A stretch of 64,000 bases of DNA from Gammaproteobacteria bacterium (GCA_965221695.1 OZ244905.1:1568001-1632000); one strand, 5' to 3'. Positions 1-64,000 are shown, numbered from the stretch's first letter. Numbers and translations are program-made. The notes: a model not told the origin generated them from the letters alone.

Positions 1-1047
1 GTTACTGGACTTGCGGATTATATCGCTCACGCTGATGATACCGTAATCATTGATGTCACTGATCAGATGGCGGTCTACGGCGAAACGTCCCGGCGCTGTG
101 TCTACCATGGTTTGCGGCTCGTACATCCCTGACATCAACGCCGCGGCTATGGTGAACGGCTTTATCGTGGAACCGGGTTCGAATACATCCGTTACCACTC
201 GGTTGCGATATTGGCTACCACTCATGGCGGCGCGATTATTGGGGTTGAACGGAGGTTGCACAGCCAAGGCTAGCGTCTCGCCGGTTCTTACGCGGAGCAG
301 CAGCAACATGCCTCCTCTGGCCTGGTGGTCCAGCACCGCGGTTTGCAGTTCCCGGTATGCCAGGTATTGCAGCCGTTGATCCAGGGCCAGGGCCAGTGTC
401 TTGCCGGGAACGGGCTGTTTGATGTTTTCAATGTCTTTGACAATCGAACCGTACAAGTCCTTCAACACTCTTTTTTTGCCGGGAGCGCCGCGCAACCAGT
501 CGTCATAAGCGAGTTCAATGCCTTCCTGCCCTTCATCATCAATATCGGTAAACCCGATCAGGTGAGAAGCCACTTCACCCAGGGGATAGTATCTTTTGTA
601 CTCCTTGCCGGTATGTATTCCCGGTATTTTCAGAGCCTGAACCCGGCGCGCTGTGTCGGGCAGCGCCTGCCTCTTCAGATAAAAAAAATTCCGCCCCCGG
701 CGCTCCGACAGTGACTGCCTGAGACGTTCCGCCGAAGCGCCCAGCAGACCGGCCAGTTCCCGCAGGTCTGCGCCGGAATCCAGAACCTTAGCCGGCACAG
801 CCCAGATCGAAGAAACCGGCGTGCTCACCGCCAGAGGTTCGCCGTTCCGGTCAGTAATCAGTCCCCGGTATGCGGGGATGGCAACACTGCGCACCGACCT
901 CGCATCGCCTTCGTTAATCAGGAAATCCTTGTTCAGTATCTGCAGATAGAACACCCTGGCTGCGACCGCGGTCGCAGCAATAGCAAACAATGCCAGCACG
1001 AACCACTTGCGGATTGCGGGACTGCCGATGCCGATGCGCTCGTTCAT
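1..1047 (-). CDS. ftsI: Peptidoglycan transpeptidase FtsI/PBP3, N-terminal part (runs off window start)
   Basis: Not in the ORF track because it is truncated. ATG at 1047 overlaps the ftsL stop. Translation MNERIGIGSPAIRKWFVLALFAIAA...IPAYRGLITDRNGEPLAVSTPV matches the PBP3 dimerisation domain. Canonical mraZ-rsmH-ftsL-ftsI order. Confidence 0.92.
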   Translation of the reverse strand, partial: MNERIGIGSPAIRKWFVLALFAIAATAVAARVFYLQILNKDFLINEGDARSVRSVAIPAYRGLITDRNGEPLAVSTPVSSIWAVPAKVLDSGADLRELAGLLGASAERLRQSLSERRGRNFFYLKRQALPDTARRVQALKIPGIHTGKEYKRYYPLGEVASHLIGFTDIDDEGQEGIELAYDDWLRGAPGKKRVLKDLYGSIVKDIENIKQPVPGKTLALALDQRLQYLAYRELQTAVLDHQARGGMLLLLRVRTGETLALAVQPPFNPNNRAAMSGSQYRNRVVTDVFEPGSTIKPFTIAAALMSGMYEPQTMVDTAPGRFAVDRHLISDINDYGIISVSDIIRKSSN

Positions 1048-1307
1048 GGCGCCAGAAATACTCTCGATCCGCTATTCGGCCCCAACATGTCCAACTCTTC
1101 CCTGACTACGCGTTCAATCCGGTCGTTCATTGACCAGGCGCTCTGTTCAAGCTGGAGCCTGCCCCATTCTTCATTCAGTAAGTCCCGCTCTTTTTTCAAC
1201 TGTTCTATTTCCATGAATACCGCGCGCGAGGCATGCTGCGTTGCCACAACCGATAGAGCCGAAACCAGGTCGGCAAGCACAAGGATAAAAATAACAGCCG
1301 GCCTCAT
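1044..1307 (-). CDS. ftsL: Cell division protein FtsL
   Basis: TM helix followed by coiled coil with LNEEWGRLQLEQSAW; dcw position. Confidence 0.93.
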   Translation of the reverse strand: MRPAVIFILVLADLVSALSVVATQHASRAVFMEIEQLKKERDLLNEEWGRLQLEQSAWSMNDRIERVVREELDMLGPNSGSRVFLAP

Positions 1308-2245
1308 TCCAATTTCTCCGCTGCTCTCAGGATTGCGCTGCGGCCGCGCGCGTTATCCAGGTTTGCCTCTCTTCCCGTCTTGATCGGCCGTCCCAGCGGC
1401 CGCATCACAGGCTTGATTTGAGCGCTGGGAACAGGCAGGTAGTCAGGATAGTTGTCGGCGCGGGACTGCTGCCTGATAAACCTCTTGACAATCCGGTCCT
1501 CTCCCGAATGAAAACTGATCACAACCAGCCTTCCCCCGGCCCGCAAGACGCCGGTTGCCTGCGACAATGCCGTCTGTAACGCCTCAAGCTCTTTGTTGAC
1601 GTGAATCCGGATTGCCAGGAACGAGCGCGTCGCGGGATGTTTGCGCCGTTCAACGCCGGGGACTGCCGCCTCGATCAGTTCGGCAAGCTCCCGGGTGGAT
1701 GTTATCGCCTGTTTCGAGCGCTGATCCGTAATGGCCCGGGCAATGCGACCGGCATATCTTTCCTCGCCGTAATGCCGCAATACGCCTCTTATTTCCGCCC
1801 GGTCTGCCTGATTAAGCCAGTCTGCCGCGCTAAAGCCTTCATCGGGATTCATCCTCATATCCAACCTGCCGTCTCTGATGAAACTGAAGCCGCGAGAGGT
1901 ATCGTCCAGTTGCGGCGAGGAAACCCCGAGGTCAAACAACAGGCCGTCAACCTTGCCATGCAAACCAGCCTGTCCGATAACTTCGGCAAGACGAGTAAAC
2001 GAGCACGGATAGAAACTGAACAACGGGCTTGCGTCAAATTCATCCTGGGCAAACCTGGCTGCTTCCGGGTCCTTGTCAAAAGCGAACAACCGGCCCGGGT
2101 CCTGAAGACGCTGCAGGATCGCCCTGCTATGGCCGCCGCGTCCGAACGTGCAGTCCACGTAACAACCGCCGGGACGAATTGCAAGGGCTTCCAGCGCCTC
2201 CTCGAGTAATACCGGTTTATGCGTGTACCCATTCAACTTCAACAA
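1304..2245 (-). CDS. rsmH: 16S rRNA m4C1402 methyltransferase RsmH
   Basis: HKPVLLEE, DCTFGRGGHS, DLGVSSPQLD, ISFHSGEDRIVK motifs. Confidence 0.97.
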   Translation of the reverse strand: MLKLNGYTHKPVLLEEALEALAIRPGGCYVDCTFGRGGHSRAILQRLQDPGRLFAFDKDPEAARFAQDEFDASPLFSFYPCSFTRLAEVIGQAGLHGKVDGLLFDLGVSSPQLDDTSRGFSFIRDGRLDMRMNPDEGFSAADWLNQADRAEIRGVLRHYGEERYAGRIARAITDQRSKQAITSTRELAELIEAAVPGVERRKHPATRSFLAIRIHVNKELEALQTALSQATGVLRAGGRLVVISFHSGEDRIVKRFIRQQSRADNYPDYLPVPSAQIKPVMRPLGRPIKTGREANLDNARGRSAILRAAEKLE

Positions 2246-2259
2246 GTCTTAGCCGGGGC

Positions 2260-2718
2260 TCACAAGGACAGTGATTGTAGCGCCCCGGCCGGCTCCCCCT
2301 GTTCATCGCCAACCCGGCTCAACCAGTTCTCCCGCTGTTCGTCCCAACTTGCCCTGTTCCATATCTCGAACTTGTTGCCCTGGCCCAGGATAACGGCCTG
2401 CTTGCCGATGCGGGCGTAGTCCCGCAACTCTGCAAGGATCAGTATCCTGCCGTGGGCATCGAGCTGGCAATCGGTTGCATAACCGCGCATCATCTGCTTA
2501 GCCCTGCGGCTCTGTTTGTCGAAGTCCGACAGGTCCGCCAGTTTTTCCTCGATCAATTCCCAGTCAGGCAACGGGTACAACCACAGGGCGCGGTCCAGCG
2601 GGTTGAGGGTCTGCACCAGGCAGCCGCCGGCATCTCCCATAAGCCGTTCGCGATAGCGGCTGGGTATGGCCACTCTCCCCTTGCTGTCAAGACTGACACT
2701 GCTGAAACCCCGGAACAT
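2260..2718 (-). CDS. mraZ: Transcriptional regulator MraZ
   Basis: MFRG...LDSKGRVAIP, second repeat LDAHGRILI; first gene of dcw. Confidence 0.97.
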   Translation of the reverse strand: MFRGFSSVSLDSKGRVAIPSRYRERLMGDAGGCLVQTLNPLDRALWLYPLPDWELIEEKLADLSDFDKQSRRAKQMMRGYATDCQLDAHGRILILAELRDYARIGKQAVILGQGNKFEIWNRASWDEQRENWLSRVGDEQGEPAGALQSLSL

Positions 2719-2744
2719 TGATATACCCTTGTGTTACATTAAAA

Positions 2745-2769
2745 ACCACAATTACCCACTTTTTCCCAC
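2745..2769 (-). promoter_or_regulatory. MraZ operator: three GTGG(G/T) direct repeats at 10-bp period
   Basis: Minus strand reads GTGGGaaaaaGTGGGtaattGTGGT upstream of mraZ, matching the established MraZ binding repeat pattern. Confidence 0.75.
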
Positions 2770-2963
2770 AATAGACAACTATAGGCAACAGGACATTGTC
2801 ATGTCAAGTAAATCTTGCAACTTTTCTGCAAAAATCTGCCAGCGTTACAGGCACTTAGGAGAGGTCAGCGCCGCGCCGGTCGGTTAGCGCGGAGGGATAC
2901 AGCTATACAAATCTTTAAATATTATGCAGTTGTAACGGGTTCTTAATAAAGATCTGAACATAA

Positions 2964-3319
2964 GGGAGTCAGCCTGTAAGCCGGGTTCTGTCCAGGACAA
3001 TCATTCATCTGGGATGCATGTCGCCATACACCTCTTGCGGCCTACCCGGGGACAATGCGGGCCACATTATTGCCCCCTTATTTGGCCTTGCTCCAGGCGG
3101 GGTTTACCTTGCCGTGCCTGTTGCCAGCCACGCGGTGCGCTCTTACCGCACCATTTCACCCTTACCCATCCATAACCGGGTGGGCGGTATATTTTCTGTT
3201 GCACTTTCCGTCGGCTCGCGCCGCCCAGGTATTACCTGGCGCCCTGCCCATATGGAGCCCGGACTTTCCTCTATCCTAACCTTTTGCGGGTTACGACAGC
3301 GATTGTCCGGCTGACTCCC
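2964..3319 (-). ncRNA. rnpB: RNase P RNA (class A)
   Basis: Minus strand starts GGGAGTCAGCCGGACAATCGCTG, contains GAGGAAAGTCCGGGCTCC and ends ACAGAACCCGGCTTACAGGCTGACTCCC; termini pair (P1); usual position between rsmI and mraZ. Confidence 0.97.
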
Positions 3320-3422
3320 ATATGTATATTAGTCTGAAATCGGAGCCTTTACCATCAGTCTTGTCTCCGGGGCGTCGATTGGTCTGGTATCGCGGGCTAA
3401 CGCCCGCGCTTCCAGGGACGCG

Positions 3423-4283
3423 CTATTCGGGTCGACCCGCGCCGCTTTCATCTTGCAAAGCAACAGCAACTTCATATATCTGGTTTTTGCCGACACCCGC
3501 CAGTTCGGCCGCAATCTGCACGCTCTGCCTCAAGCTCAGGTGTTTGAGCAATACCTTCAGCAAGGCCGTCAATTCAGCGTGGTCGTGGTGTTCCTGCCGG
3601 GCGCCGCCAATCACGACCACGAATTCACCCCGGTTTTGGTCCGGGTCGCTCTCGATCCAGTCAAGTAATCTGCCCAATGTTCCATGGCGTATGGTTTCAA
3701 ACTTCTTGGTCAGTTCCCGAGCAATGCACGCTTCCCTATCTGCGCCGAAGATCGTTGCTGCGTCGGCCAGAAATGTCTTGATCCGGTGTGGGGCCTCGTA
3801 GAAGACCAGGGTGTGTGTGATGTCTGCCAACGCCGCCAGGCGCTTGCGTCGAGCTGCTGCCCTGACTGGCGCAAAACCCTCGAACTGGAACTTCCCGGGA
3901 GCGACTCCCGCTGCCGACAAAGCCGCTATCAGCGCTGTTGGCCCGGGCGCCGGCGTCACCGGGATATTTTCCGCATGGGCCTGCCTGACCAGCTTGAAGC
4001 CGGGATCACTGATCAACGGAGTGCCAGCGTCGGCAATCAAGGCAATATTGCTGCCTGTGGCAAGACGGTTGATGATTCGATCGATCATTCGCTCCTCGTT
4101 GTTCTCATGGAAAGCCAGAGTCCGGGCGCTGATATCGAACGCGTTCAACAAGGTTGCGCTGTGGCGCGTATCTTCCGCCAGGATCAGGTCGACGTCTGAC
4201 AGAATTCTGCGCGCGCGGGGGCTCAGGTCTTCAAGGTTGCCAATCGGCGTTGCCACGATGTATAAGGTTCCCGGTTCAGTCAT
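3423..4283 (-). CDS. rsmI: 16S rRNA Cm1402 methyltransferase RsmI
   Basis: LYIVATPIGNLEDLSPRA, DAGTPLISDPG, YEAPHRI, ARELTKKFE. Confidence 0.97.
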   Translation of the reverse strand: MTEPGTLYIVATPIGNLEDLSPRARRILSDVDLILAEDTRHSATLLNAFDISARTLAFHENNEERMIDRIINRLATGSNIALIADAGTPLISDPGFKLVRQAHAENIPVTPAPGPTALIAALSAAGVAPGKFQFEGFAPVRAAARRKRLAALADITHTLVFYEAPHRIKTFLADAATIFGADREACIARELTKKFETIRHGTLGRLLDWIESDPDQNRGEFVVVIGGARQEHHDHAELTALLKVLLKHLSLRQSVQIAAELAGVGKNQIYEVAVALQDESGAGRPE

Positions 4284-4322
4284 TGCCTGTATTTTGCGTT
4301 GGTTTCTTTATACAATAACCGT

Positions 4323-5895
4323 ATGCCCGCTTTTCTCAAAATCCTGCTGCTGTTTGCATTGTTGCAGGGCTGCGCACTGGAGGTCAGAGAGACTGCGGAA
4401 ACTACGCAATCAGCACAGGAAAGAGAGCAGTTGGCGCGCGCGCATCAAGAACAGGCGCAGCGTCTCTGGTTACGGGCGCAGGAGTTCGAACAACAAAGGG
4501 ATTTTATCAGGTCAGCCAACGAACTTATCAGCTATCAAGCCTACCTTGACCAGGACGCCGATATCAGGGCCAATACGGCGAAAATCTGGGGATTGCTGAA
4601 CCGGGCCGACAGGAAATCACTGGAACAACGCTACGGGGCCGACCCCCAGGCGCTGTCAGGCTGGTTGGAACTTGCTGTAATCAAACGGACTCTGCTGTCC
4701 GACTCCGAAGCGCTGGCGCGCGCGCTGGTATCCTGGCAGGAAAACCACCCGGCACATCCCGCTCATTCAACCATCATCGGAGAACTGCGCGCGTCTGCGC
4801 TGCTGTACCAAAAACGGCCTGGCAAAATTGCCCTGCTGCTACCGCTGCGCGGCGCATTTCGGGAAGCTGCGGAAGCCGTCAGGGACGGCTTTGTCTCTGC
4901 CTGGTTCAATTCCGGACCTGAGCGGCCTCCGGTCATGATCTATGAGGCGAACTCGCTGAATATCAATCAGGTTTATTCCAAGGCGGTGACTGAAGGGGCG
5001 GAGTTCATCGTGGGACCGCTGGAAAAAGAGGCGCTGACAAAGCTATCCGCCTGGCCCGGCCTGTCCGTGCCGACGCTGGCCCTGAACCAGGCCCGGATCG
5101 CCCCCGATATTGCGGCCAACGCCGATGCAAGCATCTTGCCTGCCCTGATACAATTCAGCCTGTCTCCGGAAGATGAGGCGCGCCAGGTGGCGGAACGGGC
5201 TTCTGCGGATGGCCGGCGCCGGGCGTTGGCCATTGTTCCCGCTGATGAATGGGGCCAGCGTCTGCGCCGCGCGTTCCGGGAAAGCTGGTCTGCTTCGGGT
5301 GGAATAATCCTGGAAGTAACAGAATACGACCCTCGTACTGACGACTACGGCGCCACGATCAAACAGTTGCTTAACGTTGACGACAGTGAGTATCGGACAC
5401 GAAGGCTTCGGCAAACGCTGGTCAGGGGCCTGGAAAATCGCGCGCGCCGGCGTCAGGACGCGGATATGATCTTCATGGCCGCATTCCCCATCACCGGTCG
5501 CCAGCTCATCCCGCAACTACGCTTCCACGACGCTGGGCACATACCTTTGTATGCCACCTCGCATATATTCACCGGCATCGTAAACGCGCAGGCTGATGCC
5601 GACATGAACGGCGTTGTCTTCCCCGACTTACCATGGATCCTGGCCCCTGAAAGTGAAATCTCTGCAATCAAGACCCTCATCAACGAGAATTTCAGGGCCG
5701 ACTCCTCCGTCTATCAGCGCTTGTATGCGTTCGGTGTAGATGCCTTTAACCTTATTTCGCAAGTAAATCGCCTGGCCTACGAAGACGAGGCTGAGTTCCA
5801 CGGGGCTACCGGGATTCTCAGCATGGCCGATGACGGACGAATAATCAGAAAACTACCCTGGGGTAAAATCATCAACGGCAAACCGGAATTGCTCG

Positions 5896-5906
<11 letters not shown>
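4323..5906 (+). CDS. lpoA: Penicillin-binding protein activator lipoprotein LpoA/LppC
   Basis: Lipobox LQGC; KIALLLPLRG, GPLEK, RLYAFGVDAF motifs; divergent from rsmI and upstream of yraN. Confidence 0.9.
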
Positions 5907-7482
<1,576 letters not shown>

Positions 7483-7542
7483 CCGGGTGCAAGACAGATG
7501 GGGACGGCGTAAAATACTAGTACTTGCGGGCGCTGGTACTGC

Positions 7543-8181
7543 TCAGGCTGATAAGCGTTCGCACATCTCGCATTCCGCTTCCGTCATGCTGGATTGAAAC
7601 GCTTTGCGTTCGAACAGCGCGCGCGCGTATTTGAGTAATGCCCGGCAACTGGAAGGCAACTTGATGTTGTACGCTTCCAAGCGCCACAACAGTGGAGCCA
7701 TGCAGCAGTCTACCAGGGTAAATTCTTCAGACATAAAATAAGACATGTTGGAAAAGATGGGGTCTATCGCCACCAGGCTGCTGCGCAGAGTCTTTCTAGC
7801 GCTGGCAGCCGCAATTTCATTTTCGCTGTTGAGTTCTTCAGCCATTTGATAAAAATCCCGAGTGATGCGATAACGCAATTGTCTGTTAATGGCTCGGGAC
7901 ATGGGGTCAACCGGCATCAGTGGTGGATGCGGAAAGCGCTCATCCAAATATTCCAGAATGATTTGGGAGTCATAAAGAACAAGCTCGCGATCCACCAGTG
8001 TAGGCGTAGTGCCGTATGGATTCAAATCCGCCAACTGCTTGGCAACCTCATCTGTCTGAGTGAACTTGACGTCGGTTTCAATTTCTTTTTCTGCCAGTGT
8101 CAGACGCACACAGTGGCTAATCGGACTGGTCGTGTCCGAATACAGCACCAGCACAGGACCTCCGTTAAGTATGTTAATCAT
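7543..8181 (-). CDS. sspA: Stringent starvation protein A (GST fold)
   Basis: LNPYGTTPTLVDRELVLYDS, YLDERFPHPPLMPVDP; ATG overlaps petC stop. Confidence 0.93.
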   Translation of the reverse strand: MINILNGGPVLVLYSDTTSPISHCVRLTLAEKEIETDVKFTQTDEVAKQLADLNPYGTTPTLVDRELVLYDSQIILEYLDERFPHPPLMPVDPMSRAINRQLRYRITRDFYQMAEELNSENEIAAASARKTLRSSLVAIDPIFSNMSYFMSEEFTLVDCCMAPLLWRLEAYNIKLPSSCRALLKYARALFERKAFQSSMTEAECEMCERLSA

Positions 8182-8972
8182 TTTATCTCTCGCCAGTATT
8201 CTTGCTTGAGCAGGTAGACGATGACCAACAACACCAACAGGTAAACGATTGTCCAAACGCCGATGGTCTTGCGTTTCAGCTTGATCGGCTCTCCCAGGTA
8301 GACCATGAAATTGACCAGGTCGGTGACTGTCTCCTCGTAGCTTTCATCCTGGTAAGGTTTTGGCTTGTCCAGGGGTTCGGTGACGACCTCGAGGTAATCA
8401 ATCTCCCTGGTGATCTTGTCATCCTTGCCAATCACTTCCTTGTACACGGGTTCCTGCCAGCCTTGGAGTTGCCAAAGCACATGAGGCATGGCAGTGTCCT
8501 GAAAAGCCAGATTGTTAACGCCATTGGGACGGGATGGATCCACATAAAATGTCATGAGGTAAGTGTACAACCAGTCCGCGCCGCGGGAACGGGCAGTTAC
8601 TGACAGATCGGGCGGAGCGACGCTGAAGTATTTCTCCGCCTCGTGCTTGCTCAAGGCAATGGTCATTGTATCGCCGGGTTTGTCGGTCCCGAACATAAGG
8701 TTTTCCTTCAGCACGCTCTCGCTGATATTCAGGTCCTTGCCCAGGCGGTTATAGCGCATGAACGAAGCCGAATGGCAACTGAGACAATAGTTTACAAAGG
8801 TGCGGGCGCCTCGCTGCAGCGATTTACGGTCGGACAGGTCAACCTCGGCGCGCATCATCTGCTCGTCGCCGGTAGCTGACAAACAGGGATTGGCCGGCAA
8901 CCACAACAGGAAAAAAAAGGTCCATATGAAAAGCCGACCACAATCTGACATGGCAACGCGCAAACTCATCAT
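8178..8972 (-). CDS. petC: Cytochrome c1 (bc1 complex)
   Basis: CLSCH heme motif, PPDLS, C-terminal TM anchor ending EYWREIK. Confidence 0.95.
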   Translation of the reverse strand: MMSLRVAMSDCGRLFIWTFFFLLWLPANPCLSATGDEQMMRAEVDLSDRKSLQRGARTFVNYCLSCHSASFMRYNRLGKDLNISESVLKENLMFGTDKPGDTMTIALSKHEAEKYFSVAPPDLSVTARSRGADWLYTYLMTFYVDPSRPNGVNNLAFQDTAMPHVLWQLQGWQEPVYKEVIGKDDKITREIDYLEVVTEPLDKPKPYQDESYEETVTDLVNFMVYLGEPIKLKRKTIGVWTIVYLLVLLVIVYLLKQEYWREIK

Positions 8973-10189
8973 GTCACCCTTTGCGGCACAGGTTTGTCAT
9001 TGTCGGATGCAGTGTAAAACGGCATCAACAGGAAAAACAGGAAATAGATCAGGGTGAAAAACCGCGCCATCCAGGTGTAGACAGTGGTGGCGGGTTGCAG
9101 GCCAAGCCAGCCCAACACCAGAAAACTGATTGTAAACAGGGTCAGGGCAGTCTTGTACTTCCAGCCGCGATAGCGAATTGACTTGACCGGGCTCCGATCC
9201 AACCAGGGCAGGAAACAGAACAACAATGTCGCTGCGCCCATGGCCAGCACTCCGCCGAGCTGGCTCGGCACGGCCCTAAGGATGGCATAGAACGGCGTGA
9301 AGTACCACACCGGCGCGATATGCTCCGGTGTTTTCAGAGGGTCTGCGGGTATGAAGTTGTTCGCTTCGAGGAAGTAACCGCCCATCTCCGGTTGAAAAAA
9401 TACGACCGCGCAGAAAATGATCAGGAACACCACCACACCGACAATGTCCTTGACGGTGTAGTAAGGGTGAAACGGAACACCGTCCAGCGGCACGCCGTCG
9501 GGACCTTTGTGGTCCTTTATCTCGATTCCGTCCGGATTGTTCGAGCCCACCTCGTGCAGAGCGAGCAGGTGCGCGCCTACCAGACCGCACAAAACCAAGG
9601 GGAAGGCAATGACATGCAGGGAGAAAAACCGATTCAGGGTCACGTCAGAGACGACGAAATCGCCCCTGATCCATAGGGCCAGTTCATCTCCTACAAGCGG
9701 CAGCGCGCCGAACAACGAGATGATTACCTGAGCTCCCCAGTAGGACATCTGTCCCCAAGGCAGCAGGTAGCCGAAAAATGCCTCGCCCATTAGGGTAAAG
9801 TATATGAGCATGCCGATAATCCACAGCAACTCCCTGGGCCGCTTATAGGAGCCATAGAGCATGGCGCGGTACATGTGCAAGTAGATCACGATAAAAAACG
9901 CGGAAGCGCCGGTTGAGTGCATGTAACGGATCCACCAACCCCATTCGACATCGCGCATAATGTATTCGACTGAGGCAAACGCATTTTCCGCGGACGGCTT
10001 ATAGTTCATGGTCAGCCAGATACCGGTGACGATTTGGATCACCAGAACAAACAGGGCCAGCGAACCGAAGAAATACCAGAAATTAAAGTTTTTCGGGGCG
10101 TAATACCGGGCCAGGTGGTCGTTCCAAAGCTGTAGCAACGGAAAGCGCGCGTCCACCCAGTCCCGCAATGCAATCAGAAATTTCCTCAT
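8969..10189 (-). CDS. petB: Cytochrome b (bc1 complex)
   Basis: YAPKNFNFWYFFGS, LPWGQMSYWG, PVWYFTPFYAILR. Confidence 0.97.
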   Translation of the reverse strand: MRKFLIALRDWVDARFPLLQLWNDHLARYYAPKNFNFWYFFGSLALFVLVIQIVTGIWLTMNYKPSAENAFASVEYIMRDVEWGWWIRYMHSTGASAFFIVIYLHMYRAMLYGSYKRPRELLWIIGMLIYFTLMGEAFFGYLLPWGQMSYWGAQVIISLFGALPLVGDELALWIRGDFVVSDVTLNRFFSLHVIAFPLVLCGLVGAHLLALHEVGSNNPDGIEIKDHKGPDGVPLDGVPFHPYYTVKDIVGVVVFLIIFCAVVFFQPEMGGYFLEANNFIPADPLKTPEHIAPVWYFTPFYAILRAVPSQLGGVLAMGAATLLFCFLPWLDRSPVKSIRYRGWKYKTALTLFTISFLVLGWLGLQPATTVYTWMARFFTLIYFLFFLLMPFYTASDNDKPVPQRVT

Positions 10190-10791
10190 GACTGCGCGCC
10201 CCCGGAATCATCTCCAATCAATACCCGGGTATCGCTTAGATACTGGTGCGGGGGCACAACCAGATTGGTGGGCGCAGGCACGCCCTTGTAAACCCTGCCG
10301 GCCAAGTCAAACCGGCTCCCGTGGCAAGGACAGAAGAAACCTCCGCGCCAATCATCACCCAACTGATGGGACGGACCGTCTCCTTTGCGCACATGCACAG
10401 GCGAACAACCCAAGTGGGTGCATATTCCCACCACAATCAGGTAATCGGGTCGTTGCGAGCGGTATTCGTTGCGCGCATAAAACGGTTGTTGTTCAACTTC
10501 GGAGTCCGGATCTCTCAAAAACTCATCCATCTGGTCCAGATCGCCGATATCCTGTTCAGCCCGGCGCAGGATCCAAACCGGCTTGCCTCGCCATTTGACG
10601 ATTTTCAGCTCTCCAACCTCCATATCGCCGATATCCACCTCGACCGGCGCGCCGATAGCCCTGGCCCTGGCGCTGGGACCCAACGTGGACACAAATGGCA
10701 CGCTGACGCCCAACGCGCCCGCGCCGCCTACGACGGATGCGGTAGTGGTCAGGAAGCGGCGGCGTTCAGTGTTGACTCCATCATGCTTCAT
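10186..10791 (-). CDS. petA: Rieske Fe-S subunit (bc1 complex)
   Basis: Tat signal ERRRFL; CTHLGC and CPCHGS. Confidence 0.97.
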   Translation of the reverse strand: MKHDGVNTERRRFLTTTASVVGGAGALGVSVPFVSTLGPSARARAIGAPVEVDIGDMEVGELKIVKWRGKPVWILRRAEQDIGDLDQMDEFLRDPDSEVEQQPFYARNEYRSQRPDYLIVVGICTHLGCSPVHVRKGDGPSHQLGDDWRGGFFCPCHGSRFDLAGRVYKGVPAPTNLVVPPHQYLSDTRVLIGDDSGGAQS

Positions 10792-10947
10792 TCCGTATAT
10801 CCTCAAATTCGCTCTTGCCATGAAAAACTATCAGGGTGTGAAAGTATATCACGAACTGGCTCAAATGATGAATTTGCAATAAGCAATTGCCACAATAACT
10901 GGTATTATGCGATGATCGAAATCAAACAGACAGGAGCCGTAATCCGA

Positions 10948-11733
10948 ATGTATCGCGATTCACTACTTTGTGCATTTGCCGCCATGCTGCTGCTCGGCGG
11001 TTGCGCCTGGTTCGGCGAGAAGGATGATGATGAGGCCAACAACTGGACAGTGGAACGGCTTTACTCCGAGGCCAAGGGCGCGCTCGATTCCGGTTATTAC
11101 AGCAAGGCGGTCGAATATTACGAGTTTCTCGAAACACGCTTTCCGTTTGGCGTTTTCGGACAACAATCGCTGCTGGATCTCGCTTATGCTTATTACAAGA
11201 CGGAAGAGTTTGATTCGGCCATTTCGGCCTGCGACCGCTTTATCCGCTTATATCCACAGAATGCCCATGTTGATTATGCCTACTTCCTGAAAGGAGTGAT
11301 CAACTTCAACCGCGGCAGAGGGCTGACGGAACGTTTTTTACCCATCGATTCCAGCCGCCGGGATCAAAGCTCGGCCTTGACATCGTTTCGCGCGTTTTCC
11401 GAATTGCTGGAAAGATATCCCCAGAGCCAGTATGCCGAGGACGCAAAAAAGCGTATGGTATTCCTGCGCAATCGTCTTGCCAGGCACGAAATACATGTGG
11501 CTGACTATTACATGAAACGAGGCGCATATCTGGCCGCGGCAAACCGGGCCAGGACCGTGGTGGAGTCCTACCCGCGCACGCCTGCGGCGCCCGATGCGCT
11601 GGCGCTCATGGCCAAGGCCTATAAAGTTCTGGAAATGCCTGAGCTCGCGGCTGACACCGTGCGCGTCTTGAAGCTTAACTACCCGGATCATCCGGGTATC
11701 TACGAAATAAGAGACATTGTCGTCGAAGACTAA
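10948..11733 (+). CDS. bamD: Outer membrane assembly lipoprotein BamD
   Basis: CAGGAG upstream of ATG 10948; lipobox LGGC; TPR-like motifs, RFIRLYPQ, YYMKRGAYLAAANRA. Confidence 0.95.
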   Translation: MYRDSLLCAFAAMLLLGGCAWFGEKDDDEANNWTVERLYSEAKGALDSGYYSKAVEYYEFLETRFPFGVFGQQSLLDLAYAYYKTEEFDSAISACDRFIRLYPQNAHVDYAYFLKGVINFNRGRGLTERFLPIDSSRRDQSSALTSFRAFSELLERYPQSQYAEDAKKRMVFLRNRLARHEIHVADYYMKRGAYLAAANRARTVVESYPRTPAAPDALALMAKAYKVLEMPELAADTVRVLKLNYPDHPGIYEIRDIVVED

Positions 11734-13352
11734 TCTTCTCTATAACGGGAAGTGATCGGGTAACGCCGGTCGCGGCCAAAGGCTCGTTCGCTGATCCTGA
11801 CACCGGGCGCGGCCTGGCGGCGCTTGTATTCGTTTCTATCCACCATCCTGATCACCTGGTAGACGGTATCCCGGTCATAACCGTCAATGATGATCTCGCC
11901 CGGGGTCTGGTCTAGCTCAATATATTTTTCCAGTATCGGGTCGAGAACATCATAGCTCGGCAGGGAATCATCGTCTTTCTGGTCAAACCGCAATTCCGCG
12001 GAGGGCGGACGGTCGATGATCCGCTGCGGTATGATCTCACCATCCCGGTTGCGCCACCGGGACAGTTCGTACACCAGCATCTTGGGCACATCCTTAAGCG
12101 GGGCGAAGCCGCCTGCCATATCTCCGTACAGGGTTGCATAACCGACCGCAAGCTCACTCTTGTTGCCGGTAGTCAATACCAGTTTCCCGGTCTTGTTGGA
12201 AACCGCCATAAGTAGCAATCCCCGACAACGGGCCTGAATATTCTCCTCGGTGGTATCTTCAGGGAGATCCTTGAAAACCGGAGATAAAATCTCTGAAAAT
12301 GCGGCAACCGGTTTCTCAATGCTAATAATATGAGAAATAACCCCCAGCCGCGCCGTCATTCGCCGCGCGTCCTCTACGCTCATCTCCGCAGTGTAGCGTG
12401 ACGGCATCAGCAACGCTTCCACGTTCTCCGGACCCAGCGCATCCACAGCGACAGCAAGGGTCAGCGCCGAGTCGATACCGCCCGACAGACCGATGACCGC
12501 TCCCTTGAATCCGTTTTTTGATACATAATCCCTGACACCGAGCGTCAACGCACGGTATACGCTTTCGGTAAAACTCAGCGGAGCGGCTTGTGGCGATGCG
12601 GCTTTCATCTTGATGCAACCATGGACCCGTTCCAGATCCACCCGATACAACCCCTGCTCAAACTGCGGCGCTTTAAAGACGAATTCCCCTTTGCCGTCAA
12701 CGACCAGGGAACCACCGTCAAATACGAGTTCATCCTGGCCGCCGACCAGATTCACATAAATGATGGCGATCTGATGGTCCACGGCGCGCCGGCGCAGCAG
12801 TTCCTCGCGCAGCGTGGTCTTATCGGTATGGTACGGCGAGGCGTTAATATTGATCAGCAGTTCCGCCCCGGCCTCCGAGGCTTCCCGCGCGTGGCCTTCG
12901 CTCCACAGATCCTCACACACGCTCAGCGCCACCTTGCAGTCCGGCGTTTCAACCAGGTTCAGGCCTGTTCCCTCGGTAAAATAACGTTTTTCATCGAACA
13001 CCCCGTAATTGGGAAGGTTCTTCTTGCGGTAGGTAGTGACGAGCTTTCCGTCACGGATCAGGCTGCTAGCGTTATACAGGCGCTTCCCGTCCGCAAGCGG
13101 ATAGCCGAGGATAACATCAATATCCTGCGTTGCGCTGACTATTTGCCGCAGGGCCTGTTTCACCTGAACGTGCAAATGGGGGCGGAGCAACAGATCTTCC
13201 GGCGGATAGCCGGTGAGAGCAAGCTCCGGAAAAATAACGGTATCGGCGCCGGCGCTGTCCCTGGCCTTGGCAATGTATTCACAAATCTGTATTGCGTTGC
13301 CGTCTATATCTCCGACACACAGATTAATCTGCGCAATAGCGATTTTTTTCAC
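11730..13352 (-). CDS. nadE: Glutamine-dependent NAD+ synthetase
   Basis: Nitrilase domain ([27 protein letters not shown]) plus [22 protein letters not shown]. Confidence 0.96.
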
Positions 13353-14221
13353 TGCAATATTGCCGCAATGGCCTCTCCCAATGCGGCCGGCGACCTGACG
13401 GTCGTCACGCCTGCGGAGTCGAGCGCGGAGAACTTGTCCTGGGCAGCGCCCTTGCCACCCGAGATGATCGCGCCGGCATGGCCCATACGCCTTCCCGGCG
13501 GCGCAGTAATACCGGCGATGTAACCGACTACCGGTTTGCTGACATATTGTCCGATAAATTCCGCCGCTTCCTCTTCGGCGCTGCCGCCTATCTCGCCTAC
13601 CATGATGATTCCGCGGGTATCCGGGTCCTGCTCAAACAGCGTCAGGCAGTCAATAAAATTCATGCCCTGCACCGGGTCGCCGCCAATGCCGATGCAGGAG
13701 CTCTGACCCAGGCCGGCAAGAGTCGTCTGGCGTACCGCTTCATAAGTCAGCGTGCCGGAGCGAGAAACGATGCCGATGCAACCAGACTGGTGGATAGAGC
13801 CTGGCATAATGCCTATTTTGCATTCACCTGGCGTAATAATACCGGGGCAGTTAGGGCCGATCAGCCTAGCGTCCGAACACAAATCGATGCTGGCGCGTGC
13901 CTTGACCATGTCGATGATCGGGATGCCTTCGGTGATACAAATTATGAGTTTTATCCCTGCCTGCGCAGCTTCGGTAATAGCCTCGGCTGCAAACGCGGCC
14001 GGAACCATGATCATGCTGGCGTCTGCCTGGGTCTCCGCGACTGCCTCCTCCACCGTATCAAATACAGGCCGGTCGAGATGAGTCTGCCCGCCGCGCCCCG
14101 GAGTGACGCCGCCAACCACCTGCGTGCCGTATTCGATTGCCTGTTCGGCATGAAATGTGCCCTGACGTCCAGTGAAACCCTGGACAATCAGCTTGGTATT
14201 GTTACCCACTAAGACCGCCAT
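13349..14221 (-). CDS. sucD: Succinyl-CoA synthetase alpha subunit
   Basis: [24 protein letters not shown]. Confidence 0.97.
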
Positions 14222-15390
14222 CAGTTTTCTCCCCGGCTGACCGCGACCACTTTGTGCGCGGCATCGCTCAGCCCATCAGCGGAAATGATCTGCAGGCCGC
14301 TTTCGTCAAGCAGCGTCTTGCCCTCCTCGACCCGAGTGCCTTCCAGCCGCACCACAACAGGAATTTCCAGTCCGGCCTCCCTGACCGCGCTGATAATGCC
14401 CTCTGCAATCAGGTCACAACGGACTATGCCGCCAAAGATATTGACCAGGATCGCCTTGACTTTGGCGTCGGACATGATCAGTTTGAACGCCTCGGCCACG
14501 CGTTCCGTTGTCGCTCCGCCCCCCACATCCAGGAAATTGGCGGGTTCGCCGCCATGCAGTTTGATGATGTCCATGGTTGCCATGGCCAGGCCGGCGCCGT
14601 TCACCATGCAGGCGATGTCGCCGTCCAGCGCGACATAATTCAGGTCGAACGCCTTGGCCTTATTCTCTCTTGCATCTTCCTGACTGGGGTCGCGCCAGCT
14701 CTCCAGCTCCGACTGGCGGTACAGCGCGTTTTCATCAACGCTGACCTTCGCATCCAGCGCTTCCAGGTCCCCGTCCCCGGTGATCACCAGGGGGTTGATT
14801 TCAACCAGGCTCAGGTCCTTGTCGACGAACAGCTGGTACAGCCCCGACAGGATTTTAGCCAGTTGTTTGCCCTGGGTACCGTTCAGACCCAGGGAAATGG
14901 CCAGGGCGCGGCATTGGTATTGCTGCAGGCCCATTACCGGATCGACGGCAAAAGTGAAAATCTTTTCGGGTTCGGTGGCCGCCACCTCTTCAATATCGAC
15001 CCCGCCGGCGGCAGACGCCATCACCGCAATGCGGCGCTTACTCCTGTCCACCAGCATACCCAGGTACAGTTCAGAGGCTATATCCGACAAGGCTGAAACC
15101 AGCACGCAATTTACCGGTTTGCCTTCGGCCCCGGACTGTTTCGTGACCAGGATTGTGCCCAGCAGGTTATTCACATAATCCTCCAGCTCGTCCTTGCCTT
15201 TGACCAGCCTGACGCCACCGGCCTTGCCCCGCCCCCCGGCATGCACCTGGGCTTTTACCACCCAACTGTTGCCACCCAGTTCCGCCGCGGCGTCCAACGC
15301 ATCCCCGACGGAATGGGCGGGTTTTCCTTCGGGCACGGGAATGCCGTATTCCGATAATAGAATTTTTGCCTGGTATTCATGCAGATTCAT
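14221..15390 (-). CDS. sucC: Succinyl-CoA synthetase beta subunit
   Basis: [34 protein letters not shown]. Confidence 0.97.
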
Positions 15391-15511
15391 TTCCTGAATT
15401 CTCCTGGTGTATTAAAATTAAGGAAAGTCTGAACAAGTTCATTCTGGACCTGTCAGAGCACGTAAAACAAAATTGTCCGCGTTGGGTGAGCCGATCCGGT
15501 ATCCTGAAAAA

Positions 15512-15736
15512 ATGTTACGTCTGCTGTTCATTATCCTGCTGCTGGTGTTGCTGTTAGCCCTGGTCCGGCGCTTCCTGCCGGGAAAGCCGGACACGCCGGA
15601 CGAACCGGACGAACCGCGCATCGCCAAAATGGTCCGGTGCGATTATTGCCGGATATATATCCCACAGACTTCTGCGATAAAACATGCCGAGCGTTATTAT
15701 TGCTGTGACGAGCACAAATCAATGGGTTCAGAGTGA
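15512..15736 (+). CDS. PP0621-family small membrane protein with Zn-ribbon-like cysteines
   Basis: N-terminal TM, MVRCDYCRIYIP...YYCCDEH. Confidence 0.8.
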   Translation: MLRLLFIILLLVLLLALVRRFLPGKPDTPDEPDEPRIAKMVRCDYCRIYIPQTSAIKHAERYYCCDEHKSMGSE

Positions 15737-15795
15737 GCGGTTGACGGTTACTCTGACACCGGGACTTACCAGTCACCGCAGCGCAGCATAGTCTA

Positions 15796-16572
15796 TCACT
15801 GGTTTTGGATGATCTCCATCAACAAGTCGTGGATCGGAGGATTGCCCGCGACGATGTTGCCGGATTCCAACCGGGTTTCACCGCTGTCCAGGTCGGTGGC
15901 GTAGCCTCCCGCCTCCCTGATCAGCAACGCGCCGGCGGCAATATCCCATAATTCCAGGCCGTATTCCCAGAACCCGTCCAAGCGTCCGGCGGCGACATAG
16001 GCAAGGTCCAGCGATGCCGAGCCTGGCCGCCTGATGCCGGCCGTGACCTTGGTTAACTGCCTGAATGTATCGAGGTAGGTATCGAGACAATCCAGCGACC
16101 GAAACGGGAAACCGGTGCCGATCAAAGCCCCCTCCAGCGATTCCCTGTGGGAAACCCGGATACGCCGATCATCGAGGTACGCGCCATCGCCCCGGCTTGC
16201 GGTGAACAGCTCCTGGCGCAACGGGTCGTAAACTATGCCCTGGTCGAGAACGCCCTTGTGTTCCAGCGCGACCGAGACCGCAAACTGGGGGAAGCCATGC
16301 AGGTAATTCGTGGTACCGTCAAGCGGGTCGATAATCCAGCGGTAGTCACTGTCGCCCTGCGCGCCGCTCTCCTCGCCCAGAATGGCATGGTCGGGATAGG
16401 ATTTTAGCAAGGCATCGATGATGATTCGTTCAGCGCGCCGATCGACTTCACTGACATAATCATTGCGGCTTTTCTCAGCGACCGTGATACCCTGCATCCG
16501 GTCCATACACTGGATGATAAAATCGCCCGCAGAACGGACCGCGCGGATTCCCATATTCATCATAGGGTGCAT
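15796..16572 (-). CDS. suhB: Inositol monophosphatase SuhB
   Basis: WIIDPLDGTTNY, RRPGSASLDL, WDIAAG; divergent from trmJ. Confidence 0.95.
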   Translation of the reverse strand: MHPMMNMGIRAVRSAGDFIIQCMDRMQGITVAEKSRNDYVSEVDRRAERIIIDALLKSYPDHAILGEESGAQGDSDYRWIIDPLDGTTNYLHGFPQFAVSVALEHKGVLDQGIVYDPLRQELFTASRGDGAYLDDRRIRVSHRESLEGALIGTGFPFRSLDCLDTYLDTFRQLTKVTAGIRRPGSASLDLAYVAAGRLDGFWEYGLELWDIAAGALLIREAGGYATDLDSGETRLESGNIVAGNPPIHDLLMEIIQNQ

Positions 16573-16639
16573 TTTTTTCTCCTGTAGATATACTCCGTAT
16601 TCGTTTTGATCGTTCAACCCGGTCGGAGAAGCTTATTAT

Positions 16640-17374
16640 ATGCTGGAACAGGTAAAAATTGTCCTGGTAAATACGACCCACCCGGGAAATATCGGCGCCA
16701 GCGCCAGGGCCATGAAAACCATGGGATTGGATCAGCTTGCGCTGGTGTGCCCGCAGCGCTTTCCCAGCGCGGAGTGCACGGCCAGGGCCGCGGGTGCGGA
16801 CGACATTCTAGCCGGCGCGCAACAGTATTCAAGCCTGGAACAGGCGGTTTCGAACTGCGGACTGGTGTTCGGGACCAGCGCCCGCAGCAGGAGCATTGCC
16901 TGGCCGGAGGTTACGCCCGAAACTGCCGCAGCACAGATTTTCGAGCATACCGGCGCCGCGCCCGGCGCAAACGCGGCGGTGCTGTTCGGGCGCGAGAGTT
17001 CCGGCTTGACCAACGAAGAACTGGAAATCTGCCATGCAATGATCCGCATACCCACCAATGCGGAGTTTGCGTCGTTGAATATTGCTTCTGCGGTACAGAT
17101 CATCTGCTATGAAATCAGCAAACTAAGTCTTGCCCGAACAACGGATGATATTGTGGATGACGAGTCCAAATCTGCGGCTACAGTTGGCGAGATGGAACAC
17201 TTCTATGCGCATTTCGAGCAGACCCTGGTCGAGATCGGCTATCTTGACCCGGCACGACCGCGCCGCCTGATGCGCCGCTTGAGACGTTTATTCAATCGCT
17301 CCCGACCCGACAGCAATGAATATAATATCCTGCGCGGCATACTGACCGCGATACAGGAGAAAATTAAGAATTGA
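16640..17374 (+). CDS. trmJ: tRNA Cm32/Um32 methyltransferase TrmJ
   Basis: HPGNIGASARAMKTMG, FGRESSGLTNEEL, NILRGIL. Confidence 0.95.
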   Translation: MLEQVKIVLVNTTHPGNIGASARAMKTMGLDQLALVCPQRFPSAECTARAAGADDILAGAQQYSSLEQAVSNCGLVFGTSARSRSIAWPEVTPETAAAQIFEHTGAAPGANAAVLFGRESSGLTNEELEICHAMIRIPTNAEFASLNIASAVQIICYEISKLSLARTTDDIVDDESKSAATVGEMEHFYAHFEQTLVEIGYLDPARPRRLMRRLRRLFNRSRPDSNEYNILRGILTAIQEKIKN

Positions 17375-17425
17375 GAATTAGGGAATAAGAACTACAATAA
17401 CGAAAACCTTGAGGAGAAGTTGATT

Positions 17426-18889
17426 ATGTCAAATATGGGCATACGGGATGCCAGGCGGCCTGCGGCCGATGCGTTGCTGCAGGATATCGCCGATTATGTA
17501 CTGGGCGGCGCGGCCGCCAGTGAAGAGGCGCGCAGCGCCGCGTTCTACTGCCTGCTGGATACGCTGGCCTGCGGCATGCTGGCCTTGAAGTTTCCGGCCT
17601 GCACGAAACTGCTGGGACCGGTGGTGCCCGGAGCGGAAATGCCGGACGGCGCGCGGGTACCGGGCACGAATTACCGGCTGGACCCGGTGCAGGCGGCGTT
17701 CAACATCGGCGCGATGGTGCGCTGGCTGGACTTCAATGACACCTGGCTGGCCGCCGAATGGGGCCACCCGTCCGACAATCTCGGCGGCATTCTTGCGGTC
17801 GCCGACTATCTCAGCCGGAAAAATGCCGCTGCCGGCCAGGAACCGCTGACCGTTGCAAACCTGCTTGACGGCATGATCCGCGCCCATGAGATCCAGGGTG
17901 TGCTGGCCCTGAAGAACAGTTTCAACGGCGTTGGCCTGGACCATGTTCTGCTGGTGCGCATCGCCAGCGCCGCGGTGGCCACGGCAATGCTCGGCGGCGA
18001 TCGCGACCAGGTCATCAATGCCGTATCCAATGCCTGGATCGACGGCGGCGCATTGCGCACATACCGCCATGCGCCGAATACCGGCTCGAGAAAAAGTTGG
18101 GCGGCGGGCGACGCGACCAGCCGCGCCGTGCGCCATGCATTGATCGCGCTGACCGGCGAGATGGGTTACCCTTCCGCGCTGAGTGCAGAGCACTGGGGCT
18201 TCCAGGATGTGCTGTTCGGCGGCAACGAAGTTGTCGCCGAACGCCCCTTCGGCTGTTACGTGATGGAAAATGTGCTGTTCAAGATTTCATTTCCGGCGGA
18301 GTTCCATGCCCAAACCGCAGTGGAAGCGGCGCTGGCGCTGCACAGCCAGGTGCGGGACCGGCTGGATGACATCGATAAGGTGGTTATGGAAACCCAGGAA
18401 GCCGGGGTACGCATTATCGATAAGACCGGCCCGCTCGATAACCCGGCGGACCGCGACCATTGCATTCAGTACATGACCGCGATTCCACTGATCTTCGGAC
18501 GCTTGCGTGCCGAGGATTACGAGGATGACGTCGCTGCCGACCCGCGTATTGACGCACTCAGGGATCGGATGCAGGTGACGGAGAACCGGCAGTTCACCAC
18601 CGACTACCATGACCCCGACAAGCGCGCCATCGGCAACTCGGTTCAGGTATTTTTCCGGGACGGGTCAGCGACCGAGAGGGTCGTGGTCGAATACCCCGTC
18701 GGCCACCGGCGCCGGCGTAGCGAGGGTATTCCGCTGCTATTGGATAAATTCAACGACGCGGTGGCCGGTCACTTCTCTGCTGCCCGAAAAGACGCCATCC
18801 TGGCAGCCTGCGCCGACCGGCACGCGCTTGAGCAGATGCCTGTTAACGTCTTCTCGGACCTGTGGGCCGGCGGAGGAGAAGAAGCTTGA
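17426..18889 (+). CDS. prpD: 2-methylcitrate dehydratase PrpD
   Basis: [41 protein letters not shown]. Confidence 0.96.
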
Positions 18890-21549
18890 CCGGCCGGCAG
18901 AACCGCGTTAAGAGTACGTACTACTTCGGCAACCAGTTGTCCGAGGGCAGCAGGAAAGACAGGAACCTGCTCGGCGGTAAAGGCGCGAACCTGGCCGAGA
19001 TGACCAGTATCGGCCTCCCCGTTCCGCCCGGGTTTACCATCACCACCACGACCTGCGCCGAGTATTACCAGAATGGGGGTAAGCTCCCGAAGGGGCTGCA
19101 AAGCAGCATCAAACTGAATATGAGCCGGCTTGAGAAGGAAACCGGCAAACGCTTCGGGGATGACGACAACCCCTTGTTGGTGTCCGTCAGGAGCGGCGCC
19201 GCGGTGAGCATGCCGGGGATGCTGGACACGATCCTGAACCTGGGCCTGACGGACCGGTCGGTCGCCGGTCTTGGCCGGCAGACGGACAACCGGCGCTTCG
19301 CACTGGACGCGTACCGGCGCTTGATCAATATGTTCGGCAACGTGGTCATGGGCATCGACCATGAACATTTCGAGGCAGTTTTCACCGATATCAAGCAACA
19401 GCACGGCGTCACCGAAGATGCCGACCTGAAGGAGGAGGGCCTGGAGAAGCTGATAGCCTGTTACAAGAACGTCTACCGGCAGCACGGTGGCGAGGAGTTC
19501 CCCCAGGCGCCGCATGAACAACTGGAGAAGGCCGTCGAGGCCGTATTCCGAAGCTGGAACACTCCGCGGGCGCAGGCCTATCGCAAGATAAACAACATCC
19601 GCGGACTGATTGGCACCGCGGCCAATATCCAGTCCATGGTATTCGGCAACATGGGCAATGATTCGGGCACGGGCGTTGCGTTCACCCGTGACCCCACCAC
19701 CGGCAAAAACGAGTTTTACGGCGAATTTCTGGTCAATGCCCAGGGTGAGGATGTGGTGGCAGGCATACGCACGCCGCAGCCGGTCGCCGGGATGAAAAAA
19801 TGGCGCCCGGAAATCTATGAGCAACTGCTGCGGGTGAAACAGCTCCTGGAGACCCACTATAAGGATATGCAGGATATCGAGTTCACTATCGAAAAAAGCG
19901 TGCTCTACATGCTGCAGACCCGTACCGGGAAACGCACCGGCGCGGCGGCGATAAAAATTGCGGTGGATATGGTCAAGGAGAACCTGATCAGCCGCAAAGA
20001 CGCGTTGTTGCGCGTGCCCGCGAATGACCTGAACCAGGTGTTGCTGCCCTCGTTCGACCAGAAGGCAAAACGGGAAGCGCTGACCACAGGGCTGCCGGCA
20101 TCCCCTGGGGCCGCGTCGGGTTATCCTGTGTTCACGGCCGACGAGGCGGTGGAAAAGAGTGAGAGTGGCTTGCCGGTGATACTCGTGCGGCGGGAAACCA
20201 GCCCCGAGGATATTCATGGCATGCATGTCGCGGAAGCCATCCTGACATCCACGGGCGGCTCCACCAGCCACGCCGCGGTGGTGGCCCGGGGCTGGGGCAA
20301 ATGCTGCGTGACCGGCGCCAGCGAACTGATCATCGACAACAAGCGCAAAACCCTGACCATCAGGGACAGGTTAATCACCCAAGAGGACATGATCAGTATC
20401 GACGGCAGTAACGGCGAAGTCATGCTGGGCAACGTACCCAAACAACCGCCGGTGTTCACGCCTGAATTCAAAACGATCATGACCTGGGCCGACGAAACAC
20501 GCAAACTGGTAATTCGAACCAATGCCGATACGCCGATGGATGCGGCCGCAGCGTTGGAGTTCGGCGCTGAAGGCATCGGGCTCTGCCGTACCGAGCACAT
20601 GTTCTTCGGCGAAGACCGCATTGCCGCAATGCGTGAAATGATCCTCGCCGATAATGAGGCCGCGCGGCGCAAAGCGTTGAAGAAACTGTTGCCGTTCCAG
20701 CGCCGAGACTTCGAAGGGATCTTCAGCGCGATGCGCGGCCTGCCGGTGACGATACGGTTGTTGGACCCGCCGCTGCATGAATTCCTTCCGGAAGACGTAA
20801 AACAGCAACGCCGGCTTGCGCGCAGCATGAAGGTCAGCGCCGAGAAGGTCATGCACCGGGTCAACCAGTTGCATGAGGTCAATCCGATGCTGGGCCACAG
20901 GGGGTGCCGATTGACAGTGACCTATCCGGAAATACTGGAGATGCAGGTAACCGCGATCGTCGAGGCGACGATAAACTGCCGGAGGAAACGTATCAACGCA
21001 AAGCCGGAGATTATGATCCCGCTGGTCGGACTCGAAAGTGAGCTGTCCATGCTCAGGGAAAAGGTGGACCAGGTTATCAGCGATGTAGTGCACAGGAAAA
21101 AGTTCACCGGCAAAATGGATATCCTCATAGGCACCATGATCGAGGTTCCCAGGGCCGCCATCACTGCGGACGCTATCGCGTTGCACGCCGATTTCTTCAG
21201 TTTCGGCACCAACGACCTGACCCAGATGACCCTGGGCTACAGCAGGGACGATATCGGTAGTTTCATGCCCGAATACCTGGAAAAGAACCTGTTGGAAGAA
21301 AACCCGTTCCAGAGCATTGACGTCACCGGCGTGGGCCAGCTCGTGGAACAGGCGGTACATCGGGGCAGGTCAGTCAAACGGGAACTGAAATGCGGCATCT
21401 GCGGCGAGCATGGAGGCGACCCGGAATCGATCAACTTTTTCCAGTCAGTGCAACTGGACTATATTTCCTGCTCACCGTTCCGAGTCCCCATCGCGCGCCT
21501 GGCCGCGGCCCAGGCCGCGCTGCGGAATCAACTGGAATTGTTCAGCTAG
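18886..21549 (+). CDS. ppdK: Pyruvate, phosphate dikinase
   Basis: [47 protein letters not shown]; probable TTG start overlapping the prpD TGA, preceded by GGAGG. Confidence 0.95.
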
Positions 21550-21569
21550 GAACTTCTGATACATCAGGT

Positions 21570-21643
21570 TGGAGCGGGTGATGGGAATCGAACCCACGTT
21601 CTCAGCTTGGGAAGCTGATGTTCTGCCATTGAACTACACCCGC
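21570..21643 (-). tRNA. tRNA-Gly (CCC)
   Basis: Minus strand GCGGGTGTAGTTCAATGG...TCAGC-TTCCCAA-GCTGA...GGTTCGATTCCC...CGCTCCA. Confidence 0.96.
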
Positions 21644-21819
21644 ACAGGAATTTTTATATTAACATGGATGCACAGTATGGACAGGATTAACAATGTTTTT
21701 GCCACATGTTTTGCCACAGAGCACACAGAGGAATTATAGTTGTATAATTTAATGCGCAAATTATGCGGACACACTAATATCCTGTAAATCCTGTACATAC
21801 ATGTTAATTTATCAGGCTC

Positions 21820-22017
21820 ATGAATATAGTTGTTAATGGTGAACAAACTTCGCTGGCGGACGTGGCAACGGTATCCGACCTGATTGCCGCGCTGGACATT
21901 GAAGGCAACGTCGCGGTGGAGATAAACAGGGAGATAGTCTCCCGTAGTACCTTTGAGTACCATCAGCTTGCTGATGGCGATGAAATTGAGATAGTCACTG
22001 CAATCGGTGGTGGCTGA
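21820..22017 (+). CDS. thiS: Sulfur carrier ThiS
   Basis: 66 aa ending IGGG, upstream of thiG. Confidence 0.95.
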   Translation: MNIVVNGEQTSLADVATVSDLIAALDIEGNVAVEINREIVSRSTFEYHQLADGDEIEIVTAIGGG

Positions 22018-22027
22018 GGTAACCTGA

Positions 22028-22855
22028 TTGAATAACCCTGCATCCTCTGCGCTCTCCGTGGCTGAACAACCTGGCGAAGACACTTTCAACATTGCCGGTA
22101 AGGTCTACTCATCGCGCCTGCTGGTCGGCACGGGCAAATACAAGGACCTGGAGGAGACCGGCAAGGCCATTGCAACCAGCGGGGCGGAAATCGTCACGGT
22201 GGCGATCCGCCGCACTAATATCGGCCAGGCAAAAGACGAACCCAACCTGCTCGACTACGTCAGCCCGGATGAATACACCATTCTGCCCAACACCGCAGGC
22301 TGCTTCGACGCCGATTCGGCGCTGCGCACCTGCCGTCTGGCGCGCGAACTGCTCGGCGGCCAAGACCTGGTGAAACTGGAAGTGCTGGGAGATAAAAAGA
22401 CCCTGTTCCCGGATATCCCGGCAACCCTTGAGGCCGCAGAGATACTCGTAAAAGAAGATTTCAAGGTCATGGTGTACACCAACGATGACCCGATCATCGC
22501 GCTGCGCTTCGAGGAAATGGGCTGTATCGCGGTAATGCCGCTGGCCGCGCCCATCGGTTCCGGGCTGGGGATACGCAATCCTTACAATATTCGGACCATC
22601 GTTGAGAACGCCGGTGTGCCTATCCTGGTGGACGCAGGCGTCGGCACCGCTTCGGACGCGGCAATTGCGATGGAATTGGGCTGCGACGGCGTGCTGATGA
22701 ACACGGCCATCGCGGAAGCGAAAAATCCGGTACTCATGGCATCGGCAATGAAAAAAGCCGTGGAGGCGGGCCGGGAGGCCTACCTTGCCGGGCGCATGCC
22801 GAGACGGGCATACGCCAGCGCGTCATCGCCGATTGATGGAACTTTTTTCAGCTAA
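22028..22855 (+). CDS. thiG: Thiazole synthase ThiG (start uncertain)
   Basis: [38 protein letters not shown]. Confidence 0.96.
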
Positions 22856-22970
22856 CTCCTGGCGCCCGTCAACACGCCGCGGCAAAGGATATGCCGCCCT
22901 TCATCAAATACTGGAATGCGCCTGTCCGGGTATGCCTGAAATCAGCGCTTCTGCAAAGGAGTTATAAACC

Positions 22971-23651
22971 ATGTCCGGGAAACGCTCTGTCAGAAGTTAT
23001 GTATTGAGACAGGGTCGGCTGACAAAGGCGCAGGCCCGCGCTATCGACAAGCATTGGGCTGAATTTGGCGTCGACTACCGGGACGAAACCCTGGACCTTA
23101 ATGAATTGTTCGGACGGGATGCGCCTCGGATACTGGATATAGGCCCGGGCATGGGCGAGACAACCCTCGAACTGGCAAGCAGGAATCCCGAAAACGATTA
23201 CTTAGCGGTCGAGGTGCACCGCCCCGGTATCGGCCGCCTGCTATACGGTATAGCTGAACATCGACTGAGCAATATCCGGGTGATCAACCATGACGCGGTC
23301 GATGTGGTAAACCGGCAGTTACCAGAACATTCACTGACTTCCATCTACATCCATTTCCCGGATCCCTGGCCCAAGAAACGTCACCATAAACGGCGCCTGG
23401 CACAGCCGGGCTTCATCAACAGGCTGACGGCGCTGATGAAAAGCGAGGGGCAGTTATACCTAGCCACCGATTCTGAGGACCTGGCCGAACATATGCTGTT
23501 GGTATGTGACGCTGAACCCGGCCTGGTCAACCAGGCAGGACGCGGCAATTTCGCACCGCGGCCCCAATGGCGGCCACTAACAAAGTTCGAACAACGGGCA
23601 TTGGATTTGGACCACCAGGTACGGGAACTTATATATTGTCGGCGAACCTGA
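22971..23651 (+). CDS. trmB: tRNA m7G46 methyltransferase TrmB
   Basis: RSYVLRQGRLT, FPDPWPKKRHHKRR, TKFE. Confidence 0.95.
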   Translation: MSGKRSVRSYVLRQGRLTKAQARAIDKHWAEFGVDYRDETLDLNELFGRDAPRILDIGPGMGETTLELASRNPENDYLAVEVHRPGIGRLLYGIAEHRLSNIRVINHDAVDVVNRQLPEHSLTSIYIHFPDPWPKKRHHKRRLAQPGFINRLTALMKSEGQLYLATDSEDLAEHMLLVCDAEPGLVNQAGRGNFAPRPQWRPLTKFEQRALDLDHQVRELIYCRRT

Positions 23652-23674
23652 TAAGATGGACTTCAATTGCTGAC

Positions 23675-24466
23675 ATGTCAGATTTAACTCAAACCGCAAC
23701 AGACATCGCCAGGGAAGCCGCGGAGAAAATCATGGGGGTCTACGAGACGGATTTTGAGGTCCGGAGCAAGACCGACCGAACTCCACTCACCCAGGCCGAC
23801 ATGTCCTCTCACGATGTAATTTGCAGCAGACTGACGCGGCTCACGCCGGATATTCCCGTACTGTCGGAAGAATCCGCACATATTCCCTATTCAACAAGAA
23901 AAACCTGGAACCAATACTGGCTTGTCGACCCATTGGACGGCACCCGCGAGTTCATCAAGCGCAATGGCGAATTTACCGTGAACATTGCCTTGATCCGGAA
24001 CAATTATCCCGTGTTGGGCGTGATTTACGCGCCAGTGATGGACCTTTGCTATTACGCCGCACAAAACGAGGGCGCCTACAAGCAGGGCGATGGCGGCAAC
24101 GCAGACCTCAAACTCAAGGCAAAGACCAGCCATGCCGACGCGCTGGTCGTCGCCGGGAGCCGCTCCCATGGCAACAAAAGGCAACAAGCGTTCGTCAGCA
24201 AAATGGGCGACCAGGTTGAATACATTGCGATAGGCAGCTCCCTGAAATTCTGTCTCGTGGCCGAAGGCGTTGCTGACATCTACGCGCGCTTCGGACCTAC
24301 TTGCGAGTGGGACAGCGCCGCTGGCCAGTGCATCCTCGAAGAAGCAGGCGGCAGGGTAACCGACACCGATTTCACCCGCCTGCGCTACAACGCCAAGGAG
24401 TCCTTGCTCAATCCTGATTTCCTGGCCTTTGCTGATCCTGCATTCGAGTGGAAAAGCTGTTTGTGA
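23675..24466 (+). CDS. cysQ: 3'(2'),5'-bisphosphate nucleotidase CysQ
   Basis: WLVDPLDGTREFIKRNGEFTVNIALI, GSSLKFCLVAEG, EWDSAAG. Confidence 0.94.
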   Translation: MSDLTQTATDIAREAAEKIMGVYETDFEVRSKTDRTPLTQADMSSHDVICSRLTRLTPDIPVLSEESAHIPYSTRKTWNQYWLVDPLDGTREFIKRNGEFTVNIALIRNNYPVLGVIYAPVMDLCYYAAQNEGAYKQGDGGNADLKLKAKTSHADALVVAGSRSHGNKRQQAFVSKMGDQVEYIAIGSSLKFCLVAEGVADIYARFGPTCEWDSAAGQCILEEAGGRVTDTDFTRLRYNAKESLLNPDFLAFADPAFEWKSCL

Positions 24467-24502
24467 TTAGGATAAATCTTACGAATCTAACGGTCGTTTC
24501 CT

Positions 24503-24754
24503 ATGAAACTTGAGTTCACCAAGCATGCAACACGCGTGCTGGCAGAGCGGACAATCCCTCGCATATGGGTGGAACGAACTGTCCGTGAACCGGAACTTCG
24601 ACAACAGGACCCGAATGATCCACTTGTAGAGCGCTTTTACCGTCGCATCCCCGAAAATGGCGGTCGTGTCTTGCGGGTAGCTGTAAACACTAAGGTTGCG
24701 CCGTGGCGGGTGGTAAGTGTATTCTTTGATAGAAGCAAGCGAGAAAAATTATGA
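24503..24754 (+). CDS. DUF4258-like putative RNase toxin
   Basis: FTKHA...RVLRVAVN...VVSVFFDR; ATGA overlap with a DUF2283-like gene. Confidence 0.75.
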   Translation: MKLEFTKHATRVLAERTIPRIWVERTVREPELRQQDPNDPLVERFYRRIPENGGRVLRVAVNTKVAPWRVVSVFFDRSKREKL

Positions 24755-24951
24755 AACTGCATGTCGATAAAGAAGCTGATGCGCTCTACCTGCGTTTGGA
24801 TAATTCAAAAATTGTCGATTCAGAGGAAGTCTCACCGGGAGTCGTTCTCGACTATAATGAAGCCAACGAACTCGTAGGGGTAGAGATGTTGAACCTTTCC
24901 AGACGCTCCTCAAGCATCAAGTGGTCTTCCCTTGAATTTGAAACCTCGTAG
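24751..24951 (+). CDS. DUF2283-like putative antitoxin
   Basis: DKEADALYLRL...EEVSPGVVLDY...LVGVEML signature. Confidence 0.8.
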   Translation: MKLHVDKEADALYLRLDNSKIVDSEEVSPGVVLDYNEANELVGVEMLNLSRRSSSIKWSSLEFETS

Positions 24952-25042
24952 AGCGGCTTTGAAGAACAGACCGAATCGCTACCCGACGATCCTCACCGCA
25001 TGATCTTGGACGAATCAACCTCAATGGTCTAAAGTTACTGGC

Positions 25043-25513
25043 ATGAGCAATAAAATAGATAAAGGTGGACAGTTCCCCGATATCGAACTGAACATTGCCG
25101 GAGGAGGCAGGCTGCGCCTCCCGGGTGATATCAGTACCCCTTATGCCTTCATCCTGTTCTATCGCGGTCATTGGTGACCTTTCTGCCGCCGGCAGTTGGT
25201 CGGCTTCGAAAAACAACGCAAGGCGCTGGCCGAGCTTGGCGTGAGCATTGTTGCGGGTTGCGTGGATTCAGAGGAAAAAACAGCCGAAGTCGCTTCTGAA
25301 CTGGGCTTCCCCGTCGCCTGGGGCATGACTCGCGAGTTAGGTGAACAATTCGGCGCCTGGTGGGACGAAGGGAGAGAATTCATCCAGCCCAGCGAATTTT
25401 TCCTGACCGCTTCAGGCAAGGCGCTCGCTTCCACGTACAGCAGCTCCCCGATAGGCCGGATGGATCCGGAAGACGCCGTCACCCTGGCAAAATTCATCAT
25501 TCAGAAAGCGTAG
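25043..25513 (+). CDS. AhpC/TSA peroxiredoxin-like protein with in-frame UGA (probable selenocysteine, UxxC)
   Basis: MSNKIDKGGQFPDIEL...FILFYRGHW-TGA(25175-25177)-PFCRRQL... continues in frame into the ORF-track fragment 25196-25513. Confidence 0.85.
25188..25204 (+). promoter_or_regulatory. Candidate bacterial SECIS hairpin
   Basis: GCCGGC-AGTTG-GTCGGC stem (one G-U) whose loop starts at nt 17 after UGA, with G at loop position 2. Confidence 0.55.
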
Positions 25514-25548
25514 CAGCGGGTCGGGTCAGCCAGGTCCGACCCGGTATT

Positions 25549-26235
25549 TTACCGCCACAGCATTTCAATGACTGTAATTTCGTTCTCCCCGGTGTTGGTA
25601 TGGCTGTGAGTCTCTCCTCCCGCCTGCCATTGAAAATCGCCGGCTTTGACCTGCCGCGCATTGCCGTTGCCATCTGATATTTCACCCGCGGACAGGTAAA
25701 CTTTTGTAAAGGGAAGATGATGCGTATGAACCCCCGTTTGCTCTCCCGGCTGCAAGTGGATTTCATAGACACTGGCATGGGGTTTTTCCGTTAGCAGGAC
25801 CATGCCGCCGGTATCGCCTTCCAACGCCGCCTTGTCAGCAGATTTGTCGCCCTTGACGCCGATGGCAATAACATGGAATGGCGTTGTGCCGATGTTCCCG
25901 ACACGATGGACATGCGGCAAATCGTGGTTGTCGGAACTGAACCTGATATCACCGGTTTTAACATCTGCGACTCTCCTTTCCTCGCCTAAGGGTTCCGCCC
26001 AGACTTTGGTCCCCACAATCGTGACGTAAAGCAGATCGAGCTTATGTTCATGGTTCAGACTCACGTAACCGGGCGGCAAAAAAACATTCAGGATCATGGC
26101 CTGATCGTTCTCAAACACCAGCTTGTGCTGCGGTTCCTCGTACACCGGTATCCAATCCTGCGCAGATAAAGCGGAGCAACATACCGCCAGGAGGACACTG
26201 CCTAAAACATTACGGAAGCTGATCAATCTACTCAT
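25549..26235 (-). CDS. Secreted double-cupin-like protein
   Basis: Signal peptide; EEPQHKLVFEN, HEH, HVHRVGN, PGEQTGVHTH, HSHTN. Confidence 0.65.
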   Translation of the reverse strand: MSRLISFRNVLGSVLLAVCCSALSAQDWIPVYEEPQHKLVFENDQAMILNVFLPPGYVSLNHEHKLDLLYVTIVGTKVWAEPLGEERRVADVKTGDIRFSSDNHDLPHVHRVGNIGTTPFHVIAIGVKGDKSADKAALEGDTGGMVLLTEKPHASVYEIHLQPGEQTGVHTHHLPFTKVYLSAGEISDGNGNARQVKAGDFQWQAGGETHSHTNTGENEITVIEMLWR

Positions 26236-26551
26236 GTCGTATTATTCTCCTTCAGTAACACAGCAAGTTGCGAATCCTGGGATTTTAATTTTACGAAGTT
26301 CTGACTTAATCTCACAGGTGAGATTTTCAGGCTTGATAATCTTACATTAAAACGTTGACAATATTGCAGTAATTAACCCCGCGCCGGCGACGAGTTGATT
26401 TGAAGAAGTGACCGAATACATCCGTGGCGCGGGACCTGCTTACCGCAGCTTCGTCCATGATCGTCTGTTGGAACACGGTACGGTTGATCAACGATTGCAT
26501 GAGGAGCATACCGTGACGGGTTTACTGTTCTACCGGATACAGAATACAAAT

Positions 26552-26566
26552 TGGTGGCCAGGGACA
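26552..26566. repeat. att-like direct repeat of the tRNA-Phe 3' end
   Basis: TGGTGGCCAGGGACA identical to 28036-28050. Confidence 0.7.
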
Positions 26567-26571
26567 TCTCC

Positions 26572-26655
26572 ATAAAACAATCGAGTTTTTCGGACTTGGC
26601 CTATAAGCAGAAAAAGACGACCCGCAAAGAGCGGTTTCTTGCCGAAATGGATGCA
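26572..26655 (+). pseudogene. IS5-family transposase N-terminal remnant
   Basis: (ATA)KQSSFSDLAYKQKKTTRKERFLAEMDA resembles the IS5 transposase N-terminus (MKQxSF...KKTRRERFLAEM); ends after about 28 codons. Confidence 0.7.
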
Positions 26656-26660
26656 AAGGG

Positions 26661-27890
26661 TTATATCAGGTATCGCAGAAACTCTTCAGCGCTGATTATC
26701 AATACTTTATATTTCCCCAGTTCAACAATATCAAATACATCCGGTTTATTCACAACCTGGAGTACATACGGGCAATTTATTTGCGGCAAAAACACTTTCC
26801 AGTTTTCCGATAATTTTTCCTGGTTCAGCTTTACTTCCACCGGAAACCAGGGCTTGTTGTTCTTCAACAGGAGAAAATCGATTTCCTTTTTTTCCTTGTT
26901 CCTGAGATAGCGCAGTTCATAGTCGCCCTCTCCCGTATCAGTCAGGTAGTCGCAATATTTCAACAAGTGCAATGCTACCAGGTTTTCGAAGCGAGATGCC
27001 TCATTTTCCACCTCGCTCCAATCCCAGAGATACAGTTTTCCCTCTTTTTTTATGGAGCGGGACAGGGATTTTGAGTAGGGCTTGACCTCAAAGAAATAAT
27101 ACAATTCGTTAAGGTACTGCAACCAGCGCCTGACTGTGGTATAGGCTACCTCAAGGTCTTCACTCAACGACGTGATGCTTAACTGGTTAGCTGCGCGCTC
27201 CGGCAACAGACTCGCAAGCATTTCCACCTGGCTTAACTCCGGCAGCCGGCTCAGGTCCCGCAAGTCCTCCCTGATTACTCTCTCCACCCGGTTACGCCGC
27301 CACAGGTTCAGGGTTCTGTCTGTTCCCGCCAACAGAGGCTCCGGGAATGGGCCGAACCGCAGTAACAAAGGCAGGTAATCTCTGGCTCTCCCGCTGATTT
27401 GAATGGAACGGTCGAATACGGCAGGCAATAAGTCAGGAGCGGCAATTCCAGGCTTCCTGCGAAGCATTTCATACAGTGAGAAGGGATGCAGGCGCAGGTG
27501 ATAGTATCTGCCCAGCAGGCTGTCACTGCCTTTCCGGTATACATTCAGGCGCGCGCTGCCGGTCACCAGTATATCGCAGGACATGTCCAGGGTATCGTAA
27601 ACCCCTTTAAGGTTTTTCTTCCAGGATTTTGCCTTGTGCAGTTCATCCAGAACGATTAACGGCCTGGCGTCTTCCTGCGCGGCAGGCGGGATTATCCCGC
27701 TCGGGTCTTTGGTCCAGAGACGGCGGAACTTAATCTCGTCCCAGTTGTAATAACGACCGGTTTCGTACTGTCTTAAAATGCGTTTGGCCAACGTGGTTTT
27801 GCCGCATTGCCTGGCCCCGGACACGAAGGCCATTTTTCCGGATTGAAAACAGACCTCACTGAGTATATTTTCCAGGTAGCGCTCTTTCAT
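26661..27890 (-). CDS. AAA+ ATPase (AAA_14) with C-terminal DUF4143/nuclease-like domain
   Basis: Walker A GARQCGKTT, Walker B VLDELHK, VTGSA, KLYLWD, FENLVA, EIDF...PVEVK. Confidence 0.88.
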   Translation of the reverse strand: MKERYLENILSEVCFQSGKMAFVSGARQCGKTTLAKRILRQYETGRYYNWDEIKFRRLWTKDPSGIIPPAAQEDARPLIVLDELHKAKSWKKNLKGVYDTLDMSCDILVTGSARLNVYRKGSDSLLGRYYHLRLHPFSLYEMLRRKPGIAAPDLLPAVFDRSIQISGRARDYLPLLLRFGPFPEPLLAGTDRTLNLWRRNRVERVIREDLRDLSRLPELSQVEMLASLLPERAANQLSITSLSEDLEVAYTTVRRWLQYLNELYYFFEVKPYSKSLSRSIKKEGKLYLWDWSEVENEASRFENLVALHLLKYCDYLTDTGEGDYELRYLRNKEKKEIDFLLLKNNKPWFPVEVKLNQEKLSENWKVFLPQINCPYVLQVVNKPDVFDIVELGKYKVLIISAEEFLRYLI

Positions 27891-27892
27891 GA

Positions 27893-27976
27893 TGACCATT
27901 TTATCGGCTGTCAATAAAATGGTCAATAAGTGCGAAATTCAGCTGGCCATTTTTTTGTCTACCGATAAAATGGTCA
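27893..27976. promoter_or_regulatory. Two 33-bp palindromic operator-like boxes upstream of the ATPase
   Basis: TGACCATTTTAT-n9-ATAAAATGGTCA (27893-27925) and TGGCCATTTTTT-n9-ATAAAATGGTCA (27944-27976). Confidence 0.6.
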
Positions 27977-28035
27977 AAAGTTGGGTCCGGATGTTAATTT
28001 GCCAGTACCATAAAGATTTTAATGGAACATGCAAC

Positions 28036-28111
28036 TGGTGGCCAGGGACAGAATCGAACTGCCGACACAGGGATTTTCAGTCCCCTGCTCTACCTACTGA
28101 GCTACCTGGCC
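28036..28111 (-). tRNA. tRNA-Phe (GAA)
   Basis: Minus strand GGCCAGGTAGCTCAG...GGGGA-CTGAAAA-TCCCT...GTTCGATTC...GGCCACCA. Confidence 0.96.
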
Positions 28112-28200
28112 AGGGAGATAAGAGCGCCATACCTGTGGCGCTGCGGAGCAAAATAGTGTATTAAATCTGACTCCGGGTTTTCCGTCAAGAGGATATTGCC

Positions 28201-29568
28201 ATGACGCAGGAAGAAATAACGCTTGCACTGCGCGGGACTCTGATACATGCGCCGGCTGTGGGCGTGGTTGAAATTCTTGAAAACGCGCTGATCACAGTGG
28301 ATAACAGCGGTCAAATCGCCGCAGTAACGACTCCGCAAGAACCGGACTACGCGGCGCTGGAGCAGGCGGCGACACGGACAGGCAAGCTCAGGCAACTATC
28401 GCAAAAAGAGTACCTGTTGCCCGGATTGGTCGACACCCATGTGCATGCGCCGCAATGGCCGCAACTGGGCAAAGCGCTGGACCGGCCACTGGATGTATGG
28501 CTGCAGCAGTATACGTTCCCGCTGGAAGCCAGGTATGCCGACCCGGATTTCGCCGAGCGGATTTACCGCAGCCTGGTTCGTACCTTGATCGCCAACGGGA
28601 CGACAACGGCGATGTACTACGCGACCATTCACCTTGAGGCATCAAGCCTCTTGGCAGAAATCTGCCTGGAGCAGGGCCAACGGGCGCTGGTGGGCAAAAT
28701 CGCGATGGATAATCCTGAACAATGCCCCGACTATTACCGCGATGCGAGCGCTGGGCAGGGCTTGGAAGACTCCGAGAACTTCCTGGAGCAGGTACTGGGT
28801 TTACCCGGCAACGCGGGCAGGTTGGCGCTACCGGTGATCACGCCGAGGTTCATCCCCGCGTGCACGGATGAAATGCTGCGGGGATTGGGCAAACTGGCGC
28901 AACGCACCGGTTGTCATATCCAAACCCATTGTTCCGAGGGCGATTGGGAACATGCCTACGTGCTTGACCGCTGCGGAAAAACCGACACGCTTAGCCTGGA
29001 CAGCTTTGGCCTGTTGACCGAAAAGACAGTCCTGGCCCATTGCAACTTTATCGATGACACTGACATGCGGGCGATCAAGGGCGCGGCAACGGGGATCGCG
29101 CATTGCCCGTTATCCAACCTGTATCTAGCCAACGCCGTGTTTCCGGCACGCAAAGCGCTGGACAAGGAATTACAGATCGGCCTGGGCACGGATATCGCCG
29201 GTGGCGCCAACCCCGGTATCCTGCACAACTGTCAAATGGCGGTCACTGCCTCACGCGCGTTGGAGGACGGCGTCAATGCGGAACTCCCGGCAGCGGAACG
29301 GGGCAGGCCCGGCGAGCGCATTGATTTTCGCGAAGCCTTCTGGATGGCCACCGCGGGCGGCGGTGAGGCCCTTGACCTGAAGGTGGGCAAATTCGTTCCG
29401 GGTTACGCATTCGACGCGATCGTGATCGACACGGACGCGCCGGACAGCAATCTCATCATCTGGGATGACCTGGACAGCGATGACGATATTTTACAAAAGA
29501 TCATCTACAACGCCGACCGCCGTAACATCAGACAAGTATGGGTGCAGGGGAGACAGATCAAGGGTTGA
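28201..29568 (+). CDS. guaD: Guanine deaminase
   Basis: PGLVDTHVHAPQ, VITPRF, QTHCSE, HCPLSN, GLGTDIAGG. Confidence 0.9.
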   Translation: MTQEEITLALRGTLIHAPAVGVVEILENALITVDNSGQIAAVTTPQEPDYAALEQAATRTGKLRQLSQKEYLLPGLVDTHVHAPQWPQLGKALDRPLDVWLQQYTFPLEARYADPDFAERIYRSLVRTLIANGTTTAMYYATIHLEASSLLAEICLEQGQRALVGKIAMDNPEQCPDYYRDASAGQGLEDSENFLEQVLGLPGNAGRLALPVITPRFIPACTDEMLRGLGKLAQRTGCHIQTHCSEGDWEHAYVLDRCGKTDTLSLDSFGLLTEKTVLAHCNFIDDTDMRAIKGAATGIAHCPLSNLYLANAVFPARKALDKELQIGLGTDIAGGANPGILHNCQMAVTASRALEDGVNAELPAAERGRPGERIDFREAFWMATAGGGEALDLKVGKFVPGYAFDAIVIDTDAPDSNLIIWDDLDSDDDILQKIIYNADRRNIRQVWVQGRQIKG

Positions 29569-29670
29569 GAGAGTCAGAAAATTTGTGCCTGGCAGCGATA
29601 CGAATTATAATTGGCAGATGACCAAAGCGGTCATTTTCAATACAATCATGAATGAAAGGAAACGTTGTTT

Positions 29671-29949
29671 GTGGAAATCATATGGAACCTCGGCAAGGCA
29701 GCGCGCAACCTACGGAGGCATGGCGTCTCATTTCAAGAGGCGGCTACGGTATTTAATGACCCACTAAGTTTGACTGGATATGACCCTGACCATTCATTTG
29801 AAGAAAACCGTTATATTACAGTCGGGATTTCTCACAATGGACGAGTTATGATGGTAGCCCATTGCGACCGGAATGATCATGTTCGGATCATCAGCGCTTG
29901 AGAACTTACACGCAGAGAAAGAAGACAATATGAAGAAGGAATCACCTGA
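29671..29949 (+). pseudogene. BrnT (DUF497) toxin with premature stop
   Basis: KAARNLRRHGVSFQEAATVF...RIISA-TGA(29899-29901)-ELTRRERRQYE; the stop replaces the conserved Arg of RIISAR. Confidence 0.8.
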
Positions 29950-30136
29950 AAAGATGAAAGACGAGTTACGTCAGGAATATGACCTGTCTGAATTACTCCG
30001 GGGTGGAGTAAAAGGTAAATACGCGAAGCGTATCCGCGCCGGAACCAACCTTGATTTATTACCGGATGATGATTCCAACGCCTCTTGCCGGGAAACAGCG
30101 CAAGAGGAAAACCTCAATCTTACTCACTCAAAGTAA
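29930..30136 (+). CDS. BrnT-associated antitoxin-like protein, C-terminus probably degenerate
   Basis: DELRQEYDLS...GGVKGKYAKR...GTNL signature; overlaps the toxin 3' end. Confidence 0.6.
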   Translation: MKKESPEKMKDELRQEYDLSELLRGGVKGKYAKRIRAGTNLDLLPDDDSNASCRETAQEENLNLTHSK

Positions 30137-30157
30137 AAACAAAGAGTCAGAAACGCA

Positions 30158-30427
30158 TCACGACACCGGCACATACTCCTTCGGTTTGTCTGAGCCTTCA
30201 CCAAAGAAATATTTTTCCATTTCCTCCTCCAGGAACTTGCGCGCCTTTGGCTCAAACGGAGTCAAGCGGTATTCGTTGATCAGCATGGTCTGGTGAGACA
30301 GCCACATTTGCCAGGCTTCCTTGGATACGTTTTCATAGATGCGTTTGCCCAGGTCGCCGGGGTATGGGGGGGCAACCAGGCCCTCCGCTTCCCGGTTCAG
30401 TTTTATACAGTTGACTGTGTTCGCCAT
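30158..30427 (-). CDS. yggX: Fe(II) trafficking/oxidative damage protection protein YggX
   Basis: [35 protein letters not shown]; downstream of mutY. Confidence 0.96.
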
Positions 30428-30444
30428 GATGTTTTCTCCCAGTG

Positions 30445-31485
30445 TTATGCTACCTGCCTCAGCAATGTCTTGACCGGCGCGGCGATAGCTATTTCCATAC
30501 CGCGTTCGGGGTTGTGCCAAAGGTAGCTTTCATTATCCCGTATTGTATCAGCCTTATCCTGGATTACGCCTTTCATCGGCGTAATATCCAGGTGGAAGTG
30601 ACTGAAGCTGTGGCGGATTTGCGGCAGAGTGGTAAGCGCCTCAGACACCAACGCTGCGCGTGACTCTATCCAGTCAGCCAGTTCCGCGCCGGAGCGGTAT
30701 TCCGGGAAGCTCCATAGCCCGCCCCAGATACCGCTTGGCGGGCGTTTTTCCAGCAGGATTTCTCCCTGCTCGTTTTGCAGCAGGGCAAATACCACCTTGC
30801 GTTCCGGCAAGGCTTTTCTGATTTTCCTGGTGGGTAACTGTTGCTGTGCCCCATGGCGTTGCGCATAGCAAGCGGATACCAGCGGACAATCCTCGCAATG
30901 CGGACTACTGCGGGTACAAACAGTGGCGCCCAGGTCCATGATAGCTTGCGTGTAAGCGGCGGTTTGCTGTTGCGGCGTCTCCCGCTCGGCCAACTCCCAC
31001 AAGCGCTTCTCCACTTCTCGCTGCCCCGGCCATCCGTATATGCCGTAGTAGCGGGTCAGCGCCCGTTTTACGTTACCGTCGAGGATAGGCGCGCGCCGGC
31101 CATGCCCCAGACACAGTATCGCGCCCGCGGTGGAACGGCCGATGCCGGGCAATGCCATCAACGCATCCAGGTCAGCAGGCAGGCGGCCCTGGTATTCCTG
31201 GACGATAATCCGGGCGGCCCGGCACATGTTTCTCGCCCTGGCGTAATATCCCAGTCCGGCCCAGAGGCTCAACGCTTGATCCAGAGGCGCGTCAGCCAGT
31301 GTGTGCGCGTCCGGAAACCGTTCAACAAAACGGAGAAAATAAGGGATCACGGTTTTCACCTGGGTCTGTTGCAGCATGATTTCGGAGACCCAGACGCGGT
31401 ATGGGTCCGCATCCTGCTGCCAGGGCAGATCATGCCGGCCATGGCGTTTGAACCAGGGCAGCAATGCGGCAGCCAACTCAGGCAT
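30445..31485 (-). CDS. mutY: A/G-specific adenine glycosylase MutY
   Basis: [31 protein letters not shown], Fe-S cysteines [17 protein letters not shown]. Confidence 0.97.
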
Positions 31486-32038
31486 CGGGCGCACTGCCAG
31501 CGAGTCTCTCCATTGTTAATATGCTCTCTTGCGCCTCCTTGACCATCTTGCGTTTCAGAAAATACGGACCAATAGCGGGGGGGATCCAGAAATCAGGCTC
31601 CAGATTGAAGCTGTAGACCATTTCAGAGCGGCCCCGGCCGCGCGCTTTGATCTGCCATTCAGCCCTGCCGGATTTAAAATCGCTCTGCTTCGGAACCATG
31701 TGCGCTACCAGCCTGCCTTCGGGGAACAGCTCCACATCTTCGACCATGACCGCCTTGAAACAGAAAAATACGATGCAGGTACCGACGACAAGCCGGCGCC
31801 GGGTCTTGTCTTCGGGCGCATCCTTGACAAGCGAAGATTCGAGCATCACTTCGCTGAGTTGATGAAAATTCTCGTGATCCGTAAGTAGCGCCAATAAGTC
31901 TTCCTTCCCGGCATCAACTTGCATGACCAGGTGCAACCGATAATCGTTACCCTCATGTTCCACATGGGCGGACTCTATCTCGCCGGCGCCCGACAGGCCG
32001 CTGAAAAACACCAGGTGAACTATAAAAAGCAACCGCAT
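31478..32038 (-). CDS. SRPBCC/START-like exported protein
   Basis: Signal peptide; CIVFFC and EPDFWIPPAIG pattern. Confidence 0.6.
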   Translation of the reverse strand: MRLLFIVHLVFFSGLSGAGEIESAHVEHEGNDYRLHLVMQVDAGKEDLLALLTDHENFHQLSEVMLESSLVKDAPEDKTRRRLVVGTCIVFFCFKAVMVEDVELFPEGRLVAHMVPKQSDFKSGRAEWQIKARGRGRSEMVYSFNLEPDFWIPPAIGPYFLKRKMVKEAQESILTMERLAGSAPDA

Positions 32039-32087
32039 AGGCGCAAGCCAATGAGTTATGCCAAGCCGGCTTTCAATAATACAATGA

Positions 32088-35084
32088 TCAATTCCTCTTG
32101 AAAATCCCTTTCAAACCTTCCTTCAAACCCTCTTTCAGCAACTCCTGCAACGGATCGATTTCGGCGTCTTCTTCCGGTTCCTGCCCGTTCTCCGGTTCTT
32201 CAGAATCGCTTGCGCCGGGAAGCTTCAGGTCCAGCACATTGAGGACCCGATCCACGAGTAAGCCCCTGAGAATATCCTCCCAGGCCAGTCTTATTTTCGG
32301 ATCGCCCAAAGCGCCTTCGATAATTAACGGCAACGCCAGGCCTTCCAGTTCGGCCAGTTCCCTGCCGCCCGCGCCTTTTGCGCTATTGACCACTGTCGCA
32401 ATGGCTCGGTAATCGATACTATCGTCATGCAGGTTTGCCAACACGCCGCTGCCTTGCAGACGAAACGCCGGCGCCTTCAGCGCCAGGTCGTCCATGCGGA
32501 CAATACCGTTTGTTGCTACGGGATTGCCGGAAAATTCAGCAAAATCAGTTGCCGCGCGCGCCTCCACATCTATAACCTGGCCTTTTTTGAACTGCTTCCA
32601 TTGGCGTAATGCCCGGCCCAGGTTGAAACCGGTAACCGCGCCCTCAGTAAATTTCATGCTCATCTGTCCATTAAGACTGCGTTTCATAGCCTCGACGCTG
32701 TTACCCTCAGCGGTCAGCGCCGCAGTGAAATCCCCTTTGCCGCGCAATCGCGCCGCGCCGGTCATGTCCGCGAGCAGAGGTTCAGCCTGGATGCCCTGCA
32801 GGTTTGAATTGAACGTGAACACGGGAGGTTCGACGCCGGCATCCAGCCTGACATCGGCAGATAGCCGACCTTCATACAGGGATGTGGTCACCGGGTCTGC
32901 CTGCAACACGCCGTCCCTGGTCTCCAAGCGCATCCTGAAATCAGCCAGGCGCGCCCCGGCCACTATCAATTGGCCTACACTCAGTTCACCGTCCACATCG
33001 GTAGCGGTCAGGGCGGCAACAGGCAACGCCGTGAGCGCGGTATCCTCGTTCTTGGCTGCTGCCGGACGGGCGATCGTTTCCGAATCTGGCGGCCGGTAAC
33101 GGTCCAGGTCGATTTGATCCAACGCCAGGTCGAACTGCATAACAGACCTGGTCTCAGCTTCGGTAATACTGAATTCACCGTTCAGGCGCGTGTCATCCAG
33201 TTGCAACACCATGTCTTCCAGACTCAGCCCGGTATCCGAGAGGTCGAAGCTGCCGGACCAGGACACCCGGGAAAACACTTCTTCATCTGCAGTAGCAGGA
33301 AGTTTCTGGCCCACGCGCTGCGCCAACTGCCGCAGGTTGAACGGCGCAGCCTGCAGCCGGCCGGCGGCAGTCGGTTTATCGAAAATACCGGTGAACTCCA
33401 CCTGGCCACTGGTCTCCAATCCCAGCCCCAGCAGGCTAAGGTCGTCCAACGACAGCGTCTCCTTTTCCAAGTCGATCCGGGTGTTCGCATTCAGCGTCAT
33501 GGCTGTCTCTGTTCCCGGGATATCTGCGCCGGCGAACATGGCCTTAACGGTCATGGGCTCCAAGGAAATGGCCGACCTTTTCCCCTGCGCCCGGGTATCG
33601 ATCTCCACCGATTGCAGCGTCTCGGCCAGGCCAGGCTGACCCAGCGCGTTGAGCAAGCCTGCCAGACGATTGCCCTTGACGTTCAAGTTGCCTTCCAGCG
33701 TCCCTTTCCTGGCGCCCATATCCCTGGCTTCCAGCGCGCCTGTCGCGCTGATGCCCAAGGCTTGCAGCGACAGGACCGGCACGGACATGTCCCCACTTTT
33801 CAGGTCCGCATCAAAAACGGTATTGACATGGAATGACTTGGTTGAGACGCTGGCAAGTTTTCTGCCGTAGGTGGCCAGCGCCGTATCCTGGCCGCCTTGC
33901 AGTTGGCCGAATACCTGCAACAGCGTGGGCAGGTCGGATCCGGTTGCGTTCAGTTCGCCCTGGTAACCGGCGGAGTCGGAATGAATGTCACGCGCTTTCA
34001 CAGCGCCGCTGATATCTGCGCCCGGCATGTTCGCGGACAGTTCCGACAGGTCAATATCTCCCCGCTCCAGGTCCGCATCAACCGAGGCGCTGATGCGGAA
34101 GCTGCGTTGTTCCATCCGGGCCAGTTGCGAAGCCAGCGGTTCCACTTCAAGGGCCTTGAATAACAGGCCCAGGTCCTGGCCGCGCGCGTCCAGTGTTGCG
34201 GCAATAACAGGCGCCGGCGCATCAATATCCTTAAGACTGATGTCGCCGGTAACCGTGGCATCCAGCATATTAAGGGTTAAACCGGACAGCGCTGCGGTTC
34301 CCTCGTCAAGATCAACGTCAACCAGCGCGGACAATGCCGCCGAGGTCGCCCCGCCGGGGATCTGTTTGCTCCTGAGCGTTGCGTCAGCGTTAAGTGGCGC
34401 CAGCGTAAATTGCCGCCCGTCCGTGGCATAGTTAATGGCGCTGGTCAGGGCAACCGTGGCGTCCAGCGCCGGCTTCTCACTAGCGCCATGAAAGCTCAAG
34501 CTGATGGCAACGGGTTCGCCGTACACCAGTTCTTCAATGGATGCGTCAATGTTAGAGAACTCGTAGCGCACTGATGCCTGGCGGTCGTCCAGGGTTACCC
34601 TGGCATCCTCGATAGCAACGCCGCCGAGGGCCAGCGCAGCCAGGGACAGTAACGGCTCGTCGTCCTTTTCAGCCGTGCCGTCGAACCTGTCCCAGTTGGC
34701 ATCGCCTTGTTCATTGCGAACCAGGTTGAGGACCGCTCCTTGCACGACAACCGTATCCACTTCGTATGCTTCCCGCAACAGGGGGAGTGTTTTGACCCGT
34801 AGCTTGAGATAATCCAGGGACGCGAACGGGCCGGCGCCAAACGCTTCGGTGTCGGCGATGGCGACATCGGTGGCTTCCACGCCCAGCCAGGGATAGAAGG
34901 TGTAGGCAATGGCGCCGTTCAGGGAGAGTTCACGACCTGTTTGCTTATAAAACCTGGCCTCAATCCAGCCCTTGTGCTCATTCGGATCAATGGTCGATAT
35001 GTAGACCAGAACAGCAACCAGCGCCACCAAGCCAAGGCCGGCCAGCCAGCACAACAATTTGACCAGTTTTTTCAGCATACCCAT
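32088..35084 (-). CDS. asmA: AsmA family protein (unusually long, about 1000 aa)
   Basis: N-terminal TM, DPNEHK...TGRELSL...PWLG, LDQIDLDRY, LYEG; asmA-mutY-yggX synteny. Confidence 0.85.
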   Translation of the reverse strand: MGMLKKLVKLLCWLAGLGLVALVAVLVYISTIDPNEHKGWIEARFYKQTGRELSLNGAIAYTFYPWLGVEATDVAIADTEAFGAGPFASLDYLKLRVKTLPLLREAYEVDTVVVQGAVLNLVRNEQGDANWDRFDGTAEKDDEPLLSLAALALGGVAIEDARVTLDDRQASVRYEFSNIDASIEELVYGEPVAISLSFHGASEKPALDATVALTSAINYATDGRQFTLAPLNADATLRSKQIPGGATSAALSALVDVDLDEGTAALSGLTLNMLDATVTGDISLKDIDAPAPVIAATLDARGQDLGLLFKALEVEPLASQLARMEQRSFRISASVDADLERGDIDLSELSANMPGADISGAVKARDIHSDSAGYQGELNATGSDLPTLLQVFGQLQGGQDTALATYGRKLASVSTKSFHVNTVFDADLKSGDMSVPVLSLQALGISATGALEARDMGARKGTLEGNLNVKGNRLAGLLNALGQPGLAETLQSVEIDTRAQGKRSAISLEPMTVKAMFAGADIPGTETAMTLNANTRIDLEKETLSLDDLSLLGLGLETSGQVEFTGIFDKPTAAGRLQAAPFNLRQLAQRVGQKLPATADEEVFSRVSWSGSFDLSDTGLSLEDMVLQLDDTRLNGEFSITEAETRSVMQFDLALDQIDLDRYRPPDSETIARPAAAKNEDTALTALPVAALTATDVDGELSVGQLIVAGARLADFRMRLETRDGVLQADPVTTSLYEGRLSADVRLDAGVEPPVFTFNSNLQGIQAEPLLADMTGAARLRGKGDFTAALTAEGNSVEAMKRSLNGQMSMKFTEGAVTGFNLGRALRQWKQFKKGQVIDVEARAATDFAEFSGNPVATNGIVRMDDLALKAPAFRLQGSGVLANLHDDSIDYRAIATVVNSAKGAGGRELAELEGLALPLIIEGALGDPKIRLAWEDILRGLLVDRVLNVLDLKLPGASDSEEPENGQEPEEDAEIDPLQELLKEGLKEGLKGIFKRN

Positions 35085-35207
35085 GAATGGTAACGCGAAC
35101 ACATTGTATTAAATTGTATTGTCATGATTTGCTGTGTAACTATTACTAACTGACCTGTGCCAACAGTAACATGCCATCGAGGTGTTTAGCGCTCTGGTCA
35201 TGAGAGT

Positions 35208-36629
35208 TTAACCTGCGAGTTCCAACACGATGTCTATACTCTCAAGGTGGCGACGCGCGCCGGCAATTGCCGCGCGTACCCTGGCAGGGGCAGTCCCACC
35301 CGTATGATCCCGGGCGGCGATGGCGCCTTGCAACGTCAGGCAACGGTATACGTCTTCCTGAATCCCCTCGTGGAATTGCTGTAACTCCGCCAGTTCCAGT
35401 TGTTCCAGCTCGCGGCCTTGTTGAATGGCATACTGTACGACCTTACCGACAATGGCATGAGCGTCCCGGAATGCCACGCCCTGCATGACCAGGTAATCCG
35501 CCAGGTCGGTGGCCGTCAGGTAGCCTTTCTGCGATGCTGTGAACATATTGTCCCGTTTTACCTGTATGGAGGGAAGCAGCTTCAGGTACGCCTCAAGACA
35601 CTGCTTCAGCGTGTCTACTGCGTCGAACAAGCGCTCCTTGTCCTCCTGGTTGTCGCGATTGTAAGCCAGCGGCTGGCCCTTCATCAAGGTCAGCATGGCC
35701 ATCAGGTCGCCATAAACCCGGCCGGTTTTGCCGCGCACCAACTCCGCCACATCCGGGTTTTTCTTCTGTGGCATGATCGATGAGCCGGTGCAGAACGCAT
35801 CGTCTATATCGATGAAGTCGAAAGCCGGCGACATCCACAGTACCAGTTCCTCGGAAAACCGGGACAAGTGCAACATGACCAGCGCCGCGTTGGCGCAGAA
35901 CTCGACGGCAAAGTCGCGGTCGCTGACTGCATCCAGCGAATTTCCCGCTAGCGCGTCAAATTCCAGCAACTTGGCAGTCACAGATCTATCGATGGGAAAG
36001 CTCGTTCCGGCCAGCGCCGCCGCGCCCAGGGGCAACACGTTAATCCGGGCCAGGCAATCCTGCAAACGTTGGCGGTCGCGCTCCACCATTTCATACCAGG
36101 CGAGCATATGGTGGCCGAACGTAACGGGTTGCGCTCCCTGCAGGTGGGTGTAACCTGGCATGATGGTCTCGGCTTCCTGTTCCGCCAGTGTCACCAGCGC
36201 CTGCATGTTCTGCACGAGCAACGAGTTAATGGCAGCCACCTCGGCGCGCAAGTACAGGCGCAGGTCGGTCGCGACCTGGTCGTTACGGGAACGGCCGGTA
36301 TGCATTTTTTTACCGACTTCGCCGACCCGCTCCACCAGCGCCGCTTCGATATTCATGTGCACATCTTCCAGTTCCCGTTTCCAGGCGAACTCGCCCGCCA
36401 CAATCTCGGCGAGGATGGCGTTCAGTCCGCTACAGATATGCGCGGCGTCATCTTCTGTCAATACGCCAACGCGCGCCAGCATCTCCACATGGGCGATCGA
36501 ACCCTGGATATCATACGGGGCCAAACGCCGGTCGAAAGACACGGATTCGGTGAACTGTTCCACGAATTGATCCGTGGACTCGGTAAAGCGACCGCCCCAG
36601 GGTTTGACTGTGTCTTTTTTGGCTGCCAT
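35208..36629 (-). CDS. argH: Argininosuccinate lyase
   Basis: [30 protein letters not shown]. Confidence 0.97.
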
Positions 36630-36790
36630 CGGCTGGAATAAGATTATTTTTTACTGGTGACAGTATAACGCAGGCACGCCAAAAGGCGCGAAATCAGAGT
36701 AAAATATGTGTTTTTCCGCGCTAAATTGATCAATTTACTCTAATCCTGATCTCTCACCATGCCGCATGGGCTGAGAAATCCGGGCTAACC

Positions 36791-37786
36791 TCATATCTCC
36801 CAGGTATCCTCAGCCGCGTTGTAGAGATAACAGGTTGTTAACTTCCCCGCCTCCACGGCGCAAACCTCCGACAGACGTCTGACTCCAGCGCCATCCAGGT
36901 AGTCCATGTGCAGGACCATATGCAGGTTGTGCAGGTACTCGGCCTCGATTGTCTTGAACGGCAGGGTCGAGCGGCCCATGGTCAGGCTGACCAGACGCGT
37001 CAGCGCCGCCCTCGCGTTATTGGCATGCAACGTGGTACAGACGCCGCGATGGCCCGTGTTCAGCGCCTGAAAAAACACTTCGGCAGCGTCCGGTTCCCTG
37101 ATCTCGCCAACGATGATACGGTCCGGTCTCTGGCGCAGGGAAGCCGCCAGCAGGGTTGCCAGGGTAAGCGCCGGCGTATCCTCTGAATCATGTTGTTGCG
37201 CCTCCATTTGTATCACGTTAGGAGCATTGAGGCTGATCTCAGCCACATCCTCACAGACCACGATCCGCTCGCCTCGCGGAATTGCATGGGACAGCGCATT
37301 GAGCAACGTGGTCTTGCCGCTGTTGGTGGCGCCGGAAACAAGCAGGTTGTCGCCGCGTTCCACGGCAGCCAGTAACAGTTCCTTGATGGCGGCGTTGATG
37401 GTATGGCTTGCTTCCAGGCGCTCCAGGTCCAGGTCACGCCGCCGGTGCAGGCGAATCGACAAGGTACAACCGGAAGGCGTCGCGGTGGGCAATGTCGCGC
37501 AGACCCGGCTGCCATCCGGCAGTCGGGCATTGATGATCGGCGTCTTCACCGGATCGAAAAACTGCGTCAGCGCGTTCGCGATCTGCTCGATCAATGTGGC
37601 GACTGAGACATCATCCGGAAAAGCCAGGTCAGTCCGGTACATGCCCCGCTCCATGTCATCCGCCCAGATATCATCGTAGCGGTTGACCATGATATTCGTC
37701 ACCCGGTCATCATCCAACAGGGACTGGATAGGGGAAAGGTAGAACCTGACCAACTCCCAGTCGGCGCTGGTCAATGCGGCAAGCAT
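36791..37786 (-). CDS. VirB11/CpaF-family secretion ATPase
   Basis: ARLPDGSRV, Walker A GATNSGKTT, LRQRPDRIIVGEIR, NTGHRG..TTLHA. Confidence 0.9.
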   Translation of the reverse strand: MLAALTSADWELVRFYLSPIQSLLDDDRVTNIMVNRYDDIWADDMERGMYRTDLAFPDDVSVATLIEQIANALTQFFDPVKTPIINARLPDGSRVCATLPTATPSGCTLSIRLHRRRDLDLERLEASHTINAAIKELLLAAVERGDNLLVSGATNSGKTTLLNALSHAIPRGERIVVCEDVAEISLNAPNVIQMEAQQHDSEDTPALTLATLLAASLRQRPDRIIVGEIREPDAAEVFFQALNTGHRGVCTTLHANNARAALTRLVSLTMGRSTLPFKTIEAEYLHNLHMVLHMDYLDGAGVRRLSEVCAVEAGKLTTCYLYNAAEDTWEI

Positions 37787-37935
37787 AATGATCCTTGATT
37801 CATTTCCGTAACGTTTCCTGACAATTTCCGCGTTATGGTCTACGGGAAGGGTCGTTTCAGTGATTGTAACTCATGAAACCCTTCCAGCGAAATCAAAAAA
37901 TCAAAAGAATGCAGGGGAACCATTTGTTTAATTGT

Positions 37936-37955
37936 ATTCCCGCTTTTGCGGGAAT
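37936..37955. repeat. REP-like palindrome ATTCCC-N8-GGGAAT
   Basis: ATTCCCGC-TTTT-GCGGGAAT; related copies at 40297-40326 and 42491-42520. Confidence 0.6.
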
Positions 37956-38116
37956 GGGATGGGGAACTGGTTGGTTCACGGCACATTAACAGCAGCAAAT
38001 TGACAGGATGACCAGTGGATTTACTTCTGCTAGAATCCTGGCATTGAGGAAATAACTGGAGGAAGCCGGCGGGCGGAATGCCGGCTTGCAGGAATTTGGA
38101 TAATCTACTTACCCGC

Positions 38117-39751
38117 ATGGCAAGCTGGAGCGACCCCTGGTTCTGGGTGTGCGTCGCCGCGGTCATCTATATCAATGCTGTCGTCGGTTTTTTCCCCCTG
38201 TCTTCGGTGCGGGAGTTAACGCCCGTAGAGCGCCTGCTTATGCACATCCGGCGGGTATTATTGCTGTTGTTTCTGCTGTTGTTACCGGGTTTTCCTCTGT
38301 GCCTGTGGTTTCTGGCAGCGAATGTTACCGGCGACATCGTGGCTGCCAACAATATTGTTCATATTGTTGTCATCAGCCAGGCTGACAGGATGTGGGGGTT
38401 GCTGGCCAGTTTGCTGCTTGCGGGTCTGTTGAGCAGAATCATCTTCCTGCGCTACCTGTACCCGCGCTTTTCGTCGTGGTTCATTTTCAGGCGGGTCTCC
38501 CAACGCGGCGACCAGGTTTCCGATATTCGCACCGAGGTCGGCCGATTCCGGAATAAACCGTTCCGGCCCGAAAAGTATTACCGGGCCGGAATGATATTTA
38601 TCGGGCTGCGTGAGGACAAGACACCCATGCACATCCCTGTGCGGGAGTGGAAGACCTGGAACCAGCGCATGGTTGGCGCTACCCAGACCGGCAAAGGCGT
38701 CCTGTTCGGGGTGCAACTTGACCAGTCCGTGCGCCAGGGCTTTTGCACGGTATTTTTTGACCTCAAGCCGGACGAGCACGCGCTGGGCATCCTGCGCAAA
38801 GCCTGCGAGCAAGCCGGCAGGCGCCTGGTAACCGTGGATTTCAATGGCGAACTGCCGGGGAAGTGGTCGCCGTTCAGGACCGGCACCGAGCGGGAGATAA
38901 AAACCCGGCTGATGCAAGCCTACAACCTGGTTGAACGGGGCGACACTGCGGATTTCTACAAGATCGGTGAGCGGGAATTCCTGGAATCAATCTTTCACAA
39001 GTGGAGTAAGGAACTGATCGACCTGCCGAAGCTGCTCAGAAGCGCGGCCAAACCCCCGCCTACCATCACCAACCTGACCCGGGAGATGCTGGCGTTATCC
39101 GCGCTGAAACCCGGACGCGGCAAGGGAGTGGATATCGAACGTGTATTACGCGAGAACGCGGCGCTTTACGTGCGTTCATCAGCAACCGACCCGGTGGTGA
39201 AACGCGCCACCCAGGTATTCCTGTTATGCCTGTTGCAGGCGGCGACGCGCATGTACCGGCGCCGCGAACGTTCAAGCCACCTGTTTATTGGCGTGGACGA
39301 GGTCAAGTTTCTCGCCACCGACATCCTCGGAGACATGCTGGCGACCATCACCGGATTTGATTGCCACCTGGCCATCGCCTACCAGAGCCTGGGAGACCTG
39401 AAATCCGTGAACCCGCGCCTGGTCAATGTGGAAGCGCTGGAGTTCAGCGTCGAGAATAACTGCAAGATGTCCCTGTACTACCAGCCCAATGACTTTGAAA
39501 CCGCCGACTACGCGGCCCGGCAAAGCGGCACAAAACAGGCCAGCCGTTACCGCATGAACGTGGACATCAACAAGGCCGGCGGCGAAACCTACGCCGACAG
39601 AAACCTGATTACCCAGGAAGATGTTTACTACATACACCCCAACACGCTGATGATGCTCCCCTCCCGGGTAGCCATGGCAAAGATGCCGGGCCGGCTGGCG
39701 GAGCTCGTTCACACCTACTGGGTGGCCGTTGAACCTGCCTACCTCGATTAA
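38117..39751 (+). CDS. Type IV coupling protein (TraD/VirD4 superfamily, MobB-like)
   Basis: N-terminal TMs; SDIR...IFIGL...IP..W; Walker A GATQTGKG; Walker B IGVDEVKF; AYQSLGDL; TADYAARQSGT. Confidence 0.82.
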   Translation: MASWSDPWFWVCVAAVIYINAVVGFFPLSSVRELTPVERLLMHIRRVLLLLFLLLLPGFPLCLWFLAANVTGDIVAANNIVHIVVISQADRMWGLLASLLLAGLLSRIIFLRYLYPRFSSWFIFRRVSQRGDQVSDIRTEVGRFRNKPFRPEKYYRAGMIFIGLREDKTPMHIPVREWKTWNQRMVGATQTGKGVLFGVQLDQSVRQGFCTVFFDLKPDEHALGILRKACEQAGRRLVTVDFNGELPGKWSPFRTGTEREIKTRLMQAYNLVERGDTADFYKIGEREFLESIFHKWSKELIDLPKLLRSAAKPPPTITNLTREMLALSALKPGRGKGVDIERVLRENAALYVRSSATDPVVKRATQVFLLCLLQAATRMYRRRERSSHLFIGVDEVKFLATDILGDMLATITGFDCHLAIAYQSLGDLKSVNPRLVNVEALEFSVENNCKMSLYYQPNDFETADYAARQSGTKQASRYRMNVDINKAGGETYADRNLITQEDVYYIHPNTLMMLPSRVAMAKMPGRLAELVHTYWVAVEPAYLD

Positions 39752-39850
39752 AAAAATTGTACGCCCCTATTGCTTGGTACGGTTGCCAGAGGCCAAAGCA
39801 CTCCCCAGTACCACTCCCTCCTCCGCTCAACACCTATAGGGGAACAGGTT

Positions 39851-40162
39851 TCACGGGATGGGCACATCTTCCCGCTTGCGCGGCGCGCCTTTTGCCACCG
39901 TCCTTGCCAGTTCCGGCGAAGCCGTTGGGCATTTATTCAAGAACCTAAGCCGCGCCGCAAATGTCGCCGGCCAGGTAAATTTTTTGATCGCGAAATAGTG
40001 GGACAGCGCCGGGTTGCATGCGGCCGGGCGCGCCGGGGACGACAAGCACAACAGAGCTTCGCAGGACAGGCGGGTGACGCCCGTCAACAGTTCGGCGCTT
40101 GAAGCCGACTGTCCGTGGGCAAGGGTCAACAGCAATAACAGCTTAAAACAGATCCGTTTCAT
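39851..40162 (-). CDS. TrbM/KikA-family periplasmic conjugation accessory protein
   Basis: Signal peptide; LTGVTRLSCEALLCLSS...CNPALSHYFAI...RLRFLNKCP. Confidence 0.85.
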   Translation of the reverse strand: MKRICFKLLLLLTLAHGQSASSAELLTGVTRLSCEALLCLSSPARPAACNPALSHYFAIKKFTWPATFAARLRFLNKCPTASPELARTVAKGAPRKREDVPIP

Positions 40163-40296
40163 TTCCGGTTCTCCTACAAGTCAGACTCCCACTATACAGG
40201 GATGAATCGCTCCTGATAAGTCCTTACAGCTTAAAACCCTTATGATCAGTACGCGCACAAACATGTAGCTATTGGCACAGGCCGGGGCATTCCCCC

Positions 40297-40326
40297 GTAC
40301 CACTCCCGCGGAAGCGGGAGTCCAGT
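40297..40326 (+). repeat. REP-like element
   Basis: GTACCACTCCCGCGGAAGCGGGAGTCCAGT, near-identical to the reverse complement of 42491-42520. Confidence 0.7.
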
Positions 40327-40363
40327 CGATTACTATGTCGCCCGCAGGGCGACCCATTCACAT

Positions 40364-40392
40364 AAAAAAAGGCGATCCAAGGATCGCCTTTT
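40364..40392 (-). terminator. Rho-independent terminator
   Basis: AAAAGGCGATCC/GGATCGCCTTTT inverted repeat with a T7 tract on the minus strand, directly after gene 40400-40771. Confidence 0.8.
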
Positions 40393-40399
40393 CCGCCGG

Positions 40400-40771
40400 T
40401 CAGCTCCAACCTGCTGCAAGCGCGAAGGGCATGTCGCGTTGCTGTTGGACGCTGCGAAGGTGACGCACCGGTTCCAAAAATGCCAGGCAGACTGTTATTT
40501 TCTCAAAACTGTCGAAATTATTGACCGCTTCGTGGTAGTCAATAACGACAGAAGAGTAATAACCTTCTTCGACATCCTCGATACGGATCTCGGCAACGTA
40601 GAAGGAAGCGCCAAAGCCTGTGACCTCGAAGGTCAGGCCCCGGTACTTGTCGTTAACCAGGTCGCCACGGTTGACTTCGCCGTCCCTGACTATCGTATAC
40701 CAGCCATCTTCATTTTTCTCTGCTCTGGGAGCAGAGTTAATACCAGCAATGAGTTGATAATCTACGCTCAT
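40400..40771 (-). CDS. Hypothetical protein, probably mobile-element derived
   Basis: GAGG RBS before ATG 40771, own terminator, protein-like composition. Confidence 0.65.
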   Translation of the reverse strand: MSVDYQLIAGINSAPRAEKNEDGWYTIVRDGEVNRGDLVNDKYRGLTFEVTGFGASFYVAEIRIEDVEEGYYSSVVIDYHEAVNNFDSFEKITVCLAFLEPVRHLRSVQQQRDMPFALAAGWS

Positions 40772-40917
40772 GATCGCTACCTCAAGAGTGGGTTTCAAGG
40801 GTAGACGACTCGCAATTATCCGGGGGACCCGGATAAATCCGGGTCGCCCGTTTACTCATAAGAAAGTATAGCCGATCAGGCTAGACAGTCCAAGCGTTCC
40901 TGATATATTGTCATGCC

Positions 40918-42408
40918 ATGAAACAGGCACAATTGAAACAATTCGGAGAACTGCCGGGCGCCGCCCGGTTCGATGACCTCGATCACTGGATCATCGCGGT
41001 CAATGACACTGGAACAAAGAAACGCTGGCCGCCGTTTCCCTATCGTGACATCCTGCAAAAGCGCGTTGAGCGGCTGCGGCAGAACGGCGACGACGACCCG
41101 CCACCGCTGTTGACCGATCTGCCTAATGAAGCAGCGGGACGCATCGCCCTGTCCACCATCAAACCCGACCTTTCCGCGTTCGAATTGCTTTCCCTGGCGC
41201 GCAAGCTGGCGCAGGGCCACCGTGACTACCGGGCGCAGGAACTCGGCATCGCGGTCATCGGCTTTTCCGGAAAAAAGGCGGCACAGGTAGCGGAGGCCTT
41301 GCTGGCTGCGGTCCTGGCGGCCGATGCGAACATGCCCGACTTTCGCAAAAAGAGTCAAGACCGTGCCAGGCTCGAATGGGTTCACCTGTACGGCGTGCCT
41401 GAAAAATACGGGTTTGCCCGCACCTTTGCAGAAGACGAAGGCAACGCGCTGGCGCGTTACCTGACCGCCCTGCCCCAGAATGAACTGACCCCGGGGCTGT
41501 ACCGCAAACGCATCGCCGACTTAGCCAAAGAGTCCGGCTGGAAAAGCCAGTTCTTCAGCATTGCCCAACTGAAGAAAAAAAAGGCCGGCGCATTCCTGGC
41601 CGTGGCCCAGGGCAGTCCGCAACAGGACGGTGGCATCCTGCGCCTGCGCTATACGCCCGAAACACCGGAAACCGGCAATATGCTGGCGCTGGTTGGCAAG
41701 GGCATCTGTTTCGATACCGGCGGCGTCAATCTCAAACCGCATAACTTCATGATGGGCATGCACGAAGACATGGAAGGCAGCGCAGTGGCGCTGGGTACGC
41801 TGACGGCCCTGACCCGGCTCAAGGCGCCGTTCCCCGTTGAATGCTGGTTGGCGATCTGCACCAATCACATCGGCCCTGATGCCTACAATCCCGGCGACAT
41901 CGTAACCGCCATTGACGGCGCCACGATAGAGATCGTCCACACCGACGCCGAAGGCAGGATGGTACTGGCAGACACCCTGGCGCTGGCTTCGCGCAACAAA
42001 CCGAAACTGATCATCGATTACGCCACCCTGACGGGCGCCTGTGTCTACGCCATCGGCAAGGCCTACAGCGGTGTCTTTTCCAACAACGCCAACCTTCTAC
42101 CGCTCATGGTCAAAGCGGGAGTAGAGAGTGGCGAACGGGTCTGGCCGTTTCCGATGGACAAAGACTACGATCAGGCGCTGGAGAGCAAGTTTGCGGACAT
42201 CAAGCAATGCAGCAGCGATCCCGGCGTGGACCACATCCTCGGGGCACGTTTCCTGCAACGATTCGTCAAACATGACTGCCCGTGGATACATGTTGACCTC
42301 TCCGCCGGCAACAACAAGGGCGGCCTGGCCCACATACCCACCGATACCACGGGCTTCGGGGTCCGCTTTACGCTGAACCTTTTATTGGACCAGAAAATAA
42401 TCGGATGA
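40918..42408 (+). CDS. M17 leucyl aminopeptidase family
   Basis: LVGKGICFDTGG, DMEGSA, HTDAEGRMVLAD, ATLTGA. Confidence 0.93.
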   Translation: MKQAQLKQFGELPGAARFDDLDHWIIAVNDTGTKKRWPPFPYRDILQKRVERLRQNGDDDPPPLLTDLPNEAAGRIALSTIKPDLSAFELLSLARKLAQGHRDYRAQELGIAVIGFSGKKAAQVAEALLAAVLAADANMPDFRKKSQDRARLEWVHLYGVPEKYGFARTFAEDEGNALARYLTALPQNELTPGLYRKRIADLAKESGWKSQFFSIAQLKKKKAGAFLAVAQGSPQQDGGILRLRYTPETPETGNMLALVGKGICFDTGGVNLKPHNFMMGMHEDMEGSAVALGTLTALTRLKAPFPVECWLAICTNHIGPDAYNPGDIVTAIDGATIEIVHTDAEGRMVLADTLALASRNKPKLIIDYATLTGACVYAIGKAYSGVFSNNANLLPLMVKAGVESGERVWPFPMDKDYDQALESKFADIKQCSSDPGVDHILGARFLQRFVKHDCPWIHVDLSAGNNKGGLAHIPTDTTGFGVRFTLNLLLDQKIIG

Positions 42409-42490
42409 TAGAGACACATAAGGCGCGTTCGTGCCCTGACATGACTTCCCGTTACGAAACCGTTTATGGATATTGAAAACATCATTGCTC

Positions 42491-42520
42491 ACTGGATTCC
42501 CGTTTTCACGGGAATGGTAC
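42491..42520 (-). repeat. REP-like element
   Basis: Minus strand GTACCATTCCCGTGAAAACGGGAATCCAGT. Confidence 0.7.
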
Positions 42521-42550
42521 CGGGCATAGGGAACACATCGGGAGATATCT

Positions 42551-43345
42551 ATGAGTAATCGTAGATTAGAAAGCAAAGTCGCGTTGATCACTGGTGGCGG
42601 TACCGGAATAGGAGCCGCCATTGCGCGCAGATTCGTCAATGCCGGCGCTTCCGTTGTAGTGTGCGGGCGACGGGTTGAACCTCTGCAGAGAATAGCCGAC
42701 GAAATCGATTGTCTCCCGCTCGCCGGTGACGTAAGTTCACTGGATGATTGCACGAATTTGGTGGCTGAAACAAAAAAGCAATTGGGCGGTCTTGATATCG
42801 TCGTCGCAAATGCCGGCATTTATTTCGAAGGCAGCGTCATCGAGCAAGATATGGATGAGTGGCAACGCACACTGGATATCAATGTGTCCGGTGTAATGAA
42901 TATTGCCCGTGCTGCCATACCGGAGATGCTGGGCCGCCCGGGCGCCAACATTCTGAATATTTCCTCCATGGCAGCCCTCTTCAGTGGCCCTGGAATGGCC
43001 AGCTACTCCACCGCCAAAGCCGCATTAATTGGCTTAACTCGGGCTATGGCTGTGGACTATGGCCCACAAGGAATCCGCGTTAATTGCTTATGTCCCGGCT
43101 GGATCAAAACGCCAATGAGCACACAGGAAATGCACGATTTGTCAGCCTTGAAAAATATCAGCGTCGAACAGGCTTTTTTTGAAGCGACCCGCTATCTCCC
43201 ACTTCAGAGAATGGCGGATGCAGATGAAATTGCCGCCTGTGCCGAGTTCCTGACTTCGGAAGATGCGTCATTTGTCACCGGAACCACCCTGGTTGCGGAC
43301 GGCGGTGGCTCAGCCAAAGATATTGGTACGCTGGCATTTGAATAA
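42551..43345 (+). CDS. SDR oxidoreductase
   Basis: TGGGTGIG, NAG, YSTAK, PGWIKT. Confidence 0.93.
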   Translation: MSNRRLESKVALITGGGTGIGAAIARRFVNAGASVVVCGRRVEPLQRIADEIDCLPLAGDVSSLDDCTNLVAETKKQLGGLDIVVANAGIYFEGSVIEQDMDEWQRTLDINVSGVMNIARAAIPEMLGRPGANILNISSMAALFSGPGMASYSTAKAALIGLTRAMAVDYGPQGIRVNCLCPGWIKTPMSTQEMHDLSALKNISVEQAFFEATRYLPLQRMADADEIAACAEFLTSEDASFVTGTTLVADGGGSAKDIGTLAFE

Positions 43346-43451
43346 GGCCTGTCTTATCGTTCCATGCGCAGCATTACAAATCGGGCCGGCATCCATTTGG
43401 CCAATCTGTAGTACTAACCCGAATATCCGCCCGCTATACTCATTCCCCCGG

Positions 43452-43898
43452 CTACCATACCCCCACATTCTCCGCCGACGCCCAGGGTTCCTTAGGAGGC
43501 TGGGCTTCGCCCTTCTGTAACAGCTCAATAGAAATATTATCCGGCGTGCGCAGAAAAGCCATATAACCATCCCGAGGCGGACGATTGATCGTAACACCGC
43601 TGTCAGCAATCTTCTGACAGGTGGCATAAATATCATCCACCTCGAACGCAACATGGCCGAAATTGCGCCCGCCGGTATACTCTTCCGGGTCCCAGTTATA
43701 GGTCAACTCCAGCACCGGCGCAGGCATCTTCATCCCTTCAGCCTGGTCTGCATCACCGGACGCGGCCAAAAACACCAGAGTAAAGCGGCCCTGCTCACTC
43801 TCCATCCGTTTCACCTCCCGCATCCCCATAGTACCGCAGAAAAAAGACAGACTCTCATCCAGGTCGGAAACCCGGAGCATCGTATGTAGATATCGCAT
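43452..43898 (-). CDS. gloA: Lactoylglutathione lyase (glyoxalase I, VOC family)
   Basis: [32 protein letters not shown]. Confidence 0.88.
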
Positions 43899-43919
43899 TG
43901 GTTTTCTCCTTAATCAGAA

Positions 43920-44342
43920 TTATGGAAGCCAGGCACGGCTTTCAATATTATTGCTTCCGCATGACTTGACCAGCGCATGGGGAATATTCGGGCTCGCCGG
44001 ATCAACACTTATCTCTCTGCGACCTGGGTTTACAACCAAATCCATATCTTCCATCGGCACAGCGCCGAGCAGGACTTCATCGCCAAGGACCAGGGCGCCG
44101 ACATAACAGAAACGGTCCCTGAAAGAGACCTTAATCGGACCGACATAGGGCACATTCATATTCCTGCCATCCGCCATCGACACTTCTCTCAAGGATTCAG
44201 TGCTGAGCTTGAGTTGGAGCGCAATGCGCTCGGGGATACATAACATCAACGCGCGTGTATCGGCAAGTGCATTGACCTTGATTGAAGTCAACTGCTGTTC
44301 CCGCGGATTGCTTAATTCTATTTCTGTGAAGATGTGTCCCAT
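43920..44342 (-). CDS. Clan AA (retropepsin-like) aspartic protease with altered catalytic motif
   Basis: ALADTRA (canonical DTGA), ADG, VLLGAVPMEDMDLVVNP. Confidence 0.8.
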   Translation of the reverse strand: MGHIFTEIELSNPREQQLTSIKVNALADTRALMLCIPERIALQLKLSTESLREVSMADGRNMNVPYVGPIKVSFRDRFCYVGALVLGDEVLLGAVPMEDMDLVVNPGRREISVDPASPNIPHALVKSCGSNNIESRAWLP

Positions 44343-44371
44343 AGTCTACCCAACAAACCTGTATGAACTTA

Positions 44372-44560
44372 TCACGGAAGCCAGTTATTTGAAAGCTCAC
44401 CAAGCACATTGTCTACCAACTTTACCGCATCATCAATATCCGTGTCTGTCGTGTCAAAACCAAGACTGAAACGGATGGATGCCTCCGCATCTTCAGGTGA
44501 CAGACCAATGGCTTTAAGAACATGTGAAGGTTCGGGGATGCCGGATGTGCAGGCAAGCAT
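44372..44560 (-). pseudogene. C-terminal fragment of an IscS/DndA-like cysteine desulfurase
   Basis: ACTSGIPEPSHVLKAIGL...SIRFSLG; only about 60 aa, PLP domain missing. Confidence 0.85.
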
Positions 44561-44581
44561 AATACCAATTGATTCAGAACA

Positions 44582-46279
44582 TCAACCGTGCCATTCGATC
44601 AATTGCTGATTAGCTTTCAACCTGGCCCGCTGATGCATCACGGCCTCAAAAATTATGGCTAAGTCCGATGAATCGTTGTTCAGCAAAGGTAACGCAGCTT
44701 GAGCTTCCATCAGAAACTGTTCTTTCATTGTGCTGTTAATATAACCTGCGCTCCACCAGTCTGTAATCCGTTCCCTGGAATTATGCAGTAATGGCGCTGA
44801 CGGTAGCTTTTCACGTTTTTGTCCGTTCGCCGTTACACTGGCAGGCATCAAATTCCACAGATCGTTGTTATACCATCGACTCCACGGGAAGCAATGGTCA
44901 ATCTCATAATGTTCATTCCTGAGTCTTTTATCCGTCCATACACAATGAATTGTCTTACCCTTTTGTAGTAACTGCTGCACCCGGCTTCGAGCCGGCTGGG
45001 TATCTCGCTGACCTTCATCCCATTGTAAAGCCCTGTAGTAAATTGAATCGTCGTAACGTGTTTGATAGCCTTGCATCAGTCTAACCCATTCGTTAACGAT
45101 GACGGGTTCTAACCAGCAAGCATACTGTCCCATACATTGCCATATTTCTGCCGGAATTTCGAAAACGCCGAATTGGCTTAGAGTCTCTTTATCAATTCGC
45201 CAGAATTTTACATTTGTTAGTTGTACTGTTTCCTTGTTACAGCTAAATACCGGATCATCCCTGCCTGGATGTGTAATGAATTTCGTAGGCATTTTTTGAA
45301 TATTTTCACAAATATCCCTGATCGCGCCGATTACAAAGCGAGCATGTTCCGAATCAAACTCCGCACCAATTCTAAGGTCAAATGATGAGAAGCGATTTAA
45401 CTGATAGAAGTTATCCTTTGCAAAGCCTAGATACCTTCGATTCGATATATCATGCCTCGGGTTTTGAGGAAGCTCATGTTGCAACACCAAAGGCATATAG
45501 AGCTTGAGCCAATATAATCCTACCAGCCCGAATGGTATTTCGACTTTATCATCGGTACGCTTGCTGACCATTCCTGGCGCGCCCTCTGCGATGTGAATTA
45601 AGGCGCGCAATAAACCCAGCTTATAAGTGGCTGACTTATCGTCATTGACTATGATATGACGCAATAGGGGCAAACTACCCGTGCCATCATCCGGCAATTG
45701 AAAGACCACCGTCTCCCAATGAACATCCGGCCGGGCAAGATTGTCCTCGGAACTTTCATAAAAGACTTGTGCCAATGCGCGTTGCTTGGCGAGTTGTTCC
45801 AGTTCCCCGCTGCTAACCTCATGGAAACCTCTATCAAGGTTTTCCTGCTCATCGTTTCCGTGACGGAGTGTGAATACCAGGATACCTCCCTGCGCAAGAA
45901 GTTCGCCAATGATGCGAAACGCCCTCTCTCTTTTATTCGGTGACACATGCATCCATACGGCGCTCAGAAGTATCAGGTTGAAACGGTGGCCGGCAGCTCG
46001 CAGGGATTTCAATTCCGGCAGTTCATCACCCTGCCATATGACATTAGCATGGCTGCCCGGTTTGGCCAGTTCCCGAAACGCTTTACATGGCTCAACGGCA
46101 ACCACATCCCAACCCTTATCAGCCAGCCAGTTCGCATCGCGCCCGCTGCCGGCCCCAATGTCCAAGGCGATGCCCGGATTATCCGGAATGAAACGGGACC
46201 AAGACGCATGCAGTGATTCGGGATCCAGGGAGTCGTACCTGGAAACCAGTTTTCGCGCATTGTCCGAATAATATTTCAC
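44582..46279 (-). CDS. Class I SAM methyltransferase fused to HNH endonuclease (start uncertain, may extend to 46342)
   Basis: LDIGAGSGRDA, LSAVWMH; middle KSATYKLGLLRAL; C-terminal EIDHCFPW...NDLWNLMP...NGQK. Confidence 0.85.
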   Translation of the reverse strand: MKYYSDNARKLVSRYDSLDPESLHASWSRFIPDNPGIALDIGAGSGRDANWLADKGWDVVAVEPCKAFRELAKPGSHANVIWQGDELPELKSLRAAGHRFNLILLSAVWMHVSPNKRERAFRIIGELLAQGGILVFTLRHGNDEQENLDRGFHEVSSGELEQLAKQRALAQVFYESSEDNLARPDVHWETVVFQLPDDGTGSLPLLRHIIVNDDKSATYKLGLLRALIHIAEGAPGMVSKRTDDKVEIPFGLVGLYWLKLYMPLVLQHELPQNPRHDISNRRYLGFAKDNFYQLNRFSSFDLRIGAEFDSEHARFVIGAIRDICENIQKMPTKFITHPGRDDPVFSCNKETVQLTNVKFWRIDKETLSQFGVFEIPAEIWQCMGQYACWLEPVIVNEWVRLMQGYQTRYDDSIYYRALQWDEGQRDTQPARSRVQQLLQKGKTIHCVWTDKRLRNEHYEIDHCFPWSRWYNNDLWNLMPASVTANGQKREKLPSAPLLHNSRERITDWWSAGYINSTMKEQFLMEAQAALPLLNNDSSDLAIIFEAVMHQRARLKANQQLIEWHG

Positions 46280-46400
46280 AGTTCTCAAGGATAGTACATC
46301 TGCTGAACCTGTTGTAAGATATTGCACCTTGCGGTTGTACAAGGACGACTTCGCCTGGGGAACCAGTTGGGGGTTCAGTCACGATATTATCCTTGTCTTT

Positions 46401-47258
46401 ATGAAACAGCGCTTGCTATATATTTTGGTGTTAGCTGGTTTTTCTGTCGCCGCCTTATATGCTTCAGAACTGACCGTAATTGAAAATGCAACGCTTATTG
46501 AATCCGACATGAATGATGGTGACAGTTTTATGGTTGATGCAGGTGGTCGTCAATTGTATTTTCGTCTCTACTATGTCGATTGCCCGGAAACCTCATACAA
46601 CAGCAAACCCGACCTGGAAAGAATCCGCGAACAACAGTTCCACTTCGGCCTGGCAGAACCCCATGAAGTGGTACGCTATGGAGAAGCGGCTGCCAAATAT
46701 GTGCATCAGGTATTGTCCCAGCCATTCACTATCCATACCAGTTACGCTAACGCCCCAAGACGCTCTGCTTCCAGTCGATATTATGCATTCATCGAAACTC
46801 ACGACGGCCGGGACTTGGGCTACCTCCTTATTGAACAAGGTTTGGCTAGAATTCACGGTAAAACACGCCCCAGCCCGAATGGCAAGCCTACCCATACTGT
46901 ATTAGAAGAGTTGCAAGACCTGCGCACCGTCGCTCTGCTGAACCGAGCTGGAATTTGGCAATCAACCCAACCCAAAAGCCTGGCTGACATGCGCAAACGG
47001 CTGCGTGATGATGAACAGAAACTGAAAGAATTACAGAGTATCTTGTCGCAGAAGCGCAACCCCGATGATCCGCCCCTCAACTTGAATTCTGCATCAAACA
47101 AAGAACTCCAGTCAATTCCTGGTATCGGCCCTGCAACTGCCAACAAAATTACCGCCGCCAGACCTTACCGGTCCGTTGATGACTTGTTGAGTATTCCAGG
47201 GATTGGCCCGAAGACCTTAGAGAAGATTTCTCCTTACGTGACAGTAAAGGATGAATAA
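46401..47258 (+). CDS. Exported SNase-like nuclease with C-terminal ComEA-like HhH domain
   Basis: Signal/TM; NDGDSF, RLYYVDCPE, LIEQGLAR; LNLNSAS..LQSIPGIGP and LSIPGIGPK. Confidence 0.82.
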   Translation: MKQRLLYILVLAGFSVAALYASELTVIENATLIESDMNDGDSFMVDAGGRQLYFRLYYVDCPETSYNSKPDLERIREQQFHFGLAEPHEVVRYGEAAAKYVHQVLSQPFTIHTSYANAPRRSASSRYYAFIETHDGRDLGYLLIEQGLARIHGKTRPSPNGKPTHTVLEELQDLRTVALLNRAGIWQSTQPKSLADMRKRLRDDEQKLKELQSILSQKRNPDDPPLNLNSASNKELQSIPGIGPATANKITAARPYRSVDDLLSIPGIGPKTLEKISPYVTVKDE

Positions 47259-47357
47259 TCAGATAATTATGAAAAACTAAGCATCCTGATAGCTTGCTTT
47301 TCTGATACAACTCTGAACTGGGGTGTGCACATCAGACAAGAATGAAAACATCCTGAT

Positions 47358-47387
47358 TTGACAACCTCGAAGACTTGCATATAAAGT
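47358..47387 (+). promoter_or_regulatory. Sigma70-like promoter of unit 1
   Basis: TTGACA (47358-63) then TATAAAGT (47380-87); both boxes kept in copy 2 (50588-50617) while the spacer diverges. Confidence 0.65.
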
Positions 47388-47390
47388 AAC

Positions 47391-47510
47391 TCCTGAGAGC
47401 AGTCCCGAACTGTCGCCGGATGCGGCAGTAATGCAGAGGGAACAATAATCCGGGCTGCCTCCCGCTGGGTTTATGGTCGGCGGAGCAAGGGTCGGTGTTC
47501 CGGCCAAGTG
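47391..47510 (+). ncRNA. Candidate structured leader RNA, copy 1
   Basis: Multiple stems; nearly identical to 50621-50740, and the differences keep a hairpin intact. Confidence 0.4.
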
Positions 47511-47539
47511 AAATGAACAACGAGATCGGAGAGGGAAAA

Positions 47540-47998
47540 ATGACAGATGTAGCTTTTGATACGCTAAAGATGGCGCAAGGCTTGAAGGACTCTGGCATGG
47601 AGGCCAAACAAGCGGAATCGGTGGTGATACTGGTGCAAGATGCAATTAATGAGCGAGTAGCGACCAAGGCTGATCTGGCTAAGACGGAGAATACGCTTCG
47701 TGGTGATATGGAGAAAATGGAAACATCGCTTCGTGGTGACATAGAGAATCTGCGGGGCGATATGGAGAGCATGGAAACATCCCTTCGTAGCGATATGGAG
47801 AAGATGGAAACATCCCTACGGGGGGATATGGTGAAGATGGAAACATCGCTACGCCACGAGATGGAGAAGCAGGAAATATCGATGGACCACCGGCTCAAGA
47901 ATCTGGAATTGCGGCTGATGGTAAAAATTGTCCTGATTCAAGCTGCGTTCACGGGTTCGCTCCTCGGCGCTTTAAGATTTTTTTTCTTGCCGGGATAA
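47540..47998 (+). CDS. DUF1640/CCDC90-like coiled-coil protein with C-terminal TM, long allele (152 aa)
   Basis: FDTLK...GMEAKQAE...ATKADL head, LRGDMEKMETS 11-residue repeats, hydrophobic tail. Confidence 0.8.
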   Translation: MTDVAFDTLKMAQGLKDSGMEAKQAESVVILVQDAINERVATKADLAKTENTLRGDMEKMETSLRGDIENLRGDMESMETSLRSDMEKMETSLRGDMVKMETSLRHEMEKQEISMDHRLKNLELRLMVKIVLIQAAFTGSLLGALRFFFLPG

Positions 47999-48134
47999 CA
48001 AACAATTTCCAACGCTTTGTTCTTACGGTGCGTCGGTAATACCGGCAGTTTTATTGCAACAAACTAACAGGGTTACCACGGTATAAGAACCGAAATAGCG
48101 TGGCCATCGAAGAGTAGTATTCCGGTTTTGGAAC

Positions 48135-48980
48135 TTAAGCTGCTTTTTCAATCAAATGCTTTGCTGCATCGACGGGTGAAGTGGCAGGGTACAAGCCTAA
48201 ATCTCTTTTGGATGCTTCGTAGTCTAATTCCTCTACAAATTCACTAACTTCCGAGGTTTCATCAGAATCTGGTATCTGTAGTAATAACTCACAGGATTTC
48301 GGATGAAACAAGGCGCTCTCATCCCTGAGACGGTCAAGTTGCCATAGCTTGCTCTGAGCTCTTACCAGTACTCTTTGAATTTGAGTTGATTCGGTAATTG
48401 CATCAAACTGCGCCGCATAATTACTGGATAGAAAACTGAATGATAGCGGTACGCCAGAGTCCCGGACTGGGACGCTTTTGTCAAAATAATTCAGGAAGTC
48501 TTTCCGCTCATTAGCTACGACTTTAATTATTTCACTCTGCCAGGTTTTTGGCGCAGACATTACGGAAGCTTTGTTTGACCCCGTGTTGTCTGCTTCATGT
48601 GAAGCAGCGAAAGATGAGGATTGTCGAGCTGCCCTGGATAACCCCTCCTCAATACTTTCAGCAACGGAGGAACGTAGTTCTCCAACATAAAACCTGTCCA
48701 AGGGTGGAGACCATTTGTTTGATAGCGGATTTGCCGAGTAGTACTGTTCGGCATGATCAATACACAAACTCAATGCATCTGCTATTCGAGCGCTAAATTC
48801 CCGACCGTAGATTTTTTTCAACTGAGATGTTGTGATCAGTTTTGCCGCTATCAGCTCCTGGTCGTCTCCTTTCACGATGGCCCCTAGAGTTATCCTTTCG
48901 CCCGAGAGTGGGACAGGCTCGATTTGAAGACTCCTCCATGAAAAACCGTATCCGGGTAATTCAGGAAATGATTGTGACAT
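48135..48980 (-). CDS. DUF3037-like partner of the HipA-like kinase
   Basis: N-terminal IEPVPLSGERITLG signature; ATG directly follows the kinase TGA. Confidence 0.65.
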   Translation of the reverse strand: MSQSFPELPGYGFSWRSLQIEPVPLSGERITLGAIVKGDDQELIAAKLITTSQLKKIYGREFSARIADALSLCIDHAEQYYSANPLSNKWSPPLDRFYVGELRSSVAESIEEGLSRAARQSSSFAASHEADNTGSNKASVMSAPKTWQSEIIKVVANERKDFLNYFDKSVPVRDSGVPLSFSFLSSNYAAQFDAITESTQIQRVLVRAQSKLWQLDRLRDESALFHPKSCELLLQIPDSDETSEVSEFVEELDYEASKRDLGLYPATSPVDAAKHLIEKAA

Positions 48981-49778
48981 TCATTCCTCCTCTCTCACAG
49001 TACTGTCCGGCGCTGAAAGATTTAATTCTTGTTGTTTGATATCCAGACTTTCGGTAATGATAGCATGCATATGTTTACTACGCTCAGCGAGAAATCTTAT
49101 ATATTTGCGGAATATTTGCGCGCTTCCAGGCAGGTTCTCAGTAAGCAATAGCTTATGTATTTCATTCCAATCAATTGACTTATACTCATCAATATACACA
49201 AGCGCCTTCTTCCTAATCCGATGCCGCTCCAATTCCGATTTGTTACGAGCAAGTTGCTGTAGTAGCTGTGCGTTTGCAGACGAACCGGGAGATGCGTAGT
49301 TTGGTAAGGCTTCATCGTGATCAATCAAGCGAAAATGCCTTTTGCCATGAAATATCAAGTTGTTCGGGATTCTATCCCGGTTGTAAATCCACTCATCGAA
49401 TACTGCCAAGCGGAGAACATCACTCCATCCAGAGATATCATCTTCTGTAGGAAGGTGAGTTAGCCGAAATGCTGATATTTCATCAGCTTCAATGCCAAAA
49501 GCAATGTTATGAATGTTGCTTGGACAGTAATCACTCATAATACTGGGATCGACTTGGACATAATACGGTTGCAGCATTGGGAGTTGAAGTTTCCTTGCCA
49601 ATACAGCGCACAGCGCCTCTTTGGCTACGCCGTCAATATCGATCAATTTAATATAGGCATCCTTCAGGCCCTGATCAGTAGATATTTCAGCCCTTAATGT
49701 TGCCCCTTTAGATGACGGCACCGGTTGTGCACCGGGATAAGCGGTTGCAAGCCTTATCTGAAAACAATTTGTCGTCAT
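48981..49778 (-). CDS. HipA-like Ser/Thr kinase
   Basis: AYIK, EALCAVLA..L.LP, FDEWIYNRDR..NNL, LIDHD. Confidence 0.85.
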   Translation of the reverse strand: MTTNCFQIRLATAYPGAQPVPSSKGATLRAEISTDQGLKDAYIKLIDIDGVAKEALCAVLARKLQLPMLQPYYVQVDPSIMSDYCPSNIHNIAFGIEADEISAFRLTHLPTEDDISGWSDVLRLAVFDEWIYNRDRIPNNLIFHGKRHFRLIDHDEALPNYASPGSSANAQLLQQLARNKSELERHRIRKKALVYIDEYKSIDWNEIHKLLLTENLPGSAQIFRKYIRFLAERSKHMHAIITESLDIKQQELNLSAPDSTVREEE

Positions 49779-49855
49779 TTTATCCAAGACTGAAGCGACT
49801 ATGGACTATTCAAAGACTTAATGGGATAAATTGCCATCGCACCAGGTGTATTATC

Positions 49856-50506
49856 CTACTCCAGAAGGAACTTAGAAAATCTTAGTCCTAATGGTGTGAG
49901 CCTTACCGGATAGTTTCCATAGTCGGCAGTTATAATCATGGGAGCATCACTCAGGTGAAGTAGATTGACTCTATGCAACTCTGCGACTAAAGCCATCAGC
50001 AAATCTGGCGAATATTCAGGGAAGCGGCCGTGGAGTTCACCAAAAGTAATGCTGTATGATTGGTCCTCGTTTCCTTCCCAGTTTCCTGCATTCACTACAG
50101 TGCCAATTACTTCGACGGCGCCACTGGAAAGTGTTTCCACGCAGCGGGACATATGATCCAGTTCTGTGTAGCTAAGTTTTTCCGGATCATCTTCTTGTAA
50201 CAGAAGATTTGCAAGAATAGCGGTGGCGGCCTTCAACTTATCATCGCGATGGCTCCGTATGATGGATAAATAACAAGATTTGAACAATTCAGCGAACTCT
50301 TCCCTATTCACTGTGTTCATATCAATACGATCACCAAGATTTTCGACGCGCACACGAAGGAATTCGATAGTGCGCTCTATAGATTTCTCAGTAGCGGTAG
50401 GGATGTAGTCACCAACCAAGCTTGCGATTGAGCCTCCGATATAAGGTATAGCTGACAATCCTGCCTTGATTAATGCAAGGGTATGTTTCGATGCATTTTT
50501 TGTCAT
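49856..50506 (-). CDS. Hypothetical protein (loosely DUF4393/Abi-alpha-like)
   Basis: AIPYIGGSIA N-terminus, C-terminal winged-helix-like LTPLG.RF; AT-rich. Confidence 0.55.
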   Translation of the reverse strand: MTKNASKHTLALIKAGLSAIPYIGGSIASLVGDYIPTATEKSIERTIEFLRVRVENLGDRIDMNTVNREEFAELFKSCYLSIIRSHRDDKLKAATAILANLLLQEDDPEKLSYTELDHMSRCVETLSSGAVEVIGTVVNAGNWEGNEDQSYSITFGELHGRFPEYSPDLLMALVAELHRVNLLHLSDAPMIITADYGNYPVRLTPLGLRFSKFLLE

Positions 50507-50620
50507 TTATCGAATACAACGACTATTGTTGCGCCTCAAAGATTAAGTATTCACGCAGGATTTAGGCAAGAAACATAATATCTTGATTTGACAATCTCGG
50601 AAACTCGCATATAAAGTGAC

Positions 50621-50740
50621 TCCTGAGAGCAGTCCCGAACTGTCGCCGGATGCGGCAGTAATGCAGAGGGAACAATAATCCGGGCTGCCTCCCGCCGGGT
50701 TTATATCCCGCGCGGCAAGGGTCGGTGTTCCGGCCAAGTG
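50621..50740 (+). ncRNA. Candidate structured leader RNA, copy 2
   Basis: Same length and stems as 47391-47510. Confidence 0.4.
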
Positions 50741-50768
50741 ATTTGAACAACACGATTGGAGCAGGAAA

Positions 50769-51116
50769 ATGGTTGATGCAGCTTTTGATACCCTGAAAAT
50801 GGCGCAAGGCTTGAAGGACTCCGGCATGGAGGCCAAACAAGCGGAATCGGTGGTGATACTGGTGCAAGATGCGATTAATGAGCGAGTAGCGACCAAGGCT
50901 GACTTGGCTGTGCTTCGCGGTGACATAGAGAATCTGCGGGGCGATATGGAGAAGATGGAAACATCGCTACGGCACGAGATGGAGAAGCAGGAAATATCGA
51001 TGGATCACCGGTTCAAGAATCTGGAATTGCGGCTGATGGTAAAAATTGTCCTGATTCAAGCTGCGTACACGGGTTCGCTGTTGGGCGCTTTAAGATTCTT
51101 TCTCTTGCCGGGATAA
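50769..51116 (+). CDS. DUF1640/CCDC90-like coiled-coil protein, short allele (115 aa)
   Basis: Near-identical head and tail to 47540-47998, 37 aa fewer in the stalk. Confidence 0.8.
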   Translation: MVDAAFDTLKMAQGLKDSGMEAKQAESVVILVQDAINERVATKADLAVLRGDIENLRGDMEKMETSLRHEMEKQEISMDHRFKNLELRLMVKIVLIQAAYTGSLLGALRFFLLPG

Positions 51117-51273
51117 CCAACAATTTGTAGCGCTTTGTTCTTACGCCGCCTCGGTAATACCGGCAGATTTATTGCAACAAACTAACAGGGTTACCACGGT
51201 ATAAAAACCGAAATAGCGTGGCCATCGAAGAGTAGTATTTCGGTTATGGAGTTTAAGCTGCAAAGCCGCATTG

Positions 51274-51312
51274 CTCAAACCAACGAGTCTCCGGGATTCC
51301 CGGGGCGGTTCA
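51274..51312 (+). mobile_element. Solo IS3-family (IS51/IS629-type) terminal inverted repeat
   Basis: CTCAAACCAACGAGTCTCCGGGATTCCCGGGGCGGTTCA; reverse complement begins TGAACCGCCCCGGGAATCCCGGAGACT, as at IS629-type ends. Confidence 0.8.
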
Positions 51313-51431
51313 TTATTCCGTTTACGCGTTTTTGTGAATTGTTGAAATTATAACGCGACAAACCAACCGCAACGGCCACCTTGCCCTACAAGCGCGGGTG
51401 TGTATTGCTTGATTCATTGCCGGCCTTTGCT

Positions 51432-52253
51432 TCAATGCTCTCTGATCCAGTCGATCACCCTGTTCGCCCACGGGCCTTCCGGCTTACCGCAGGCCAGGTT
51501 GGCCTGTAAGTGGTCGCAATCTTCCAGCTCCAGGGTCGCGGTCTCGCCGCCTGCGTCCCGCAGGGCTTGTTCCATCTTCTGCGCCTGCGTGATCAGGTGA
51601 GGGAAGTCTCTGCTGCCCCAGGACAGGAAGAATGGGGGCGGTGTGCCCTGGATATTGCAGATAGGGCTGGCCGTTTCTTCGTTGCCCTCCGTGCCCAGGA
51701 AGCGGGGACGCATGGACAGGCCTGAGCCGGGACGAAAGTCAAATACACCGGAGACGGGTAGGCAGCCGCGCACGACATGCGCGGGCAGCCCATAGTCTTC
51801 CTGCCAGTCTTTGCGCACGGCCATCAGGCTGGTCTGGTGGCCACCGGCGGAGTGGCCGGCGATGAACAGGCGAGTCCGGTCGCCGCTGAGCTTGTCAATG
51901 TTTTCGTAAACCCACCTCAACCCGCTCATACAGTCATCCAATCCCGCCGGGAAGACGTGAGTCGGGGCCAGGCGGTAACCGATGCTGACGAAACCAATGC
52001 CGGCCCGGGTGAGCGCCGGCGCCATGAACGCCATCCACTCCTTATAGCCGCTGGTCCAACCGCCGCCATGGACCATGATGAATACGTTACCATCCGGGTC
52101 CGGCGCCGGGAAGTAGAGCGCGCTCTGATAGGGGTCCGGACCGAAACTGTCTTCAGCGCCGCCGATTTCCGCTGCTTTTTCCAGGACGTAGCGGTTGTAT
52201 TCCTTCGCAAAGTCGGATATGGGTTCCTGTGGAGGGTATTCTTCTGGTTTCAT
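51432..52253 (-). CDS. Alpha/beta hydrolase (HSL/arylformamidase-like)
   Basis: HGGGW, YRLAP, GHSAGG, SGVFD. Confidence 0.88.
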   Translation of the reverse strand: MKPEEYPPQEPISDFAKEYNRYVLEKAAEIGGAEDSFGPDPYQSALYFPAPDPDGNVFIMVHGGGWTSGYKEWMAFMAPALTRAGIGFVSIGYRLAPTHVFPAGLDDCMSGLRWVYENIDKLSGDRTRLFIAGHSAGGHQTSLMAVRKDWQEDYGLPAHVVRGCLPVSGVFDFRPGSGLSMRPRFLGTEGNEETASPICNIQGTPPPFFLSWGSRDFPHLITQAQKMEQALRDAGGETATLELEDCDHLQANLACGKPEGPWANRVIDWIREH

Positions 52254-52502
52254 AATGCTGTCACCTGCCGGGGCAATTTGACGTGGGTTTAACCCGGTAT
52301 TATTCAGTAGAACCAGGTCGCGTCAAGTTTGTTTTTTATTTTCGCATAGATTCCCCTGGCCGCAGTCCTGCAACCAGGTTTTACCCAGATCAATGCCTGC
52401 CACCGTGATGGTCGCTAACCTGTATGTGCGCGCAGAGAGATTTTTTGTAACCAAAGCGGCATTCAGGGATAATGGCGCGGCATAATAGTAATCGGAGGGG
52501 CC

Positions 52503-53684
52503 ATGGAAACAAACACACAATCCCTTGAGTTCCGTCGGGAGCTGGAATCTCGCCAGTTTCTGGCAGCGGTGATCGTTCTCGGACTATTGGGCATTGCTTC
52601 GTTCCTGGTATTACCCTCCCTGGTTCTTGGCTTTGTCACGGACCTCGGTTTTACCGAACTTGAGATAAGCAGAATATCCACATTCCAACTGGTGGGGCTT
52701 GGTCTGGGGTCGATCGCCAGTATTTTCCTTCTGCACTACCTGCACTGGCGGAATTTGTCACGCTGTGGCCTGGCGCTGCTTCTGGCCGCTGATCTTGCCT
52801 GTTCGCTGACCGCAGATTTCTCATCGTTGTTGTTGCTGCGCTTTATTTCCGGGTTTGCCGGCGGCGTATGTGTTTCCTTTGCAGTATATGCCTTGGGGCT
52901 GACTGCCAATACCGACAGGAATTTTGGTTGGTTCATGACCATACAAGTGGGTTTTGCCATCGTCGCCAGTTTTTCGTTTCCGTCAGTACTGGATATGACG
53001 GGCATGAAGGGTATCTTTCTGATTCTGTGCCTGTTGGAACTGTTGGGCTTTATTCTCGTCTCCTGTTTTATGCCCGCTCTGCGCCGGGAAAGCGCAGCCC
53101 GAGCGCAAGGCAACGATCGGTTTCGCTGGACAATGTGCGGCCTGGTGATGTTTGGTCTGCTCTTCTTTTTCACTGCTCTAGGCGCATTCTGGACTTATAT
53201 CTCGCCTATTAGCCTTGATGCGGGTCTGAGTAAGCAACAGACCGGTATTGTAGTGAGCATGGCCTTGTTCGGGGGGTTGCTGGGAGCCTATGCCGCCACC
53301 GCGTTAAATATAAGGATCGGCCGGGTACTGCCGCTGGCTCTGGCTCTGGCTCTGCAACTGTTGGCGTTGCTTCTACTATACCAGGGTTTGGACTACGCAT
53401 TATTCTGCGTCGTCAGCGCGTTGTACGGCTTTGGCTGGTACATGTACGTCCCCTATCAGTTCGCGCTACTGGCTGATTTTGATCGGGACGGTAGACCCAT
53501 GCTGCTGCTGAATACTGTTGCCGGGCTGGGCTCCGGCCTGGGACCGGCTATCGGCGCGTTCCTGCTGGTGGACGGTTACTCCTTGCTCTATCTGTTCTGC
53601 GCCCTGATGCTTGGGGTGTCGCTGGCCTGGCACTTGAGCGCCATCGGCATAGCCCGGAACAGAAATCTGTCTTCGGCGCCTTGA
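52503..53684 (+). CDS. MFS transporter
   Basis: About 12 hydrophobic segments, LRFISGFAGG. Confidence 0.85.
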   Translation: METNTQSLEFRRELESRQFLAAVIVLGLLGIASFLVLPSLVLGFVTDLGFTELEISRISTFQLVGLGLGSIASIFLLHYLHWRNLSRCGLALLLAADLACSLTADFSSLLLLRFISGFAGGVCVSFAVYALGLTANTDRNFGWFMTIQVGFAIVASFSFPSVLDMTGMKGIFLILCLLELLGFILVSCFMPALRRESAARAQGNDRFRWTMCGLVMFGLLFFFTALGAFWTYISPISLDAGLSKQQTGIVVSMALFGGLLGAYAATALNIRIGRVLPLALALALQLLALLLLYQGLDYALFCVVSALYGFGWYMYVPYQFALLADFDRDGRPMLLLNTVAGLGSGLGPAIGAFLLVDGYSLLYLFCALMLGVSLAWHLSAIGIARNRNLSSAP

Positions 53685-53697
53685 AGCCTGTGGACTC

Positions 53698-55080
53698 ATG
53701 AAACATATCACAGAACCTTCCGCAAGCGCTTGGCTGGCCCGGCTCAGGAAGGGCGATATCTCTTCGCTGGAACTGGTCAAACAGACCCTCTCCAGGATTA
53801 ACGAGGCCAACCCGAGGTTGAACGCGGTAGTGGCCGAAGACCCTGAAACCAGTATCAAGCAGGCGCTTGCTGCGGACGCACAACGCGCTAATGGAACGGA
53901 ACTGCCATTGCTTGGCCTGCCGATCACCGTAAAGGACTCCATAGATGTCGCCGGTTTTCCCTGTACCGGGGGATCATTCGCGCGCGCAGAGTTCAGTCCG
54001 TCGCAGGATTCCTCTGTGGCATCGCGTTTGCGCGCGGCGGGGGCGATCGTGATTGCAAAGACCAATGTGCCTGAATATTCCTCTTCCTACGAGACAGATA
54101 ACGCCATTTTCGGTTGCTGCAACAATCCCTTCGATATACAACGCACCCCGGGCGGGTCGACCGGCGGTGAAGGTGCGTTGCTGGGCGCGGATGCTTCAGT
54201 TGCCGGCATTGGCTTGGACGGGGGCGGCTCTATTCGCGTGCCCAGCCATTACTGCGGCATTTACGGTATCAGGCCAACGACTGGGCGCGTGCCGGATACC
54301 GGGACTTGGCCGGAAACCCGCGACACTGGTTATCGCGACCTGATGTGCGTGGGGCCTATGGCCCGTTACGCCGAAGACCTTGCCCTGTTATTACCGATTA
54401 TCTCTGGTCCGGACTGGATAGATCCTTACGCAACGCCAGTGCCTCTGCTCTCGCCTGACAAGGTGACTCTCAATGGGTTGCGCGTCGGTTTTTTCACCTA
54501 TGATGGGGTTGCCAGGGTAAGCCCGGAAACTGAACAAGCTGTCACGCGCGCGGCGCGGGCCATGGAGCAGGCGGGGTGCGAGGTCAAGGAAGCAGCCATG
54601 CCGGATGTGTCCGATGCGACCGATATTTTCTTTTCCTTGGCCGGGGCGGATGGCGGCCTGCGCACCCTGAAAGACCTCGAAGGAGCGGATGGTCGTCACC
54701 ACGCGCAGTTCAAGACCCTGTTGGACGGTTTCGGGAAATCGATGAGCCTGCCGGACTTTTTTGACCTGCAAGGACGTTTTTTTGCGTTTCGAGCGCGCTT
54801 GCGCCGGTTTATGGCCGACTACGACCTGATCATCGCGCCGGTCACCACCGGCCCGGCGCCGCGTCACATGGAAACCCCTTATGGGATACCGCAAGACGAG
54901 TATTTTCTTTATCGGGCGTTCAACTACACCCATATCTTTGCCTTGACGGGGGCGCCGGTCGCCGTTGCTCCTATGGGCGCCCAGGACGGGCTGCCGTTGG
55001 GCGTGCAATTGGCCGCGCAGCCCTTCCGGGAAGATGTGGCGCTAGCCGCGGCCGCGTATTTGCAGGCATATTCAAGTTAA
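53698..55080 (+). CDS. Amidase signature family protein
   Basis: GLPITVKD, KTNVPE, TPGGSTGG, DGGGSIRVP. Confidence 0.93.
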   Translation: MKHITEPSASAWLARLRKGDISSLELVKQTLSRINEANPRLNAVVAEDPETSIKQALAADAQRANGTELPLLGLPITVKDSIDVAGFPCTGGSFARAEFSPSQDSSVASRLRAAGAIVIAKTNVPEYSSSYETDNAIFGCCNNPFDIQRTPGGSTGGEGALLGADASVAGIGLDGGGSIRVPSHYCGIYGIRPTTGRVPDTGTWPETRDTGYRDLMCVGPMARYAEDLALLLPIISGPDWIDPYATPVPLLSPDKVTLNGLRVGFFTYDGVARVSPETEQAVTRAARAMEQAGCEVKEAAMPDVSDATDIFFSLAGADGGLRTLKDLEGADGRHHAQFKTLLDGFGKSMSLPDFFDLQGRFFAFRARLRRFMADYDLIIAPVTTGPAPRHMETPYGIPQDEYFLYRAFNYTHIFALTGAPVAVAPMGAQDGLPLGVQLAAQPFREDVALAAAAYLQAYSS

Positions 55081-55193
55081 TCGCGTTTTCCTCCACGACT
55101 ACAGGGGTGTGGGGTAGCGCAAAACCGGCAAACTTCAGAATATTGTGCTATAAATCTTTGTTACATTGAAAGAATACCGGGGAGAAGATAACT

Positions 55194-57626
55194 ATGCGTA
55201 TGTTGAATCCTAATGTTCTGAACCGTATTTTTCTGCTTTTCCATATTATCCTGATGTCCGCAATCGCATTTTTGCCTACGCTTGCCAATGCCGCTTTGCT
55301 TGAAGAGGTAGTGGTCACTGCGCAAAAGCGCGAACAGTCCGTATACGATGTAGGCATTTCGATCACCGCTTTCACCGGCGAACAGATTGACCGGCTCGGC
55401 TATACAGATTCCACCAAGGTGGCGGCGCTGGCCGCTTCCGTCGATGTCTCCGCGGGCGGTGGCGGACAGAACCAGCAGTTTGTCATACGCGGCGCGTCCC
55501 TGAATGAATTCAATGAAATTGCCGAGGGAACAACAGCCATTTACATTGATGAAGGTTATATCGCCAACATCGGCGCCGGTATTTTTTCCCTGTTCGACAT
55601 TGAGCGGGTAGAAATCCTCAGAGGCCCTCAGGGCACATTGTTCGGCCGTAATGCGACAGCCGGTCTGGTGCATTATGTCTCCCGCGCCCCGACCGATGAA
55701 GTCGAGGGTTATGCCGACGTAACCTACGGCAGTTACGACCAGGTGAATTTCCAGGGCGCCGTCAGCGGGCCGCTGGGAGAGGGACTATCTGCACGGGCTT
55801 CAATCTATTACAACCGTCACGACGGGATCTACAATAATATTTATCCTGACACCGGACCGCTTTCGGCCCCGGCCGTGGGCGGCGCGCCGCCGGGCGGCGG
55901 CAAGGACCACTGGAATGACGACACCATCGCCGGTCGCCTGAAACTCCGGTTTGAACCCAATGAGCACACCACCATTGACCTGATGGCACACGGACATCGC
56001 ACTGAACAGGGAGAGAATCCTTACCAGGAGATTTCCACCATCGCGGTGTGTGACGATCAAGGGCGGATTGTGGAAACATTGATCGCGGCCCCAGACGAGA
56101 CCCGTATCGCCATCGGTTCCGGCGGCGCGAATGTCAACGGCAACTGTCAGCCCACCACAGACACCAGGCCCGTGCCGGGAGGCGACTTCTTCGGTTTTAT
56201 AGACCCTGACGGCGATGGGCTGGATGTCTCCAAGGACTGGGCTTACGATGATAAGGCAGTATTCGAGTTTTACGGCTTCAACGGCAAGCTGACCTGGGAT
56301 GCAGGCAATAACATGACACTGACTGCCATCAGCGACTATAAGAAGTTCGATCGCATTCAAACCACGGATGTCGACGCCGGGCCGACCAATCAACTGGTTT
56401 ACGAGCAGATCACCGATCAGTGGCAATTCAGCCAGGAACTGCGACTGAACGGCGAGACCGAACGCACACGCTGGGTGGCAGGACTGTATTACCTGAACGT
56501 GAATACGGATTTCACCGCCGGCTTCCTGATCCCGCCGGGTTCGCTGTTTATCCCGTTCGGTTCTGCCTTCGGCATTCCTGATGGCCTGCCCTACGACGCT
56601 CCGAACGATGAGAAACTGAAAACGGATTCCTACTCGGTTTTCGGACAATTCGAATACGACCTTACCAACGCTTTGACGTTCACGATTGGCGCGCGTGTGA
56701 TCCAGGAGGAAAAAGATTTCCGCCTGCGCGCATTGGCCAGCGTCAGCGACGATTTAACACGTCATGACCTTGACGATCCCAGGTTCTTTTTCCCCACCAG
56801 CATGGAGGACCCAAGCGGCGCGCCTTATCTCGAGGATACCAGCGACACCTTGTGGGCCGGCAAGCTGCAACTGGACTGGAAACCCAATGATGACTGGTTG
56901 TTATATGCCAGCGTCAACCGCGGAGTGAAAGCCGGCACGTTCCAGGCGCCGCTGCCGTTGACGGGACCGCCATTGCCTGCCGACGACATCGGTTATGACG
57001 AAGAGGAACTGCTGGCTTTTGAAGGAGGCTTCAAGGCAGCGTTTATGGGCGGCAGGGCCAGAGTGTCAGGCGCAGTCTATTATTATGACTACGACGGCTA
57101 TCACAATTTCTCGTTTGTCGGCGTATCCAGCGTAGTGACCAACCAGGAAGCGACCAACTTCGGCGGCGAGATCGATATCGCGATTAATCCGTTTGACGGC
57201 TTCGACTTGATCATGGGATTGGGCGCTTTTGATTTTACAGTGAAAGATGTTGCTTTTCCGGGCGGGATCGTAGGCGATCGCGACCCAACTTATTCGCCTG
57301 ATCTCACCTGGAGCGGGCTGGCGCGCTATGAATGGCCCGTGGCTAATGGCGCCATGGCTGTGCAGATGGATGCCAACTATCGATCAGACTTCTACACCAA
57401 TGTGAACAACTTTGCAGCAAACGCAATCGACGACTCTATCGAGGGCAATGCCAATGTTTCCTACACCGCGAATGGCGGAAAGTGGAGCCTCACCTTCTTT
57501 GTCAATAACATTGCCAACGCCAGGAACGAAACTATCAAGTTCGATCTAGCCACCTTGTGCGGATGCAACGAAGTGGCTTACATTAAACCGCGCTGGTTCG
57601 GAGGGAGCCTTAGATATAATTTTTGA
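55194..57626 (+). CDS. TonB-dependent receptor
   Basis: LEEVVVTAQKREQS, ERVEILRGPQGTLFGRNATAG, terminal RYNF. Confidence 0.95.
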   Translation: MRMLNPNVLNRIFLLFHIILMSAIAFLPTLANAALLEEVVVTAQKREQSVYDVGISITAFTGEQIDRLGYTDSTKVAALAASVDVSAGGGGQNQQFVIRGASLNEFNEIAEGTTAIYIDEGYIANIGAGIFSLFDIERVEILRGPQGTLFGRNATAGLVHYVSRAPTDEVEGYADVTYGSYDQVNFQGAVSGPLGEGLSARASIYYNRHDGIYNNIYPDTGPLSAPAVGGAPPGGGKDHWNDDTIAGRLKLRFEPNEHTTIDLMAHGHRTEQGENPYQEISTIAVCDDQGRIVETLIAAPDETRIAIGSGGANVNGNCQPTTDTRPVPGGDFFGFIDPDGDGLDVSKDWAYDDKAVFEFYGFNGKLTWDAGNNMTLTAISDYKKFDRIQTTDVDAGPTNQLVYEQITDQWQFSQELRLNGETERTRWVAGLYYLNVNTDFTAGFLIPPGSLFIPFGSAFGIPDGLPYDAPNDEKLKTDSYSVFGQFEYDLTNALTFTIGARVIQEEKDFRLRALASVSDDLTRHDLDDPRFFFPTSMEDPSGAPYLEDTSDTLWAGKLQLDWKPNDDWLLYASVNRGVKAGTFQAPLPLTGPPLPADDIGYDEEELLAFEGGFKAAFMGGRARVSGAVYYYDYDGYHNFSFVGVSSVVTNQEATNFGGEIDIAINPFDGFDLIMGLGAFDFTVKDVAFPGGIVGDRDPTYSPDLTWSGLARYEWPVANGAMAVQMDANYRSDFYTNVNNFAANAIDDSIEGNANVSYTANGGKWSLTFFVNNIANARNETIKFDLATLCGCNEVAYIKPRWFGGSLRYNF

Positions 57627-57641
57627 GGAGACTTGATCCAA

Positions 57642-59765
57642 TCAACGTATCGTGATGGGCGGTTTCAGACTTGCCGGAATATATTCCGGGTCGTGGGCGC
57701 GCTTGATGACGTAGGCGTGGATGGCGTCGGTTTCGGCTTTTTGCAGATACCCGACAAAGCCGGGCATGCCTTTATCCAAGCGAACGCCACCTAAGACGAT
57801 GGCATCCCATAATGCATGGGTGGCCGTGTCCATGTAGCGCAAATCCGGTAGCACACCGGCGCTGATGCCGGCATCGCCGTGGCAACGGGCGCAATACTGG
57901 TGATAGAGCAGTTTGCCCAGGTTAACGGTCTCTGCATCGGCTGTATGCGCCGGGGGTGGCGGCGGTTCGGGCAGGGGCGGTAGCGGCGGCAACACATCCG
58001 CGCCATCCAGCGTGTAGGCTACGATCCGGTTCAACGCACGCACGCCGGCCCACTTGGCGACGATGCCCGATTGAATGCCGAAGGCCGTCCCATAACCGGC
58101 CATGACCGCCACGTATTGTTTGTTGCCCACTTGGTAACTGACTGGTCCGGCCAGCACTGCAGTCTGCGCATCGTGCGCCCAGAGCCGTTCACCCGTGTCG
58201 GCGGCATAGGCGATGAACTCGCCGTGAGATGTGCCCTGGAACACGAGGTTGCCAGCCGTCGCCAGCACGCCGCCGTTCCAGGCAATCGGGTACTCCACGG
58301 TCCAACGCGCCTGCTGTTTCAGGGGGTCCCAGGCCAGCAGATAACCCTTGAGCTGTTCGTATACCTCCTTCTGGATAGCCGGGTCTTCCGGCATGGAAGC
58401 GATCACAGGGTCAAGACCCGTGTTCGCCGCGACCTGGCTGAATTTGAATTGCTCCACTTCCTTGTACACCCAGGGCAGGTCCTGGGCCGGAATGTAAACC
58501 AATCCGACGCCAGGATGGTAGGCCATGGGGTGCCAGTTATGGCCGCCGGGCGCAGCCGGTGAACTCATGAACTCGCCCTCCTGATAACGAGCATTGTGCG
58601 TTTCAACAGGACGGCCGGTGCGCATGTCTATGCGCGCAGCCCAGGTTACCTCGACGAAAGGTTCCGCCGAGAGAAGCTCGCCGTTAATGCGGTCAATGAT
58701 ATAAAAGAAACCGTTTTTCGGCGCTTGCATCAGTACTTTGCGCAATTCGCCGTCAATTTTCAGATCCGCCAGCATGATGTGCTGGGTGGCGGTGAAATCC
58801 CAGGTGTCGCCGGGCGCGGTCTGGTAGTGCCAGATGTATGCGCCGGTATCCGCATCAAGGGCGACGATAGATGCAAGGAACAGGTTGTCGCCACCGCCAG
58901 GACTGCGCACGCGCCGGTTCCAAGGCGTGCCGTTGCCCACGCCCAGGTACACCAGGTTCAGTTCCGGATCATAGCTGATGGCGTCCCAAACGGTACCGCC
59001 GCCACCGTATTTCCACCACTCACCAGTCCAGGTCTCGGCCGCCCGCTCCAGGATGGGATTTTCAAAAGGCAATGCCGGGTCGCCGGGCACCGTATAAAAC
59101 CGCCATACCACCTCTCCGGTGGCAGCGTCATAGGCAGTAACGAACCCTCTGGCGTCAAACTCGGCGCCACCGTTGCCGATAATTACCTTGCCGTTGACAA
59201 TACGCGGCGCGCCGGTAATGGTATAACGCCGATCGCCCGGAGTGGTCTGCGCTGACCAGACTTCCGCGCCATTCATGGCATCCAGCGCGATCAGCCTGCC
59301 ATCCAGTGTCCCCACGTATACCAGATTGCGCCACAACGCGACACCCCGATTCACCACATCGCAACAGACATCGATGCCTTTTTGCGGCGGGACCTGCGGG
59401 TCGTATTCCCATAGCAGCTCGCCGCTACCGGCATCCACGGCATAGACCCGGCTCCACGTGCCAGTGGTATACATGCGCCCATCCGCGACCAGCGGCGTTG
59501 CTTCCAGCCCGCGCTTGCTGGGCAGGTCCAGATGCCAAGCCAGCTTCAATGTTCCCACATTGCGGTCGTTGATCTGAGTAAGCGGGCTGAACCGCTGTTC
59601 GTTCCAGGTACGGCCATGGTTCAACCAATTGCGGGGTTCCGCCTCGGCATTCACCAGGCGCTTGTCACTGACCATTGTGACGTTTGGCGGCGCTTCGACG
59701 CGATCACAGGCGTAAAGCAACAGGGATGATACGGCGATAACAGGCAATAAAATATAAACGCGCAT
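57642..59765 (-). CDS. PQQ-dependent quinohemoprotein alcohol dehydrogenase (type II)
   Basis: Lipobox LYAC, vicinal CC in VCCDVVNRG, WDFTAT, QAPKNGFFY, heme c CARCH. Confidence 0.93.
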   Translation of the reverse strand: MRVYILLPVIAVSSLLLYACDRVEAPPNVTMVSDKRLVNAEAEPRNWLNHGRTWNEQRFSPLTQINDRNVGTLKLAWHLDLPSKRGLEATPLVADGRMYTTGTWSRVYAVDAGSGELLWEYDPQVPPQKGIDVCCDVVNRGVALWRNLVYVGTLDGRLIALDAMNGAEVWSAQTTPGDRRYTITGAPRIVNGKVIIGNGGAEFDARGFVTAYDAATGEVVWRFYTVPGDPALPFENPILERAAETWTGEWWKYGGGGTVWDAISYDPELNLVYLGVGNGTPWNRRVRSPGGGDNLFLASIVALDADTGAYIWHYQTAPGDTWDFTATQHIMLADLKIDGELRKVLMQAPKNGFFYIIDRINGELLSAEPFVEVTWAARIDMRTGRPVETHNARYQEGEFMSSPAAPGGHNWHPMAYHPGVGLVYIPAQDLPWVYKEVEQFKFSQVAANTGLDPVIASMPEDPAIQKEVYEQLKGYLLAWDPLKQQARWTVEYPIAWNGGVLATAGNLVFQGTSHGEFIAYAADTGERLWAHDAQTAVLAGPVSYQVGNKQYVAVMAGYGTAFGIQSGIVAKWAGVRALNRIVAYTLDGADVLPPLPPLPEPPPPPAHTADAETVNLGKLLYHQYCARCHGDAGISAGVLPDLRYMDTATHALWDAIVLGGVRLDKGMPGFVGYLQKAETDAIHAYVIKRAHDPEYIPASLKPPITIR

Positions 59766-59769
59766 AACG

Positions 59770-61131
59770 TTATTTATAGCTTAGGGAATCTCTGAGATTG
59801 AGGCCGGCAGCCCGCCTCAAATCCTCGGCGCGCAACTGGGCCTGGTGAATGATCTCCTGTTCATCCATGGTGAGCAGTTTTTTATCCCTGACAACGACCT
59901 CGCCACCTACCAGGACCGTTTCCACATCGGCGGCGCGGGCTGAATAGACCAGGGTCGCAAACGGATCGTGTATAGGCCGCAGGTGGCTTGCCATGGTGTC
60001 GACAATGGTAATGTCCGCCAGCTTGCCGGGGCTGAGACTGCCGATCCGATCCGCCATACCGCAGGCTTTGGCGCCTTCTATGGTGGCCATGGCAAATACG
60101 TCCCGAGCAGTCAACGACGTGGGATCGCGCGTGCTGACTTTTTGCAGCAATGCCGCATCCTTCATTACCTCGAACATATCCTGAGTGTTGTTGCAGGCCG
60201 GGCCGTCACAGGCCAATCCGACGGTGACCCCGGCCCGCCGCAGCTTTAATACCGGGGCATTGCCGGAGGCGAGGATCATGTTTGAGGTGGGATCGTGCGC
60301 CACATGTGCGCCATGGGCGGCAATGGCCTCGATCTCGGAATCGGCCAGATAGATACAGTGATTGAGCATGACTCTCTCATTCAACACACCTGCGTCAGCC
60401 AGGAATTCCACATTGCGTTTTCCGGTGCGCGCCAGCATCAGGTCGTTGTACTCCGGCGTTTCCGCGGTATGCAGGTGGACCCCCACACCGGCATCCCGCA
60501 ATGCGCAGGTGTCCGCCCAATATTCATCGGTAGCGGTCCAGGGCACCAGTGGGCCTACTCCTATGCCGATCCGGTCATGGGCGCGCCAACGCTGCAACAG
60601 CGTCTTGCTGCGGGCATCTATCTCGCCGGTAGTCTCGATAAAGCCCGGCGCAAACTCCTCATCGCTGGAACAACGGAACAGCAGGGCGCGTATCCCCGTT
60701 TCGTCCAAGGCCGCGGCGGCCAGAGCATCGGCGCCGTCGGTATAACGGGAGGAAAAGAATATCTCGCATACGGTGGTATTGCCGGCTTTGAGGTTCTCAA
60801 TGGCGCCCAGGGTAACGGCCAGCGCATAGTCCTCGGAGTCCATCTGCGCCATGAACGGCAGTTGCGCTTCGGACAGCCATTGTAGCAGGGCGCGGTCCGA
60901 GCCCAGCGAACGGCCCAGGGTCATGCACAGGTGGGTATGGGCATTAACGAAGCCGGGAATCACCAGCTTGTCTTGAGCGTCAATGATCGCGGCGCCAGCC
61001 ACATCCGGGCCAGCGCCTGTTTCGACGGCTGTGATTATGCCGTCATCTATCCTGATATAACCCTCGGTAAGCAGAGGTTGCGCAGGGTCGGCGGTGAGCA
61101 GAACTCCACCTCGAATGATCGTGCTCTTCAT
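59770..61131 (-). CDS. Metal-dependent amidohydrolase (MtaD/AtzA/SsnA-like deaminase)
   Basis: PGFVNAHTH, HLHTAET, HDPTSNMILASG, GSLSPGKLADI. Confidence 0.9.
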   Translation of the reverse strand: MKSTIIRGGVLLTADPAQPLLTEGYIRIDDGIITAVETGAGPDVAGAAIIDAQDKLVIPGFVNAHTHLCMTLGRSLGSDRALLQWLSEAQLPFMAQMDSEDYALAVTLGAIENLKAGNTTVCEIFFSSRYTDGADALAAAALDETGIRALLFRCSSDEEFAPGFIETTGEIDARSKTLLQRWRAHDRIGIGVGPLVPWTATDEYWADTCALRDAGVGVHLHTAETPEYNDLMLARTGKRNVEFLADAGVLNERVMLNHCIYLADSEIEAIAAHGAHVAHDPTSNMILASGNAPVLKLRRAGVTVGLACDGPACNNTQDMFEVMKDAALLQKVSTRDPTSLTARDVFAMATIEGAKACGMADRIGSLSPGKLADITIVDTMASHLRPIHDPFATLVYSARAADVETVLVGGEVVVRDKKLLTMDEQEIIHQAQLRAEDLRRAAGLNLRDSLSYK

Positions 61132-61199
61132 GAGTTTCGACGCTGGTTATCCTGTAAACAAGGGACAGGCTTGAAACCTGCCCGCGTCAGAATTTCAGC

Positions 61200-63791
61200 C
61201 TAATAACTCACTCTCAGGTTGACCCCGCCCCAGCGTGGTTTCTCAAAGGAAATCTCGTCCGCGCCGCCGATGGTCGCCAGGTCAAACGTGGTCGTCTGAG
61301 TGCGCGAGTTGGAGAAATTCTTTATGAAACCTGCGATGGAATAACGTCCGTCCGCGCTGCTCCACTGGATGCGGGCATTGCCGATCCAGCTCGACGGCAT
61401 GACATGGCTATCAAAATTATTGACGTTGCTGAAACTGGACGAGGCGTAGGTGCCGTCCAGTTGCAGCGTGACCGAACCGCCGATGATGGCATTTGGCACG
61501 GTGTACCGGCCCACCCCGGAAAACTGGACTTGCGGTGTGAAGGTCGGCTCGACATCCCTGAAGGTATCGTCCGCCACCTCCAGGTCCTGCACTTCGGGGT
61601 CGATGTAGCTAAAGCCGAGCCAGATGTCCGAGTTTTCCATCGGGGAGGCTATCAGTTCCGCCTCGAACCCCCACGACTCGGCATCGGCATTGAACACCGC
61701 CCCGGAGGTGCCGACGAACTGGAATGCCTGGTAGTCGTTGTAATCATAATAATAGGCGGAGACGTTCAACCGGGCCTTGCCGCCGAGCAAGGTGGACTTG
61801 AAACCGGCTTCATAGGCCACCAACGCTTCTTCCTTGTAGCCGTACTCGTCCTGGGTAAGCGCGGTCAACAGGGGACCATTGAAGTTGCCCGCTTTCACCC
61901 CGCGATTGACACCGGCATAGAGCAGCAGGTCGTCGTTGGGAGAGTAACTGAGTTGTATCTTGCCGGACCAAAGGAAGTCCGAAGTTTTGTCCGCATAGGG
62001 GTCAAGGAACTCAAGCGGCACACCGGGCGCAAAAATGAGGCTCAACGGTTCGGCGCCGGCAAACTGCGCGCCGTCCGGGTAGGCATCCCTGACGTTGCGA
62101 TACAGGCGGTTGGTGAAAGAAAAGTCCTTCTCCTCAATGATGCCGCGAAACCCGGCTGTGACCATCAACTGGTCGGTCAAATCGAAATCCACATGGCCGA
62201 ACAGGGAATAGGAATCGGTCTTGAGGTCGGTATCCGTAGTCGCCTCCAAGTACAGGTCGCCTTGGGAAAAGCCGGTCTCACCCGTGATGATGTTCAGCGG
62301 CGTTCCACCGACACCCGGCACAAAAAATGGGATGCCGTTATCGGAGTTGAGCACAGGGCCAAAAAAATAGCCGCCGAAAATGTTCAGTCCGCCGATGGTA
62401 TCCGCAAGCCCCTGGGCAGCCCTGACGTCGATATTCAGGTAATAGGCGCCGGCAATCCAGCGCATGCGATCCGCCTCGCCTTCCAGGCGGATTTCCTGAG
62501 AGAACCAGTCCATATCGGTCTGCCGGAAAAAGATGAACTGCGGCACGGGAGCGTCCCCAACGTCCAATGACTGACGGTGCTTGATATTAGAAAAAGCGCT
62601 GACCGATACCAGCCTGGCGAAATCCATGTCCCAGGTCAGCTTGCCAGAAATGGAATACATATCCACCTCGTTGCCTGGATAAGGGGTGTGATCGTTAGGG
62701 CCAGCGAAATCATGGATGGGGTCCGGATCGAAATAACCGAACAGGTCGCCCTGATCATTGGGGCGGATTCCGTCGAGGTCGCCGTCAAAAACAGAATCCA
62801 CGCAGCCGCCGTCGGTCACCCTGACCATCTCGCAAGTGGTGCGCACATCCGTTTGGAACTTGGTATTCACCGTATCGTCGAACACACCGTCGCCATCGGT
62901 GTCGTCCACGAATGCGACCGTGGGGATACTGTTATAAGCCGCCGGGGCCCACCTTTGCTCGCCGTAGTTGCCGGAAAGCAGAAATTCCACATCCTCGTTA
63001 GGCTCGAACAGCAACTGGCCGCGAAGACCCCAGGTCTCTTCGCCATACTTGTCATTCACGTCAGGAATGGGGTTGAAGGTAGCGGGCCGGCCCACAGCCT
63101 GCAACAAGCCTGGCACCGGCGGCATGTCCTCTGGAGTGAACGGGTTGTCGATAAGCTCGTCATGGTGGATGTAAACGCCGGATAGACGGGCTGAAAGAGT
63201 CTCCGACAAACCGCCGCTCACCGCCCCTTCCGCCCTGATCGTGTCATAACTGCCGTAGGTGAAGTCGGCAAACGCCTCGGGTTCCTGGGAAGGCTTGTTG
63301 GTAATAAAGTGGATTAACCCGCCGGTCGCATTGCGGCCGAACAGAGTGCCCTGCGGGCCTTTCAATATTTCCACCCTTTGCATATCGAAGTTGGCAAACA
63401 ACTGGGCCTGTTGGGCCGCCTGGTAGACTTCGTCCACGTACATGGCATTGGGCGCCTCGGCATGGTCTGCAAAGTCATTCTGGGTGGCGCCACGGATGGT
63501 AAACTCGTTACGCTGGTCGCCGCCGCCGCCGGACATGGAAACCCCCGGAGAGTAGCGAGCTATTTCCACGCTGTTGGCAAATCCCAGCGCGTCCATCTGT
63601 TCGCCGCTGATGGCCGTGATGGCGATGCCTACATCCTGGATGGATTGCTCGCGTTTCTGCGCAGTGACAATGACTTCCTCCAGCAAACCGCTCTGGGAAA
63701 GCGCTGGCTGGAAAGGAAAAACGATGAACATCAAGACCGGGAACAGGCTCCCGATAGCGGAAAGACCGGACGCTGCGCGCTTCATATTCAT
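61200..63791 (-). CDS. TonB-dependent receptor (paralog of 55194-57626)
   Basis: LEEVIVTAQKREQS, RVEILKGPQGTLFGRNATGG, terminal RVSY. Confidence 0.95.
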   Translation of the reverse strand: MNMKRAASGLSAIGSLFPVLMFIVFPFQPALSQSGLLEEVIVTAQKREQSIQDVGIAITAISGEQMDALGFANSVEIARYSPGVSMSGGGGDQRNEFTIRGATQNDFADHAEAPNAMYVDEVYQAAQQAQLFANFDMQRVEILKGPQGTLFGRNATGGLIHFITNKPSQEPEAFADFTYGSYDTIRAEGAVSGGLSETLSARLSGVYIHHDELIDNPFTPEDMPPVPGLLQAVGRPATFNPIPDVNDKYGEETWGLRGQLLFEPNEDVEFLLSGNYGEQRWAPAAYNSIPTVAFVDDTDGDGVFDDTVNTKFQTDVRTTCEMVRVTDGGCVDSVFDGDLDGIRPNDQGDLFGYFDPDPIHDFAGPNDHTPYPGNEVDMYSISGKLTWDMDFARLVSVSAFSNIKHRQSLDVGDAPVPQFIFFRQTDMDWFSQEIRLEGEADRMRWIAGAYYLNIDVRAAQGLADTIGGLNIFGGYFFGPVLNSDNGIPFFVPGVGGTPLNIITGETGFSQGDLYLEATTDTDLKTDSYSLFGHVDFDLTDQLMVTAGFRGIIEEKDFSFTNRLYRNVRDAYPDGAQFAGAEPLSLIFAPGVPLEFLDPYADKTSDFLWSGKIQLSYSPNDDLLLYAGVNRGVKAGNFNGPLLTALTQDEYGYKEEALVAYEAGFKSTLLGGKARLNVSAYYYDYNDYQAFQFVGTSGAVFNADAESWGFEAELIASPMENSDIWLGFSYIDPEVQDLEVADDTFRDVEPTFTPQVQFSGVGRYTVPNAIIGGSVTLQLDGTYASSSFSNVNNFDSHVMPSSWIGNARIQWSSADGRYSIAGFIKNFSNSRTQTTTFDLATIGGADEISFEKPRWGGVNLRVSY

Positions 63792-64000
63792 TCCCCACTT
63801 TTTGTATTCTCTGCCAATTTACCTGATTATATAGTGGTTGGTCAACAGGTTGCCTGATCCGAATCAATCCGGTTTTCCATGTCTCGCCAGTGATGTTAAC
63901 ATGGCGCGGTCGTAAGGTTTTTCGAGCAGGCATTGGTATTTTGATAATGAGGGGGGCTTAATTCCATGGCTGATATTCCGATCCGGGAAATGGAAGACAA

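Follow-up and report, generated by a model that had tools for sequence, protein, structure and literature searches.

The pair of repeated units studied here, together with the genes between them, probably records local duplication and insertion sequence (IS) activity in a variable islet, with the unit belonging to an ordinary gene family and with no dedicated device for capturing cargo. The site lies in a 64,000-nucleotide window from a Gammaproteobacteria bacterium (genome G000), and this reading rests on sequence comparison. In the history that we propose, a copy-1-type unit would have come to stand tail-to-tail with an imported module of a HipA_2 kinase and a 281-aa protein in a HipAD/DS-6-like layout. 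The unit and the adjoining 9 nt of the cargo gene would then have been duplicated, most simply by tandem duplication of the unit plus its cargo. Finally, an IS3-family element and a deletion would have stripped the DNA beyond copy 2, with 54 bp of the IS end left behind. The order of these three events is one that we infer. A cassette-like appearance can come from such ordinary steps, in which a gene is duplicated with a few bases of its neighbor and an IS then trims the surroundings. Of interest in their own right are a lineage-restricted, gene-converting DUF1640 family whose members share a long leader and differ in stalk length, and a well-defined toxin-antitoxin (TA)/defense hot spot in an uncultured group.

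The two copies lie in direct orientation on the plus strand, with copy 1 at 47334-48143, where the homology ends at TTAAGCTGC, and copy 2 at 50564-51261. Repeat search and pairwise alignment gave 88-93% identity, confirming the same-orientation copies noticed in a previous sequence-only reading. More specifically, the direct-repeat blocks measure 206 nt (47334-47539 and 50564-50769, 88%), 144 nt (47537-47680 and 50766-50909, 92%), and 300 nt (47816-48115 and 50934-51233, 93%), and additional 33-nt coding repeats are found in copy 1. The upstream part of the duplicated segment (47279-47357, plus strand), delimited by alignment and by BLAST of the window against L022, is common to units A and C of the close relative G008 from position 47279, and to copy 2 from about 47334. 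An artificial origin of the pair during assembly can be ruled out for all practical purposes. Contigs from the public runs X1, X2, and X3, which come from three studies and span 48092-50648 or 48187-50648, bridge both cargo junctions, joining the tail of copy 1 to the cargo and the cargo to copy 2, and the copies themselves differ at ~10% of positions as well as in repeat number.

Each of the two repeats amounts to a complete gene of an ordinary kind, made up of a promoter, a 5' UTR, a DUF1640/CCDC90-like coding sequence, and an intrinsic terminator. The TTGACA boxes reported previously fall in promoter-like sites of both copies (47358-47387 and 50588-50617, plus strand; TTGACA, 18 nt, TAAAGT), which are predicted to be near-consensus and sigma-70-like. 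The TTGACA hexamer is kept in 12/14 aligned copies, comprising all those of G000 and G008, while the G021 and G007 copies have TTTGCA. The leader of copy 1 (47388-47539, plus strand) is about 150 nt long and includes a GGAG Shine-Dalgarno sequence; promoter and leader of copy 2 occupy 50564-50768 (plus strand; repeat search and alignment). The 120-nt stretch previously described as conserved (47391-47510) is 94% identical between the two. A search with the leader found five copies across the genome (92.5-100% identity), which bears out that the unit is dispersed, and a covariance model of the leader (R1) recovered those five copies and no others. Rfam searches returned no relevant match at E <= 1 over 43000-53000, and none at the gathering score for the loci of the three dispersed copies (c3-c5). 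The fold z-score of the leader is -1.45. Two-sided change was seen in 1/35 pairs, and likewise in 83/500 shuffles, for an alignment whose 14 sequences (mean identity 89%) are too alike.

The coding sequences of copy 1 (47540-47998, plus strand; 152 aa) and copy 2 (50769-51116, plus strand; 115 aa) score 51.1 and 36.6 bits against PF07798, above the gathering cut-off of 33.5 bits, in agreement with the earlier family assignment. The copy 1 protein consists of a 47-aa N-terminal head, a VATKAD motif, 11-residue repeats, and a hydrophobic C-terminus, and its coding sequence shows a 33-nt period of 3.8 copies at 47757-47880. Across the family, the coding sequence is intact in 14/14 copies, and the encoded proteins range from 101 to 257 aa, with the number of 11-residue stalk repeats differing between copies. 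All 14 translations show a hydrophobic C-terminal stretch (..MVKIVLIQAAFTGSLLGALRFF..), which, read by eye, would serve as a membrane anchor. The motif at the start of the stalk, also read by eye, is VATKAD or VATKDD in the 12 G000 and G008 copies and VATRTD in those of G021 and G007. For the DUF1640/CCDC90 family, the section of PMC4786415 on this motif gives [aliphatic]-A-T-K-[polar]-[D/E], a beta-layer that opens the stalk. The unit proteins thus resemble PF07798 proteins such as the mitochondrial MCUR1 and CCDC90B in their Pfam score, ATK-type motif, and hydrophobic C-terminus. They differ in being short, in having a stalk of copy-variable 11-residue repeats, and in being encoded by genes that share a 150-nt leader seen in this genus only.

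The unit family comprises five copies in G000 and seven in G008. A genome-wide PF07798 scan identified seven genes above the cut-off, five of which carry the leader, and the leader is present in 4/23 genomes of the genus and in 0/18 searched genomes outside it. To judge from this distribution, the family is young and confined to few species within a single genus. The dispersed copies c3, c4, and c5 share just the interval that opens with the -35 box and closes with the stop codon, and c4 and c5 are collinear with their G008 counterparts at 96% and 84%, respectively. In the unit tree, which has a star-like shape, copies that their flanks mark as orthologues fail to pair, whereas c3 and c5 do (support 95/98). 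These features, together with mosaic sequence, show gene conversion among the copies. The copies are substrates of homologous recombination, and loss or amplification of the DNA between them is expected. A bolder proposal takes the conversion-homogenized units as portable homology blocks that have spread to variable regions, and between which ectopic or unequal recombination repeatedly amplifies, deletes, and relocates toxin/defense modules in a recombinase-free, lineage-specific manner, or, independently, takes the 150-nt leader as an undescribed cis-regulatory RNA controlling membrane-anchored coiled-coil proteins of variable length; we hold this to be quite improbable.

The tail of copy 1 (47999-48143, plus strand) contains a terminator-like hairpin and T-run at 48032-48056, and that of copy 2 (51117-51261, plus strand) a terminator-like hairpin at 51151-51163, before ending in nine copied nucleotides of the cargo gene. 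The two tails are 91.6% identical over 143 nt, so that the conserved tail is confirmed. The same genome-wide search that found five leaders found the tail only twice in all of G000, both times at this site. The 281-aa gene ends at 48135, in TTAAGCTGC, and its final two codons and stop make up the terminal 9 nt of the copy 1 tail. The consensus of the 281-aa family ends in ..AA, with A281 retained by 90% or more of the 34 members, and the homologue in genome G016 has identical terminal codons. The junction had correctly been recognized as the end of the cargo gene; these comparisons indicate that TTAAGCTGC is the native 3' end of that gene and not a recombination site. Since the nine nucleotides are native to the cargo gene, copy 2 would have been duplicated from a unit to which the cargo was already joined.

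Variable hot spots between conserved core genes are known from the defense-island literature to gather defense and TA modules, and the surroundings of the units fit this pattern. The conserved left border is a gene for a 586-aa methyltransferase-HNH fusion (44582-46342, minus strand; Pfam Methyltransf_23/11 and HNH_4; PADLOC mad2, 6e-14), matched at 71-79% in 6/6 loci of other species. The conserved right border is an alpha/beta-hydrolase (esterase) gene (51432-52253, minus strand; Pfam BD-FAE and Abhydrolase_3), with matches of 81-86% across the genus. In all six loci of other species the border genes match, while the intervening DNA is without any match. This DNA varies from a single Macro gene to several kilobases of TA/Abi genes and transposases, with Macro, DUF6088/AbiEii, MazE/PIN, GNAT, AAA, or DDE transposase content. 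The first occupant in G000, a gene for a nuclease with SNase and helix-hairpin-helix (ComEA-like) domains (46329-47258, plus strand; HHH_3 1e-16, SNase 4e-6), whose true start probably lies downstream of 46329, is present in G008 and missing at the site in the other six loci. The interval between the methyltransferase-HNH and esterase genes is a genus-wide hot spot for toxin-antitoxin and abortive-infection modules. It resembles known hot spots in its conserved borders and changing content, but in this lineage duplicated members of a host paralog family are found in it as well.

The closest comparison is provided by G008, which has three local units against two in G000, with different intervening DNA and flanks that are 97-98% identical. 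After its unit B, 46 nt of the cargo gene survive as a relic before unrelated DNA sets in. The breakpoint of the cargo replacement falls 46 nt into the gene, so that cargo turnover is independent of the unit ends. G008 has the same module of unit, 9 nt, and IS remnant at a different position, upstream of the SNase gene, where the outer junction is what joining the G000 segment 46310-51312 head to tail would give. Its formation requires one more tandem duplication, a circular intermediate, or some IS-end event, which counts against our preferred explanation.

These observations also bear on the proposal, made in the sequence-only reading, that the units form a portable homology anchor or non-autonomous element that captures, swaps, or excises defense cargo in an integron-like or composite-transposon-like way. 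The five dispersed copies, the gene conversion between them, the differing unit count and intervening DNA of G000 and G008 between nearly identical flanks, the head-to-tail joint, and two further G008 units on either side of a region containing Rhs-like fragments (read by eye) all speak for it. We nevertheless consider it decidedly unlikely, as no evidence of cargo capture or excision was found; of the suggested exchange through the units, what stands is that copies swap sequence and that the intervening DNA differs in the relative. No integrase or transposase was detected by Pfam in any ORF of 46300-51430. Terminal inverted repeats, as a composite transposon or MITE would have, were not found, nor was a target duplication at c5, and the dispersed copies terminate at gene ends, with different downstream ends from copy to copy. 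The junction sequence is native to the cargo gene, the G008 breakpoint lies within that gene, and unit-free turnover of TA/Abi genes was seen at the same site in 5/5 other species checked; the kinase pair, too, is found away from any unit in other genomes. One contig did turn up with a seemingly collapsed joint of 47727 to 50935, yet it is not evidence of excision, being a joint within the 33-nt repeats, with a shorter side of 32 nt, from a mixed-strain sample.

Like integron gene cassettes, the site places promoter-bearing repeats beside swappable small genes; unlike them, it has no intI, no attC-like sites, and no inverted repeats at the cargo borders, its cargo is transcribed toward the unit and not from it, and its junctions are not at a fixed site. 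With composite transposons and IS-bounded translocatable units it shares direct repeats around a cargo and an IS end at one border, but the repeats are without transposase or inverted ends, and the IS is a 54-bp relic alone.

This relic (51259-51312, plus strand) is the right end of a 1309-bp element and shares the last 3 nt of copy 2. The earlier statement that no transposase lies inside is true, but an IS end directly abuts copy 2. The parent element, which we take to be of the IS3 family from its OrfA (HTH) and OrfB (rve) architecture, encodes ORFs with HTH_Tnp_1, HTH_21, and rve domains and has TG..CA inverted ends (IRL TGAACCGCCCCGG, IRR ..CCGGGGCGGTTCA). It is present in the genome as three full copies (99.3-100% mutual identity) and one partial copy. 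The remnant must be old because it is only 92.6% identical to these live copies (element positions 1256-1309). The same remnant occurs 3' of unit A in G008, with an identical inner junction and different outer flanks.

Beyond this site, 4/5 G000 copies adjoin IS remnants or repeat clusters, with an IS256-like transposase fragment 3' of c3 (read by eye), a repeat of ~160 bp beside c4, and a REP-like cluster beside c5. Furthermore, c5 is an insertion relative to species in which its neighbor genes stand 100-118 bp apart, with no target duplication in comparison with these empty sites. Some mobility of the unit is therefore real, which again counts against our explanation. Passive spread by IS, through composite, one-ended, or adjacent-rearrangement events, would make the copies marks of old IS activity and not of duplication by host recombination. 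The shared IS3 end, the neighbors of c3, c4, and c5, and the nearly identical full elements are in its favor. Against it, none of the units lies between two IS ends, target duplications were not observed, the remnant is old, and the unit is absent from the plasmid and phage collections searched. We regard IS-driven spread as unlikely and retain local duplication, with the IS acting on its edge.

The cargo itself consists of three minus-strand ORFs of 216, 268, and 281 aa with a GC content of 43-45% against a genome mean of 55%, in accordance with the AT-rich antisense genes described before. The 268-aa gene (48981-49787) encodes a HipA_2-type kinase (PF20613, 39 bits against a cut-off of 27, residues 52-167), bearing out its earlier designation as HipA-like, and shows a weak match to PADLOC PDC-M66A (1e-5). 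It abuts the 281-aa partner gene (48135-48980) with zero gap. The partner has no Pfam family, and no Pfam domain was found in any of 130 homologues. Its AF2 model has a mean pLDDT of 85, and residues 149-281 match 2a1i with a VIA Z of 10.3, so that the C-terminal domain is predicted to have a restriction-endonuclease/ERCC1-like fold. The previous label 'DUF3037-like' has no sequence support and was rejected: DUF3037 was found at E <= 1 in 0/34 members of the 281-aa family, the profile-profile comparison with six DUF3037 proteins (hhalign) gave an E of 0.18, and PF11236 had no match at E <= 10 anywhere in the genome.

In G016 and G350 a kinase gene directly precedes the gene for the 281-aa homologue, and a weak kinase match is found in G153 (3/3 loci); the pair also occurs on the Marinobacter plasmid NZ_CP092286. 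In G016, where the match to the cargo ends at 49781, the kinase pair stands immediately 5' of the esterase gene. The sections of PMC12548924 and PMC13092281 on HipAD-type systems describe a kinase toxin and a neutralizing partner in anti-phage defense. The pair seen here is like HipAD, DS-6, and the PADLOC candidate PDC-M66 (HipA-like kinase and DUF3037 partner) in that a kinase of ~250-270 aa is followed at once by a partner of ~280 aa, in passing the HipA_2 Pfam cut-off, in its weak PDC-M66A match, and in the conservation of the gene pair. It differs in that its partner shows neither DUF3037 nor DUF1829, having the predicted restriction-endonuclease/ERCC1-like C-terminal fold instead. A HipA_2 kinase with a partner lacking detectable DUF3037 may represent a new variant of HipAD-type toxin/defense systems.

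The DUF1640-like protein could itself be a working part of this kinase module, for example as a membrane-anchored sensor or scaffold, as the unit is convergent with the module and closely adjoins it, units recur in variable, conflict-type regions, and a weak PADLOC LeoC match (9e-4) was obtained. Such a role is very improbable, given that in G016, in G350, and on the Marinobacter plasmid the kinase pair stands free of any unit, that G016 has no leader match, and that c3, c4, and c5 are without kinase-type neighbors. The remaining cargo gene, for the 216-aa protein (49856-50506), lies outside the conserved kinase pair; the protein has no match in Pfam, NCBIfam, or PADLOC, and its single Atlas lead is Abi_alpha, in 25% of one cluster.

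The interval from 47334 to 51261 of the window contains two same-orientation copies of one unit, made up of a promoter, a leader and a gene, which bracket three genes on the minus strand. A repeat search of the window aligned copy 1 (47334-48143) with copy 2 (50564-51261) in three collinear, same-orientation direct-repeat blocks: 47334-47539 with 50564-50769 (88% identity), 47537-47680 with 50766-50909 (92%) and 47816-48115 with 50934-51233 (93%). By pairwise alignment, the homology runs from about 47334 to exactly the terminal TTAAGCTGC (48143 and 51261), and copy 1 has additional 33-nt coding repeats relative to copy 2. Each copy has a promoter-like site (TTGACA, 18 nt, TAAAGT; 47358-47387 and 50588-50617), a coding sequence matching PF07798 (CCDC90-like/DUF1640) in Pfam, and a terminator-like hairpin with a T-run (48032-48056 and 51151-51173), 35-55 nt past the stop codon. 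The GC content of the unit is 49%, that of the genome 55%. The paired copies, their promoter boxes and their DUF1640/CCDC90-like genes, as described in the sequence-only reading, are thus confirmed. An assembly artefact is ruled out by contigs from three public runs of three studies, which bridge the tail-to-cargo and cargo-to-copy 2 joints (X1 and X2, 48092-50648 with zero differences; X3, 48187-50648).

The unit is not restricted to this site. Promoter, leader and coding sequence occur together in five copies in the 3.54-Mb single-contig source genome, and a covariance model of the leader found the same five places and none further, in agreement with the earlier proposal of a dispersed unit. 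Two more PF07798 genes in this genome both lack the leader. In the three dispersed copies (c3, c4 and c5), the shared sequence extends from the -35 box as far as the stop codon and no farther, with about 50 nt of extra mutual similarity between c3 and c4. The 145-nt tail following the stop codon is limited to copies 1 and 2, so that its description as a conserved part of the unit holds for these two but not for c3, c4 and c5. The neighbors of the dispersed copies are ordinary genes, labeled by eye from translations as an RTX-like giant protein, a sulfatase, a porin and PQQ genes.

Across 14 copies from four genomes, the unit proteins measure 101-257 aa and share one layout: a near-invariant 47-residue head, the sequence VATKAD (VATKAD or VATKDD in 12 copies, VATRTD in the other two), 11-residue repeats (..LRGDMEKMETS.., 2 to about 15 per protein) and a hydrophobic C-terminus. 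A beta-layer motif at the start of the stalk is reported for DUF1640 in the accessible part of PMC4786415, and VATKAD fits the motif as given there. The number of 33-nt (11-residue) repeats (47753-47880, and in all unit copies) varies among paralogs as well as between same-position copies of the source genome and its close relative G008 (152 versus 181 aa, 130 versus 141 and 224 versus 257). Given this variation and the resulting range of protein sizes, the stalk length of the unit proteins changes quickly. With its own signals, five copies and a shared protein layout, the unit is a complete gene in an expanded paralog family. More distant DUF1640-like relatives (31-48% identity; loci L038-L061) come from MAG records titled Gemmatimonadota, Latescibacterota, Longimicrobiales, Bacteriovoracia, Spirochaetia and Alphaproteobacteria, and the leader was found at none of these loci.

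The leader itself resembles no known RNA in the searches performed. Permissive Rfam searches of 43-53 kb gave two chance-level matches, none inside the unit, while Rfam at gathering score over the c3-c5 loci and a tRNA scan of five loci gave none. The leader fold does not differ significantly from that of shuffled sequence (z = -1.45), and neither leader nor tail yielded a significant fold z-score on either strand. An alifold model from 14 sequences contains 35 pairs, one with a compensatory change, which 83 of 500 shuffles equal. Averaged over 66 pairs, identity reaches 0.906 in the leader, against 0.940 in the first 141 coding nt and 0.865 in the last 120; the apparent better conservation of the leader over the gene is an artefact of repeat-number differences, as the N-terminal coding value shows. 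The leader is present in 4 of 23 genomes of the genus, the source genome counted, and in 0 of 18 searched outside it. Among 30 DUF1640 loci of the species collection, seven carry it, all from three gammaproteobacterial MAG records, and the 23 loci of other lineages do not. A 23-base leader pattern had no match in the metagenome collection, where the unit has protein relatives at 31-43% only, and unit DNA had no match in the plasmid and phage collections. As far as these searches reach, the leader is confined to the genus of the source genome. It would constitute a conserved 5' UTR of about 150 nt, with a predicted transcription start near 47388, for which a regulatory role is plausible. Speculatively, a CUCC close to its 5' end might pair with the Shine-Dalgarno GGAG.

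In a tree built from the leader and the first 141 coding nt, eight of the 11 inner branches are unresolved, orthologues defined by their flanks (c4 with G008_b, c5 with G008_g) do not pair, and c3 and c5 of the source genome pair with a support of 95/98. A sequence variant covering the ribosome-binding region and the first codons occurs in 6 of 7 G008 copies and in one of five in the source genome. On this evidence, the unit copies do recombine, at least by conversion. With a length of 0.7-0.8 kb and about 90% identity, the direct repeats are also expected to permit loss of the intervening 2.4 kb from time to time. The public-run contigs hold no sound case of the collapsed single-copy allele envisaged earlier: the sole joint of this type, 47727 to 50935 in one X3 contig, has 32 nt on its shorter side, lies inside the 33-nt repeats and probably represents a paralog of a co-occurring strain.

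The three cargo genes between the copies encode proteins of 216, 268 and 281 aa. The 268-aa protein matches HipA_2 (PF20613) with 39 bits, above the cut-off of 27; the 216-aa and 281-aa proteins match no family, and the ORF of the latter ends at 48135. The GC content of the three genes, 43-45%, falls into the lowest 1-5% of 800-bp windows in the genome of 55% GC. Both the three AT-rich antisense genes and the HipA-like kinase of the sequence-only reading therefore stand. For the 216-aa gene, an Atlas lead to Abi_alpha is unsupported by Pfam at E <= 10.

The kinase and 281-aa genes abut with zero gap, and this pair recurs without units. In G016, a genome in which neither unit nor leader was found, it matches at 78% DNA identity over 1.64 kb directly 5' of the esterase gene, with the 216-aa gene outside the match. 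G350 has homologues of the 281-aa protein (54% identical) and of the kinase (37%), and the Marinobacter plasmid NZ_CP092286 carries a homologue of the 281-aa gene that shares 4 nt with a gene annotated as 'HipA family kinase'. In G153, the 281-aa homologue is accompanied by a weak kinase match; together with G350 and the source genome, it completes the 3 of 400 class genomes with the 281-aa protein.

Pairs of a HipA-like kinase and DUF3037 are described, in the accessible parts of PMC12548924 and PMC13092281, as the PADLOC candidate PDC-M66 and the validated system DS-6/HipAD, in which defence requires the kinase and loss of the partner is toxic. The window kinase is a weak PDC-M66A match (1e-5, PADLOC). 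In contrast to the DUF3037 partner of these systems, the 281-aa partner is not detectably DUF3037, and its earlier designation as DUF3037-like finds no support in the sequence: 0 of 34 family members matched at E <= 1, and PF11236 had no match in the source genome at E <= 10. Profile-profile comparison of the 281-aa family with six DUF3037 proteins of similar length gave an E of 0.18, with one aligned stretch at the equivalent N-terminal position. In the AlphaFold model of the 281-aa protein (mean pLDDT 85), the C-terminal domain (residues 149-281) adopts a restriction-endonuclease/ERCC1-like fold, with a Z of 10.3 and an rmsd of 2.4 across 104 residues; Foldseek of the model against the PDB returned nothing at E <= 0.001, and a PDB sequence profile search returned no match. 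By analogy, we read the pair as working like HipAD, with a kinase toxin presumably held by its partner, and do not claim membership of the HipAD family.

The precise junction at copy 1 can be traced to the cargo side. The 281-aa ORF ends within TTAAGCTGC, as the sequence-only reading had noticed. Its 130 homologues have the consensus end ..AA; in an alignment of 34 members, at least 90% retain the final alanine, and the G016 homologue has identical last two codons and stop. The consensus and the G016 codons identify the 9 nt GCAGCTTAA (reverse strand) as native cargo sequence. The same 9 nt stand at the ends of copy 2 and of unit A of G008, with no cargo gene beyond, so these copies must derive from a unit already adjoining the 281-aa gene. 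Thus the shared terminus does hold the last codons and stop of the cargo gene, but it is cargo sequence and its edge is read as a deletion scar. Along the simplest path, unit and cargo would have been duplicated in tandem, and the second cargo copy would then have been lost along with most of an IS3 element inserted beyond it; the sharp edge at copy 2 would be the scar left by that deletion.

Tail and esterase 5' end show no significant similarity (score 22; shuffle maximum 27). Approximately the last 27 nt of the tail (48117-48143) resemble the G016 junction (L063) at which the end of the 281-aa gene meets the region of the esterase start codon, with a common TTCCGGTTT and then ..AAGCTGC. The G016 esterase start has a 9-nt match to the tail, the remainder of which shows no likeness to the esterase gene.

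A relic of the IS element lies directly past copy 2 (51259-51312, 54 nt), overlapping the last TGC of the tail, and also past unit A of G008. At 92.6% identity, it matches the right end of an insertion sequence of 1309 bp. This element, of which the source genome has three full copies, is bounded by TGAACCGCCCC..GGGGCGGTTCA, and its ORFs encode HTH_Tnp_1, HTH_21 and rve domains, which we take to be an IS3-family architecture.

The flanks of G008 are 97-98% identical to those of the source genome. Its gene order is methyltransferase-HNH, LysM-like fragment, unit A, SNase, unit B, unrelated 178-aa ORF, unit C, broken VapC-like gene and esterase, that of the source genome methyltransferase-HNH, SNase, copy 1, cargo, copy 2 and esterase. 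Unit A has the same ending as copy 2, and in unit C the shared tail stops after roughly its first 65 nt, the terminator part. Downstream of unit B, a 46-nt piece from the 3' end of the 281-aa gene remains before the sequences diverge; given this relic, cargo replacement in G008 had its breakpoint within the cargo gene and not at the unit end. The VapC/PIN-like gene between unit C and the esterase gene (L022, 12530-12940) is broken by a frame change.

In G008, the junction of the IS relic to 46310, with three letters between, is the head-to-tail joint of the source-genome segment 46310-51312. This fits a past, larger tandem duplication or a circular intermediate, and the joint recurs as an X3 contig at depth 46, alongside a contig with source-type cargo at depth 62. 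The X3 joint may, in turn, simply come from a G008-type strain within that sample.

The whole arrangement sits between a methyltransferase-HNH gene (44582-46342), which neighbors the esterase gene genus-wide, and the esterase gene (51432-52253). In all six loci aligned from other species, both border genes matched and nothing of 46300-51430 did. The site holds a single Macro-domain gene within 556 bp in G022, 556 bp in G015, DUF6088, Macro and MazE in G002, GNAT and MazE-PIN in G019, Macro, DUF6088-AbiEii and Macro in G003, and Macro, an AAA ATPase and a DDE transposase in G018. It is a hot spot that exchanges toxin-antitoxin and abortive-infection modules, without the DUF1640 unit in those species. 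The methyltransferase-HNH fusion (586 aa; PADLOC mad2, 6e-14) has a GC content of 47%, yet its position is conserved in all six loci. At 43920-44560, a 140-aa ORF with weak retropepsin-like matches (E 0.003) lies beside a 62-aa ORF, by eye resembling the C-terminal end of a cysteine desulfurase and possibly a gene fragment.

The unit is somewhat mobile. Copy c5 is an insertion between genes that lie 100-118 bp apart in G013, G015 and G019; no target duplication was found there, and its promoter side adjoins a REP-like cluster. Copy c3 is followed by 160 nt (L014, 781-940) that by eye resemble a portion of an IS256-type transposase (..TTNAIESLNCVIRKAVKKRKLF..), and c4 (G000:C1:2235310-2236004) adjoins a break in synteny with other species, for which no link to recombination between units was found. 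Overall, ordinary processes offer the best explanation of the arrangement: lineage-specific paralogs, a local duplication that included 9 neighboring nt, an IS scar, an imported kinase module and a genus-wide hot spot. The integron-like or composite-transposon-like interpretation failed its defining tests, and we think it improbable that, as a weaker form of the cassette idea, the unit repeats promote rearrangement of the intervening DNA.

Several repeats and fragments were observed near these loci. At 42486-42531 lies a REP-like palindrome of about 35 bp (..CACTGGATTCCCG....CGGGAATGG..), of the type that also forms the cluster beside c5. It has about 100 BLAST matches in the source genome and numerous matches elsewhere in the genus. 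The IS256-type stretch beside c3 is matched in several genus members other than the source. The gene to the right of c4 lies about 14 kb from the window's esterase in G022, and about 600 kb away and inverted in the source genome. Downstream of c4 (L013, 781-949), a repeat of about 160 bp has seven copies in the source genome, five clustered at 1.950-1.963 Mb. Finally, in G008 (L023, 5900-9200 of G008:C1), two divergent units flank about 2 kb with small lipoprotein-like ORFs and a fragment resembling the end of an Rhs/YD-repeat core, adjoined by an RTX-like gene.
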